64,000 nt of DNA from Ruditapes philippinarum (lineage: Eukaryota): contig NW_026856302.1 of NCBI RefSeq assembly GCF_026571515.1, positions 1 to 64,000 on the forward strand. The letters run 5' to 3'. Shown here piece by piece: positions 1 through 64,000 of this stretch. Within the stretch, counting starts at the first letter, position 1, and each line of letters starts with the position of its first letter. The notes beneath the pieces were generated by a model. That model was given only the letters and a program-made list of their open reading frames with translations. It ran no database searches and was not told where the DNA came from. The position numbers were made by a program, and so were the translations under genes.

Positions 1-212
1 ACAAAGCATGTTAAAAACCCATATATAACAACTCAAACATCAATATACATGTAGTTTTATTGATAGCTCCAACCTTATCCAGAAGTTTCCATGATCAATC
101 AATTTATAAAGTTGACAAAATTTCAAGGAAGATTCTTTTGTGAAATAGTTAAATATATTATTAAATAAATATATGATTGAGATAATTTGATTTTAATTGA
201 ATCTACTTTCAG

Positions 213-260
213 AGTTCAGTACTTGCAGCTTTATATAGTTCTGAAGAATCCGTATTGGAG
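213..260 (+). CDS. PDE2A: PDE2-like phosphodiesterase, H-loop exon copy A (SSVLAALYSSEESVLE); candidate alternative exon
   Basis: tttcAG acceptor at 211-212 and GTgaga donor at 261. The exon is 48 nt, phase 0/0, and 14 of 16 aa are identical to copy B. Confidence 0.75.
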
Positions 261-332
261 GTGAGATTAACCTTTTACCAATCAATCTATTTTTAGACAC
301 ATAGTAATTGTAAGAATTAATCTTTTTTTCAG

Positions 333-380
333 AAATCAGTTCTTGCTGCCTTATATAGTTCCGAAGGATCGGTCTTGGAG
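333..380 (+). CDS. PDE2A: PDE2-like phosphodiesterase, H-loop exon copy B (KSVLAALYSSEGSVLE)
   Basis: ttttcAG acceptor and GTaagg donor. The peptide matches the PDE2A catalytic-domain segment KSVLAALYSSEGSVME that precedes RHH. Upstream exons lie outside the window. Confidence 0.9.
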
Positions 381-1927
381 GTAAGGTGTTTACAAGTGGG
401 CTGAATTTTGCTTGTTTATTTTTTTCTTTCAGATATTTTATTTTATTCTATAATTCCCTGGCCCATTTCTGCCTTTGTCTTAAAGCATATTCACTTACCA
501 TTCCATCATTTTGCAAAGAGATATTTGCTGTGCGGATTTTATTTTTCTTCTGAAGGATTTTTTAATGCAGCTGACATATTTTAATTTCTAAAACTTTTCA
601 GTTTATTGTTTATTTTTACATGTCTTTGAAATGTTATATTTTTGGGCAAAAAAGAATGATTGAACTTTATCAGTCAGCAAATGGAAAATTTGTCATGTAG
701 GGGAGGTAATCAGTATTATAAAATAATGAAACTAACTGGTCCAGTTATGTTTCTTGGCAATTCAATAACATTTTATAATCATCTCAATTGTAAAAATAAC
801 AAATATATGCTTTTTACCATTTTTTATTACTTCATCTTTATTACACGAATTATACTAATTTTAGAATAAAATAAAAACACTAAAATTTCTAATTTATACA
901 AATTTGGTAACAGAGTATTAACATTCTTCTGGGAAAATTACAGTATATTTTTTTAAGAAGTTAAAGTTAAGAAGTTGGTGCTTGTACATATCTTTATGTA
1001 GAGTGGTATTTTAAAATGATTGATTTATTCTCTATATATATTAATTATTTCAATTTTTTTTTATGATTATGGTATCAAATTTATTTTTAAAAAGGCACAA
1101 CATACTTAAACAATTGATAATGTACTGCGTACTACATCAGATATTTCAGAGTTCTTGTTAATTTTTCCTTGTGTTTTACCTGTACAGTGCCCTCCTGCAT
1201 CATCCACAAACACACACATAAATGAATATATTATACTCCTATTTCAGGCCTTGAAGTACTCTTTTAAATTATAATCTACCAACTAAACATTTTGAGGACA
1301 TTTTTTTCATTGATTAAAATATAACATTTTGCAATTTTCTGTTTTCTTTATCTTAATAAAATGTTATTTTTCGTCACTTTATTACAATTCTTTTATCAAA
1401 GCTTAACAGCTATTTTTTGTATTAACTTGTTATTGTTTTTTGAAAACTTTATCTTGTGTGCTAAGCTTGCCGCTGTAAAGTTATTTGTTTTATGATTTGT
1501 TTGTTGCCTAATATTGAGTAAGGTTAGTACAATACTTACATGTTGCTTTTTATAAAAAAAAGTTGCCTTGGCTAATAGGTCAGTGGTTTTATTTGGACAC
1601 TGGCTTGTTACGAAAATGATACATTTTTAGTGTGGTACCGAACATGTGGTCTTCCTTTATGAGCTTTCCAGTGTCAATTTGACTTAAACATAGCTAAAAG
1701 TAAAGAAACTGTTAAAAAGTAATCCACAGATTGTAGTAGGGACTTAAAGATTATTTTTTTTCCATATTTGGTATTAAATTTGATTGAATATGCAGTAATA
1801 ATTTTTTTCTTTTAATTATTTAAATTTTTATTAAATCAGAAAGTTACATGTCAAATATTATTCAAATGATTCATACAGATTAAGGTATCAAACAAAAATC
1901 ATGTTTGATTGTATGCTATTTTAATAT

Positions 1928-2105
1928 TTAACCTGCTGGAACTGCAAGTGATTAGCCTTTGCCTCCAGGAAGACAGGACTGCACATCAGGGTTTATACTG
2001 ATGGCTGACCAACTTAAAATTGTGCTTTTATGCCGTTAAACAGAACCCCCAAAAAACAAAAATTTCAAGCTGAACAAACGCATTTTAGAAATTCAGCAGG
2101 CTAAG
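1928..2105 (+). mobile_element. Short interspersed MITE-like repeat, diverged copy
   Basis: Shares ttaacc..cctgc..ttagcctttgcc..ccag..tatact..ttagaaatt.agcag with the copies at 7662-7863 and 3452-3657 (reverse). Confidence 0.45.
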
Positions 2106-2210
2106 CCAAAAACGGTGTTATAGTGTTATAAATTGTAGTCATTTAGACTAAATATTGTTGTTTTTGCCATATAATGATTTTAAATGTATATGAACATTTG
2201 TGTATTTTAG

Positions 2211-2285
2211 AGACATCATTTTGCACAGACAATGTGTATTCTGAATACAGAGGGCTGCAATGTGTTTGAGAATCTAAACAGCAAG
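2211..2285 (+). CDS. PDE2A: PDE2-like exon RHHFAQTMCILNTEGCNVFENLNSK
   Basis: AG/GT bounded, 75 nt, phase 0/0. It completes the ERHH motif of class I PDEs. Confidence 0.92.
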
Positions 2286-2736
2286 GTACTGTGTTAATTG
2301 GTCATCTATAAAGAATTATTCTTTGTATTAAAGTGCATAAACTAGAACTTGTCACTGAGTGTAAGGAGTTAGGAATGTACTTTGTACTTTTCTTAAAAGC
2401 TTTACTTGAAAATGTTATCTTAGATTGCATAGCTTACATGTATGTATTGATAGGTATTTGAAACCTTAAACCCCATCAAAGGCTTTGCATATTTAAGTTA
2501 AAATATCTGAATTCGGTTTCGTTGAAACATTTGTAAGACATTTTACTTCAAAAGTAAGGGCTACTTTTTCCTTTCTCGACATGTTTTAAAAAATATTGGC
2601 AATTATAAGTGCCATGGGTTAGTTTATGTCACTTTATCTATATATAATTAATAATAACTTAATTTTTCATAAATTGACTTGAATTTTGAAGGCATGCTAC
2701 TGCTTTTAATTTAGTTTTTGTCTTTTTAAATTTCAG

Positions 2737-2836
2737 GATTACCAACATGTGCTAGATTTGATGAGAGAAATCATTTTGGCCACTGATCTGGCTCATCATT
2801 TTAAAATACTTAAAAATCTTAAAGACTTAGCTGAAA
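2737..2836 (+). CDS. PDE2A: PDE2-like exon [33 protein letters not shown]
   Basis: tttcAG/GTaagt, 100 nt, phase 0/1. Contains the [10 protein letters not shown] motif. Confidence 0.93.
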
Positions 2837-3294
2837 GTAAGTACAATAGTGAACTTGAATTGTGTATTCATTTCCAATTGCTTTATATTGATCAGCCAAC
2901 AGTTTAAGAATCTGGCTCAAAGTGAAGGCTGATTTTACTGTAGGCAATGCCTTATCATCACAGGCAAACAGAGGTTAAAGTAAGCTGAAAGCGTTGTTAC
3001 AGTAAAACTTTGCTGTATACTTTGTTGTTTATTATAACTTAGGCTAGCTAAATCTATGTGACAGTAAAGTCTGTTAACTTGTACATTTATTTGTATATTT
3101 TAAACTCGCCTTTAAATGCAGTGTTAACACTATTAGAGGCGTATGGGGAAGACTGGGCTTGCATAACTATGTTGCCTCTTTATAATTATTATTAAAGTAA
3201 GATGTTTGACAAAAAGATATAAAAGAACAAACAGCTTTAGATAAAGGAAATCATTAGTTGTCATGCATTTTGAAAACAATGACATTTATTTCAG

Positions 3295-3407
3295 GGGGTA
3301 TTGATAAGACCTCAGTGAAGGAAAGAAAGTTACTTCTATGTCTGCTGATGACATCGTGTGATTTGTCGGACCAGACAAGGCCATGGGAAAATACAAAGAG
3401 AGTGGCA
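3295..3407 (+). CDS. PDE2A: PDE2-like exon (R)GIDKTSVKERKLLLCLLMTSCDLSDQTRPWENTKRVA
   Basis: ttcAG/GTatgt, 113 nt, phase 1/0. LLLCLLMTSCDLSDQT is characteristic of PDE2. Confidence 0.93.
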
Positions 3408-3451
3408 GTATGTATATTATCAATGTCTGACAATTCTTATTTGCTATCTCA

Positions 3452-3657
3452 TTTAACTTTAATTTGTGTAATGCACTTGTTCAGTTTCCATTTTTGGAAC
3501 CAGTCACTATGAATTTGGGAATTTCAAGATGAAAATTTGAAGTTAGTCTGAGTCAACAGTATAGAGCTTAGTTAAAGTGCACAGATGTAAAGACTTGCCT
3601 GGCTCTATACTGGTGGCAAAGACTAATCTCTCTTTCTTGTAGCAGGTTACAGGTTAA
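3452..3657 (-). mobile_element. Same MITE-like family, reverse copy
   Basis: tatactggtggcaaagactaa...gcaggttacaggttaa is the reverse complement of the left end of the 7662 copy. Confidence 0.5.
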
Positions 3658-3925
3658 ATATGTGAGAATTTTTTGTAGTTGGACTGTTATGTTGACAGTT
3701 TGACAGTTCTGTAAATAAGCCAACTATTCAGCACCACTTGAAAGTTGGTTCTGTACATGAGTCAGCATTAGCAACTAAAATAATGCAAAGAGAGGCATCT
3801 GATATGCACCATTAAAGCTGGAAAGATGTCATATTAAATGTAACAGTGTTTCTAAATGATAAATTACAGAAATTTTATGAAGTTTGTTTCAGACCAAGTC
3901 TTGAAACCAATTTGATAAGTAACAT

Positions 3926-4353
3926 TATTATACCTCAATAATTATATCCTTCATTGTAAAACTTCCATAGGCCTAATATGTGTTCTGATTGAATATTACC
4001 CTCCAAGGATATATTCCCTGTGGAATATTTCTATATCACTCTGGGGCAGATATTTCTTGCGTATTCAGCAAGGTTTTAAGTATTGCTAGACTTTGTTTGG
4101 GTGTAAGGGAGATAACACCTACATACCTCCGTATTTAATATTGTACTAGTTAATTCCCTTCAAAATGTATAAAATCATTCTTGAACTGTTTTTGTGGGGC
4201 AAAATTAAATTGTAAAAATGATTACGTGTATTCGATTTATTTCCTTGACTGTGTACTTTATAAATATTGTAGCTGCGCCTTAGTGTAATATACCAGTTCT
4301 CGGGTTGACAATATCCTCTATCACCCTGACAGCCATGTGTTATTTATATAATA
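3926..4353 (+). mobile_element. Non-autonomous Crypton-like element in a PDE2 intron
   Basis: Starts tattatacctca and ends tgcgcct..tatacc..tat.accct..agccatgt.ttattt..aata. These termini match those of the recombinase-coding element at 48997-51325. Confidence 0.5.
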
Positions 4354-4854
4354 ATACATCCGTACAAAAACTTTCAGTGTTTTTTTCCTCTATATAACTA
4401 CTACACTAAAACGGTACTGTTCCCAATAGAAAATAGACATTAAAATTCCTAATTTCAAATGTTTAAATTCCCAAAATAGCTGTTCAAAATTCCCACAAGG
4501 CCAAGTCATTTCTCTGAAATCATTTAAATCTTACATATTCATATAAATCACCACTTAATAATTCTACCTGGACAGTGGAAGCTGTAAGCTATCTTTATTC
4601 ATGATGACTAATCTTATTTGTAGCTGAAAAAATGCATTAAAAAAAATCCCAATGTAAATGAAAATAACGCATTTTTTCCCAATCAGTCTTGTACCAGCAC
4701 CATTCCCAAGGTAGAGAAAAAAAACCGCTGAAAGTTGTCATTATAAGCACTATTCCATTAAGCACTTACATTGGTTGAATATTGTCCTTTTTTGAGGCAT
4801 TGATTTATATGACACTTACTCTGATTTAATATTATACACTCTACTATTTTTCAG

Positions 4855-5000
4855 GCACTGATTTATAAAGAGTTTTTCTCTCAGGGTGATATGGAGAAAG
4901 CAAAGGGTCTTGAACCAAGTGACATGATGGACAGAGAAAGGGCTCAGATACCTGCCCTGCAAATCAGCTTCCTGGACCATGTTGCTTTACCTGTTTATGT
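4855..5000 (+). CDS. PDE2A: PDE2-like exon [48 protein letters not shown]
   Basis: ttcAG/GTaagt, 146 nt, phase 0/2. Contains EFFSQGD and the invariant purine-binding Gln (LQISF). Confidence 0.93.
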
Positions 5001-5481
5001 GTAAGTAACAGCACTGTTGGTATAGATATTGGATATTTTTCATGCATGGAAGTTTGTTTTTAGTCTAACATATCATATGAAGAGGCATGTGAGATCTGCT
5101 GTCAATTTGGTAAAGGTTGGAAGACACCATATGACCGTTACAATTTCAGCACGAGTTTACATACTTATGAGGGCGGGTTCAAGAATATTATCATCTCAAA
5201 TATTTTATTTTTTTTGAAAATTTAAAATAGATTGATATACTTAGCAAAAGATAGAAAATAATGTGATAGTATCAGTTTTAAAGTATAGAACAGATAACGA
5301 TCAAATCTACTGTGAAAGTTGGGAGTTAGTGATTTTAGTTTTTAAAAGGTTATTTCCCAACATCTCTTAGAGGGGGCTGGAGATATTTACACAAAGCTGC
5401 CAAATTAAATGTGAAATTTATGATAGTGCATGTATTTAAAAAGAATTTGTCCATAAATATGATATACATTTTTCTAAACAG

Positions 5482-5698
5482 GTTATTAGGAAAGCTGTTT
5501 AGTCCAGCAAAGGAGGTAGGAGATAGGGTTGAAGAGAACAAGCAGCACTGGATAAAGATCTCTAACTTAATCAAGTTAAAGCGAGGTGGTAGTCAGGCTA
5601 GAATGACCTTTGAGGAAGTGTTGGCCATTGAGAATGAGGCTGATGATGAGACAACCCATCTAGTGAATGGTTCAGAAACCATGGGATCCAAGTGTTAA
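5482..5698 (+). CDS. PDE2A: PDE2-like terminal coding exon (V)LLGKLFSPAKEVGDRVEENKQHW...GSETMGSKC*
   Basis: acAG acceptor whose phase 2 matches the previous donor. The NxxxW motif ends the catalytic domain, and the TAA stop is at 5696-5698. Confidence 0.88.
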
Positions 5699-6396
5699 TT
5701 GAATAAACCAGATACCATGAGATCAAAGTGTAAATTGATTAAACCAGATGCCATGGGATTAAAGTGTTATTTAAATAAACCAGATACCATGGGATCCAAG
5801 TGTTACCTGAATAAACCAGATACCATGGGATCGAAGTGTTAACTGAATAAACAAGATACCATGGGATCTAAGTGTTAACTGAATAAACCAGATACCATGG
5901 GATCGAAGTGTTAACTGAGTAACCAGATACCATGGGATCGAAGTGTTATTTAAATAAACCAGATACCATGGGATCGAAGTGTTATTTGAATAAACCAGAT
6001 ACCATGGGATTGAAGTGTTAATTGAATAAACCAGATACCATGGGATCGAAGTGTTATTTGAATAAACCAGATACCATGGGATCCAAGTGTTATTTGAATA
6101 AACCAGATACCATGGGATTGAAGTGTTAATTGAATAAACCAGATACCATGGGATCCAAGTGTTATTTGAATAAACCAGATACCATGGGATTGAAGTGTTA
6201 ATTGAATAAACCAGATACCATGGGATCGAAGTGTTATTTGAATAAACCAGATACCATGGGATCCAAGTGTTACCTGAATAAACCAGATACCATGGGATCG
6301 AAGTGTTAACTGAATAAACCAGATACCATGGGATCGAAGTGTTAACTGAATAAACAAGATACCATGGGATCGAAGTGTTAATTGAATAAACCAGAT
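5663..6396 (+). repeat. 36-bp minisatellite, about 20 copies, overlapping the PDE2 stop codon and proximal 3' UTR
   Basis: The unit TTGAATAAACCAGATACCATGGGATCGAAGTGTTAA is directly visible. One unit near 5918 has a 1-nt deletion. Confidence 0.97.
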
Positions 6397-7070
6397 TAGA
6401 TATAAAAGTCATGGCTACTTAGAATGTTCTGCAAGTAAATATTAAAAAAATAATCATGTATCCAGCTACCATTAAGACTTTTGTTACGATAGCATGATTA
6501 TTATTAGGTAAATAAAGTATTTGCTGCAACAGATAAAAAAGTCATTATTGAGATTGGTGATAACAACGCTTATTGTAAAGCTTGAAAATGTAGTTATTAT
6601 ATATATTATCATGAATTGAGTTTATATATAAAAAATGTTCGAGCTGTTGCAAAAAGCTTGAGATTTAGTTGTAAGTTTTTCATTGGAATGGAATTGTGAT
6701 CGTTGATTGCAGTTCATCGAAAGCCTGAATATATACAGATTATTGAGTTTTGAATGAAATCTGGAATTAGCTACAGTGTGAAGTGATAGAAATATACATG
6801 TAGAGATGTATTAAATGCATTTATTAGCAGTGTTTATGAAATTAGATTTAGAAGATTTAGGTTAAAGAATAGTTATTTTTTGTTAATGTTTTTTTTTTCT
6901 CTTTTAAATGCTGATAAAGTTGCCATAGGGTAAAGGTACGTAAAAAAATGCTTGGATTTAAAAACTGATTGTGGTATTTAGTTTCAATATAAGAGAACAT
7001 CTGAAGAAAGAAAAATTGATAAAATTTGTTAGTATTGGCTATGTTAATTATGTGAAAGAAAAACAGGTTA

Positions 7071-7197
7071 GTGAAATATGTAAATGAATAAATGGTATGA
7101 GAATTATGTTAATGAATAATGGGTATGTGATTATGTAAATGAATAATGGGTTTGTGAATTATGTAAATGAATAATGGGTATGTGAATGAATAATGAA
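7071..7197 (+). repeat. Short ~28-bp tandem repeat, about 4 copies
   Basis: gtgaattatgtaaatgaataatgggtat is repeated imperfectly. Confidence 0.8.
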
Positions 7198-7661
7198 GAA
7201 ATGGCAACAAATGCGTAATTTTTTTAAGAAAAGACAGTATGGGCTTCATTAGAAAAGTGAAAGGCATGTCTTCAGCAATTATCTAACAATATTGTTAACG
7301 CATGATGATAATAGTAAATATACAGTATAAATGATCAATATATATATGTACATTTCATTTGTAAGTAGGTATGTATAGATGACAAAAGGTTATGTGCATT
7401 GTTCATGTATGTGTTTAGCAAGATACTCTCAGAGCACCAAGATACTGTTTTAACTACATTTTACCTTCATGTGAAAGTGGTCTGGAGTGTTATTTTATTT
7501 GGTCAGGTATGTTTCTAGCCATTTTCTTTTTTGTTTTGTAAGTTTTTGTATGATGAATTTTTCACCACCAGTTGACATCCAGTACAAGATTTGTGCCATT
7601 TCAATTTCTGAGTAAGTTGTCTTAAAAAGATTTATTTTTAGAGAGAAAAAAATGTTGATAA

Positions 7662-7863
7662 TTAACCCACAACCTGCAGGAAGGGAAAAGGTTTAGCCTT
7701 TGCCACCAGTATAAGACCTGAGGCCGATCACATGACTTGTGTGCAGTCGGACAAAACTCTACCTTGGACTTACTATTTTTAAATCCCCAAAATTTATAAT
7801 GTAAAGATAAAAAAATGAAAGCTGGAGAAGTTTATTTAAGAAATTTAGAATATTAAGGGTTAA
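7662..7863 (+). mobile_element. ~200-bp MITE with TTAA-CCC...GGG-TTAA ends (piggyBac-type signature)
   Basis: ttaaccc at 7662 and gggttaa ending at 7863. Two further related copies are in the window. Confidence 0.55.
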
Positions 7864-10800
7864 TAATAAGTTTGATAAAGCCACTTAATTAACATATGAC
7901 ATAGCATGATTTTACTCTTCTATTTTTCTCAGTTTTTATACAAGTTGAAGATGAGAGGAAACCTGAGGGTAGTTTTAAAATGCACACTGTACATAATAAA
8001 GGTATAGATTTTTTATTTGATTTGATCAAATGAAATAAAGCAATAAATCATAGATTGTATTTTTTAAGATTTCTTTTTTGCTGTATATACAATGTATATG
8101 AAGTGTGTGTGTGTGTTTTATTTTCTTAAAAAAACTACTATTAATCTGATATTTTTTTAAAAACTACTTTTAATCTGAGCTTATTTGTTAATGAATATAT
8201 TTGCTCATGAGATTGTTTTAAGATTTCAGTAAAACTTACACCTAGTTCCTTGTCTTCTCCACATTCTCCACAATTGTTTTAACCAAATCTGGGAAAGTCT
8301 TATTCTTTAAAAAATTATCGTCTGAATATTATGGTGTTTTAAGTTTTTATTTACTGCCTATATTGAATTAGAGTTTTATAGTCTGTACTTACTACCTGCT
8401 TATTATTTTTTAAGATACAAATGGAAAAGAGGTAATCTTTGTGTTGGCCAGTACTTAAAAGTGTTCGAATTGAACAATAAAAGATGTTTCTCCACATACA
8501 TGTTTTTACAGGATTTTCGAGACTACCTCTATATATGCATTTCAGGCCCCCCCAAAAATAGTTTTGTCGTGGGTACCCTTTCCTGCCGTCTTTTAATTAC
8601 CAACCCTGGACTATTTATTTGTATTCTTTTTCAGAATTTTCAATTTATACAATATGTAATGTATATGTTTAAGAAAAATTGTATACAAAAATATAAATAT
8701 AATATACATGTAATGATGCATATTATAAGAAAGAAATTACTATATACCTACCCTCTGTTTAGTGGATGAGGTGGGGGAAGGGACAAGAAACAAAAAACTT
8801 TTTTATTGGCATTACGATCAATTTCAAAAAGATATTCGATAATTAGCTCTAGCAATGCTTAAAACAGTAATCTGAATAAGGCTGATGTTGGAATTAGAAA
8901 GACACAACCATAGTAATAATATTCAGCAGTTTGAATATAAAAAAATATTGACAGAGACATTTTTTACCTCAAGTTGTTTGTGCTGTTTGAAAGTGTGTTA
9001 TTTTTTTATTGTATATTTTACTTTCGGGTATGTAAACAATAGTCCGAAGACTGCCAAATGCTTTCTGTTGTGTCATTATTGATTATTGAAGTAGATCTGA
9101 GAGAGTTTATATTTAATATATTGTATAATTTAACAAATCTAAGGGAAGTAACCTCTCATCGACTGTGTGAATGAGATTATAATAAATTGTGATTTGTAGA
9201 TTTAAACTTATCTTTTTACAAGGAATAATGAAATTATGCCTCTTTTTTTCTTAAGTTCATGTTATGTTTTTAGCAATATATTTGATTGTGCAGTGAAATC
9301 TTTGTACAGTTATCTCTCATAATATGTTACATACTGTTTAGTTGTTGGAATTCAACTGACTTGTTCTTGTGACATTATGTAGATATACCCCTTATTTGAT
9401 GCATGAGCTGGTCACATAATATGAAGTCCAGTATTATTTAAGTTCATAAAATACAACTTTGACTTATTATTTTACTACCACTGTGAAAAATGAATAAATA
9501 AATCCAAATTACAGTATAAGTAGCTCATCTCTTAATTTGTTTTTTTTTTGTTGAAAATTTTAAATTTTAATTTGTAGAAATGTAAGTGAATAAACCTGCC
9601 CAACAAAAAATAACCTTAAATATGTCAAAATATGGGGAAATTATTGTTACTGTGTAACTAACAGGGTAGGAATATGGTGATACAAATGGTCAAATGTGTA
9701 ATACTCATGTGCATCATGGAACATGCAAAAGTATTAAAATAACTTTTCTTTGTAAAACAATTCTTTATTCATTTGGCGTATTGCAGCTAAAGTGTTTTTT
9801 ATTCATTTACTGTATTGTTGCTGAAGTTTTTAGTAATCTTATATTCATTTTGACAAGGGCAAAATAAATACAAGGGGTGAATAAATGTTTTCCATTTGTG
9901 ATATGTAATGGTATTTTTTCTGCAGTTAGCTGGTTTTAAAGGATAACAACACTTAAACACTATATCCATGCATCATCTTTTATGATGTGAATCGCCCATC
10001 ATGATGTTGGAAACATTGTGGTAGTTTGAAACCATCTGTATCTGTTTTTGTTGGTGTTCATCTTAAGGCATTTACAAAACAAATACTTTTTCCCTCTTTT
10101 TACCCAAATGTTCTCAGTTAGTACTGTTTGAAAACTACCCTATTTAAATGTTGTATGTAGATTTGGTGAAAAAGGACAACATTTAAATGGTCTAGCTCAT
10201 GCACCAGTGTCAGCATAAATTTATCTTAATTAAAGAAAACATTTGCTCTATAGTTTTTAATGAACAATGGGTTAACTTTAACTTTTCATGTATGTTTTAC
10301 TCATTTTTAATATTTTCTGAATATACATTTTTTTATCAGTCTTGTATTTAACATTCATTATGTAATAATTGAATCACTGCATACACATGTATGTACTGTT
10401 ATTTTATATTTTTCAAAACCATTATGTTTATTACACCATATCATCAAGGCATTGCTCCACATTGTACAAGGTTAATATGAAAACAAATATTTTTTTTCAT
10501 ATTTTGTGTTTTATAGTTCTTGTTTTAATATATAATATGTGTACGGCAAGTAAGTAGTTACGAGTATATTAAGGTGAACCATGTCTAATTATTATTGTCT
10601 ATTCTGTCCTTTGATGACGTCCGTCAAAACCTACTTGCAAATGTTAGGTTCAAAGGAGGACGGACCATCAGTTCTTTATAATATCAGACCTGTATAATGG
10701 TAACTAATGATCTGTTTATTATTTAGTCATTAGTTAGATTTGTCTAGAAAATAACATGGAAAAAAGCAAAAAGAAAACCTCCGATTTAATATGGTCAAGG

Positions 10801-12247
10801 TAATATTTAATTGATAAAGTACCAAGATAAAGATAATGTTTTGTTTCAGTAACTTTTATGTCATTATTTGTTACCGGGCTTTTCTGTAAAATAAGTTTGA
10901 AAGTTATTACTAATGCTCATTGGCAATGGTTTAGTGTGGTATATTAAATTAACTTGAGTCAGTCAGCGTTGAACTTAAACACTTAGTTTTAAGCAACAAA
11001 GTATGTACAATTTTTTGTTGAAAATACTCTACACCTACTGCAAAGTTACTACATGATCATTGAATTGAAACAGTGTTTTCTTTTCTTCTAATTCTGACAT
11101 AATTATGTATTTGAAACAAGAATTCATCATTGTTTCTTTATGCCATGTTAATTTCTTGATTAGTCTTAGTCAAGATAATGTAAAGTCTAAATATAAGAAA
11201 TGAAGCAGTTTTGCTTTTGCTATCCTAGAATATGTTCATCAAGGAATTTCTTTTCCATCAGAGTTTTGTTGTTTCAAAAGCCAGATATACTCAACATTTT
11301 ATCGTATCATACATTATAGTACATAAATATATACATTATGTTACCATGGCATCTCAGAGGTTTGTTTACATTACATATTGATATTATTTGATTGTTTTGA
11401 TTGATTCTATATGTATATATGATTTTAATCTGTAATGTTTTGCTGAATATTCTTTTATATGTATATAAACAGCTTTCATTATGAATTTATGATATTACTT
11501 CATGCATTTCTTTACAAATTAAAAAAAATAAAATAATCAGTTGAACATGAAATAAGACATGTTATAATGATGATGGCATGAAACTTACCCCCCAAAAAAT
11601 GCATTCTAGTTATGTATATATTCTTATGCAAAAATTTCACAACTTAATGGTTAATCAATAATAATATAAAAGCTTTCAATGGTGTTTCTTGCCTTAATTG
11701 AAACGTGCCATGTAACTTTAACAATGCTGTATGTGACTGAGACACAAATTAAAGAAAATTAGGGAAACTAGTGGTATAATATGTATTTTGAGGATGTTCA
11801 GATCTGTCTGCCACCTCGATTAGTTTATGCATTATTACATAAAATCTACAGAGACCGTTAGGTGATCCGGCTTTTGAAAGGTTAAAATGAAACAGAATTG
11901 TAAAAGAATTCCTATTCCTTTAAGATGCTTAGAAACACTACAACCAATTTAAGTAGTTGCTTTTTTGATATGAAATAATGATACCTTAAACTTGTTGAAA
12001 TGATACTAAAGACTATGCTTACTTTTACTTACTGTACTACATACCTGTAAGTTTTATCCTATGCCACAGGTGATAACTATTTTTATTCTCTTAACATGTT
12101 ATAATGGGTATGCAAAAACATGAGTAAATAAAGTTATCTTATCTTGAATGCATGTTGATATATATACGGGAAGTATCTTATTCAATTTACTGAACTGTAT
12201 ATATTGATTGACTATTATATCTATTTATTTGTTATGGCCATATTAAT

Positions 12248-12253
12248 AATAAA
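12248..12253 (+). terminator. Candidate distal PDE2 polyadenylation signal
   Basis: AATAAA followed by a TG-rich tract (gcttgttttgtt), at the point where TE-poor AT-rich sequence ends. The assignment to PDE2 is inference only. Confidence 0.25.
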
Positions 12254-12277
12254 TTGTTAAACTGTATAGCTTGTTTT

Positions 12278-13370
12278 GTTAGCTCATTTCAGCACAAAGA
12301 AAGTGCTCGTAGATGAGCTTTTGTGGTAACAGCGTTCTCTTGTTCGTCGCCCAGTGTTATCCACAACATCTTCTAAACCTCTTGATGGATTTTGACCAAA
12401 CTTCACAGGAATGATCCTTAGGTAGTCCTCTAGAAATATTAATTATATACGGTTCCAGTCTGATGCATAAAAGGTCTCTTAAAAATCTCAAAAACCACAA
12501 TGCTGAGAGCTAAATATTTGGCATGGAGCATCACCTTGTGGTCCTCTTTAAAAATTATATATTATTCATTTCCACTCATGGAGGTACTTGACCGAGTTGT
12601 TAAGGTCATTGACTTCGAGCCACTTGCCCCTCACTGCTGCAGGTTCAAATCCGATCCGGCACTTTAGACACTTTCATGAGAGTAAGCTATTCAGCTAGCT
12701 TACAGAACGTCGGTGGTTCTATGGTGCTCGCTCGTGACAAAAATAATGCACGGACAGGAACCTGAGGTATTCATCCAGCAGTAAAGATGGAATGACGCCA
12801 CATGATTTCTACTGTTCGACGTAAAAAAAAAACCTAAAAACAACAAACCAAAATATATAAATCTTGCCCCTGGGGTTAAAATTGGTCTCGCTCCATGAGT
12901 CACTTAGTTTATAAAGACTACCCTCAGAAAATACAATGTCTATAGCTTTGACATTTTGCATTTAGCTTATGGTCCTCTATATACTGTTCCCATGGGATCA
13001 AAATTGTCCCTGCCTCAGGGGTCACTTAGTTATATAGACTTGTATAGGAAAAAACTCGAGTCTCCTTTTGTGAGACTACAATGCAAAAATCTAAGACAGT
13101 TGGCATGTGGCATAACCTGCTAGATCTCTATATAAGTCATGCCCCAGAGGTGAAAAACGGCAACGCCCTGGAGGTCACTTAGTTTACATATTCTTGTATA
13201 GTAAAAATTTAGTGTTTTTTTTTAAATTTCTTGTCTGAAAGTACCATGCCCAGAGTTTTGATGTTGACATGTAGCATTACCTTGTGGTCCTCTACAAAAG
13301 TTTTATTAATCATTCCCCAATATTTGCCTTGGCCCTGATGTGACTTTGTTTATGTAGACTTTGATATACC
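12278..13370 (+). mobile_element. Non-autonomous Helentron-type (HINE-like) element with ~150-bp internal tandem repeats
   Basis: ttagctca..agcac..gtgct..tgagct start, and a repeated core (ttggcatgtagcatcaccttgtggtcctct..tgcccc.ggggt..ggtcacttagtt). A truncated paralog lies at about 30032-30320. Confidence 0.6.
12580..12850 (+). mobile_element. tRNA-derived SINE nested in the Helentron-type element
   Basis: A-box-like tgaccgagttg, B-box ggttcaaatcc, body gtcggtggttcta..aaataatgcacgg..taaag.tggaa, and an A-rich tail. Confidence 0.75.
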
Positions 13371-13953
13371 TGAGACAAATTCTTTATAGCCAATTTCCAC
13401 ATTGATATATTAGAGGTAGGGAACCAGGGAACATCACATCTGTAGGGGACTGCTGCACTGTCTGTGACAAGCTCTTGTTTACTTGAATCTTCAATCAAAA
13501 CCATAGACAAACTTTGACTGTATTTGACCCTTTTGTGAAATTTTCTTGTGAAAGTTTTACATGCATGATTTTCTTCTTTCTCGCATTACATGAAATTTAG
13601 TTAATTGGTCGAGAACTCTGCCTTACTGACAGATCTTGTTTTCTATGCTTGTTAAAATATCTTTTTATGGCGCAAGGTCATGTTATGTTTAATTGACTTT
13701 GTGTATTACACGTTTTAACAAGAAAGAATCAAATGGCTATAAAATAAACAGGTTTGGAAAATACTTTTTTCCAATCAATGAAATGTATTTTCATGCGTTA
13801 ATTAATGAACCCAATCATTTGTAGACAAATAACAAAATGCTATATCTAGAGTGTATCTACATGCGTTTGAATTGTTGAAGAAAATATTTTGTATAACAAG
13901 ATCATTATTTTCGCCCATATACAAATGTTTCACAATTTTTACCACAATACTTT

Positions 13954-13965
13954 TTATCATGATAA
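13954..13965. promoter_or_regulatory. Palindromic double GATA site TTATCATGATAA upstream of C1qDC gene 1
   Basis: Perfect palindrome 126 bp upstream of the ATG. Equivalent motifs lie at 19802, 30917, 36279, 44733, 52191, 54891 and 59707. Confidence 0.4.
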
Positions 13966-14079
13966 TGATGACATAAAATCTGACCAGATAGCAGGACCTA
14001 TGAAGATAAAAAGGAGGCATTATCAGTAATATAGCTCAGTTTTTCTTTCATTCCTAAAGTGTGTGTAAAACCTTTCGAA

Positions 14080-16048
14080 ATGATGATTTATTGCATATCG
14101 TTTGTGTGCTTTATTTCACTCACTGCTTTTGGAGAAAAATTACACGAACAACAAAATCTGCAGTCAATTTGGAAAGAGTTGGAGAAATTGAAAGAGATTG
14201 ATCTTCTGAGGGAACGTACATTGGCATTGGAACGTGAGGTTGAGGGATTAAAACTTCAAAATCAAAATCTTAATCAAAAGGTTGAAACGCTGGAAAGACG
14301 ATGTGCGGAGCGCCCTGTAGAGGTAATCATACTGGCTTATCAAAATGTTTTCATTAATTTTCCTAATTTAACTCTATCTGAAACACTTATATAGTTTGTA
14401 TTAAGTACTATTTTACTAGTTTTAACTTTACTTATACATACTAATACCGAAAGATTCCGATTTTAAAGCAGACTTTTAGTGAATGGTGTGGCATATATGG
14501 ACTCTTTGTCATTTCAACGGTGGATCAAAGCTTTTAATCAATGATGACTACCGTTCACGTAGGCCGAAAACCTCGGTTACCAAGGCAAATATTGCTGCTA
14601 AAAAGATTATAGTAGAGTAGGAGTAAAGGATATGTACTGGCATGATATCAGATCAGATGGCAGTATATAATAAGGCTGTTTGCTGTCTTCGGTAAGTTTA
14701 TGACAGTATTTTATGTTTTGATGTTTTACTGGAAACACCTAGTGAGACGGGAGCATTAAAAAATTAAAATATTAAATAAAATTCAGTCATAAACTTACCG
14801 ACAACAGAAAACTGGCAGATTTTATTCACCGCTCCTCCGACGAATTCTCCACCGCCGCTTCTGCGAAAGATAAGGCCAGTGTGTATATTCTTGCATACGC
14901 AGTTTGCATGCAAGTATCCTCACTGGTTTTTGTTTTATATCAACAAAATGTCCGAAACAGTATGTTTTGTCATTAAATCATGAATATAACTTTTCCTCCA
15001 TATAAAAAATCTTTTAATTAAATAGTTTGCATTCGTATTTAGATGTGACTGTATAAATTTTCAGGATGTTGAAAGGACAGAAAAAACTGGTACGATGGCC
15101 AACACGACAAACACTCACAGCTATTCTTTCAACCAGACATTTGAATCAAGGAAACAAACTTCTAAACTAAATCGCCAGAGAAGTATATTACCAAGTAAAC
15201 ATAATTATTAAAATCCCCATGTCTTATTCGGCTACATGCATGGCAAGAACGCAGTAGATCACTACATTTGCAACCGACAGTAGTGGAAATTGAAGGAACT
15301 CAAGACTACATACTATTCAGTTTGTCTTTGTAAAGTCTGTGGATCTGGAATATACACTCGAATGTTTTCTTCGCCTATATCATCTTTTTTATGACGTGGG
15401 GCGTTATCTGTGACATGGGCGCGTATTATATAACCATTCCCTCTACCCAAATGAAGAATGAGCGTGAAATATAATATATTTGACATTAATTAGATACTAT
15501 ATTTTAATATATATGTGATGCTGCAATAGCTGATTATGATATGACAAATCTCTTTCTCTATAAACTATTGGTCTGTTTGTTTACATGTTCAGATTGTCCA
15601 CCAATTGAATCGTTTTCTATTTTCAGGACAGGTCTCAATCCAAACACATATAGCGTTTACAGCAGGAGTATCGGTTGATAATCTTCATAATTTAGGTGAA
15701 CATCAATCTATTATATTTGATCGTGTCATCACAAACATTGGCAATGCTTACCGTCCACATACTGGGATTTTTAATGTCCCGGTTAAAGGTGCATATGCTA
15801 TAACGCTAACCATGACTGTTGAACCTAACAAACTTCAAAGGCTTGAGTTAGTTGTTGACGGCGGTTCAACATACTATATATCTGCTGGCCAAGCGGATGC
15901 TAGAGACTACACTTCTACAACAAAACAATGGATTCTAGAGCTGCATACCGCATCAGAAGTATGGGTCAGGAAGGTTGGTGCTGCCTACACTGACCTCCAC
16001 GGAAATATGGATACTATTATATCTGGCTATCTTTTGTTCCAGACATAA
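14080..16048 (+). CDS. C1qDC gene 1: secreted coiled-coil plus gC1q protein, 264 aa, intact
   Basis: Exons 14080-14322 (signal peptide MMIYCISFVCFISLTAFG and heptads), 15065-15194 (S/T-rich linker) and 15627-16048 (AFTA..IIFDRVITNIGNAY..TGIF.VPVKGAY..SGYLL). Introns are GT-AG with phases 0 and 1. AATAAA follows at 16062. Confidence 0.92.
14672..14868. mobile_element. Inverted-repeat (hairpin) element in intron 1 of gene 1
   Basis: Arms tcggtaagtttatgac and gtcataaacttaccga. Related copies lie at about 31640-31852 and about 60617-60785 (reverse). Confidence 0.65.
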
Positions 16049-18906
16049 CAATTTTCTGCGAAATAAAGTTATTCAACTGTGAGTTTTGTAGGTGAAAAAT
16101 ATAAGCAAAAATAACATGTTTTCTGATGCCGCTCTGTAACTTTTAGAAATAGTATAAGACGTTCCGGCTATATGTTTATATAATAAACTGTGTATGTATT
16201 ATCTAATTAGTATGATACCTCCGTTTATTTCAAAAAAATACTTCATACATGTATAATTATGATCTTTTTATCAAACTTAAAATTTTTGAACTTAAAGTAA
16301 ACATCATTTAAAATCATTTTTTTTCTAAAAAGCAGATGTTTGGCATATGTAGCATCACACTATAGCCCTTATAACAGCAGAATTGTCCCTTTTGTTCAAA
16401 TTATGCACTTACGGGGAGAATTGCTAGTAAGGTAATGAAATAACCAATAAATTGTAACCGAAGAATATCGATTTTTGATTAAATTTTCGCTTTTCAAGTA
16501 CTGACATAATTACTAGGTTTCCATAACATTTTATCATTCAAAAACAAACATGTACAATGTTGATAAATGTACAATTTTACCTACGAATAATAAATGATTG
16601 AAATGTTAGTGATTGTATTATCTCATTGACTGAATGATCATAAAATAATGTTGTTTTTTTTTTCAAAATTTTTATTACCGATTCTTCGTTGTACTGTCCA
16701 CATTGTAATGTGCTTCTTTTGGCACTAACTGAGAATCTACTTGTCATCTGACATCTTCTGAATTATTGTAAAAGTTACAAAATTATATGATATAAGGTTA
16801 TATTTTGACGTTTTTAATGAGTGTTTACATTATTATAATGTTTAATATACCATTAACCATTATGATCTTTATATTAAGTCTGGTGCAATAAGTTATATTT
16901 CTACGTGAAAAGGTCTATCATTTATCCGTGTTTGGCACTCAGGACAAAGTATTATATATCATGATCCTGTTTAGATAGAAATCTCGAAATTTGTCGATCT
17001 GCCTAGCCTTTATCTGCTGTATAAAAAAACTCTACCATTCAATCTTTAGTTCTCAATGATGTGTTCAAATATGTACACATTTGTGATGATTTGACACATG
17101 CGTGTGCAAAACATCTGGTGAAGTGTTTGCGTGTAACTTTATGATATGATTACCACTGAAGTTATTCAATTTGATCTTCACTTATACTTTTGCGATTCTT
17201 ACATACGGTATATTCTCGACTCTTGTTTAATTTGAAATTTCTTGTGAAAGTTTTGCGTGCAAGTTTTTTTCAACGAATTCACTTTCAATGAAGTAATGCA
17301 TATAAAATGATTATACTCTATAATTCTGTTTTCTCTGCCATATATAAAAATTTCCTCAAAATGTTAGCTACATTAAAGAGATAATTAAATTTTGGATGAT
17401 CAGAGGTTCAATTATTTCTAAACCAATGTATTGTCCTCTCGAAATAAAGCAGGGTCAAATGCAATTCTACAGAATTCGCATGGTGAGTTTTTTTTAGTCT
17501 TTGTTTATGAAATTAAAAAAAATACTATTAAATAATTTATTTCATATACTATAAGTAATGTATATGGGATATAACAGTCTTCTCATAAAAGTTACTGGAA
17601 GTGACGATATTAAACGTCACGAAAAAGTCCTAAAGCAATAAAAAAACCCAGTATATTTGAGATCTTTGGACAAACGAATTAAATGGCAGATATGTTATTC
17701 CTACTAACACAACATTTTATCGTAACTATTTAATATCAATTTTATTCTTGCTTTTCTGAATTATTTCTTCGTTTTCTATAAGTACATAATGCTCCCCATC
17801 CAATCGGACAATTCCATATGTTTTATTTTTTCAAACAATCATCGTATAGTTTATTTAAAGGTCAAATTATCCGGTCAGTTATAGCCCGTTTCAAAAACAA
17901 AGCAAAAAACGTATTGTTGTTAATTTTTGTAGGTTACGACAATCAGTCTCTCAAAAGCCGACATGATGTGTGTACACGTCTTTCAGTTATTGACTCTGAG
18001 GGATATTAAAAATAAATGATAATTCGACATCAATGATATTTAACCTCTAACAACTGTACTAAGGTATTATTAATCCGTTATAGTTAAAGTTATAATTTTT
18101 CTCTACACAAAATGAGTGTTTTGATGTTCTTTCTCTTTCGTACCATAGGCAAAAATATAACACGTTCCCAGCCGTCACAATATTAAACCCCAGAAAAAAA
18201 TAACCAATGTACACAAGTATCTGAATATGACTTTATACATCGTTATCTCTTTCCCCGTCGTCGCATGAAAAAAATATAGCCAGTCAACACAGACAGTGAG
18301 TGCAGTAACAAATACCTGCCCTCAGTTTACGCACTGTGCATGCATCGTATACGATTTAACTGTGACACGTTTTCAATAGTAATTAAAGTCTCCAAACTGT
18401 GATACAAGTGAATGTTTATTTCTAAAAAAATACAAACTACCAAATACAGACCTTTTAATGGTAAAAATCTTCCTTCATGCACCAAACATACATGTTCTTT
18501 CTATTCCATATCATTGAAAACTAACGAGCCAGCTACTGAGCAATTTTAGTTATGTTTATGAAACTAAAATAATTGCCGCTCGAAAATATGTTGATATTGA
18601 AAATATGCCGTTCTCGAAAAAAACATTAATCTCATTTAATCTTAATAGGTACAAAGTAACACGAACATTGTAAGAAATAAAGGATTTTAGAGCAATTTCG
18701 TAGCATACACACAAAGAAGCAGTTGATTATGATACAGTTAAAACAAATGATATTATAAACATAAGAATACATAAGAAGTTTAATTATTATACGGTATTGT
18801 TATATAGCTTAAAATTAAATAGTGTAACTTGTCAAAAAGAGCAATTTCACTTGAATGTTTGTTTCATGTGACGTACAACACATATTCACACACAAAAACC
18901 GTTTAA

Positions 18907-19704
18907 GGTATTAGGACCCTAATGGGCACTATAAGGAACTAAAAAATTGACATCATAGGTCAGAAGTATACCTTAAAGTACACCTGTATGCAAAATTTAA
19001 ACAAAGTTTACCGTACGGAAATCAAGTTATGGCCACTTTTCTTAACTCAAGCTTGGATGTTATGAGGGCCCTTTTTTTAGAAATGAGGAACCTTTAAATA
19101 ATCTGCAATAACTTTCTAATGAAAAATGTTTTCCCATTGATTTTTGGTAAGAAACAAATAGTACCATTCAGCTAACAATCCACATCATAAGCAAAATTAT
19201 GGTTTCTACTTTAAATTTATGAAATCTGTATAAAAATGTTACCCTACCCCACCCATTTTTACCACGTGTCTGACCATTTTTCTACTTAGGGAGCCTAATT
19301 AAAAAAATCTTAAAATTTACCCAAATGAGTGCCTGTTTTCAAAGTTTCCCTAAATTTTAAAAAAAGTATATTAGTTGGTCTTGTGAAATATGAAATACTT
19401 TTACCGTCTAGTTTTGATTATTTTACACTTTGAAAATATCAGGTACCATATTTATTACTAGATTTAGCATAATTTAGCCAATAAATACATATATAAATTT
19501 AAAAAATCAAAATTAAACACTTCTTTCTTTCCAAATGGGACATGAGAGATACATAAATAATGTTAAAAGAAAAAAAGAAAGAAAAAAAAAGTTGACCCTT
19601 CTGGGGATTGAACCCATGGCCCTCATTTTCAATGTAGTTAACAGTAGTTCTAGCCTATTTGAATACTCTTCAACGCAGAGGTAATGCATTAGGGTGCTAA
19701 TACC
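18907..19704. mobile_element. 798-bp non-autonomous TIR element with TTAA target duplication (Kolobok-type signature)
   Basis: TTAA|GGTATTAGGACCCTAATG ... CATTAGGGTGCTAATACC|TTAA. Confidence 0.8.
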
Positions 19705-19934
19705 TTAAGTACATAATTAAATGAATAACAAGTTCATTACTTTCACTTGTCAAACGATAATAATGTTTAATACTTATTGAACTCATAGACATTAAAACCT
19801 CTTATCACGATAATGATGACCTAGAGTGTAAAAATTGTCATGATTGCAGAACATATTAAGCTATTTAAGACAGATTATTACTTACAGGCCGAAATTATAA
19901 CTCTTTCCCCATTTTATGTAAATATCACAAAAAG

Positions 19935-21250
19935 ATGATTTTGTTTATCTTGTTTCTTTGTTTCGTTTCAAAGAATGTTAATGGGGAAGATTTAAAGGAA
20001 ATGAAAAATCTGCAGTCAATTTTAAAAGAGTTGGAAACGATGAAAACAATGCACAAAGAGATCGATTATTTAAAAGAACGTACGCTGGCATTGGAAAAGC
20101 AGAATAAACAGCTTAACCAAAAAATTGAAAAGCTGGAAATTTGGTGTGCTGCGAAAACTGAAAAGGTAATCATTTAGTATTTGGCTTATTGAAATGTAAT
20201 TTCCTTCAATAACATAAAAATGTCTTTGGTTCAACCGGACGAACTTAAATACCATTGAGATAGGGTTTTTATTGTCTGGTTGTATTGTATATATTTTCAG
20301 GATGACGTGATAACATTAAATTCCGGAACGCCGGTAAATACAACGAATACTCACAACAATGCTTTTAAACCATCACCTGAATCAACCAAAGAAATTTCTC
20401 GTCGGCAAACTCGTAACAAAAGCAAAACCAGCTACTTAGGGCAGCGTGCATTAGGTAATTAACTGGAAAGCTGAGCTATAACCGCTAGAGAATTTGTCAA
20501 AGACATTGATTATATCATAAATTAGAGATCTCGAGCTAATGTTCAGGGTGTAGGATTCTGATATGTACTAAAGGATTAATTTTTCATCATTGGCGTTTAA
20601 AGGTCGTCATTTAGAATCATATCATAACAGTTGATTCTCAAACACTTTACACAATTCTTAAACCACAAGAGGTATTTTTATCTATTAAAACTTGAGTTGG
20701 TCATATTATATATATATCTTCTCAATGATATGATACCAATTGATTAAATTTGTTCTCAAATTACATTTGATCGGAATATAATAAAAACAAACAGTCTGTC
20801 CATTTTAATTATTTATCATTTTCAGCACGGCGGTCTCTTACACCTCATGTAGCTTTTACAGTCGGAGTATCGGTTGATAATCTTCATAATTTAGGTGATC
20901 ATCAAACAATCATATTCGATCGTGTTATCACAAATATTGGCAATGCTTACCAAAAATATACTGGAATTTTCACTGTCCCAGTTAAGGGTGCTTATGTTAT
21001 AACATTAACAATGACAGTGGAACCCGAAAAAGTTCAATGGCTGGATTTAGTGGTTGACGGTGTAACCATAAACTTCATAACTGCCGGAATTGGAAGCACT
21101 AACAATTACGCTTCTTCAACGAAACAATGGATCCTTGACCTAACAACTGGATCAGAAGTGTGGGTTAGGAAGGCTGGTCCGATATATTACAAGGACCTCC
21201 ACGGAAGTATGAATACTATTATGTCCGGTTTTCTCCTATTTCAAATATAA
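19935..21250 (+). CDS. C1qDC gene 2 (second subtype), 269 aa, intact
   Basis: Exons 19935-20165, 20301-20454 and 20826-21250. The frame stays open across the GT-AG junctions, and gC1q motifs are present. Confidence 0.92.
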
Positions 21251-22145
21251 CAGTTTTCTTTAGTACATGTAAAGTGATGAAATTGTAACTTCATTTTTAA
21301 ACAAGTAAAGGAAAGTGTATCATTTTTCTTAATATGTCGATCTGTTGTTCCTTAACTTTTAGCAGATAGTACTAAGCATCCTAAAATGTAAATTATATTG
21401 CATATATTTTGATAGTGACCATAGAGAGTTTTGAAGTAACGAGAATTTATGAAAGCAATAAAAACAACAAATAGAAAGAAACAATAAGAATCCCGTTCGG
21501 ACAACCCCTACCCTGAAAAGAAAAGAGAAGTAAAAATTGCATTAAGGCGTGAACAATCATTTTTGAAACTGAATTAAAACGGATGAAAAATATGAATGCA
21601 TATTTAAGGAAGTGAAGACGAATATATCGCTAAACTTTCAAAATCGCAAACCAAAACAACTATGTAAAACTTCAGAAAATAGCTGTGAATAAATTAATAT
21701 CAAGAAACGAAAACTGCTACGATTCATTCATTATGCAAATTTTTCGATCTATAGAAAAAACGGGCACTGACGCAAGCTTGTATTTTAATAACAATTACGT
21801 AGCATTTACAAAACCAATCAGTTGTTATGATATGATATAAACATACGAAATCATAGACATACCACTAGGTTATGAATTATTTTCTTAAGCAAAAATTACA
21901 AAGTTTATTGATTAAACAGAAATGATAAATTGCTTTCTATGATGTAACTTGTCCCCAACGAAACAAGCCCTGTGACTTTACTAGTGTTTCATGTGACATA
22001 ACACGCACACGCGCGATTCCGCACACAAACGCATGAACATACAGACGCGCGCGCATTCACACATACGCAACGATAAACTGGCAAATAAAATATAGGGCTC
22101 CGTCTACTACAATAGCCAGTTTATATATTTCAACGAAAAATTTAT

Positions 22146-22330
22146 AAGAGCTGGAAAGACATGTGTCTCCCAAAACTATGTATGGTGAAATCCCGCCAGA
22201 AATTTGATCTGTGAAAGCCACGTAAGATTTATCTATTTAAAGCTCTGGTGGCCATTTTGTGCAACAAAGTAGAACGTAACCGCGATATGCACAACTAAGT
22301 ACTGATCACTCCTGTGAAGTTTTCATTATA
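22146..22330 (-). mobile_element. Single reverse unit of the ~143-bp Helentron-type core repeat
   Basis: Reverse complement of the units at 48451-48925 (gtgatcagtact..agttgtgcatatcgc..gcacaaaatggcc.ccagagct). Confidence 0.55.
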
Positions 22331-22599
22331 AACCTAATATCAATTGAACACACCAATGACCATGTAATACATGTTTATCACATACTCGTGCCGCTTTTGC
22401 GACACCGTAAAAATGGTATTGCACGGCCGTGCATATATTTTGACGTGGCGTCATTTGTGTTATACAAACATAGCGCAAAGACGCGCTAAATAATAGCGCT
22501 ATACTGTAGGCGCGTCAATGAGAAAGACTTTTCTCACTTTAAACGGTCTTTATTTTTGGTATGTGATAAATAGAATATTAAATTCGTGTCCACACTGGC

Positions 22600-25500
22600 A
22601 TCAGTCAAATGATGTTTAAACGTCTGGCTCAGGAAAAATCGTTTTTATAAACTTGATATACAGAAAGAAAAATTCGCCTAAACAAGAAAAAGACCATTTC
22701 ACACGGAAATCTCTCGGACAGACTTCTTTGGTTACGGCTTTGGGCTTTATATTGTGCAACGAAGACTATCCAAACACAGGAGACCCTCAAAACTTGTACA
22801 AAATCGTATCCGCACGCAATGAAATCAGACCAATGGTGTCTTAATGGTTGGCTCAGGAAAATAGTGTTTTTTATATACATTTTATATACAGAAAGAACAA
22901 ATTGCCTGAACAAAAACGACCATGCCACGCGGAAATCTCCCGGCCATTATTTCTTGGGTTAGACCTTTGGGCTTTATATTGTGCAAAGAACATCCTCCAG
23001 ACATGTACAAAATCGAATCCGCAATGAAATCAGACCAATGGTGTTTAACCAGTTGGCTCAGGAAAATGGTGTTTTTTATATACATTTTATATAGAGAAAG
23101 AACAAATCGCCGGAGCAAAAAATGACCATGCCACGCGGAAATCTGCCGCCCATATTTCTTTGATTAGACCTTTGGGCTTTATATTGTGCAAAGAACACCC
23201 TTCAAACATGTACAAAATCAAATCCGCAATGAAATCAGACAAATGGTGTTTAAACGGTTGTCTCAGGAAAATGGTGTTTATTTATTAATTTTATATAATG
23301 GAAGAACTAATCGCCTGAACTAAAAACGGCCATGCCACGCGGAAAGCTCTCGGATAAGTTTCTGGTGTAACGACTTAAGGCCTTTTATTGTGCAAAGAAG
23401 ACTATCCAAAGGTGTACAAAATCGAATCCGCATTGGAATCAGACAAATGGTGTTAAAACGGTTGACTCAAGAAAATGGTATATTTTTTACGAACATTTAT
23501 ACAGTTTCATACAGAAATAAATAATCGCCGGTTAAAAAGCGACAATTTAACTGGGACCTCTTGCTATTACATTTCTTGTGTTAGAGTTTTGAGCCTTATA
23601 TTGCTGTGAAAAAGATCATCTAAACTGATATTATCAACAAGATAATAACAGTTTTCTTTGTTGTTGATGTTTTTAAGTGCGTAGCGTTCATTATACAATA
23701 GCTGACTGTGCATGACCTCAATTACTACAAGAAAGTTCTCTAAAGTGTGTTTTTTGTCAAACTTCCATTTTTATAAAGTATCTCTGTTTTAGAAAGATTT
23801 TATCCCAAATATCTTGCTATTTCAGCCCATTTACTGTTATGAATTGGAAAAAAGAGAAATCGACGGTCCAAAAACGACCATGTCACGAGGAAATCTCTAG
23901 GACATATTGCTTGGGTTAAGGCTTTGAGCCTTATTTTGTACACATGAGACCCTCCAAACTTGTATAAAAGGGAATCCAAAATGAAATCAGACAAATGTTG
24001 TTTGAAAGGTCGGCGCAGGAAATAGCGATTTTTACACATTTTATATACAGAAAGAACAACTCTCCTGAACAAAAAACAACCATGCCACGCGGAAATCTCT
24101 GGGACATATTTTTTGTGTTAGGGCTTTGAGACTTATATTGTGCACAGGAGTCCCTCCAACTTTGTATAAAACCGAATCAAAAATGAAATTCAACAAATGT
24201 TGTTTGAACGGTTGGATCAAGAAAATGGTGTTTTTACACATTTTATATACAGAAAGAACAACTCTCCTGAACAAAAAACGACCATGCCACGCGGAAATCC
24301 CTTGGACATATTTCTTGTGTTAGGGCTTTGAGACTCATATTCTGCACAGAAGACCCGCCAAACTTGTACAAAATTGATTCCAAAATGAAATCCGACAAAT
24401 GGTGTTTGAAGTGTTGGCTCAAGAAAATGGTGTTTTTTTTACACATTTTATATACAGAAAGAACAAATCTCCTAAAAAAAAAACGACCATGCCACTCGGA
24501 AATCTCTAGGACATATTTCTTGGGTTAGGGTTTTAAAACTTGTATTGTACACAGGAGACCCTCAAAACTTGTACAAATTTTGTTTGAACGGTTAGCTCAG
24601 GAAATAGTGTTTTTTTTTACACATTTAATATACAGAAAGAACTACTCTCCTGAACAAAAAACAACCACGCGGAAATCTCTTAGACACATTTCCTTGGGTT
24701 AGGGCTTTGAGACTTATAGTGTGCACATGAGACTCTCCATATTTGTACAAATTCGAATCCAAAATGAAATCCGACAAATGGTGTTTGAACGGTTGGCTCA
24801 TTCAAAATGTTTTTTTTTACACATTTTATATACAGAAAGAACAAATCTCCTGAACAAAAAACGAACATGTCACGCGGAAATCTCTTGGACATATTTCTTG
24901 TGGTAGGGCTTTAAGACTTATATTGTGTACAGGAGACCCTCCAAATTTTTACAAAATCGAATCCAAAATGAAATCCGACAAATGGTGTTTGAAGTGTTGG
25001 CTCAAGAAAATAGTGTTTTTTTACACATTTCATATGCAGAAAGAACAAATCTCCTGAACAAAAAACGACCATGCCACGCAGAATTCTCTGGGACATATTT
25101 CTTGGGTTAGGGTTTTAAGACTTATATTGTGCACAGGAGACCCTCCAAACTTGTACATAATTGAATCCAAAATGGAATCAGATAAATGTTGTTTGAACGG
25201 TTGGCTCAGGAAAATAGTGTTTTTTTTACACATTTTATATACAGAAAGAACAAATCTCCTGGACAAAAAACGACCATGCCACTCGGAAATCTCTAGGACA
25301 TATTTCTTGGGTTAGGGTTTTAAGACTTATATTGTGCACAGGAGACCCTCAAAAATTGTACAAAATTGAATCCAAAATGAAACCAGACAAATAATGTTTG
25401 AACGGTTGGCTCAGGAAAATAGTGTTTTCTTTACACATTTAATATACAGAAAGAACAACACTCCTGAAGAAAAAACAACCATGCCACGCCCAAATCTCTT

Positions 25501-26676
25501 GGACACATTTCTTGGGTTAGGGTTTTAAGACTTATATTGTGCACAGGAGACGCTCCACATTTGTACAAATTCGAATCCAAAATGGAATCCGACAAATGAT
25601 GTTTGAACGGTTTGCTCAGGTAAACAGTGTTTTTACACATTTTATATACAGAAAGAACAACTCTCCTGAACAGAAAACGACCATGCCACAAGGAAATCCC
25701 TTGGACATATTTCTTGTGTTAGGGCTTTGAGACTCATATCACACTGAAGACCCGCCAAACTTGTATAAAATTGAATCCAAAATGAAATCCGACAAATGGT
25801 GTTTGAAGTGTTGGCTCAAGAAAATGAAGTGGTTTTTTTTACACATTTTATATACAAAAAGAACAAATCTCCTGAACAAAAAAAACAAAAAACAAAAACG
25901 ATCATGCCACGCGGAAATCTCTAGGACATATTTCTTGGGTTAGGGTTTTAAGACTTTCATTGTGCACAGGAGACCCTCCAAACTTGTTCAAAATTGAATC
26001 CAAAATGAAATCAGACAAATGTTGTTTGAACGGTTAGCTCAGGAAATAGTGTTTTTTACACATTTTATATACAGAAAGAACAACTCTCCTGAATAAAAAA
26101 CAACCCTGCCACGCGGAAATCTCTTGGACACATTTCTTGGTTTAGGGCTTTGAGACTTATATTGTTCACAGGAGACATTTCACATTTGTACAAATTCGAA
26201 TCCAAAATGAAATCCGACAAATGTTTTTTACACATTTTATATACAGAAAGAACAACCCTCCTGAATAAAAAACGACCATGTCACGCGGAAATCTCTTGGA
26301 AATATTTATTGTGTTAGGGCTTTGAGACTTATATTATGTACAAGAGACCCTCCATAATTGTACAAAATCGAATCCAAATTGAAATCAGACAAATGGTGTT
26401 TGAAGTGTTGACTCAAGACAAGTGTTTTTTTTACACATTTATATACAGAAAGAACATCTCTCCTGAACAAAAACGACCATGCCACGCGGAAATCATTAGG
26501 ACACATTTCTTTGGTTATGGTTTTAAGACTTATATTGTGCACAGGAGACCCTCCAAACTTGTACAAAATTGAATCCAAAATGAAATCCGACAAATGTTTT
26601 TTGAACGGTTAGCTCAGGAAATAGTGTTTTTTTTACACATTTTATATACAGAAAGAAAAAAAAACAACCATGCCAT
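22600..26676 (+). repeat. Satellite array with ~204-bp monomer, about 19 copies in two sub-arrays (about 22600-23625 and 23850-26676)
   Basis: Recurring ttttatatacagaaagaacaaatctcctgaacaaaaaacgaccatgccacgcggaaatctc...aatccaaaatgaaatc.gacaaatggtgtttgaacggttggctcag. Confidence 0.95.
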
Positions 26677-28481
26677 TTTCTTATTTTTACCCAAATATTC
26701 TCAGTTAGTACTGTTTGAAAACTCCCCTATTTTTATGTTGTTTGGTGAAAAGGACAACATTTAAATGGTCTAGCTCATGCACCAGTGTCAGCATAAATTT
26801 ATCTCAATGAAAGAAAACGTTTGCTCTATAGCTTTTAATGAACAATGGTTATAACTTTCACTTGTCATGTACGTTTTACGTGTTTTTAATATTTTCTGAA
26901 TATACATTTTTTTATCAGTCTTCAAGGTATTTAACATTCATTATGTAATAATTGAATCACTGCATACACATGTGTTTACTGTTATTTTATATTTTTCAAA
27001 ACTATTATGTTTATTACACCTTATCATCATAGCATTGCTCCACATTGTACAATGTTAATATAAAAACAAATATTTTTTCATGTTTTGTGTTTGATAGTAC
27101 TTGTTCTATTATATAATATATGTACCGTAACGACAAGTAAGTAGTTATGAGTATATAAACGCGAACTATGTGTAGTTATTATTGTCTATTCTGTTATTCG
27201 ATGACGTCCGTCAAAACCTAATTGCAAATGTTAGGTTCAAAGGAGGACGGACCATCAGTTCTTTATAATATCAGACCTGTATAATGGTAACTAATGATCT
27301 GTTTATTATTTAGTCATTAGTTAGATTTGTCTAGAAAATAACATGGAAAAAAGCAAAAAGAAAACCACTGATTTAATATGGTCAAGGTAATATTTTATTG
27401 ATAAAAGATAAAAGATTATTTTTTGATTATTTTGTGCCATTATTTGTTACTGGGCTTTTCTGTAAAATAAGTTTTAAAAGTTATTACTAATGCTCATTAG
27501 AACTGCTTTAGTGTGGTATATTGAATTAACTTGAGTCAGTCAGCATTGAACTTAAACACTTAGTTTTAAGCAACAAAGATTGTACAGTTTTGTTTTGTTG
27601 AAAATACTTGTTACACCACCTGGAACATTACTACATGATCATTGAATTGAAACGGTGTTTTCTTTTCCTCAATTTCTGACATATGTATTTGAAGCAAGAA
27701 TTCAACATTGTTTCTTTATTCCATGTTTGTTTCTTGATAAGTCTTAGTCAAAACCAAAGTCTAGATTTAAGAAATGAAGCTTTTGCTATTTAAGAATATG
27801 TTCATCAAGAAATTTCTTTTCCATTAGCCATTTCTCAGGAGAGTTTATGTTTTAAAAGCCAGATATACTCAACATTTTATCGTATCATACATTATAGTAC
27901 ATAAATATATACATTATTTACCATGGCATCTCAGAGGTTTGTTTACATTACATATTGATATTATTTGATTGTTTTGATTGATTCTATATGTATATATGAT
28001 TTTAATCTGTAATGTTTTGCTGAATATTCTTTGATATGTATATAAACAGCTTTCATTATGAATTTATGATATTACTTCGTGCATTTCTTTACAAATTAAA
28101 AAAATATAATCAGTTGAACTTGAAATAAGACATGGTATAATGATGATGGCATAAAACTTACCCCCCCCCCAAAAATGCATTCTAGTTATGTATATATTCT
28201 TATGCAAATATTAAACAACTTAATGGTTATTAATTAAAAATATAAAAGCTTTCAATGGTGTCTCTTGCCTCCAATGAAAAGTGCCATGTAACTTGAACAA
28301 TGCTGTATATCACTATGACACAAAGTACAAGGGAAAAAGTAAAACAAGTGACAGGTATATTCATAATATGGATTATGAGGATGCTCAGCTCTGTTGATTC
28401 GTTTACAAGTATGCATTATAACATAAATTCTACAGTGACCGTTAGGTGATTACCTTTTGAAAGGTTAAAATGATACAAAAT

Positions 28482-29653
28482 ATTATTTTATGCTTTTCAG
28501 TGGATTACTGATTTATCCGTGAAAATTATATTTGGTAATTTCACAGTGAAAATTATCAAAATATAATTTCACTCTTTTCAATGACGAAACTACTTTTTTA
28601 AGATTTTCCCCAAATGGTACCTCAATTTTATTTTTGCTGACAATTCTGACAATGTCAGGCTGTTTAAAGAAAAAGCAAAACTGAAATTGATAAATAACTT
28701 AAATGTCAAAAGTAATAAAAAGAAGAAAACTTACTTCTATTCATTCAAAATTCATGAAATTCCAATCACCAAATTTCGTTTTTTTTGTTTCATTTTGACA
28801 GTCTCAAAAAATACATTCCTTCCCCATGCAAAACTGTTTCTTGATGACATTTGGGCATATTAAAGTATCCTACGAGCAATAACTGCCGTATGGTTTATGA
28901 AAAAATTGAAAGCATTGACAGCCATAACTCGAAGAATAAGTTAAATCAACCCAGCGTTCTTGAGCAGGTTTCCAAGTTTTCCATTTTCCTAGCTTCTTTT
29001 CTGAATGTTTTCACATCTGTCAACACTTATTTTTGTCTGTTACAATCCTCAAATAAGTTTTCTTTCTTTTTAAAAATGTTGTATGACTAACAAATCCAAA
29101 TTATATCCCTCTGAATCTTACACAATTATTTTCCTCCCATGAAATACACAACTTTAAAAAATGGCTGCCGCTTACAATTTACACAAGCCAGGTCTAATAT
29201 AAATTCGCACTAAGTAACAGAAATATGGATGGATGGTTGGACTTTTTCTCCTACAAGAATTGTTTGTTTTTATTATCAAAACAAGCGATCATTCATATTT
29301 TTTTAATAAAATTAATAAATATCACCGTCATTTAATGTTGATTGGCGGACTTATTTTTCAGCTCAAGACTTCTTTTTTTTAATGAGAAATTCCGAATAAA
29401 TGGGGCTCTCAATGGGGGAAACAGTTTTAATATTAACGTTAAAATTATGGAAATTTCGTTTTAACTTGTTTTTAAGCATAAAATAAAAAGAAAATTTGTC
29501 TGTTTGTTGTGTAAGATGTAATTTTATTTCATCTCGTGAACTTTAAAAACAGTATTCTCACTCGTGGCTTTGCCACTCGTGAAAATACTGTTTTTAAAGC
29601 CCACTCGATGAAATAAAATTTCATCTTACACACAAACAAACAAATATCCTCTA
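28482..29653 (+). mobile_element. ~1.17-kb non-coding insertion with a ~150-bp subterminal hairpin (Crypton-like, non-autonomous)
   Basis: Absent from the paralogous site at about 11898. An inverted copy lies at 56442-57413. The hairpin spans about 29495-29644, centred on cactcgtggctttgccactcgtg. No target duplication is evident. Confidence 0.8.
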
Positions 29654-30321
29654 TGTAATAGAATTTCTTTAAGATGCTTAAAAACACTCCAACAAATTTA
29701 AGTAGTTGCTTTTTGGATATGAAATAATGATACCTTAAACTTGTTGAAATAATTCTTAAGACTATGCTTAGTTTTACTTACTGTACTACATATACGTTTT
29801 ATCCTATGCCACAGGTGATAACTATTTTTATTCTCTTAACATGTTATAATGGGTATGCAAAAACATGTCTTAACATAAATAAAGTTATCTTATCTTGAAT
29901 GCATGTTGATATATATACGGGAAGTATCTTATTCAATTTACTGAACTGTATATATTGATTGACTATTAATATATCTATTTATTTGTTATGGCCATATTAA
30001 TAATAAATTGTTAAACTGTATAGCTTGTTTTGTTAGCTCATTTCAGCACAAAGAAAGTGCTCCTATGTTAGCTTTTGTGCTTGTTCGTCGCCTAGTGTTA
30101 TCCACAACATCTCCTAAACCACTTGATGGATTTTGACCAAACTTCACAGGAATGATCCTTATGTAGTACTCTACAACATTATATAAATGGTTCCGGTCTG
30201 ATGCATGAGTAGGTCTCTTTAAAATCTTCTCAGAAACCACAATGCTCAAGGGCTTCGATATTTGGCATGTAGTATCACCTTGTGGTCCTCAATAAAAATT
30301 ATATGAATCATTCCAGTTCAA

Positions 30322-30580
30322 GGAGCGTCCGTGACAGAGTGTTTAAGATCATTGACTTCGAGACACTTGCCCCTCACTGCTGCAGGTTCAAATCCGAGCC
30401 GGCACTTTAGACACTTCCATATAAGGAAGCTATTCAGCTAGTTTACGAAACGTCGGTGGTTCTACTCATGTGCTGGCTTCTGCCTGAAATAATGCACGGG
30501 GAAGAACCGGAGGTATTCCTCCAGCAGTAAAGCTGGAAAGTCGCAACATGATCTCCATTATGCTAGTTTGACGTAAAAAT
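30322..30580 (+). mobile_element. tRNA-derived SINE (duplicate of 12580-12850)
   Basis: Same A-box, B-box and body, at the paralogous position. Confidence 0.75.
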
Positions 30581-31043
30581 TGCATGGGCATGATTCCTTC
30601 CTAGTTATGAACCGACTTAAAATAGCTGAGATGCACCAACGCCTTACTGATAGATCTTGTACTCCTATCTTTTTTAGTGACACACGATCATGTTATATTT
30701 AATTTTGTAATACACATTTTAATAAGGTTTTAAAATTAACAAGTTTGAAAATACCTTTTTTCCCATTTGTTATATATATTTTTATGTGTTGATTAAGGAA
30801 CCCAATATAACAAAATACTATATCTAGAGTTTGTATTTCTGAATATTATATAGATGTATAACAAGTTAATTGTTTCCGCCCTTAATATTTTTTTTATAGT
30901 TTTACAACAAGACTTCTTATCATGATAATGTTGACACGGTATGTAAAATCTGACAAGATAGCAGGGTCTATTAAGATGAGGTATTATCAGTAATATAGCT
31001 CAGTTTTTCTTTCATTTCTAAAGTGTGTGTAAGACCTCTCGAA

Positions 31044-33007
31044 ATGATGATTTATTGCATATCGTTTGTATGCTTTATTTCACTCACTGCTTTTGGAGAA
31101 AAATTACACGAACAACAAAATCTGCAGTCAATTTGGAAAGAGTTGGAAAAATTGAAAGAGATTGATTTTCTGAAAGAACGTACACTGGCATTGGAAAATG
31201 AGGTTAAGGGATTAAAACTTCAAAATTACAACCTTAACCAAAAGGTTGAAACACTGGAAAGACGATGTGCGGAACACTCTGTAGTGGTAATAATACTGGC
31301 TTATCAAAATGTTTACATTAATTCTCCTAATTTAACTCTATCTGAAACACTTATATATATTTTTGCATTAAGTACTATTTTACTAGTTTGAACTATACTT
31401 ATACACAGACACATGCCGAAAGATTACGATTTTAACGCGGATTTATAGTGAATAATGCGGCATATATTGACCTCTTGTCATTTCAAAGGGCAAATCCTTA
31501 GTTGGATCAAAGCTTTTAATCAAAGATGACTACCGTTCACGTAGGCCGAAAACTTCGGTTACCAAGGCAAATATTATAAAGATTATAGTAGAGCAGGAGT
31601 AAAAGAGATGTACTGGCATATCAGACGGCAGTATATAATATGGCCGTGTTCTGTCGTCGGTAAGTTTATGACTGAGTTTTACTTTATGCATATGTGGGCT
31701 GCCGTCGCACTAGGTGTTCCCAGCAAAACATAAAAACTTAAAGTAAAATTCAGTCATTAACTTACCAACAAAAGCAAACGGGAAGCTTTTATCCACCGCT
31801 TCTGTGACGAATTCTCCACCGCCGCTGCGGTAAATCCACTACTTCTGCGAAAGCTATATCTGCATGCAAGAATATTTGTTTACCGGTATCCACACTGATT
31901 TTTGTTTCATATAAACAAAATGTCAAGAACAGTAGCCTATGTGTTGTCATTAAATTATTAAATTATGAATATAGCGTTTCCTCCATATTCTATTTAATGA
32001 AAATCTTTTAATTAAATAGTGTTTGCAATCGTATTTAAATTTGACAGAATAAATTTTCAGGATGTCGAAAGGACAGGAAAAACTGACACGACGGCCAACA
32101 CGGCAAACAATCACAGCTATTCTTTCAACCAGACATTTGAATCAAGGAAACGAACTTCTAAACTAAATCGCCAGAAAAGTATACTACCAAGTAAATATTT
32201 AATCCCCATGTCTTATTCGGCTACAGTACATGCATGGCAAGAACGCAGTAGATCACTACATTTGCAACCGACAGTAGTGTAAAGTGAAGGGACTCCAGAC
32301 TAAATAATGGTTCCGGATGTTTCTTTCGCCTTGGGCGTTATCTGTGACTGGGCGCGCGTTATCTAACCATTCCCTTTACCCGACTGAAGAAAGAGCGTGA
32401 AATATTATGTATTTGACAACATAAATTATATAATATATTTCAATATACTCGTATATGTGACGCTTCAGTTGCTGATTATGGTATGGTAAATCTCTTTCTC
32501 TATAAATTATTGGTCTGTTTGTTTACACGTTCAGATTGTCCCCCAACCCTGTAATTGAATCGCTTTCTATTTTCAGGACAGGTCTCAATCCAAACACATA
32601 TAGCGTTTACAGCAGGCGTATCGGTTGGAAATCTTCATAATTTAGGTATTCATCAAGCTATTATATTTGATCGTGTCATCACAAACATTGGCAATGCTTA
32701 CCATCCACATACTGGGACTTTTATTGTCCCGGTTAAAGGCGTTTTATGATTTAACGTTAAACCATGGACTTTGTTGAAAACCTACCAAATTCAATGTGCT
32801 TTGAGTTGTTTGTGACGGCGGTTCCCACATACTATTAGGTGTGGCCTAGCGAGACTTGGCGGACTACGCTTTACAACAGAACAATGGATCCTAGAGTTGG
32901 GCAACTGGTCCCCGGTGTGGGTAGGAAGGAGGTAGTTCTGCCTGACCTCTGACCTCAACGGAATATTGAATATATTATTCGGCGTAATTCTCTTGTTCCA
33001 GACGTAA
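31044..33007 (+). CDS. C1qDC gene 3 (paralog of gene 1); frame broken in 32741-33000, either a pseudogene or a sequencing error
   Basis: Exons 31044-31286 and 32061-32190 are intact. Exon 3 (32577-33007) is clean up to about 32740 and then has dense 1-2 nt indels. Confidence 0.7.
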
Positions 33008-36000
33008 CAATTTTTGGAAAGGAAAGTTATTTAACTGTGATGTTTGTGTGTGAAAAATATAAGCAAAAATAACATATTTTCTGATGCCGATCTGTTGTTT
33101 GTTTACTTTTAGAGATATTATAAGACGATCCGGCTATATGTTTATATAGTAAACTGTGTATGTATTAGCTAATTTGTATGATACCTCCGCTTAAATCTAA
33201 AAATAGAATACTTCATTCATGTATAATTATGTATAATTATGATCTTTTTATCAAACTTCAAAATTTTGATGTTATAGTAAACATGTCTTAAAAGTCTTTT
33301 CTTCTAAAACCTACAAAGTACAAGCAGATGTTTGGCATCACGGATATAAATCCGTGTTGGCATGTAGCATCACTATATTGCCTTTATAATGGTAGAATTG
33401 TCACTTTTGTACAAATCATGTACTTATTAGTGTATGGAGGGTAATTAAAAAGCAATTAATTGTAACCGAAAAATATAATTTTTTGATTATTTTTTATCAT
33501 TCAAAAACAAACATGTACAATGTATATACAAAAAAAACCCAACAAATTTACCTAAGAATACTAAATGATTGAAATGTTAGTGATTGTATTATCTGATTGA
33601 CTGAATGATCATAAAATAATGTACCTTTTTTCAAAATTTCTATTACCGATTCTTCGGTGTACTGTCCACATTGTAATATTTCTTTTGGCACTAACTGAGA
33701 ATCTACTAGTTATCTGATATCTTCTGAATTATTGTTAAAGTTGCATATATGATATAAGGTTATATTTTGACGTCTTTAATGAGTTGTAACGTTATTATAA
33801 TGTTTAATATACCATTAACCATTATGAGCTTTATATTAAGTCTGGTGCAATAAGTTATATTTCTAAGTGAAAAAGTCTATCATTTATACGTTTTTGACAC
33901 TCCGGACAACTTAAGTATTATATACCATGATCCTGTTGAGATAGAAATCTCGAAATTTGTCGATCTGCCTAGCCTTTATCTGCTGTATAAAAATTTATTC
34001 TATTATTCAATCTTTAGTTCTCAATGATGTGTTTAAATATGTAAACATTTGTGATGATTTGACACATGCGTGTGCAAAACATCTGGTGAATGTTTTGCGT
34101 GTAACTTTATGATAAGATAACCACTGAAGTTATTCAATTTGATCTTCACTTATACCATTGCGATTCTTACATACCGTATATTCTCGACTCTTTTGTTAAA
34201 CTTGAAATTTCTTGTGAAAGTTTTACATGCAAGTTATTTCTTTTCAACGAATTCACTTTTAATGAAGTAATGCATATAAAATGATTATACTCTATTATTC
34301 TGTTTTCTCTGCCATATATATAAATTTTCTCAAAAATGTTAGATACCTTAAAGAGATAATTAAATTTTGGATGATTAGAGGTTCAATTATTTCAAAACCA
34401 ATGTTTTGTCCACTCGAAATAAAGCAGGGTCAAATGCAAATTCTAAAAAATCGCATGGTGAGTTATTTGAGTCTTTGTTTATGAAATTAAAAAAAATACT
34501 ATTAAATTATTTAATAATTTATTTCATATACTATAAGTAATGTATATGGGATATAACAGTCTTCTCATAAAAGTTACTGGAAGTGACGATATTAAACGTC
34601 ACGAAAAAGTCCTAAAGCAATAAAAAAAAAACCAGTATATTTGAGATCTTTGGACAAACGAATTAAATGGCAGATATGTTATTCCTACTAATCCAACATT
34701 TTATCGTAACTATATAATATCAATTTTATTCTTGCTTTTCTAAATCATTTCTTCGTTTTCTATAAGTACATAATGCTCCCCATCCAATCGGACAATTCCA
34801 TATGTTTTATTTTTTCAAACAATCATCGTATAGTTTATTTAAAGGTCAAATTATTCGGTCAGTTATAGCCCGTTTCAAAAACAAAGCAAAAAACGTATTG
34901 TTGCTAATTTGTGTATGTTACGACAATCAGTCTGTCAAAAGCCGACATGATGTGTGTACACGTCTTTCAGTTATTGACTTTGAGGGATATTAAAAATGAA
35001 TGATAATTCGACATCAATGACATTTAACCTCTTACAACTGTACTAAGGTATTATTAATCCGTTATAGTTAAAGTTATAGTTTTTCTCTACACAAAATGAA
35101 TGTTTTGATGTTCTTAAAACACGTTTCCAGCCGTCACAATATTAAACTCCAGAAAAAGATAACCAATGTACACAAGTATCTGAATATGACTTTATAGATC
35201 GTTATCTCTTTCCCTGTCGTCGCATGAAAAAAATGAGCCAATCAACAGAGACAGTGAGTGCAGTAACAAATACTTACCCTCAGTTTACGCACTGTGCATG
35301 CATTGTATACGATTTAACTGTAACACGTTTTCAATGTTTATTTCTAACAAGAAGTACTACCTACCAAATACAGACCTTTAAACGGTAAAAATCTTCGTTC
35401 ATGCACCATACATGCATGTTCTTTATATTCCATATCCTTGAAAACTAACGCACCAGCTACTGAGCAACTTTATTTATATTTATAAAATGACTTCTAAAAA
35501 CTAAAATAATCGTGTGAGATTTTATTGCACTCGAAAATATGCCGATTATAAAAGTATGCCGTTCTCAATATTAAGCCACTAATCTCATTTAATCTTAATA
35601 TACACATAAAAATAACACGAACATATTAAGAAATAAAGGAAAACAATTTAAGAGTTTTAGAGTAATTACATAACATACATACAAATAAGCAGTTGGTTAT
35701 GATATAGTTTAAAGCTAATGATATAACAAACATACTACAGGGTTACGGCAAGAAGTTCATTTATTATACGGATTTTTTATCTTTCTTTAAATAAAAGAGC
35801 CATTTGACTTGAACTTTGTTTCATGCTATGTAAATACACACAAACTGGCATATAAACAAATAAGTTGTTGATAGGTTTCTGGTCTGTCGACCTCATTGAC
35901 TAGTTTATTTATTATTACGGAAGAACAATAAGAATAATACGAAACGGTCTGCGATGTTTCAATCTTTCTTTTAGGAGACCACCAATAATTTCAAGAGTTA

Positions 36001-36396
36001 CCAATAAGAAAACCTGCTTAGTTTGACCTTAATGTTTAATGCCCGGTTAAGTAATGACTTATTGTTATAGTCTGAAACGTTAAGATGAAACACAAGCCTT
36101 AGCATAAAAATATGTGAACATATGTTATACATTTGAATATCGTTTTTTTTGCGAAAATTAAAATCCAAACTGTTTAATTAAATAATGATTCAAGACTAAT
36201 AAGTTCATTATTTTCACTTTTCAAACGATTAAATGATGTTTTATAATTATTGACCTAAATCATAGACATTATAACCTCTTATCAGGTAATTATGACATAG
36301 AGGTTAAAAAATTGTCCTGATTTCAGAACGTATTTAGCTAATAAAGAAACTTTTATCACTTACAAACACTTTATTCATTTAAAAAAAAATCAGAAA

Positions 36397-37700
36397 ATGG
36401 TGATTTCGTACATCTTGCTTTTTTGTTTGATTTCACAAAATGTTTTTGGAGAAGATTTACACAATAGGCAAAATCTGCAGTCAATTTTAAAAGAGATCGA
36501 TTACTTAAAAGAACGTACACTGGCATTGGAGAAGCAGAATAAACAACTTAACGAAAAAATTGAAAAGCTGGAAAATTGTTGTGCTGAGAAAACTAAAGAG
36601 GTAATCATTTTGTATTTGGCTAGTTGACATTCAATAACATGTACATATTTTTGGTCAAACCGATCGAACTTAAATACCATTGAGATGGTGTTTACATTGT
36701 CTGATTGAATTGTATATTTTTAGGATGACGTGAGAACAGCGAATTCCGGAACGTTGGTAAATACAACGAATACTCAAAACTTTGCCTTAAAATCATCATC
36801 TGAATCAACAAAAGAATTTTCTCACCGGCAAACTCTTACCATAAGCAAAACAAGTCACTTAGGGCAGCGTACATTAGGTAATTAACTTATTGGTTGACAC
36901 ATCACTGCTATTGAATATAGACAAAGACATTGATTTTTATCATGATTTCGAGTTCTTCAGCATATGTACATACACTGGAGGATATTTTTTTACGAAAAGC
37001 GCCAAAAAGTCGTCATTTAGCATTTTATTATAACTGTTACAGTTGATTGTCAAATACTTTATACAATTCTATAACTACAAAAGGTAATGAATGTGATCTA
37101 TTAAAGTTGAAACTTATTTTATGTAAGGCTTCTTCTTGATAATAACTGTTAGTGCTAAGATATGTACAAAATTGATTTAATTTGTTCTTGAATTCTATTT
37201 TACATTTAATGGGAATAGAATAAAAAGCAGTTTGTACTTGATTTTTGCAATTTAATTGAATTTCATTTTCAGGAAGGCGGTCTCCTCAATCTCATGTAGC
37301 GTTTACAGCAGGAGTATCGTCTCAAAATCTTAATAATTTAGGTGATCATCAAACTATTATATTTGATAATGTCATCACAAATATCGGCAATGCTTACCAT
37401 CCACATACAGGGATTTTCACTGTCCCGGTCAAAGGCGCTTATGTTATAACTTTAACTATGACAGTGGAACCCGACCAAGTTCAATGGCTTGATCTTGTGG
37501 TTGACGGTTTTGTCATAAATTTCATATCTGCCGGACAAGGAAGCATTCATAACTACGCGTCTACAACTAAACAATGGATTCTTGACCTAGTAACCGGGTC
37601 AGAAGTGTGGGTGTGGAAGACTGCTGACCTAAGTGAACATCGAGATCTCCACGGACATATGAATACCATCATATCCTGTTTCCTTTTATTTCAAACATAG
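36397..37700 (+). CDS. C1qDC gene 4 (paralog of gene 2), 261 aa, intact
   Basis: Exons 36397-36600, 36724-36877 and 37273-37700, with an open frame and GT-AG introns. Confidence 0.92.
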
Positions 37701-40700
37701 CAAATTTAAGGAGTAAAGTGATAAAACTACGAGTCTTTTCTTGAAATAACAAAAAAAAAAATGGAATCATAAAATCATATATATTATGTCATTTTACTAT
37801 TGGTAGTTTACTTAAGCATAATAAACATCCCTTGTGATTAATTTATATTGTCTATATTGCATCTAAATTCATTTTATTTCGCTCAACCTATTGTTTCAAC
37901 AGCCTAAAATGTTGTTTATTCGGACTTCGAAATATTTTACTAAGTTCGAAATTGAAAGCTCAATTGTGACTGCTGTATGAACACATTAGTGGTTGTTTCT
38001 TAACTCAAAATTTTAACATATAAATATGACATAATCTGCATAACCCGGCGCTCCAGGGTGTGGTCGGTAACTTGTTTTAAACATTACCGTCCATGAATAG
38101 ACTCAGTCAAATCAAGCTTGCAACCTATCAATGTATAAGTTTTGTGACCTGCGTAATTGCCTCTTGAATATTTTAATATGGGTCATTGACAAAAATGTTT
38201 TGTTTTAAGAGATTCATATCAACTGCCTTTTTATCTATTGATAATGGTTACTAATGCTTACAATTTCCAATTAGTAATAACTAAAGTTCTTTACAAGTTT
38301 CCTTTTCTAACTATCTTTACACTGGATCATACTAGGTAATGGTTATGGCCAATGTTGTGTAAACAATCAACTGCTTCCGTAACTTGTACCCCACAATTTT
38401 GAATTGAACCTTCTACGACTGTTGTAATAATTTGCAAAAAAACTATAAATTGTAAATTAGCCGTAGTTAATATTTAAATATCGAACTATCTCTTTATATA
38501 CAGAACAGTCATCGCTTAAAAAAAATCTAAGCTAGCTAGCTTCACGTCTGGGTATCCATATAGTTATAAAATGTATATCATTCGAATCACAAGCGTCATA
38601 AATTTCTCAACAAATTGTATTTATCATTATTGAAGCTATCCTTATTAGATAAACTTAAAATTCATATTTTCTGTGTAAAGAACTACATTTTTTGCAAGAT
38701 TTTTAAATTGCTTCTCAACACTATTATCTAGGCAAAAAATGTAGTTCATTTAAAAGCTTTCATGCTATCCGTAACATACACATTCCACTTTACACTGCTA
38801 TAAAACACTTTACTAGATACCTGGTTCTTCGACAGACAATTTTCCACAATAAACTTTAAGAGGAATTATTTGTCCTACAACAGCGATTTTAATAACAATA
38901 TTAAGCGAGCAATTCTTTCTTCTGTGTTAAACATGATAATTGCAGTCAATTGTATGACCCAACCAAAATATTAATCTAGATGGAAACCGGCAACACTCGT
39001 TATTAGCAAGCAAACATCCGAATCCAGCAAAGAATTTCGTACAAAATAACCATATAGTTTTGCTTTATTGTATTCAGGATGACCTACCACTCCGTAATCT
39101 GAAAACATTGTTACTTTTATTATGAACCAAAGAGCTCCAAAATTGTTTCCGCAAATACACCGGTATGCCCAACAGTGGCTATTCCGAATTGCATTGAGTA
39201 ATATACATTTCCATTATAATGACAAAAACGTAAATATCTAGTATGTCCCGAAAAATATCTATGGGATGGTGAGCACTCTTTAAAATGAAAGAACAGGTCA
39301 AACTTTTCAGTAGTGTTTTGTCCTCAAATTGTATCTTAAACTTGTGTAAACAAGGATTAATATGTTTGAAGTCTAACATTTACCTGTGTTCAGCTATTTT
39401 ATTAATATAAGCAAAAATAATGGGTGTTTAAAACAGTGCCTCTCTGTTACCTCAGAAATTATACAAAATATTGTTATTTCCTTGCCGATGTGTTATTTTT
39501 CAAATACACTTTTGCGGTACATAACTAAACGGCTACTTGTAGCCGTCTAATAATATCCAAAATAAATAATTACATGTGTTTAAAGACTTTTTAGCTCACT
39601 TGCATAAATTTTGCTTTAACCTGCTTACTTAACTTCAGTAAACATGCAATGGCTGGATCCAGCTGTTAGCGATGCAACCTTAAACGCAATATAGGCTGGT
39701 CAAGATTACGCATCTACACGCAAATAATAACCGGTTAAGAAATATAGGCAGTATATGAATCATCATCTCCAAGGAAATAAGAATAACATAATATCTGGAT
39801 TTATTTTATTAAAGACCTATCCTCTAAAGAAAAATAATTAAACTGCATGTCATTTTATTGACACCCTAAAAAGAGAGAAACAATTTTGTTTAGGACTGAC
39901 ACATTGCTTGACGTTGGGACTATACGTAACGTTTCATGGAATAGAAACGTATTTAAGGTGCCATGACTATTTTTTTTTTACTATTAATCTTTTGAAATTG
40001 CTAGGAGACATAATTATTATCAATCACAATGGTTCTTCAAAATTGACTCTTCAAGGACATAGCTAGTGACATGTCCGGGGTCTGTACTCGACAGCAAAAA
40101 CTGCATTTTGTGCTTGACCCTCATGAAACATAAAATGTTTACTTTAAAAGTACATCTGCTGATGTTTCAAAATTTCAAGATTTTCATGTCTTCTTAAAGG
40201 TATCTGACCAAGAATAGGCACGTTTTTCTGTTTTCAATAGATTTTGATTCCTATATTACAAAAACACGATAAAAATGTTGTAAGATATTCGAATATGAAA
40301 ACAACAAAAGTAACAACAACAGCAAGATTTAAAAAGTCGTCTTTTCTGCTAGTGTCAGCCAATTTCCAACACATTTTTCAGCGATGACGTAGGAATATCT
40401 CTCCTACAACTGTTGACCAAGTTTTTATTGTAATCGCAAATTTTTTGAATAAAATTTAACATTGTTTTTGATGTTTTAACTAGGGGTGAGGACGATAGTT
40501 TGTACTTACCGTTAATTTCAATGAAAAGGGTCAATTAAACTAAGCATGCAACAATTTACTGGTAGGGCGTCCTACTTCAAAAATGTTATGATCATAAAAT
40601 ATTTTGCTTTTCATGACATTTTACAATATAGATTATTTTAAGTATTTGGATTCTTATCAATTCAAATATTACATTTCTAAACTGAAGCTTTATGCACATT

Positions 40701-41127
40701 ACGTGATTTGTTACATTCTAATATAGTAACGGAAACATTTTAATAGAAAACAATAAAAGCATCCGTTTGCCCAAAATCAATTTAATACTTGACTTTTATT
40801 TTACCTTTTACTTTGCAAATTCAATTTATTAAGTTATCTAACAAGTAGAAAAACTTACATACAAGTATCAACCTCGGTTACCAAGACAAACATTGCTGCT
40901 AGTAAAGTTATAGTATAGCAGGAGTAAAGGAGATGTACTGGCATATCAAAGGGTAGTACACATTTAATTCTGATCAAGTGTTTGTGTATAAGAAAGGTTC
41001 GCGCTTGGAGAGGCTACAATAGCTGATTATGATATAACAATTCTCTTTCTACTTAAATTGTTGATCTGTTTGTCCACACATCCAGACTGTCCCTAAACCC
41101 TGCATTTGAAATGTTTTCCATTTTCAG

Positions 41128-41552
41128 GACAGGTCTCAATCCAAACCCATATAGCGTTTACAGCAGGAGTATCGGTTGAAAATCTGCATAATTTAGGTGT
41201 TCATCAAGCTATTATATTTAATAATGTCAACACAAATATTGGCAATGCTTACCATCCACACACTGGGATTTTTAATGTCCCGGTTAAAGGCGCATATGCT
41301 ATAACGCTAACCATGGCTGTTGAACCTGACAAATTTCAATGGCTTGAGTTAGTTGTTGACGGTGGTTCAACATACTATATATCTGCTGGCCATGCGGGTG
41401 CTAGGGACTTCGCTTCTACAACACAACAATGGATCATAGATCTGCAAACCGGATCAGAAGTGTGGGTCAGGAAGATTGGTTGGTATGGCCAATCTGATCT
41501 CCACGGAAATATGAATACTATTATATCCGGCCATCTATTGTTTCAGACGTAA
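41128..41552 (+). CDS. Orphan intact gC1q terminal exon (locus 5) with no exons 1-2 of its own
   Basis: ttttcAG acceptor and an open frame to TAA. Upstream sequence (about 40870-41127) is an intron-1 fragment fused to the end of intron 2. Confidence 0.7.
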
Positions 41553-42048
41553 GAATTTCCGAAAAGTAAAGTTATCAAATTGTGATTTTTGTGTATGAAA
41601 AATATAAGCAAAATAAAATCTTTCTGATGCCGATCTGTGGTTTTATCTTACAGGAAGACGAACTTTGCAATAGACTGAAATAATTTTGACAAATTGCTTA
41701 CTGTAGCGAAAATCATTGCAATGAATTATGGCTAAATATAAGCTGATGTACTTGTATATGTGATTACGTCATAAATTTATATGATTAATTTCAAAATTAT
41801 TGTTTAACGCAATAAACCATTTTTCTTAATTCTGGTACGAAATTATGTTATTTAAAATTTATTGAACAGTATAAATTGAATGACTATTATATCTTTTTAT
41901 TTGTTATGGCCATATTAATTATAAACTGTTAACTTATATAGCTTGTTTCTTTATTTACCAGGATTAATCGGAGAATAGCAGGCCCATACTCCTGTGGTTG
42001 AATAACATTTGGCTAAGGGTTTGCCTGCAACGTTTTATTTAAAAAATG

Positions 42049-42319
42049 ACTGGGATCTTTCATGTCCCGGTCAAAGGCGCTTATGATATAACGCTAACCA
42101 TGACTGTTGAACCAGACAAACTTCAATGGCTTGAGTTAATACTATATATCTGCTGGCCAAGCGGATGCTAGGAACTACGCTTCTACAACAAAACAATGGG
42201 TCCTAGAGCTGCAAAGCGGATCAGAAGTGTGGGTAAGGAAGATTTTTGGTACTAGCCAATCTGACCTCAACGGAGATATGAATACTATAATATCTGGCTA
42301 TCTATTGTTCCAGACGTAA
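42049..42319 (+). pseudogene. 5'-truncated gC1q exon fragment (locus 6)
   Basis: Starts mid-domain at TGIFHVPVKGAY with no splice acceptor. A ~20-nt frameshifting deletion removes VVDGGST. Confidence 0.88.
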
Positions 42320-44877
42320 GAATTTTCTGGAAAGTAAAGTTATCAAATTGTGAGTTTTGTTTTGTGTGGAAAAAAATATTTCTGAAGCCAATATGTTGTT
42401 TGTGTTTATTTTCAAAAATATCATAAGACGATCGGGTCATAAGTTTTAAAAGTCTTATCATCTAAAGCGTAGATACATGTAGCATCACACCGTTGCCTGT
42501 ATAAAAGCAGAATTGTAATTTTTGTACAAATCATGTACTGTATTGATGTAATTGGTGTAAAAAGGCACTTTATTTGTAACCATAGAAATTTCATTTTTCA
42601 TTCAATTTTGTGCATTTGGAGTACTGTCATAATGTTTTTAGGTTTCTTAAAGTCCTGCTTAAATTAAAAACAAACATTATTGTTGTTTGAAGTCATTATA
42701 TATACTCGTACAAACTTACCCAAGTATCCAGGTAAATCAATAAATATATCGTTTGACGGCGAATTTGGCAATCCTGGTTCAGACATACGGTTTATTCTTG
42801 ACTCTTATGTTACATTTGAAATTTGTTGTGAGAGTTTTTCATGCAAGTTTTTCTGTTACACGAATTCACTTTTAATTAACTTAATATGTATATAGAATGA
42901 TTATTAATAGGTCGAACGCTCTATTTCAGCGATAAGTTTTGTTTTTTATGATTCTAACCGTATATGCAAATGACAGATGATCATTTTGTTTTGCTCAGTT
43001 GTGTAACATAGAAACATTATCAAAGCACTGAAAGTACTGGTTGCGGTAAGCTAGGATAATTTTATGCAAATATTTAAGTTGACAATTTGCCCTGATGCTA
43101 TTCCGAAAGTAAACATAATCAAAATATATAAAATAGCGCGTGATAGTGTAAGTTCTATCAACAACCGTCCTCTTAAAGTCATCTAAAAGTAATATACATG
43201 TTTATATGATCTGACATGCCTCTCATAAAATTCACTGAGAAGTAACGATATTAAACTTAACCTAGAAGTCCAAAGTATTCAGAAAACAGTATATTTGTGC
43301 TTTTTGGACAAACGAAGCAAAGTTTATTTAACAAAATGTCAAATATGTTATTCCCCATCCTACATTTTATTTCAACTATAATGTCAATGTCACTCTTCCT
43401 TTTTTAATTATTTCTTCGTTTTCTGCGAAAACATGGTTCTCCCCGTCCAATCGGACAATTCAATTGGTTTTATTTTATCATACATTCATCGTATATATGT
43501 AGTCTATTTCAAGGTTAAATTGTCCTCTGTCAATTATAGCCCATTGCAAACAACGTATTGTTGTTGGTTTTGTTTTACGATTAATAGAACGAAAGAGGTC
43601 GTAAGTGAGTGGCCATGAGTTTTCATTGTTTAAGAGTGTAATTTCAACACAAATGATTTATAAGCCTCGACAATCAATCTTTTGCAAGCCGACATCATTT
43701 GTGCACTTGTCTTTCACTTATAGGCTCTGATTGATATTTGAAATGAATAACACAAGTTACGTTTATCCGACAACTGTACTCAGTCTAAAAAACACACACG
43801 GCATTTGTTTTTACAAATACATTTTCATCCAGATGAAAATGCTTTATAATTGAGTCAACGTAAATATTTGGGTGTAGGGTGCACAATGCTACCTGTTACG
43901 ACAGACAATATGAACACAACTAGGTAAAGCCAAATAATAAAGTACCTTCAAATCAAACAATTGGCCCAGATCTAATTATTTGTTTCTGACAATGCGAAAA
44001 CTAAAGTCTCATTCTTTACCTTGCGAAACAACTTTTAGAGATAAACCTTTTAAAAATTTTGCAAGAAAATCAGAGAAAAATAAAAGAAAAATAACGGCTT
44101 TTTCAGTGTTGATGACATCTATTTCTGCCCGCATGATATACATCAAACGTATCGCACAGTTACATCTGTTGATCAGTTCTATGCGGAAGAATGAAGGGAG
44201 AACAAGGGAGATTGGATACACATATCGACACACGAGTTAAAGTGGACGAAAGTTTTGACATTATCGGGCGAAGTAAAACAATGTGATGCAAGCACAATTT
44301 TTTCCATAGTTATTTCTTTGTACAGATCATATAACTTAACGTATTAATTACAAAAATGTGTAGCACTTGAAAACTCTATCATCGTTGTTGAGTTGTTTGT
44401 TTAATTTTTTATCCTTAAAAACTATAATTACTGCGCAACGAATTTTTCGCTCATAATCATCGGTCGCCTCAGAATCTCAGTATAGTTAAAGCGACTGGCC
44501 ACAAAAAGAAATTGTTATATCATAACAACAAAGTTCCAAAAATTTCCTTTACCACATGTAGTAAATATTTTTATGTGTTAATTTCAGAACACAATATGTT
44601 GAAGTAAAAACACTATAGGACGTGTTTTTATGCATTTAAACTTATTTACTGAATAAGAATATCTTACGCTGATGAACTTAATTTTATCTAACGTTTCACA
44701 ATTTTTGACCTAACTCATATACATCAAAAATCTTATCAAGAAAATTGTGACAAAGCATGTGCAATTTGACATGAAAGCAGAACCTGTTTAGATTTAATAG
44801 AGGAATTATCAAAAGTAACCAGAGTTTACTTTTTTTTTATTTTTCATTTCTAAATTATTGTGAGTAAATCTTTCGAA

Positions 44878-47130
44878 ATGATTCTTTCTTACATCTTGTT
44901 TTTATGTTTAATTTCACAAGCTGTTTTTGGAGAACAATTACTCGAAAAGCAAAATTTGCAGTCAATTTTAAAAGAGTTGGATACGGTGAAACAAATACTC
45001 AAAGAAAATAGCGAAAAGTTAAAAGAGATTGATTACCTGAAAGAACGTACACTAGAATTGGAAAAGCGAACTAGAACTCTGGCATATTCGTTCATATAAA
45101 CTTTGCGTTTTATTGTGTCTCATCTGCAAGTTTAAATCGAATTTCCATAACTCTGACAATGATTATTTCTTGTAATATTTATTGCTAGATTAAATAGTGA
45201 AAAACATAATCTCTAAAGAACATCCAAAACAACAAAATTGAAAATGTTGCAGGCTCGGTTTGATTGAGCCTGTTCATGGACGGTACTGGAAAGTGCAAGA
45301 TACCATCCATGCCCCCTAGCACAGGCTTAAGCAGAATTTAACATTTAAAAATGGTTATGGCGAAATTTTGAAGTTAGAAACATTCGCAGATGTGTTCATA
45401 CGGCGGTTATCATAGAACCTTAAATGAGACACGTTAGTGTCAATGAAAATCGATGTATGGTCCCCAATTAAATGAATGCATGTGCCCTAAACGGAAAACA
45501 ATTAGCGGGAATTAAATAAAATGAAATTTTATAAGGGGATCTGAAATTATGAAGCCTGCAGATTAGCTGTCAAAAGACAAATTAAAAAAGCAGGCAAAAT
45601 ATCCTAAGGGTGATTAAACAGTATTAAAGTAAGAAATACTGAAAAAAAACCAAGTTGAAAAGGTTAGTCGCATCTACAAACAAAAAACATATGACAAACA
45701 TTTAAAAAGAAATGAAATGTCATTCATTTTTCAATAATTGTAAATCAAGAGAGCATAGTTAACCTTGTCTATTTGATCATAATTAAACAATGTTGCATGG
45801 AATGTTTGCAAATTATTAAGCACTGAATGCTTGTATTGTATATTTTTCAGGATGTCGAGAGAAAAGAAAAGTTCGAAACATCAGTCAATACAACGAATTA
45901 TGACAGCATTGCTGTCAAACCATCATCTGAAATAAACAAAGAAGCTTCATATCTCCATCATCAAAACATTATTAAATCAAGTAAATATATTACATAATTA
46001 TTTGATACTAGACCACTTTTCTAGATTCTAAACCTTTTTTTATCCGGGATGACCTGCTGTGATTACTTCAAATCAAATAACACACACTGCCACTGTTGTG
46101 GTTCCGAATTCCGACAAAAAGGTTTACTAATTTCCTGAGAGGAAACTTTCCAACTTGACTACGGATAGTCCATGATATTTAACTATTTACCTGGAGGTTT
46201 CACTGGCATATCTTGAAATTGGCTTTATCCTCTTATTTTTGAAAATGATCTCATTCTTCTAAACCTTTTTAATTTCAATTTCATTTCGACCATATATTCA
46301 CCCGATTGGGTCTTGACGTTATAATATACAATTGTGAAACAAATTGATATATATTAGCAACTTTTCGGAGGTTTTCAGATAAAATGTTGTGTATTTAAGA
46401 GAAAAATAATTTTACAAATCTGGTTTTCACACCATTTCTTATATGTTCATACAAATGATAAATGATACAACTACCAATACTTACCAATTTTAATTTGAAC
46501 ATTTGTTGAGTATATTAGATTAATTAATAAGTTAAAAATATGTTACACTATAGTAGCTGGTAATTGTATAACAAATCAATTGGATTGTCTCTAACTATAA
46601 AATCTATTGGAGAATTATGTTCACACGTTCTTACCAGTATCAAATAGCACAGGCACTTACTATCTTTCACCTTTAAATTAATTTACAGATTGTTTTCTTT
46701 TTTAAGGACAAACCTCCGTCAATTCACACATTGCGTTTACAGCAGGAGTGTCGGCTCATGATCTCCATAATTTAGGTTATCGACAAACTATCGTTTTTGA
46801 TAAGGTAATCACAAACATTGGCAATGCGTACCATGAACATACTGGGATTTTTACTGTCCCTGTTAAAGGCGCTTATGTTATAACATTAACAATGACAGTA
46901 GCACCAGAAACAGTGGAAACAATGGCTGGATTTGGTGGTTGACGGTTCTGACATAAATTTCATATCTGCCGGCCAAGGAAGTGCTCACGATTACTACAAC
47001 TAAACAATGGATTCTTGAACTAGAAACTGGCTCAGAGGTATGGGTCACGAGGGCTAAACAATCAATACATCAGGACCTCCACGGAAATATGAATACTATC
47101 ATATCTGGCTTTCTTTTATTTCATACATAA
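44878..47130 (+). pseudogene. C1qDC pseudogene (locus 7)
   Basis: Exon 1 is cut off by foreign sequence at about 45068 and has lost its donor. Exon 2 is 45851-45980. Exon 3 (46707-47130) has frameshifts near 46915 and 46996. Confidence 0.85.
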
Positions 47131-48194
47131 CGCTGTTTATGTGATGTGATGAAATTATGAGTCTTTATTTCAAAACAATAAAGAAAAATATATTTGTGTT
47201 GCTATTTTTGCTCCTTAATTTCTAGCAGATAATAATAGTCATCAGGTTTCGCAAGTTTAAATTTTGCTGCATACTTTAAACATTCGAAAAATAAATCTGA
47301 CTCGAAAATGAACCGTCATATTCTTACACTCGAAATTATCTTGAAAGATAACCGGTTTGAAATTCAACAGATTAAAAAAATTATCAGATACAACTTATGT
47401 TAAATCCCCAAAATACATTGTATACAATCAAAATGTTAAAATCTGTTTGACAGGTTTTCTCACTAATGTTTAGCCCGGGGGAAAAGCCAACACACTTTTT
47501 TGTAGCACATATTTTATGCGATTGAGCTGAAAAGGTAAACAATACGTTAGTTAAATTTGGCTTACTTTTAAAATGCGGGATTTTGTGAATAATTTGATGT
47601 TTATTTCTAAAAAGAAATACTAGTTACCCGTTAACGGTAATATATACATGTATGTTCTTTCTATTGCATATCCTTAAGAACTAACACGCCAACTACGGAG
47701 CAACTTTATTTATGTTTATTCACATTAGTGTAAGAGAACTTTATGTTTATGAAATGAATTATTGAAAATAAGACACTAATCTCATTTAAATTTAGACACA
47801 AAGTAACATGAAGAAATGTAGGAAAATAAAAAGAAATTTAGAGTTTAGTGTAATTACGTAGCATATACAAAAATATGCTGTTGATAATGACATTGTTTAA
47901 AACTAATGACATCATAAACATACTACAGGGTAATGGATTACATTTCTATGAAAGAATTTCAAAATTATTTGTTATACGGAATTTATATGAAGCTTTATAT
48001 AGTGTAACTTTTCCAAAAGAGCCATTTGACTTGATCATTGTTTCAAGTGACCTTAAACACACACTCACACACGATAATGGTGAAACAAAATGTAAAACAG
48101 TCATCATTGCAGAACATTTTAAGCAATTAAAGAAACGTTATCACTTACATTTTACCATTATAACCTTTCCATCATTTTTTGTAAATACCACAAA

Positions 48195-48432
48195 ATGATG
48201 ACACATATGTATATCATGCTTCTTTGTATCATTTCACAAACTATTTTTGGAGAACAAGAAAAGCAAAATCTGCTATAATCTTAAAAGAGTTTGATACGAT
48301 AAAATCATTACTAAAAGATTATAGTGAAAAGTTTACACGGATCGGTTATTTAAAAGAACGTACACTGGCACTGGAAAAACAGACAAACAGTTTAAACTTG
48401 AAATGATGGAAAGACGGTATACTTTGAGAGAG
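48195..48432 (+). pseudogene. Decayed C1qDC exon-1 remnant (locus 8)
   Basis: MMTHMYIMLLCIISQTIFGE..QNL* followed by YLKERTLALEKQ in another frame. No downstream exons are present. Confidence 0.8.
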
Positions 48433-48450
48433 GTTATCATTTAGTATTTG

Positions 48451-48925
48451 GCTATAGATAGAAAAATCTTGTCCGCACTTCATCTCCAAAACTGTTGGGA
48501 GGGGAAGGGGGGTTCAATGAAATTTCACCGGAGTGGCCAGTACCATCCGTCGTCGTGCATATCGCTGGCACGTTCCGCTTTCCTGTACAAATAGCCGCCA
48601 GAGCAAAAAAATATTTTCCGGCTTTCACAGGTCAAACTGATGGTGGGATTTCAACGCAACTTCAAAGTAGTGATCAGTACTAACCTTAGTTGTACTTTTC
48701 GCCGGCACGTTACGCTCCCTCGCACAAAATTGCCCATAAGGCTATATATATATAAAATCTTGTTCGGCTTTCACAAGTGTAACTGCCGTGGGATTTCAAT
48801 GAAACTTCATAAGAGTGATCAGGATCGTCCTTACTTGTGCATATCGCCCACACATTCCACATGGCTGCACAAAGTGGCCGCAATAGCTATAAACAGAGAA
48901 ATCTTGTCCTGCTTTCACAGTTCAA
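48451..48925 (+). repeat. About 3 tandem ~143-bp units typical of Helentron-type internal repeats
   Basis: gctata..aaatcttgtcc.gctttcacag..gggatttcaatgaaacttca..agtgatcag..tgtgcatatcgc is repeated. Confidence 0.7.
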
Positions 48926-48996
48926 GTTTTAAAGAACATGGAACTATTCCAACAAATTCACTTAAAATAGAGAAAAGATGAAACATTAATTATTCA

Positions 48997-51325
48997 TATT
49001 ATACCTCACTTGCATACGCCCTACTATATTTAATATGACGTCATCCGGTCCATAAACATCATACAGACCGGCTACCCAGTCCATAATTCTTATGAAGACT
49101 GTTTAAAGGCGACTTTCACTAAGTACGGATTTCACAACTGCCAGCAAAAACTGACGATAACTGTCAAAATTGCTAGAAGATTTGCATCTTTTCTGCATTT
49201 TTAGTCAAACTTAGCGAATCTAAGGATTAAAAAACCACCAAAGCCGTGACAAAGCACTCAGTGAAGCTCTTCCGAACATATCTAACCGAAAAAGGCCACG
49301 ATTCTTCCTTTGAAACCTACACGAATGGGCTTCTGAACAGTCAACTGCGTTTGTTCTACGCCGAGGTTCGAAATGCGTCTGGAGAATGATATAAGAGGAC
49401 ATCCCTGATTGCAATACGAAGTGGAATATGCAGGTAATTATATTTTCTTTATTTGTTAAATATTTTAATGTCAATTCTATAATTTTGCAATATTTTAACT
49501 TTCGGCTCCAGGCTATTTCTAAACAAGCAGAATTTGACCTCACGTTGTTGTCATAATTTTGGTAAAAAATTAGGGATTAGACAGAAAAGTCTAACACTTA
49601 ACTTAAATGACATAGCTTTGCGTATTTTGCATGCAAGGCATTTTGTGATGAAAAATATAAATAGGGTCCCAGTCATCAATGACTTCTAGATTTTTTAGTT
49701 GTCAACAGGCCCATAAGGATTTTCTTTAGCTATAAAGATTACTCAGGAAATTGGCAGTTTTAAATTGTCTCGGCCCTAAGGTAATAGATCTTAATATTTA
49801 GAGTGTGTTTTCAGATCTTGTTTATTTTATTAATAAGATTACCAATTTATCTTTGTATTTTATTTTCAGGTTCTTAAGTCAATCAAACAAACATTGACAT
49901 AACTCGTATTTTGAAGACGCCAACGACATGTTTGTTTGTATGTGTTAAGTTATCTGCAAAATAGGTAAAGGAACTGTTGATCACAAAGTGTCCATCGAGA
50001 AAGCATATTTAGAGCGTTTATACAGTTCCACGATGCTTGTCACTACCACACCATATGGACTGTTAAACAAAGTATGGTTTGAATTATGTCTGTACTGTAG
50101 GAGAGGGCCCGAAAACCAGCGCGAGCTGAAACAATCCATGTTTGATATGGCCTTAAGCCAGTGGTATGTTTGTCAGTTGGATTCAGACGCATAAAAAACA
50201 ACACCAAGTCATTAAGCACTGTGAACTTCAACGCGATCTTGTGCTCTCAGCCATGCAGGATTCATGCAGAAAGCGAGGCACATAATGACTGTGTCTTGTC
50301 ATAGAAATGAGGCCTAAGTCAAAAGTTATGGTCGTGACACAACCGTAAAAAAGAAATATCTGCAACAATCAGTAGTTTAGCACATGAACCCGCCAGTGTG
50401 CATGAGTTTTGAGTCAATTATAATGAAAACCAACAAACATCCTCTACGATAAACACTGACCTAGCGCAGTTTTCTGACCCACATCCACAACATATCTCTG
50501 CATGCCCTGTGATTGGGTCAGACCTTGTGCGAGCTGACATAGTAGCGCCACATCAAACACGTCATTCTGCCGGCCCTGTGAATAAGATCAACCATGTGCG
50601 AGCCGAAAGTTCACATCAGATACAAAACAATGCCCATGCTCATAAACAGCCGTCATTTTCCTTCCGTGGATGCAAGATCCAGTGTCATAATTATAACTAG
50701 ATGATATACACTACAGAAGTGTGGTAATTTAGACATAAATCCTACAATGAGTACTTTAATTACTGAGTGAACGAGTTTTCTTTAAACTTAGAAAATTCAG
50801 CGTATTACTCCCAGTTATTTATTTTGACTAATCTAGACTAGTGATAAAAATGTAAGAAGTCGAAGAAGATTTTTTGAACGTGTCTGTACGTATATTTTTA
50901 TTGAATTTATTGTTATGTTTCTCATATATTTATAAGATATTGATCAAAATTCAAATTAAAAGATTTGTCTTTAATGTCATCATAAAATTTATAAAATTAA
51001 TGCAGTTTGTGAATTCCTTAAAGTACGGTCTTTCTTTGCCTAGTAACATGAATTATTTAATTTGAATAACAAAAAAATGGAATATTAAAAGAAAAGCATG
51101 AATTTTTGATGAATCGCTTGAAATCCTACTAGGGTTTGAGATATTTTACACACTGAACAAGTAAAATTATTATTTGACAGCAAATTGTAGTAAAAATGAC
51201 GTATGTAAGCAGATAGATTCGGTATAAAATATATATGCGCCTCGGGTTATATACCTTCTAAGGTCTTACCAAGCAGTCCGTAAACTTGCATATTGCCCTC
51301 AAAGCCATGTTTTATTTGTTAAATA
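48997..51325 (+). mobile_element. Degenerate Crypton-type tyrosine recombinase transposon (DUF3504/KCTD1-like) with one intron
   Basis: Exon 1 (about 49170-49433) translates TTKAVTKHSVKLFRTYL..LRLFYAEVRNASGE*YKRTSLIAIRSGICR. A GT-AG intron spans 49434-49869. Exon 2 encodes GKGTVDHK..LYSS..TPYGLLNKVWFELCLYCRRGPENQREL, then ARHIMTVSCHRNEA*VKSY and an FSFRGCKI tail to 50700. There are several stops and frameshifts. Confidence 0.85.
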
Positions 51326-52329
51326 TTCATCCTGAGAAAACTGGATCTTTTGATAATCTGTTGTATAAACATAATTTCCTTACTTGGCAGGGAACACATT
51401 ACTATGATACAGACAAACTAAGAACTCAAAAGATTTAAGTTTATTCATGTAATTAAATAGCATAATTGAATGGCCAATGGTCCTTCCCAATGTTACTGGG
51501 GTTCTAACTGGTAGGAGACTTATGTATTGCTTGCAATACTATGATAATTGGTTGTTTTAACAGTTAAGAGAAATGTAGTTGCTACGGTTACATACATAGT
51601 AATACAAAAGTGAGGCAAAACATAAACATTTGTTCCATATTTTTCAAAATTATTATTTCCTTAAAATGGGCATTGGCACGACTTTCCTTTTTATGCAGCG
51701 ACTTTGAAAAATCTTAGACAAATTCTTCCGCATTAATATTGGAGAGATCATTATATCTGTCGAGGACTGCTGCATTGTTCGTAACAAGCTCTTATTTACA
51801 TGAATTTTCTTGAATCAAGACAATTGATCTAACATTCACACATAAAATTTGGTTGAGTTTGACCCTTTTACAAACTTTGAAATTTTCTTTTTCAAGTTTT
51901 ACATGCATGTTTTCCTTCTTTTACGCATTTACTTGAAATTTAGTAAATAGTAAAGGTCGAGATGTCTGCCTTACTGACATACAATGTTTTCTATACTTGT
52001 TATAGTATCTTATGACACACGATAATGTTATGTATAATGGTGTAATACACGTTTAAGAATCAAATTGTTTAAAAAAAACAATTAAAAATACTGTCATGCG
52101 TTTAAATCCTGAATATATATATAGAAATATAAGAAATTAATTTTTTTCCGCCTTTATACAAATGTCTCACAATTTTTAACACAATACTTCTTATCATGAT
52201 AATGTTGACCAGGCATGAAAAATCTGACAAAATAGCAGGACATATTAAGATATAAAGGAGGCGTTATCAGTAATACAGCTCAGGTTTTTATTTTTTTTCA
52301 TTTCTAAAGTGTGTGTAAAACCCCTCGAA

Positions 52330-53970
52330 ATGATGATTTATTGCATATCGTTTGTGTGCTTTATTTCACTCATTGCTTTTGGAGAAAAAATAAAAGAACA
52401 ACAAAATCTGCAGTCAATTTGGAAAGAGATTGATTTTCTGAAAGAACGTACACTGGCATTGGAAAGTGAGGTTAAGGGATTAAAACTTCAAAATGACTAC
52501 CTTAAACAAAAGGTTGAAACGCTTGAAAGACAATGCGCGGAACACTCTGTAGAGGTAATCATACTGGCTTATCAAAATTTTTACATTAATTTTTCTAACT
52601 TAACTCTATCTGAAACACTTATATAGTTTTGAATTTAGTACTATTACTTGAAGGTCCGTTGAAAAAGGCAATTTTCCATTAGTACATAAAATCATTATAC
52701 GGAGATCATTCGAAAAGATATTCCATTAATAGGTTTCTAAAGTTTTATCCTCATAGTATTTAAAACGTTTTATTGCAATATAATGAGGTGTTCAATAGCT
52801 AACTACAACACCTTGTTTCATGCCATTTGCATATAAAATAACAGATATTTTAATATGAAATACATAGGTCATATAAATGGGCAAGTTTGAAGGTACAAAA
52901 TCTTATTGACACACTCTCCATATTCTATTTAATGAAAATCTTTTGATTAAATAGTGTTTGTATGCGTATTTAATTTTGACTCAGCACTTATAATTGTATA
53001 AATTTTCAGGATGTCGAAAGGACAGAAAAAACTGACACAACGGCCAACACGTCAAACAATCACAGCTATTCTTTCAAACAGACATTTGAATCAAGGAAAC
53101 GAACTTCTAAACTAAATCGCCAGAGAAGTATACTACCAAGTAAATATAATTACGTAAATCCCCATGTCTTATTCGGCTACAGTACATGCATGGCAATAAC
53201 GCAGTAGATGACACATTTGCAACCGACAGTAGTGTAAAATGAAGGAACTCCAGACTAAATAGTGGTTTTGGAAATACAATCGGATGTTTCTTTCGCCTAT
53301 ATCATCTTTTTTGTGACTTGGGCGTTATCTGTGACAATGGCGCGCGTTTTCTAACCATTCCATATACCGGTACCTAATTGAAAAAAGAACGTGAAATATA
53401 ATATATGACGTATTTTAATTAGAATATAGTTTTTAATATATATGTGATGCTACAATAGCTGACATGACAAATCCCTTTCTCTATAAATGATTTGTCTGCT
53501 TACACGTTCAGATTGTCCACCAATTGAATCGTTTTCTATTTTCAGGACAGGTCTCAATCCAAACCCATGTAGCTTTTACAGCAGGAGTATCGGTTGATAA
53601 TCTTCATAATTTAGGTGATCATCAAGCTATTATATTTGATCGTGTCATCACAAATATTGGCAATGCTTACCATCCACACACTGGGATTTTTAATGTCCCG
53701 GTTAAAGGCGCATATGCTATAACGCTAACCATGACTGTTGAACCTGACAAATTTCAATGGCTTGAGTTAGTTGTTGACGGTGGTTCAACATACTATATAT
53801 CTGCTGGCCATGCGGGTGCTAGGGACTTCGCTTCTACAACACAATAATGGATCATAGATCTGCAAACCGGATCAGAAGTGTGGGTCAGGAAGATTGGTTG
53901 GTATGGCCAATCTGATCTCCACGGAAATATGAACACTATTATATCCGGCCATCTATTGTTTCAGACGTAA
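52330..53970 (+). pseudogene. C1qDC gene 9 with a single premature stop (CAA to TAA at 53845-53847)
   Basis: Exons 52330-52554, 53010-53139 and 53546-53970 are otherwise intact. The equivalent codon is CAA in the near-identical exon at 41128. Confidence 0.85.
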
Positions 53971-55005
53971 GAATTTCCGAAAAGTAAAGTTATCAAATTG
54001 TGATTTTTGTGTATGAAAAATATAAGCAAAATAAAATCTTTCTGATGCCGATCTGTGGTTTTATCTTACAGGAAGACGAACTTTGCAATAGACTGAAATA
54101 ATTTTGACAAATTGCTTACTGTAGCGAAAAGCATTGCAATGGAATAATGGCTAAATATAAGCTGATGTACTTGTATGTGTGATTACGTCATAAATTTATA
54201 TGATTAATTTCAAAATTATTGTTTAACGCAATAAACCATTTTTCTTAATTCTGGTACGAATTTAAAATTTATTGAACAGTATAAATTGAATGACTATTAC
54301 ATCTTTTTATTTGTTATGGCCATATTAATTATAAACTGTTAACTTTTATAGCTTGTTTCTTTATTTACCAGGATTAATCGGAGAATAGCAGGCCCATTCT
54401 CCTGTGGTTGAATAACATTTGGCTAAGGGTTTGCCTGCAACGTTTTATTTAAAAAATTACATACCTTAGTCAAAATTAAATGATTAAGTTTGATTGAATT
54501 TGACCGTAATTAAACTCAGAAGCGTTCTTGTGTTCAGACTATTAAACAACGTCAAATATAACTGAAGGATAATAAGACGAATATTCAGTCAAACTGACAG
54601 ATCTAAGTATCTAATGGTATCTGGCATATTAGTATGTTTTTTTTTTCAATTTCGTAACACACATATTTAGAAAGAGAGAATCAAATTGTTAATTTTTAAA
54701 ATAAAAACATTAAAATTCATGGTTTACCTATGTACCTAAGAAGCAATCTTTTGTGAAATAGAACAAAACTTTTATACGAAATCTAAATCTTTTTAAATTC
54801 TTAATATATAGATAAATAGCAAGTCCATTCATTTCATGCTTTTACAAATGTTTCACAATTTTTGACCCAACTTGTAGACACCAAAACTTCTTATCATGAA
54901 AATGGTAACACATCAAAGTTAAACATGACAGCAGATCCTTTTAAAGGAATCATTATCAGTTATACCTCACGTCCATTTTTTTCTAAATTGTCTTAGCTTT
55001 TCGAG

Positions 55006-58000
55006 ATGGTGATTTCTTACATACTGTTTGTATGTTTCATTTCAAAAACTGTGTTTGGAGAAGAATTACACGAACATAAAAATATGCAGTCGATTTTGAA
55101 TGAGTTGGATTCGATGAAAAAAATGCTTCAACATAATAGTGAAAAGTTGATAGAGATTGATTATCTGAGGGAACGTACACTGGCATTGGAAAATGAGGTT
55201 GAGGGATTAAAACATGAAAATCACAATCTTAATCAAAAGGTTAAAACGCTGGAAAGACTATATGCGGATCGTTCTGTAGAGGTAATCATACTGGCTTATC
55301 AAATTCACATTGTTTTTTTCAAATTCAATTCTATCTGAAATACTTACATAGTTTTTAAAGTACTATTTACTAGTTTGACTCATACTAATGTAAGACATAC
55401 TTAAAGATTACGATTAAAGTCATTAAATTAAAGCAGAGCATGGCCGGATGCATAACTTTTAAATCATTTTAATAGAACATAAATATATTTCAAGCTCAAT
55501 TGAAAAAGGCAATTTTCCATTAGTATATAAAATCATTATACGGAGATCATTGAATAAGCTATGTCACTAAAATGTTTCTGTAGTTTACATGTGTTTTATC
55601 CTCATAGTATTTTGAAACGCTTCATTATACTTGAAAAGCTAACTATAACAGTTTCTTTCATGCAATTTGCGTGTTAAATGACCGAGATGTTTTAACTGTC
55701 ATCGACTTTGATCAATTTATATAATTATATATATTATACAATGGATAACAAAACTAAAATCAAAACTACATTAAATGTCGCATTAGAATTAATATACATG
55801 CAACGCAGATTTATTATCAAATGGGTGGCATATATGGACTTTGGGTCATTGCAAAGCGCAAATCTTTATGCGGGTGAAAACATTTTAAGCCTGGCAATTG
55901 TCTGGCAAAGATAAATACCATTCCGGTAGGCCTATGTTACCAAGGCAATTGGTTCTATTAAAGTTATAGTTGTGCAGGAGTAAAGGAGATGTACTGGCAT
56001 ATCAGAAAACAGTATTCATTTAATTAATTTAAAATCAAGTGTTTGGGTTTTTAAGACAGGTTTGTGCCAGGTGGGTACCCATTTAATCATTAAGCTACAA
56101 TAGAAACAGCGTTTTCAGTGTGTCAAGTAACTTCTAAAAACATACAAAGACTGTGATAGTCAAGTTGTTTCTATCTTGCAGATAGGTGATAAAACTTGGG
56201 TTGATATGTTAAAGCTTCAAAAGTGCCTTGATGATGCAGTAGACAGAGTTGCCGCTTCAGTGTTGTATTCATGCAATAACATACTCTATTCATATTTCTT
56301 TCTATAAAATTGCAAATTTTAGGTATTTTTTTCTTATTTGACCGGTTTTGTTTCAAGAAGTTACAAATGCGTGAGAATATTTTTGTACACGACTTGATTC
56401 CAATGATCATACATTCGACAGAAAGGTGAGAAACAATTACATAGAGGATATTTGTTTGTTTGTGTGTAAGATGAAATTTTATTTCATCGAGTGAGCTTTA
56501 AAAACAGTATTCTCAAGAGTGGAGTAGCCACGAGTTAGAATATTGTTTTTAAAGTTCACGAGATGAAATAAAATTACATCTTACACAACAAACAAACACA
56601 TTTTCCTTTTATTTTATGCTTAAAAACAAGTTAAAACAAAATTTCCTTGATAGTAACATAAATATTAAAATTTGTTTTCCCAACTGGTAGCCTCTATTAT
56701 GTACATGTTTTGTCGAATTTCTCATATTAAATGTAAACGGCCGCCATTTTTAAGAATTGTGTATTTCAGGAAAATAATTGTGTTTGATTCAGAGGGTTAT
56801 CATTTGGATTTGTTAGTCATACACCTTTTTAAAAGAAAGAAAACTTATTTGAGGATTGTAACAGACAATAAATAAGTGTTAACAAATTTGTAAACATAAA
56901 AAACGGCTAGGAAATTGGAAACTTGGATTTGTTGAAAGGCTGCCTTATGGACGCTGTGTTGTTTACTTATTCTTTGGGCTGATGGCTGTCATTGCTTTTC
57001 AAGTTTTCATAGAGCATACGGCAGTTATTCCTCGTAGGATACTTAAATATGCCCAAATGTTATCAAGAACAGTTTTGCATGTAGAAGGAATGTATTTTTC
57101 AGACTGTATAAATGAAACAAAAAAATAGATATTTGGTGATTGGTAATTTGGATGAATAGAAGTAAGTTTTCTTCTTGTTATTACTTTTGACATTTAAATT
57201 ATTTATCAATTTCAGCTTTGCTTTTGTCTAAACACCCTGACATTGTCAAAATTGTCAGCAAAAATAAAATTGAGGTACCACATGGGGAAAATCTTAAAAA
57301 AGTAGTATCGTTATTGAAACGTGTGAAATTATATATTGATAATTTTCACTATGAAATTATCAAATATAATTTCCACGGATAAATCAGTAATCCACTGAAA
57401 AGCATAAAATAATCCATCATAATAACATGACAGAGCGTAAGATTCGAACTTATGAGTGCAAATCAGTAAAAGTTACAGTGACGTTGATTTACCAACTGAG
57501 CCGCTACGATGGTACACAGTCGTACATGTATTAGAATTAAACCATATGTCTTATTCGAATTAAACTATTCAGAGTTGTGACACGTCCAATCTCGGATAAT
57601 ATGTAGTCTTACCTTGTACCGTTAAGACCAAATTATTATCCCAGGACAATAAGAACCTAGCTAGAAACCAGTGTGTAGGCTCCTGTACGGTAAAAATATT
57701 TGGAATATTTCTCCTAAAAGAAGAAACATAAGTTCTGTTTTAAGTCCATTTCTGTATAATTTTTCAGAATGTTGAAAGGACCGAAAAAACTGACACGACG
57801 GCCAACAGGGCAAACAATCACAGCTGTTCTTTCAAACAGAAATTTGAATCAAGGAAACGAACTTTTAAACCAAATCGCCAGAGAAGTATACTACAAAGTA
57901 AATACTATTAGTAAATCCCCATATCTTATTCCATGTATTCGGCTACATGCATGGCAAGAACGCAGTAGATGACTACATTTGCAACCGACAGTAGTGTAAA

Positions 58001-58744
58001 GTGAAGGAACTCCAGACTAAATAGTGGTTCTGGAATATACACTCAGATGTTTCTTTCGTCTATGTTATCTTTTTTGTGACGTGGGCGTTATCTGTGACAG
58101 TGGCGCGCGTTATCAAACCATTCTCTCTACCTAACTGAAAAAAGAGCGTGAAATATAATATATAAGGTATTTTAATTAGAATATATATTTTTATATTATA
58201 TATATATGTGATGCTACAACACCTGGTTATAACATGACACATCCCTTTCTCTATAAATTATCTGTCTGTTTGTTTGCACGTTCAGATTGTTCACCAATTG
58301 ACTCGTTTTCTATTTTCAGGACAGGTCTCAATCCAAACCCATGTAGCTTTTACAGCAGGAGTATCGATTCCAAATCTACACAATTTAGGTGTTCATCAAA
58401 CTATCGTATTTGATTATGTCATCACAAACATCGGCAATGCATACCATCAACATACTGGGATTTTTAATGTCCCGGTTAAAGGCGCTTATGCTATAACGCT
58501 AACCATGACTATTGAACCAGACAAATTTCAATGGCTTGAGTTAGTTGTTGACGGTAGTTCCACATACGATATAGGTGCTGGCCAAGCGGACGCTAGGGAC
58601 TACGCTTCTACAACACATCAATGGATCCTAGAGCTGCAAACCGGATCAGAAGTTTGGGTCAGGAAGATTGGTAGTTCTGGCCAATCTGACCTCCACGGAA
58701 ATATGCATACTATTATATCTGGCCATCTATTGTTCCAGACGTAA
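55006..58744 (+). CDS. C1qDC gene 10, 276 aa, intact
   Basis: Exons 55006-55281, 57768-57897 and 58320-58744 with an open frame. Intron 1 is expanded by TE insertions. Confidence 0.9.
56442..57413 (-). mobile_element. Inverted, internally deleted copy of the 28482-29653 hairpin element
   Basis: tagaggatatttgtttg... through ...ccactgaaaagcataaaataat matches the reverse complement of the other copy. Confidence 0.85.
57435..57507 (-). mobile_element. tRNA-like SINE head remnant
   Basis: The reverse strand has an A-box (ggctcagttgg) and a B-box (gttcgaatc), but I could not fold a full cloverleaf. Confidence 0.35.
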
Positions 58745-59829
58745 CAATTTCCGAAAAGTAAAGTATCAAATTGTGATTTTTCTGTATGAAAAATATAAGC
58801 AAAAATAAAATCTTTCTGATCTGTTGTTTACAGGAAGACGAACTTTGCAATAGACTGAAATAATATTGACAAATAGCTTACTGAAGCGAAAATCATTGCA
58901 ATGAATTATGGCTAAATATATGATGATGTACTTGTATGTGTGATTACGTCATTAATATGATTAAGTTCAAAAGGCGTAATTTCATATTATTGTTTAACGC
59001 AATTAACCATTTTTCTTAATTCTGGTACGAAAGTATGTTATTTAAAATTTATTGAACAGTATGAATTGAATGACTATTATTAGTACATTTCTTTATTTGT
59101 TATGGCCATATTAATAATAAACTGTTAAACTTATATAGCATATATTATTTCTTTATTTACCAGGATTATTCGGAGAATCGCAGGTCCATTCTCCTGTGGT
59201 TGAATAACATTTGGCTAAGGTTTTGTCTGCAACGTTTTATTTAAAAAAATACGTACCTTAGTTAAGATTAAAACATAAAGTTTGATTGAAATTTACCGTT
59301 ATTAAACTCAGAAACGTTCTTGTGTTCAGACTATTAAACATAGTCAAATATAACTGAAGGATATGGGATGATTATAATAAGATGAACATTCAGTCAAACT
59401 GACAGATCTAAGTATCTTATAGTATCTGGCACATTAGTATGTTTTTTTTTTCAATTTCGTAACACACATATTTAGAAAGAGAGAATCAAATCGTTAAATC
59501 AAAACATTTACATTCATGCTTTACATACGTACTAAAGAAGCCATCTTTTGTGCAATAAAACAAAACTTTTTTACGAAATCTAATATTTTTTAAATTCTGA
59601 ACATACAGATAAATACATGTATCAAGCTCATTAATTATTTGCATGCTTATACAAATTTTACAAATGTTTCACAATTTTTGACCCAACTTGTAGACACCAA
59701 AACTTCTTATCATTAAAATGGTAACACATCAAAATTAAACATGACAGCAGATCCTTTTTAAGGAATCATTATCAGTAATGCGTCACGTTCATTTTTCTTT
59801 TCATTCCTAAATTGTGTTAACTTTTCGAG

Positions 59830-60400
59830 ATGATGATTTCTTACATATTGTGCATATGTTTTATATCACTAACTGTATTTGGAGAAGAATTACACGAACA
59901 TCATAATCTTCAGTTAATTTTGAAAGAAATGGATTTGATGAAAAAAATGCTCCAACATAATAGCGAAAAGTTGATAGAGATCGATTATCTGAGGGAACGT
60001 ACACTGGTATTGGAAAATGAGGTTGAGGGATTAAAACATGAAAATCACAATCTTAATCAAAAGGTTAAAACGCTGGAAAGACAATGTGCGCAGCGCCCCG
60101 TAGAGGTAACTATACTAGCATATTTCTGGTTTATTAAAATTAAGATTCCCAGCAAAACACTAATCTAAAGTTTTTTAAAAGAAAATAAAGCGTATAATTA
60201 TATATATATATAATTCTAATTAGCAAAGTAGAAAAGCAATAGAAAAGCAATAGAATGAAAACAATATTGTTTATAACTTCAGGATGTCAATGAAACAGAA
60301 AAATCTGACACGACAAACATTCAAAAGTATGCTTACGAACAGACATTTGAACTAAAGAAACGGACTTCTCATTTTAATCGTCAGAGAAGTATGATATCAG
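59830..60400 (+). CDS. C1qDC gene 11, exons 1-2 only; gC1q exon not in the window
   Basis: Exons 59830-60105 and 60283-60400 are open with GT-AG sites. It is a close paralog of gene 10. Confidence 0.82.
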
Positions 60401-60892
60401 GTAAATACAACTCCGTAATTCCCCAAAGCATGTCCCTAACGGGAAACCTTAATATCCGGCTGTGGTAAAAATTCCGACAAGAATAAAGTATACTAATTTT
60501 TTTAAAGAAAACTATCCTATTTGTCTTTTTTACGGTGTTATCTATTATATAATTTACTTTAACTAGATGTTTCAAATATATTCCGCTACATAATCTAATA
60601 ATCACACTGACCATAAGTTTCGCAGAAGCGGTGGGTGCATTCCAGCGGCGGAGAGTTTACGTCGTAGAAGCGGTGGAATAAAAAAAATTGCCGTTCGCTT
60701 TTGTCAGTAAGTTTAGAACTGAATTTAACTTTATGTTTTAATGTTTAACTGGAAAAACCTTGTGAGACGGGAGCCCACAAATGTACTCTTCCAACTTATT
60801 ACACGCACACGATGTAATTTATTGCCGTTTATGCAAACAGTTCTGTACAGTTTGACGAGTTGACGCCAATTTAGTCTGATTTTGCTTAAAAC

Positions 60893-61016
60893 TATGGTGG
60901 CTGATTTGTGCCATTCGTGTTTTCGCTCTGCGCCCCCTTTTAACTTGTTAATTTTCGACTTTTCGCTTGGCGGCGTCGCGGGGCGAAAACACGAATGAAA
61001 CAAACCAGCCACCATA
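60893..61016. mobile_element. ~125-bp foldback MITE
   Basis: ~34-bp inverted repeats: tatggtggctgatttgtgccattcgtgttttcgc and gcgaaaacacgaatgaaacaaaccagccaccata. Confidence 0.7.
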
Positions 61017-61895
61017 TAAAACACATACAAATGTATGTAAAACGACGCCTTAATACACCGGCATCGCATTGTATGGATACTATTTGCAAAAACAACATTA
61101 TTTTGGAAATTTTGTAAATACTTATTGCCATTTTATAAAATTATAAAAATGACAAAAAAAATTACAACACAGTCGGCGATGGATTCAATTGCAACGCAGT
61201 GCGATTGGTCCGACAACATTTATGTCAATCTTAAGATAATAACTTGACATAGAACCTTTTTAAAATTCGACTTTGAGTTCGTTCTTGTTACCCCCTGACC
61301 CGGCATAGGCAAGGATTATATTGCAAACAAACAACCTTTTATATACAGTCATCAGTCTGATATAAACAGCTCCTAAATAACGCTTCACATTAGGATCTGA
61401 CGATCACCAATATGTTGTTACTGTTTCATTATTTCTCAAACAACCAATCATCGGCAAGCTTTCATAATTGTCAAAGCGATGCGTTTTCTGGAAAACCAAT
61501 ACAGAGCAGGTAATTTTCACGATTTCGGGAGAACAAACATGGCGTTATCTATAGACTTGGAAGGTAACTGGCAAAACAATCCTGTCTATTTAAAAATTAA
61601 GTCTATTTTTCCATTTTACTTCTTTCAAATTACTTCAAACATTTTTTATCACAAAAATCAACAATGGTTTTACTTCAACGGACAACGATATTTTAATACT
61701 TCTTCTATTGCCTACCTGTAAAAATCGGTTTGATTGCATGGCTAAAAATAGCTTTCTCGGGAAATCCGAATCATAATGAAGACGACACATATACGGTGGT
61801 AATCAGACCTATATGTCAGTGATAGGGGGATCTGAGCCTTAGTAGATTGATACGGTCATATAACCTACTAATAATTATATTCTCCGAATAAATAT

Positions 61896-62200
61896 GACGA
61901 ATTTTTAATACAGCAAAGCTCCTTTTTTTGGAGAAAAAGTTAAATTTCTTCTTAAATATACAGCAGTCGTGTATATTATAAGTTATAAAGATTTTTGACA
62001 GATTGTATTGCCCTATATAACGGTTGCTTGTAAATATAACCCGAGCCGCAAGGCGGGGGTTATATTGCAAACAACCGTTTACATACAGACATATAACCTG
62101 TCAGAAATATGTATAACGAATTTATAATACAGCAAGAATCATTTTTAGAGGAATAAAGCGAGATTTCTTTATAAATCGACAGTAGCCGTGTATATAGTTT
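61896..62200. mobile_element. Hairpin element end with flanking ~85-bp imperfect direct repeats
   Basis: aacggttg..aatataacccgagccgcaaggcgggggttatatt..caaccgtt. The motif acgaattt.taatacagcaa occurs at both 61896 and 62116. Confidence 0.5.
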
Positions 62201-62970
62201 AACGTCACGATTATCCAATGAAAAGCATTATCATAACCACATTAAGCAGAAAAAAGATGTTCAATATAATTATAATCTGAAAACTTGGCATGATGTTAGA
62301 ATATGATAACAGAAAGATTTCAAGCAAAAAAAAAAAAAAACTAAGGGGTCACCGTCCTCTTTTTCTTACTTAATTAGGGTTATTTCAATGGGGAGATAAT
62401 TTATACATACATCTAAAAAATGATTTTAATTTTCCTTTTGTTATGTTTTCAGTTTATTTTTGCACATTAAAATTATTTAATTCTATCAAATACTTCAGTT
62501 ACCTTTTTTTTCAATTTCAAAAGAGGTACTTTAAATCCTTTAAAAATATACCTTTTTTGAAACCATATACCTTTTTAAACCATTTTTTCTTTAAAAAATT
62601 AAACATACTATACTAAAGGGAAATAAATTTTATTTGAGTGAATGCAAAGTTTAGAATATTTTTAATTCTGACACCCAAATACCTTCTAAAATGTTATCGT
62701 TATAGTGTAAGAATATTATTTTTGACTGTAAACTGTACTTATTTTGGAAATGTGATTTAAACAAATGTTATGTTCGTATATCTTTTATTATTTTTTTTAA
62801 GTCTTTGGTTGAATAAAGTAGTGTTATTTTATCAAATGTGTTCAATAAATCAGTACTGGATCCACAACGACCATATGTACTGCACAGTTTGAGTAAAACC
62901 TGACAACTTTAGACTGTTACATGTATTTACCTTATATTCACATTTTTTCCCCGATTGCCACTATCATTAA

Positions 62971-63325
62971 AGGGTCTCCACTGAGGTTTTTTGACATGAT
63001 GGGGCTGCAAATATTTTTCCAGATAAATGTACCATTTGATGTAGGTTTAGGCCACTTATCTTTTTGCAAAATTTTAGATCATTCGTGCACTACGTTTTTC
63101 CAGAATAATTTTTCAAATTGTAAAAAAATGACCCAAAACGAAAAGCGTTTAAACGCTTTTGATTCATATTTGGCTAAGGAAAGCTTAAAAATACGATTTT
63201 CAGTTTATTTCAAAGTATATTTGTTAACTATCTTTGCATATATTTCTGTTTAAAGTGCCCAAGCTCAAATATGTAATAAATTCAAATGTTATGTTTTTAG
63301 TCTTTTAAACCTCAGTCGAGTCCCT
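62971..63325. mobile_element. 355-bp MITE with TTAA target duplication (Kolobok-type signature)
   Basis: TTAA|AGGGTCTCCACTGAGGTTT ... AAACCTCAGTCGAGTCCCT|TTAA. Confidence 0.8.
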
Positions 63326-64000
63326 TTAAATGAAGGCATTCATTTAACATGGATTTATATCCAAGGGGTATTTCTTTTAATACAGAATGCAACACACAGT
63401 TGAACATATAATATAGAAATAGTAATGTAACTACATAATATATGTACATATCACTTTAATCAACTTTTAATATAATTATTATCAGTGTCAAAGAAACAGG
63501 GGTATCAAAAGCATAGATGTCAGATTTTGCTTTTATTCACGAACTCTTTAATTCAAAAAGGCAATAGATGTCCCTAAAAAGTGCACCATTAAATACAAAA
63601 TTAAATTAATTTATAATAATACAGGTACTCGTAGCGCCGCATGACGCGCATAGTTTATATAATAATATCATAGCGGTTATTGGTCAACTAAAACTATAAA
63701 ACGCACCGTAGTTTATCAAAAGAAATAGACAGAAAACTTTTCCTCAAATAATACTTTCGCTGTAAAGATAAAATTTATATAAAATGGTGTTTCAGGATTA
63801 TAATACAACACAGTGACATTCAAAACTGAGATTTTTCTTCATATTCAAGAAGCATGTTTTGTTAATTTTTATGAGCATCTCTTTTATATGTTTGTATGAC
63901 AAAAACTTTGTTGAACCTGAAAACTATGGTCTCTGTAAGTCCAAGGTTGAACGTAGACTATTTTATGATAATACTGGCAAAAGGAATATTCAATGGAAGG

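What the first reader, a model, noticed from the sequence alone, without database searches (positions are those of the whole stretch)
213..380. Tandemly duplicated, apparently selected H-loop exon in PDE2: candidate mutually exclusive splicing of the allosteric switch
Seen: two 48-nt phase-0 exons only 72 nt apart, both with good AG/GT sites, encode SSVLAALYSSEESVLE and KSVLAALYSSEGSVLE. Six of the 8 four-fold degenerate third positions differ and the flanking introns no longer align, yet only 2 of 16 residues changed and there are no indels. That pattern suggests an old duplication with purifying selection on both copies. Established: this segment is the distal H-loop between HDLDHRG and ERHH, which in mammalian PDE2A occludes the active site until cGMP binds GAF-B. 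Inference: the very short intron may block joining of A to B, giving two isoforms that differ by K/S and G/E and may differ in basal activity or cGMP activation. The ORF track does not show this feature.
Basis: partly seen in the sequence, partly recalled or inferred. Interest (0 to 1): 0.8.

Follow-up and report, generated by a model that had tools for sequence, protein, structure and literature searches.

The report
Clam PDE2 either/or H-loop exon
The Manila clam's PDE2 gene (a cGMP-regulated enzyme that breaks down cyclic nucleotides) has two old tandem copies of a 48-base exon for the loop that gates its active site; RNA shows mRNAs with one copy or the other, so this is a real either/or splice switch of a familiar type whose functional effect is untested.

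Summary
Exons A (213-260) and B (333-380) are 48 nt, phase 0, AG/GT-flanked and 72 nt apart. They are 39/48 nt identical and differ at 2 of 16 residues, while 6 of 8 four-fold sites differ (dN/dS about 0.1, p=0.004).

The genome is Ruditapes philippinarum. The window's contig starts 212 nt before exon A, so the upstream exon was read from the collinear second copy, C1762.

RNA contigs give the key result. One run joins upstream exon>A>next exon and another joins upstream exon>B>next exon. Each is at the depth of that run's constitutive junctions, with exact GT..AG cuts. No A>B junction was seen.

Between the two genomic copies exon A is 48/48 identical, while flanking introns differ by 8-13%.

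The exon matches human PDE2A K712-E727, the distal part of the H-loop (G702-S724). Exon A replaces a Gly (human G723) that was G in every PDE2 orthologue from the two full-length searches and in a 30-sequence alignment; only one distant fragment has Ser there.

RefSeq annotates only B. No A-type protein exists in the databases searched.

The proposed steric block is not supported. The scan found similar exon pairs in other genes of this genome. Verdict: a new member of a known kind, at an interesting site.

The parts
167..212 (+). Conserved end of the upstream intron with the exon A acceptor (weak pyrimidine tract, AG at 211-212)
   Evidence: In the alignment shown, the last difference between the two genomic copies before exon A lies near window 160-163 and 167-212 is identical. 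The whole interval 1-212 differs by 10%. Read.
213..260 (+). Exon A, 48 nt, phase 0, SSVLAALYSSEESVLE. This is the alternative copy. It puts Glu in place of a Gly that is otherwise almost invariant (human G723)
   Evidence: In run X2, spliced contigs join upstream exon>A (L006 230>1993, depth 42) and A>next exon (2040>4402, depth 19). 48/48 identical on C1762. Not annotated in RefSeq models P0203 and P0295.
261..332 (+). 72-nt intron between A and B. Donor GTGAGA, candidate branch site TTAAT at 317-321, tract TCTTTTTTTCAG
   Evidence: Only 2/72 differences between the genomic copies against 8-13% in flanking introns. No A>B junction in any of 4 runs. No special RNA fold (z = -0.47).
333..380 (+). 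Exon B, 48 nt, phase 0, KSVLAALYSSEGSVLE. This is the canonical copy, identical to the sequence in the scallop, ark-shell and Dreissena orthologues, and it has the stronger splice sites
   Evidence: In run X1, spliced contigs join upstream exon>B (230>2113) and B>next exon (2160>4402), both at depth 26.5. Used in RefSeq XP_060579444.1 (P0203). One synonymous difference on C1762.
381..2210 (+). Intron between exon B and the next constitutive exon
   Evidence: Junctions. 8-13% divergence between the genomic copies, with many indels.
2211..2285 (+). Constitutive exon (RHHFAQTMCILNTEGCNVFENLNSK) that accepts both A and B
2737..2836 (+). Next PDE2 catalytic exon ([33 protein letters not shown].)
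   Evidence: The junction was mapped to the window.
3295..3407 (+). PDE2 catalytic exon (GIDKTS...CDLSDQTRPWENTKRVA)
   Evidence: donor GTATGT at 3408.
4855..5000 (+). PDE2 catalytic exon ([12 protein letters not shown]...LPVY)
   Evidence: Used as the query.
5482..5698 (+). Last coding exon of PDE2, up to the stop codon. Its end lies in the first unit of a 36-nt tandem repeat
   Evidence: Identical to the C-terminus of P0203 and P0295.

Best explanation
Exons A and B are a mutually exclusive exon pair that arose by an old tandem duplication of the 48-nt exon for the distal H-loop of the clam's PDE2. Each mRNA joins the upstream HDIDHRG exon to either A or B, and then to the RHHF exon. B is the ancestral, default form: it has the canonical sequence and the stronger pyrimidine tract and donor. 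A is a regulated alternative that becomes the main form in some samples. The two enzymes differ at two positions. One is a Lys/Ser position that varies among species. The other is Gly to Glu at a Gly that is almost invariant in PDE2 (human G723). In a predicted model both positions fall in the two non-helical hinges of the distal H-loop. The inferred consequence is a change in how readily the H-loop moves off the substrate pocket, and so in basal activity and/or the size of cGMP stimulation. Shown: the duplication, selection on both copies, and use of each exon with the same neighbours. Inferred: strict exclusivity, regulation by tissue or state, and any enzymatic effect.
For: Run X2 has contigs with joints 230>1993 (depth 42.3) and 2040>4402 (18.7), against its constitutive joints at 39 and 55. 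Run X1 has 230>2113 and 2160>4402 (both 26.5), against its constitutive joints at 29.4. All cuts are GT..AG. There is no A>B joint and no skip-both joint. X1 and X2 come from different studies. Constraint comes: exon A 0/48 differences, A-B intron 2/72 and exon B 1/48 (synonymous), against 8-13% in flanking introns. C1762 is collinear with the window for at least 16 kb. Position: the exon equals human K712-E727 and the H-loop is G702-S724 (PMC13095499). The Gly is invariant in a 30-sequence alignment spanning cnidarians to mammals and is G in all proteins inspected. The AF2 model of the B form (mean pLDDT 86.6) has short helices at 89-95 and 99-103 and a long helix from 109. The K/S position (96) and the G/E position (107) lie in the coils between them, and this segment has the lowest internal confidence (pLDDT 61-69), as expected for a mobile loop. 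Context: RefSeq isoforms of other bivalves already alternate homologous exons elsewhere in PDE2, namely the GAF-B-to-catalytic linker exon and, in one oyster, the HD exon.
Against: Each isoform rests on contigs from one run only, and those runs are only guessed to be RNA, although the spliced joints imply cDNA. The two raw-read RNA runs had under 1x depth here and showed no junctions. Contigs drop rare variants, so the absence of A>B or skip-both forms is weak evidence. No A-type protein was found in three large protein searches or among the cluster members for Dreissena and Mya. RefSeq annotates only B. No mechanism that enforces exclusivity was found: both exons are 3n long so NMD cannot police them, the splice sites are ordinary GT-AG, and there is no selector/docking pairing. 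A Gly-to-Glu change at a near-invariant residue could also mean an impaired product rather than a tuned one.
Confidence: 0.75

Rival explanations
1. Exon A is a tolerated splice variant with no function of its own. The duplicate is sometimes chosen by the spliceosome, but the A protein is neutral, or is a low-activity by-product.
For: Only one run shows A. RefSeq and all database proteins are B-type. A has weaker splice signals. A carries Glu at a near-invariant Gly, which could simply damage the enzyme.
Against: Four-fold sites are saturated, yet only 2 of 16 residues differ (dN/dS about 0.1, p = 0.004). Exon A is 48/48 identical between copies whose flanking introns differ by about 10%.
Confidence: 0.13
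2. The difference between runs is genetic, not regulated. Individuals or populations carry haplotypes in which only A or only B is usable, so each animal expresses one form.
For: X1 and X2 each show only one form. The species is highly polymorphic: the two assembled copies differ by 8-13% in the flanking introns and carry many indels.
Against: Both assembled genomic copies carry both exons with intact AG/GT sites and nearly identical sequence. X2 also has unspliced, low-depth contigs running into exon A and out of exon B that match the reference (table 8, records 10 and 11).
Confidence: 0.05
3. A is an optional cassette added in front of a constitutive B. This would give a 16-residue H-loop insertion rather than an either/or choice.
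For: Both exons are 3n long, so A+B stays in frame. The 72-nt intron looks spliceable, with a branch site about 59 nt from the donor. RefSeq does place the two linker-exon copies in tandem in clam P0203 and in several Mya isoforms.
Against: X2 has a contig that joins A directly to the RHHF exon and skips B. No A>B joint appears in any of 4 runs. A duplicated helix-hinge segment next to the metal site would probably not fit the fold (inference).
Confidence: 0.04

Closest known systems
Mutually exclusive exon pairs made by tandem exon duplication (e.g. U2AF1 exons 3/Ab, OGDH 4a/4b, CaV1.2 8/8a, C. elegans let-2 9/10; PMC5224494, PMC7969005, PMC3060452, PMC4165533, PMC5740500)
   Same: Two adjacent homologous exons of equal length and phase, each with its own splice sites. 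Both are spliced to the same neighbours. They differ by a few residues in a functional element. The duplication is old and both copies are constrained.
   Different: No enforcing mechanism could be identified here. The length is 3n, so NMD cannot act. The intron is not clearly too short. The introns are not U12-type, and no competing RNA pairing was found. Exclusivity itself is shown only by assembled contigs from two runs.
Other alternative homologous exons in bivalve PDE2, present in RefSeq isoform sets (oyster X1/X2, Dreissena, Mya linker exon; Crassostrea angulata isoform X3 HD exon)
   Same: The same gene, the same style of tandem homologous exons, and the same functional neighbourhood: the helix linking GAF-B to the catalytic domain, and the H-loop.
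   Different: Those clusters affect the 26-residue linker exon (human S551-K576) or the exon just upstream (HD motif plus proximal H-loop). The distal H-loop pair described here is not annotated in any species examined, including the clam's own RefSeq models.
Mammalian PDE2A splice variants (PDE2A1/2/3)
   Same: One gene giving several enzymes by alternative splicing.
   Different: From my own knowledge, the mammalian variants differ only at the N-terminus, which sets localisation, and share one catalytic domain. Here the variation lies inside the catalytic domain, in the gating loop.

Membership tests
Mutually exclusive exon (MXE) cluster from tandem exon duplication | Adjacent homologous exons of the same length and reading phase | tested here: met
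   48 nt each, phase 0, 39/48 nt and 14/16 aa identical, 72 nt apart.
Mutually exclusive exon (MXE) cluster from tandem exon duplication | Each exon is spliced to the same upstream and downstream constitutive exons in RNA | tested here: met
   X2 has 230>1993 and 2040>4402, X1 has 230>2113 and 2160>4402, all GT..AG. This is one run per isoform.
Mutually exclusive exon (MXE) cluster from tandem exon duplication | The exons are not joined to each other and are not both skipped | tested here: inconclusive
   No A>B joint and no 230>4402 joint in 4 runs. However, contigs drop rare forms and the raw-read runs had under 1x depth at this gene.
Mutually exclusive exon (MXE) cluster from tandem exon duplication | A recognisable mechanism enforcing exclusivity (steric block, U2/U12 incompatibility, competing RNA pairing, or NMD of wrong products) | tested here: not met
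   Exon lengths are 3n. Both introns are GT-AG. The candidate branch site is about 59 nt from A's donor in a 72-nt intron (thresholds from PMC5740500 and PMC4165533). Inverted repeats are only AT-rich low-complexity matches. Fold z = -0.47. This is not a strict requirement of the class, since many accepted MXEs lack a known mechanism.
Mutually exclusive exon (MXE) cluster from tandem exon duplication | The pair is conserved in related species | not testable with these tools
No eukaryote genome collection is available. Metagenome scans gave nothing for the A type. They gave one bivalve contig that starts 16 nt before its B-type exon. Dreissena and Mya RefSeq isoforms are all B-type, which says nothing about their introns.
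PDE2 (GAF-A/GAF-B cGMP-stimulated dual-substrate phosphodiesterase) | GAF domains followed by a class I PDE catalytic domain, with closest solved relatives being PDE2A | tested here: met
   RefSeq model P0203 on C1762 carries PF13185/PF01590 (GAF) and PF00233. The window's exons are identical to its C-terminal part. [quoted passage not shown]
PDE2 (GAF-A/GAF-B cGMP-stimulated dual-substrate phosphodiesterase) | Metal-binding HD motif and a PDE2-type H-loop sequence | tested here: met
   HDIDHRGTNNSFQTAS in the upstream exon. Exon B is identical to the scallop, ark-shell and Dreissena sequence and differs from human by one residue.
PDE2 (GAF-A/GAF-B cGMP-stimulated dual-substrate phosphodiesterase) | Activation of hydrolysis by cGMP binding to GAF-B | not testable with these tools
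   This needs an enzyme assay.

The most novel reading that the evidence does not exclude
Bivalve PDE2 may use either/or exons at each element of its allosteric relay: the GAF-B-to-catalytic linker helix, the proximal H-loop/HD exon in oysters, and the distal H-loop in the clam. In the clam, exon A's Gly-to-Glu change at the near-invariant C-terminal hinge of the H-loop could convert a cGMP-gated enzyme into one whose gate is biased open or shut. That would be a splice-encoded choice between cGMP-stimulated and cGMP-insensitive PDE2 from a single gene.
Probability: 0.2. Interest if true: 0.7.

Novelty: new member of a known kind. Interest (0 to 1): 0.5.

Why it matters
How cGMP binding at GAF-B opens the PDE2 active site is still described as a hypothesis that awaits confirmation (PMC13095499). 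The clam offers a natural, selected two-residue variant of the gating loop, one residue of which is a Gly conserved from cnidarians to mammals. Comparing the two isoforms would test directly whether that hinge controls basal occlusion and cGMP activation. The case also shows that automatic annotation of this clam misses a used exon. Together with the linker-exon clusters in other bivalves, it suggests that alternative exons have repeatedly targeted the regulatory path of this enzyme. As a phenomenon it is ordinary: mutually exclusive exons are well known, and this scan has found several in the same genome.

Tried and rejected
A metagenome scan for an A-type exon found nothing. A scan for a B-type exon with Leu found one bivalve contig (L007) that begins 16 nt before the exon, so it is uninformative.

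(2) I looked for A-type proteins with three homologous-protein searches: scallop P0007 catalytic region, clam P0203 catalytic region, and an unchanged 232-residue part of P0203 meant to catch short transcript fragments. I also checked cluster members for Mya and Dreissena. All were B-type, and the database holds no clam RNA-derived fragments.

(3) The raw-read RNA runs X21 and X23 had under 1x depth at the gene and gave no junctions.

(4) RNA-structure control of the choice: the inverted repeats are AT-rich chance matches, and the fold of 165-395 is no better than shuffles.

(5) Steric block: rejected as unsupported (see the report).

(6) A distal branch site, TTAAC at 267-271 just after A's donor, was considered as an OGDH or tropomyosin-like mechanism (PMC7969005). 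I rejected it because three AG dinucleotides lie between it and B's acceptor.

(7) Further exon copies: none.

(8) Pandit et al. 2009 is not held. The H-loop limits were taken from PMC13095499 and the numbering.

(9) I did not build, search or fold a joined exon-A isoform. Only database proteins and single exons were used.

Full report
WHAT IS THERE

Reading the window confirms the finding letter for letter.
- Exon A is 213-260, with AG at 211-212 and donor GTGAGA. It encodes SSVLAALYSSEESVLE.
- Exon B is 333-380, with AG at 331-332 and donor GTAAGG. It encodes KSVLAALYSSEGSVLE.
- The two are separated by a 72-nt intron (261-332).
- The next exon (RHHFAQ...) is 2211-2285.

The repeat finder lists the pair as one 59-nt direct repeat, 83% identical, whose similarity ends just outside the splice sites. 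A Nei-Gojobori count gives 6 synonymous differences on 11.7 sites and 3 non-synonymous on 36.3 sites. That is dS about 0.87, dN about 0.087, Fisher p = 0.004. Six of the eight four-fold sites differ. Gene conversion cannot explain the protein similarity, because it would also have homogenised the silent sites. A scan of the gene found no third copy.

WHERE IT IS

The window is contig C4789:1-64000 of a 1.4-Gb assembly. The contig begins only 212 nt before exon A, so the upstream PDE2 exons are not in the window. A second contig, C1762, carries the same region at about 90% identity and stays collinear for at least 16 kb. It is either the other haplotype or a very recent duplicate.

The RefSeq protein XP_060579444.1 of Ruditapes philippinarum (P0203) sits on a 182,230-nt contig, which is the length of C1762. 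Its C-terminus is identical to the window's exons. The organism is therefore the Manila clam, and the gene is its PDE2 orthologue. The model carries GAF and PDEase domains. The Dreissena orthologue matches human PDE2A structures at E about 1e-272.

On C1762 the upstream exon (...CHDIDHRGTNNSFQTAS) ends in phase 0 about 1.76 kb before exon A. P0203 uses exon B only. A 209-residue partial model on the window's own contig (P0295) starts inside the RHHF exon. Neither exon A nor exon B is annotated there.

IS EXON A USED?

That stretch holds the upstream exon, A, B and three downstream exons. Two contig runs and two raw-read RNA runs were laid on it.
- Run X2 has one contig joining the upstream exon to exon A (230>1993, depth 42.3). 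It has another joining A to the RHHF exon (2040>4402, depth 18.7).
- Run X1, from a different study, has the upstream exon joined to B (230>2113) and B joined to the RHHF exon (2160>4402). Both are at depth 26.5.
- All four cuts are exact GT..AG at the predicted boundaries.
- These depths equal those of the same runs' constitutive junctions: 39 and 55 in X2, and 29.4 in X1. A therefore looks like the main form in X2 and B the main form in X1.
- No run shows an A>B junction or a junction that skips both exons.

Limits of this evidence:
- There is one run per isoform.
- The two runs are only guessed to be RNA, although spliced contigs imply cDNA.
- Contigs drop rare variants.
- The raw-read runs X21 and X23 had under 1x depth here and gave no junctions.

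CONSTRAINT

Aligning the window with C1762 gives these difference counts:

| Segment | Differences |
|---|---|
| Exon A | 0/48 |
| A-B intron | 2/72 |
| Exon B | 1/48 (synonymous) |
| Upstream 212 nt | 10% |
| Downstream introns | 8-13%, with many indels |

The aligned block shown has only those 3 substitutions between about 167 and 391. This makes a conserved island around both exons and the short intron. At 10% divergence, zero differences in 48 nt has a probability of about 0.006 (my calculation). Both copies, and probably their splicing signals, are therefore under selection.

WHAT THE EXON ENCODES

In the alignment to full-length human PDE2A (9lrn), the exon corresponds to K712-E727. The H-loop is G702-S724 (PMC13095499). 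It occludes the substrate site in the unliganded enzyme and swings out on activation or inhibitor binding (PMC7590001, PMC6392808). The review notes that the link to cGMP binding still awaits confirmation.

The two differences between A and B are unequal.
- Position 1 (K in B, S in A) varies among species: K, Q, E, S, G and others are seen.
- Position 12 is Gly in every protein inspected from the two full-length searches. It is invariant in a 30-sequence alignment spanning cnidarians, echinoderms, molluscs and vertebrates. Only one distant database fragment has Ser there. Exon A has Glu.

An AlphaFold2 model of the B-form catalytic domain was built from an unchanged part of P0203 with 29 homologues (mean pLDDT 86.6).
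- It places two short helices at model residues 89-95 and 99-103, and a long helix from residue 109.
- The K/S site (96) and the G/E site (107) lie in the two coils between these helices.
- This stretch has the lowest internal confidence (pLDDT 61-69), as expected for a mobile element.

The inference is that A and B differ in hinge flexibility of the distal H-loop, and so in basal occlusion and/or cGMP activation. This is not shown. A Glu at that Gly could equally cripple the enzyme.

HOW THE CHOICE IS MADE

B has the better signals (TCTTTTTTTCAG, GTAAGG) and A the weaker ones (CTACTTTCAG, GTGAGA). This fits B as the default and A as a regulated exon.

- Three AGs lie inside the intron.
- The only good branch motif within the AG-free zone before B is TTAAT at 317-321.
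- That is about 59 nt from A's donor, above the <50-nt criterion used for human MXEs (PMC5740500).
- The 72-nt intron is well above the ~40-nt limit in C. elegans (PMC4165533).

Other known mechanisms also fail to apply.
- Both exons are multiples of three, so NMD cannot remove double inclusion.
- The sites are ordinary GT-AG.
- Inverted repeats in the surrounding introns are AT-rich chance matches.
- The region folds no better than shuffles (z = -0.47).

The enforcing mechanism is therefore unknown. The tight conservation of the whole 72-nt intron suggests that protein-binding elements lie there (inference).

RELATIVES

Three large protein searches and one cluster look-up found no A-type PDE2 in any species. 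All Dreissena and Mya RefSeq isoforms are B-type.

This does not show that the exon is absent from their genomes. The only metagenome hit is a bivalve contig that starts 16 nt before its B-type exon.

The same searches showed that bivalve PDE2 genes carry other alternative homologous exons.
- A 26-residue exon for the helix between GAF-B and the catalytic domain (human S551-K576) alternates in oysters, Dreissena and Mya. It exists in two copies in the clam, where RefSeq strings both into P0203.
- One Crassostrea angulata isoform swaps the HD exon immediately upstream of ours.

Earlier notes of this scan report several other mutually exclusive exon pairs in this genome. The phenomenon is common in this species.

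VERDICT

It is a new, unannotated member of a well-known class. Its interest comes from its position in the PDE2 gate and from the change at a near-invariant glycine. Strict exclusivity, regulation, conservation beyond this species and functional effect all remain open. No contig that I took for human was met.

Noticed in passing
L003 about 908-985 and about 2932-3009 (= G000:C1762 about 85.5 kb and 87.6 kb): The same PDE2 gene has two tandem homologous 78-nt exons for the helix linking GAF-B to the catalytic domain (SLMYKKVIDSQVRNSLANELMMYHMK and SLMYKKLLDTQHRKSLANELMIYHMQ; human S551-K576). RefSeq model P0203 strings both together. In oysters and Dreissena the isoforms seen use one or another. 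Mya has three variants, and several of its isoforms include two.
   Followed up: partly
Proteins P0192 vs P0180 (Crassostrea angulata isoforms X3 vs X1), residues 677-703: One oyster isoform swaps the exon just upstream of ours (HD metal motif plus proximal H-loop). It differs at 6 residues, including C>S and C>G next to the HD motif. This is a second alternative exon in the H-loop region, in a different bivalve lineage.
   Followed up: no
window 5673-6396: A 36-nt tandem repeat with 20 copies, 91% matching. The PDE2 stop codon and the last residues (..TMGSKC) lie in its first unit, and each unit carries an in-frame stop.
   Followed up: partly
window 14000-16100, 30970-33058, 52935-54021, 57752-58794; also C1762 110-123 kb: A tandem family of related genes (75-85% DNA identity). 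One exon at 15545-16045 looks by eye like a C1q-type globular domain. This was not tested against Pfam.
   Followed up: no
Protein P0266 (Mya arenaria GenBank model): This gene model skips the 16-residue H-loop exon altogether (..NNHFQTAA directly followed by RHHF). It is probably a micro-exon missed by the predictor, not evidence of a skip-both isoform.
   Followed up: no
L006 2353-2744, 4117-4312, 5685-5851 (introns of C1762): Very high depth in all four runs (up to about 1,500), with many variant letters and loose ends. These look like expressed repeated elements inside PDE2 introns. Part of the first lies in a segment absent from the window's copy.
   Followed up: no
L007 (metagenome contig Ga0224510_10048279, 2279 nt): An environmental metagenome contig carries four exons of a bivalve PDE2 that most resembles Mya's. 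It breaks 16 nt upstream of the H-loop exon.
   Followed up: partly
window 2211-2285 vs L006 4402-4476: The constitutive RHHF exon has 3/75 differences between the two genomic copies. That is more than exon A (0/48) or exon B (1/48). I did not check whether the differences are synonymous.
   Followed up: no
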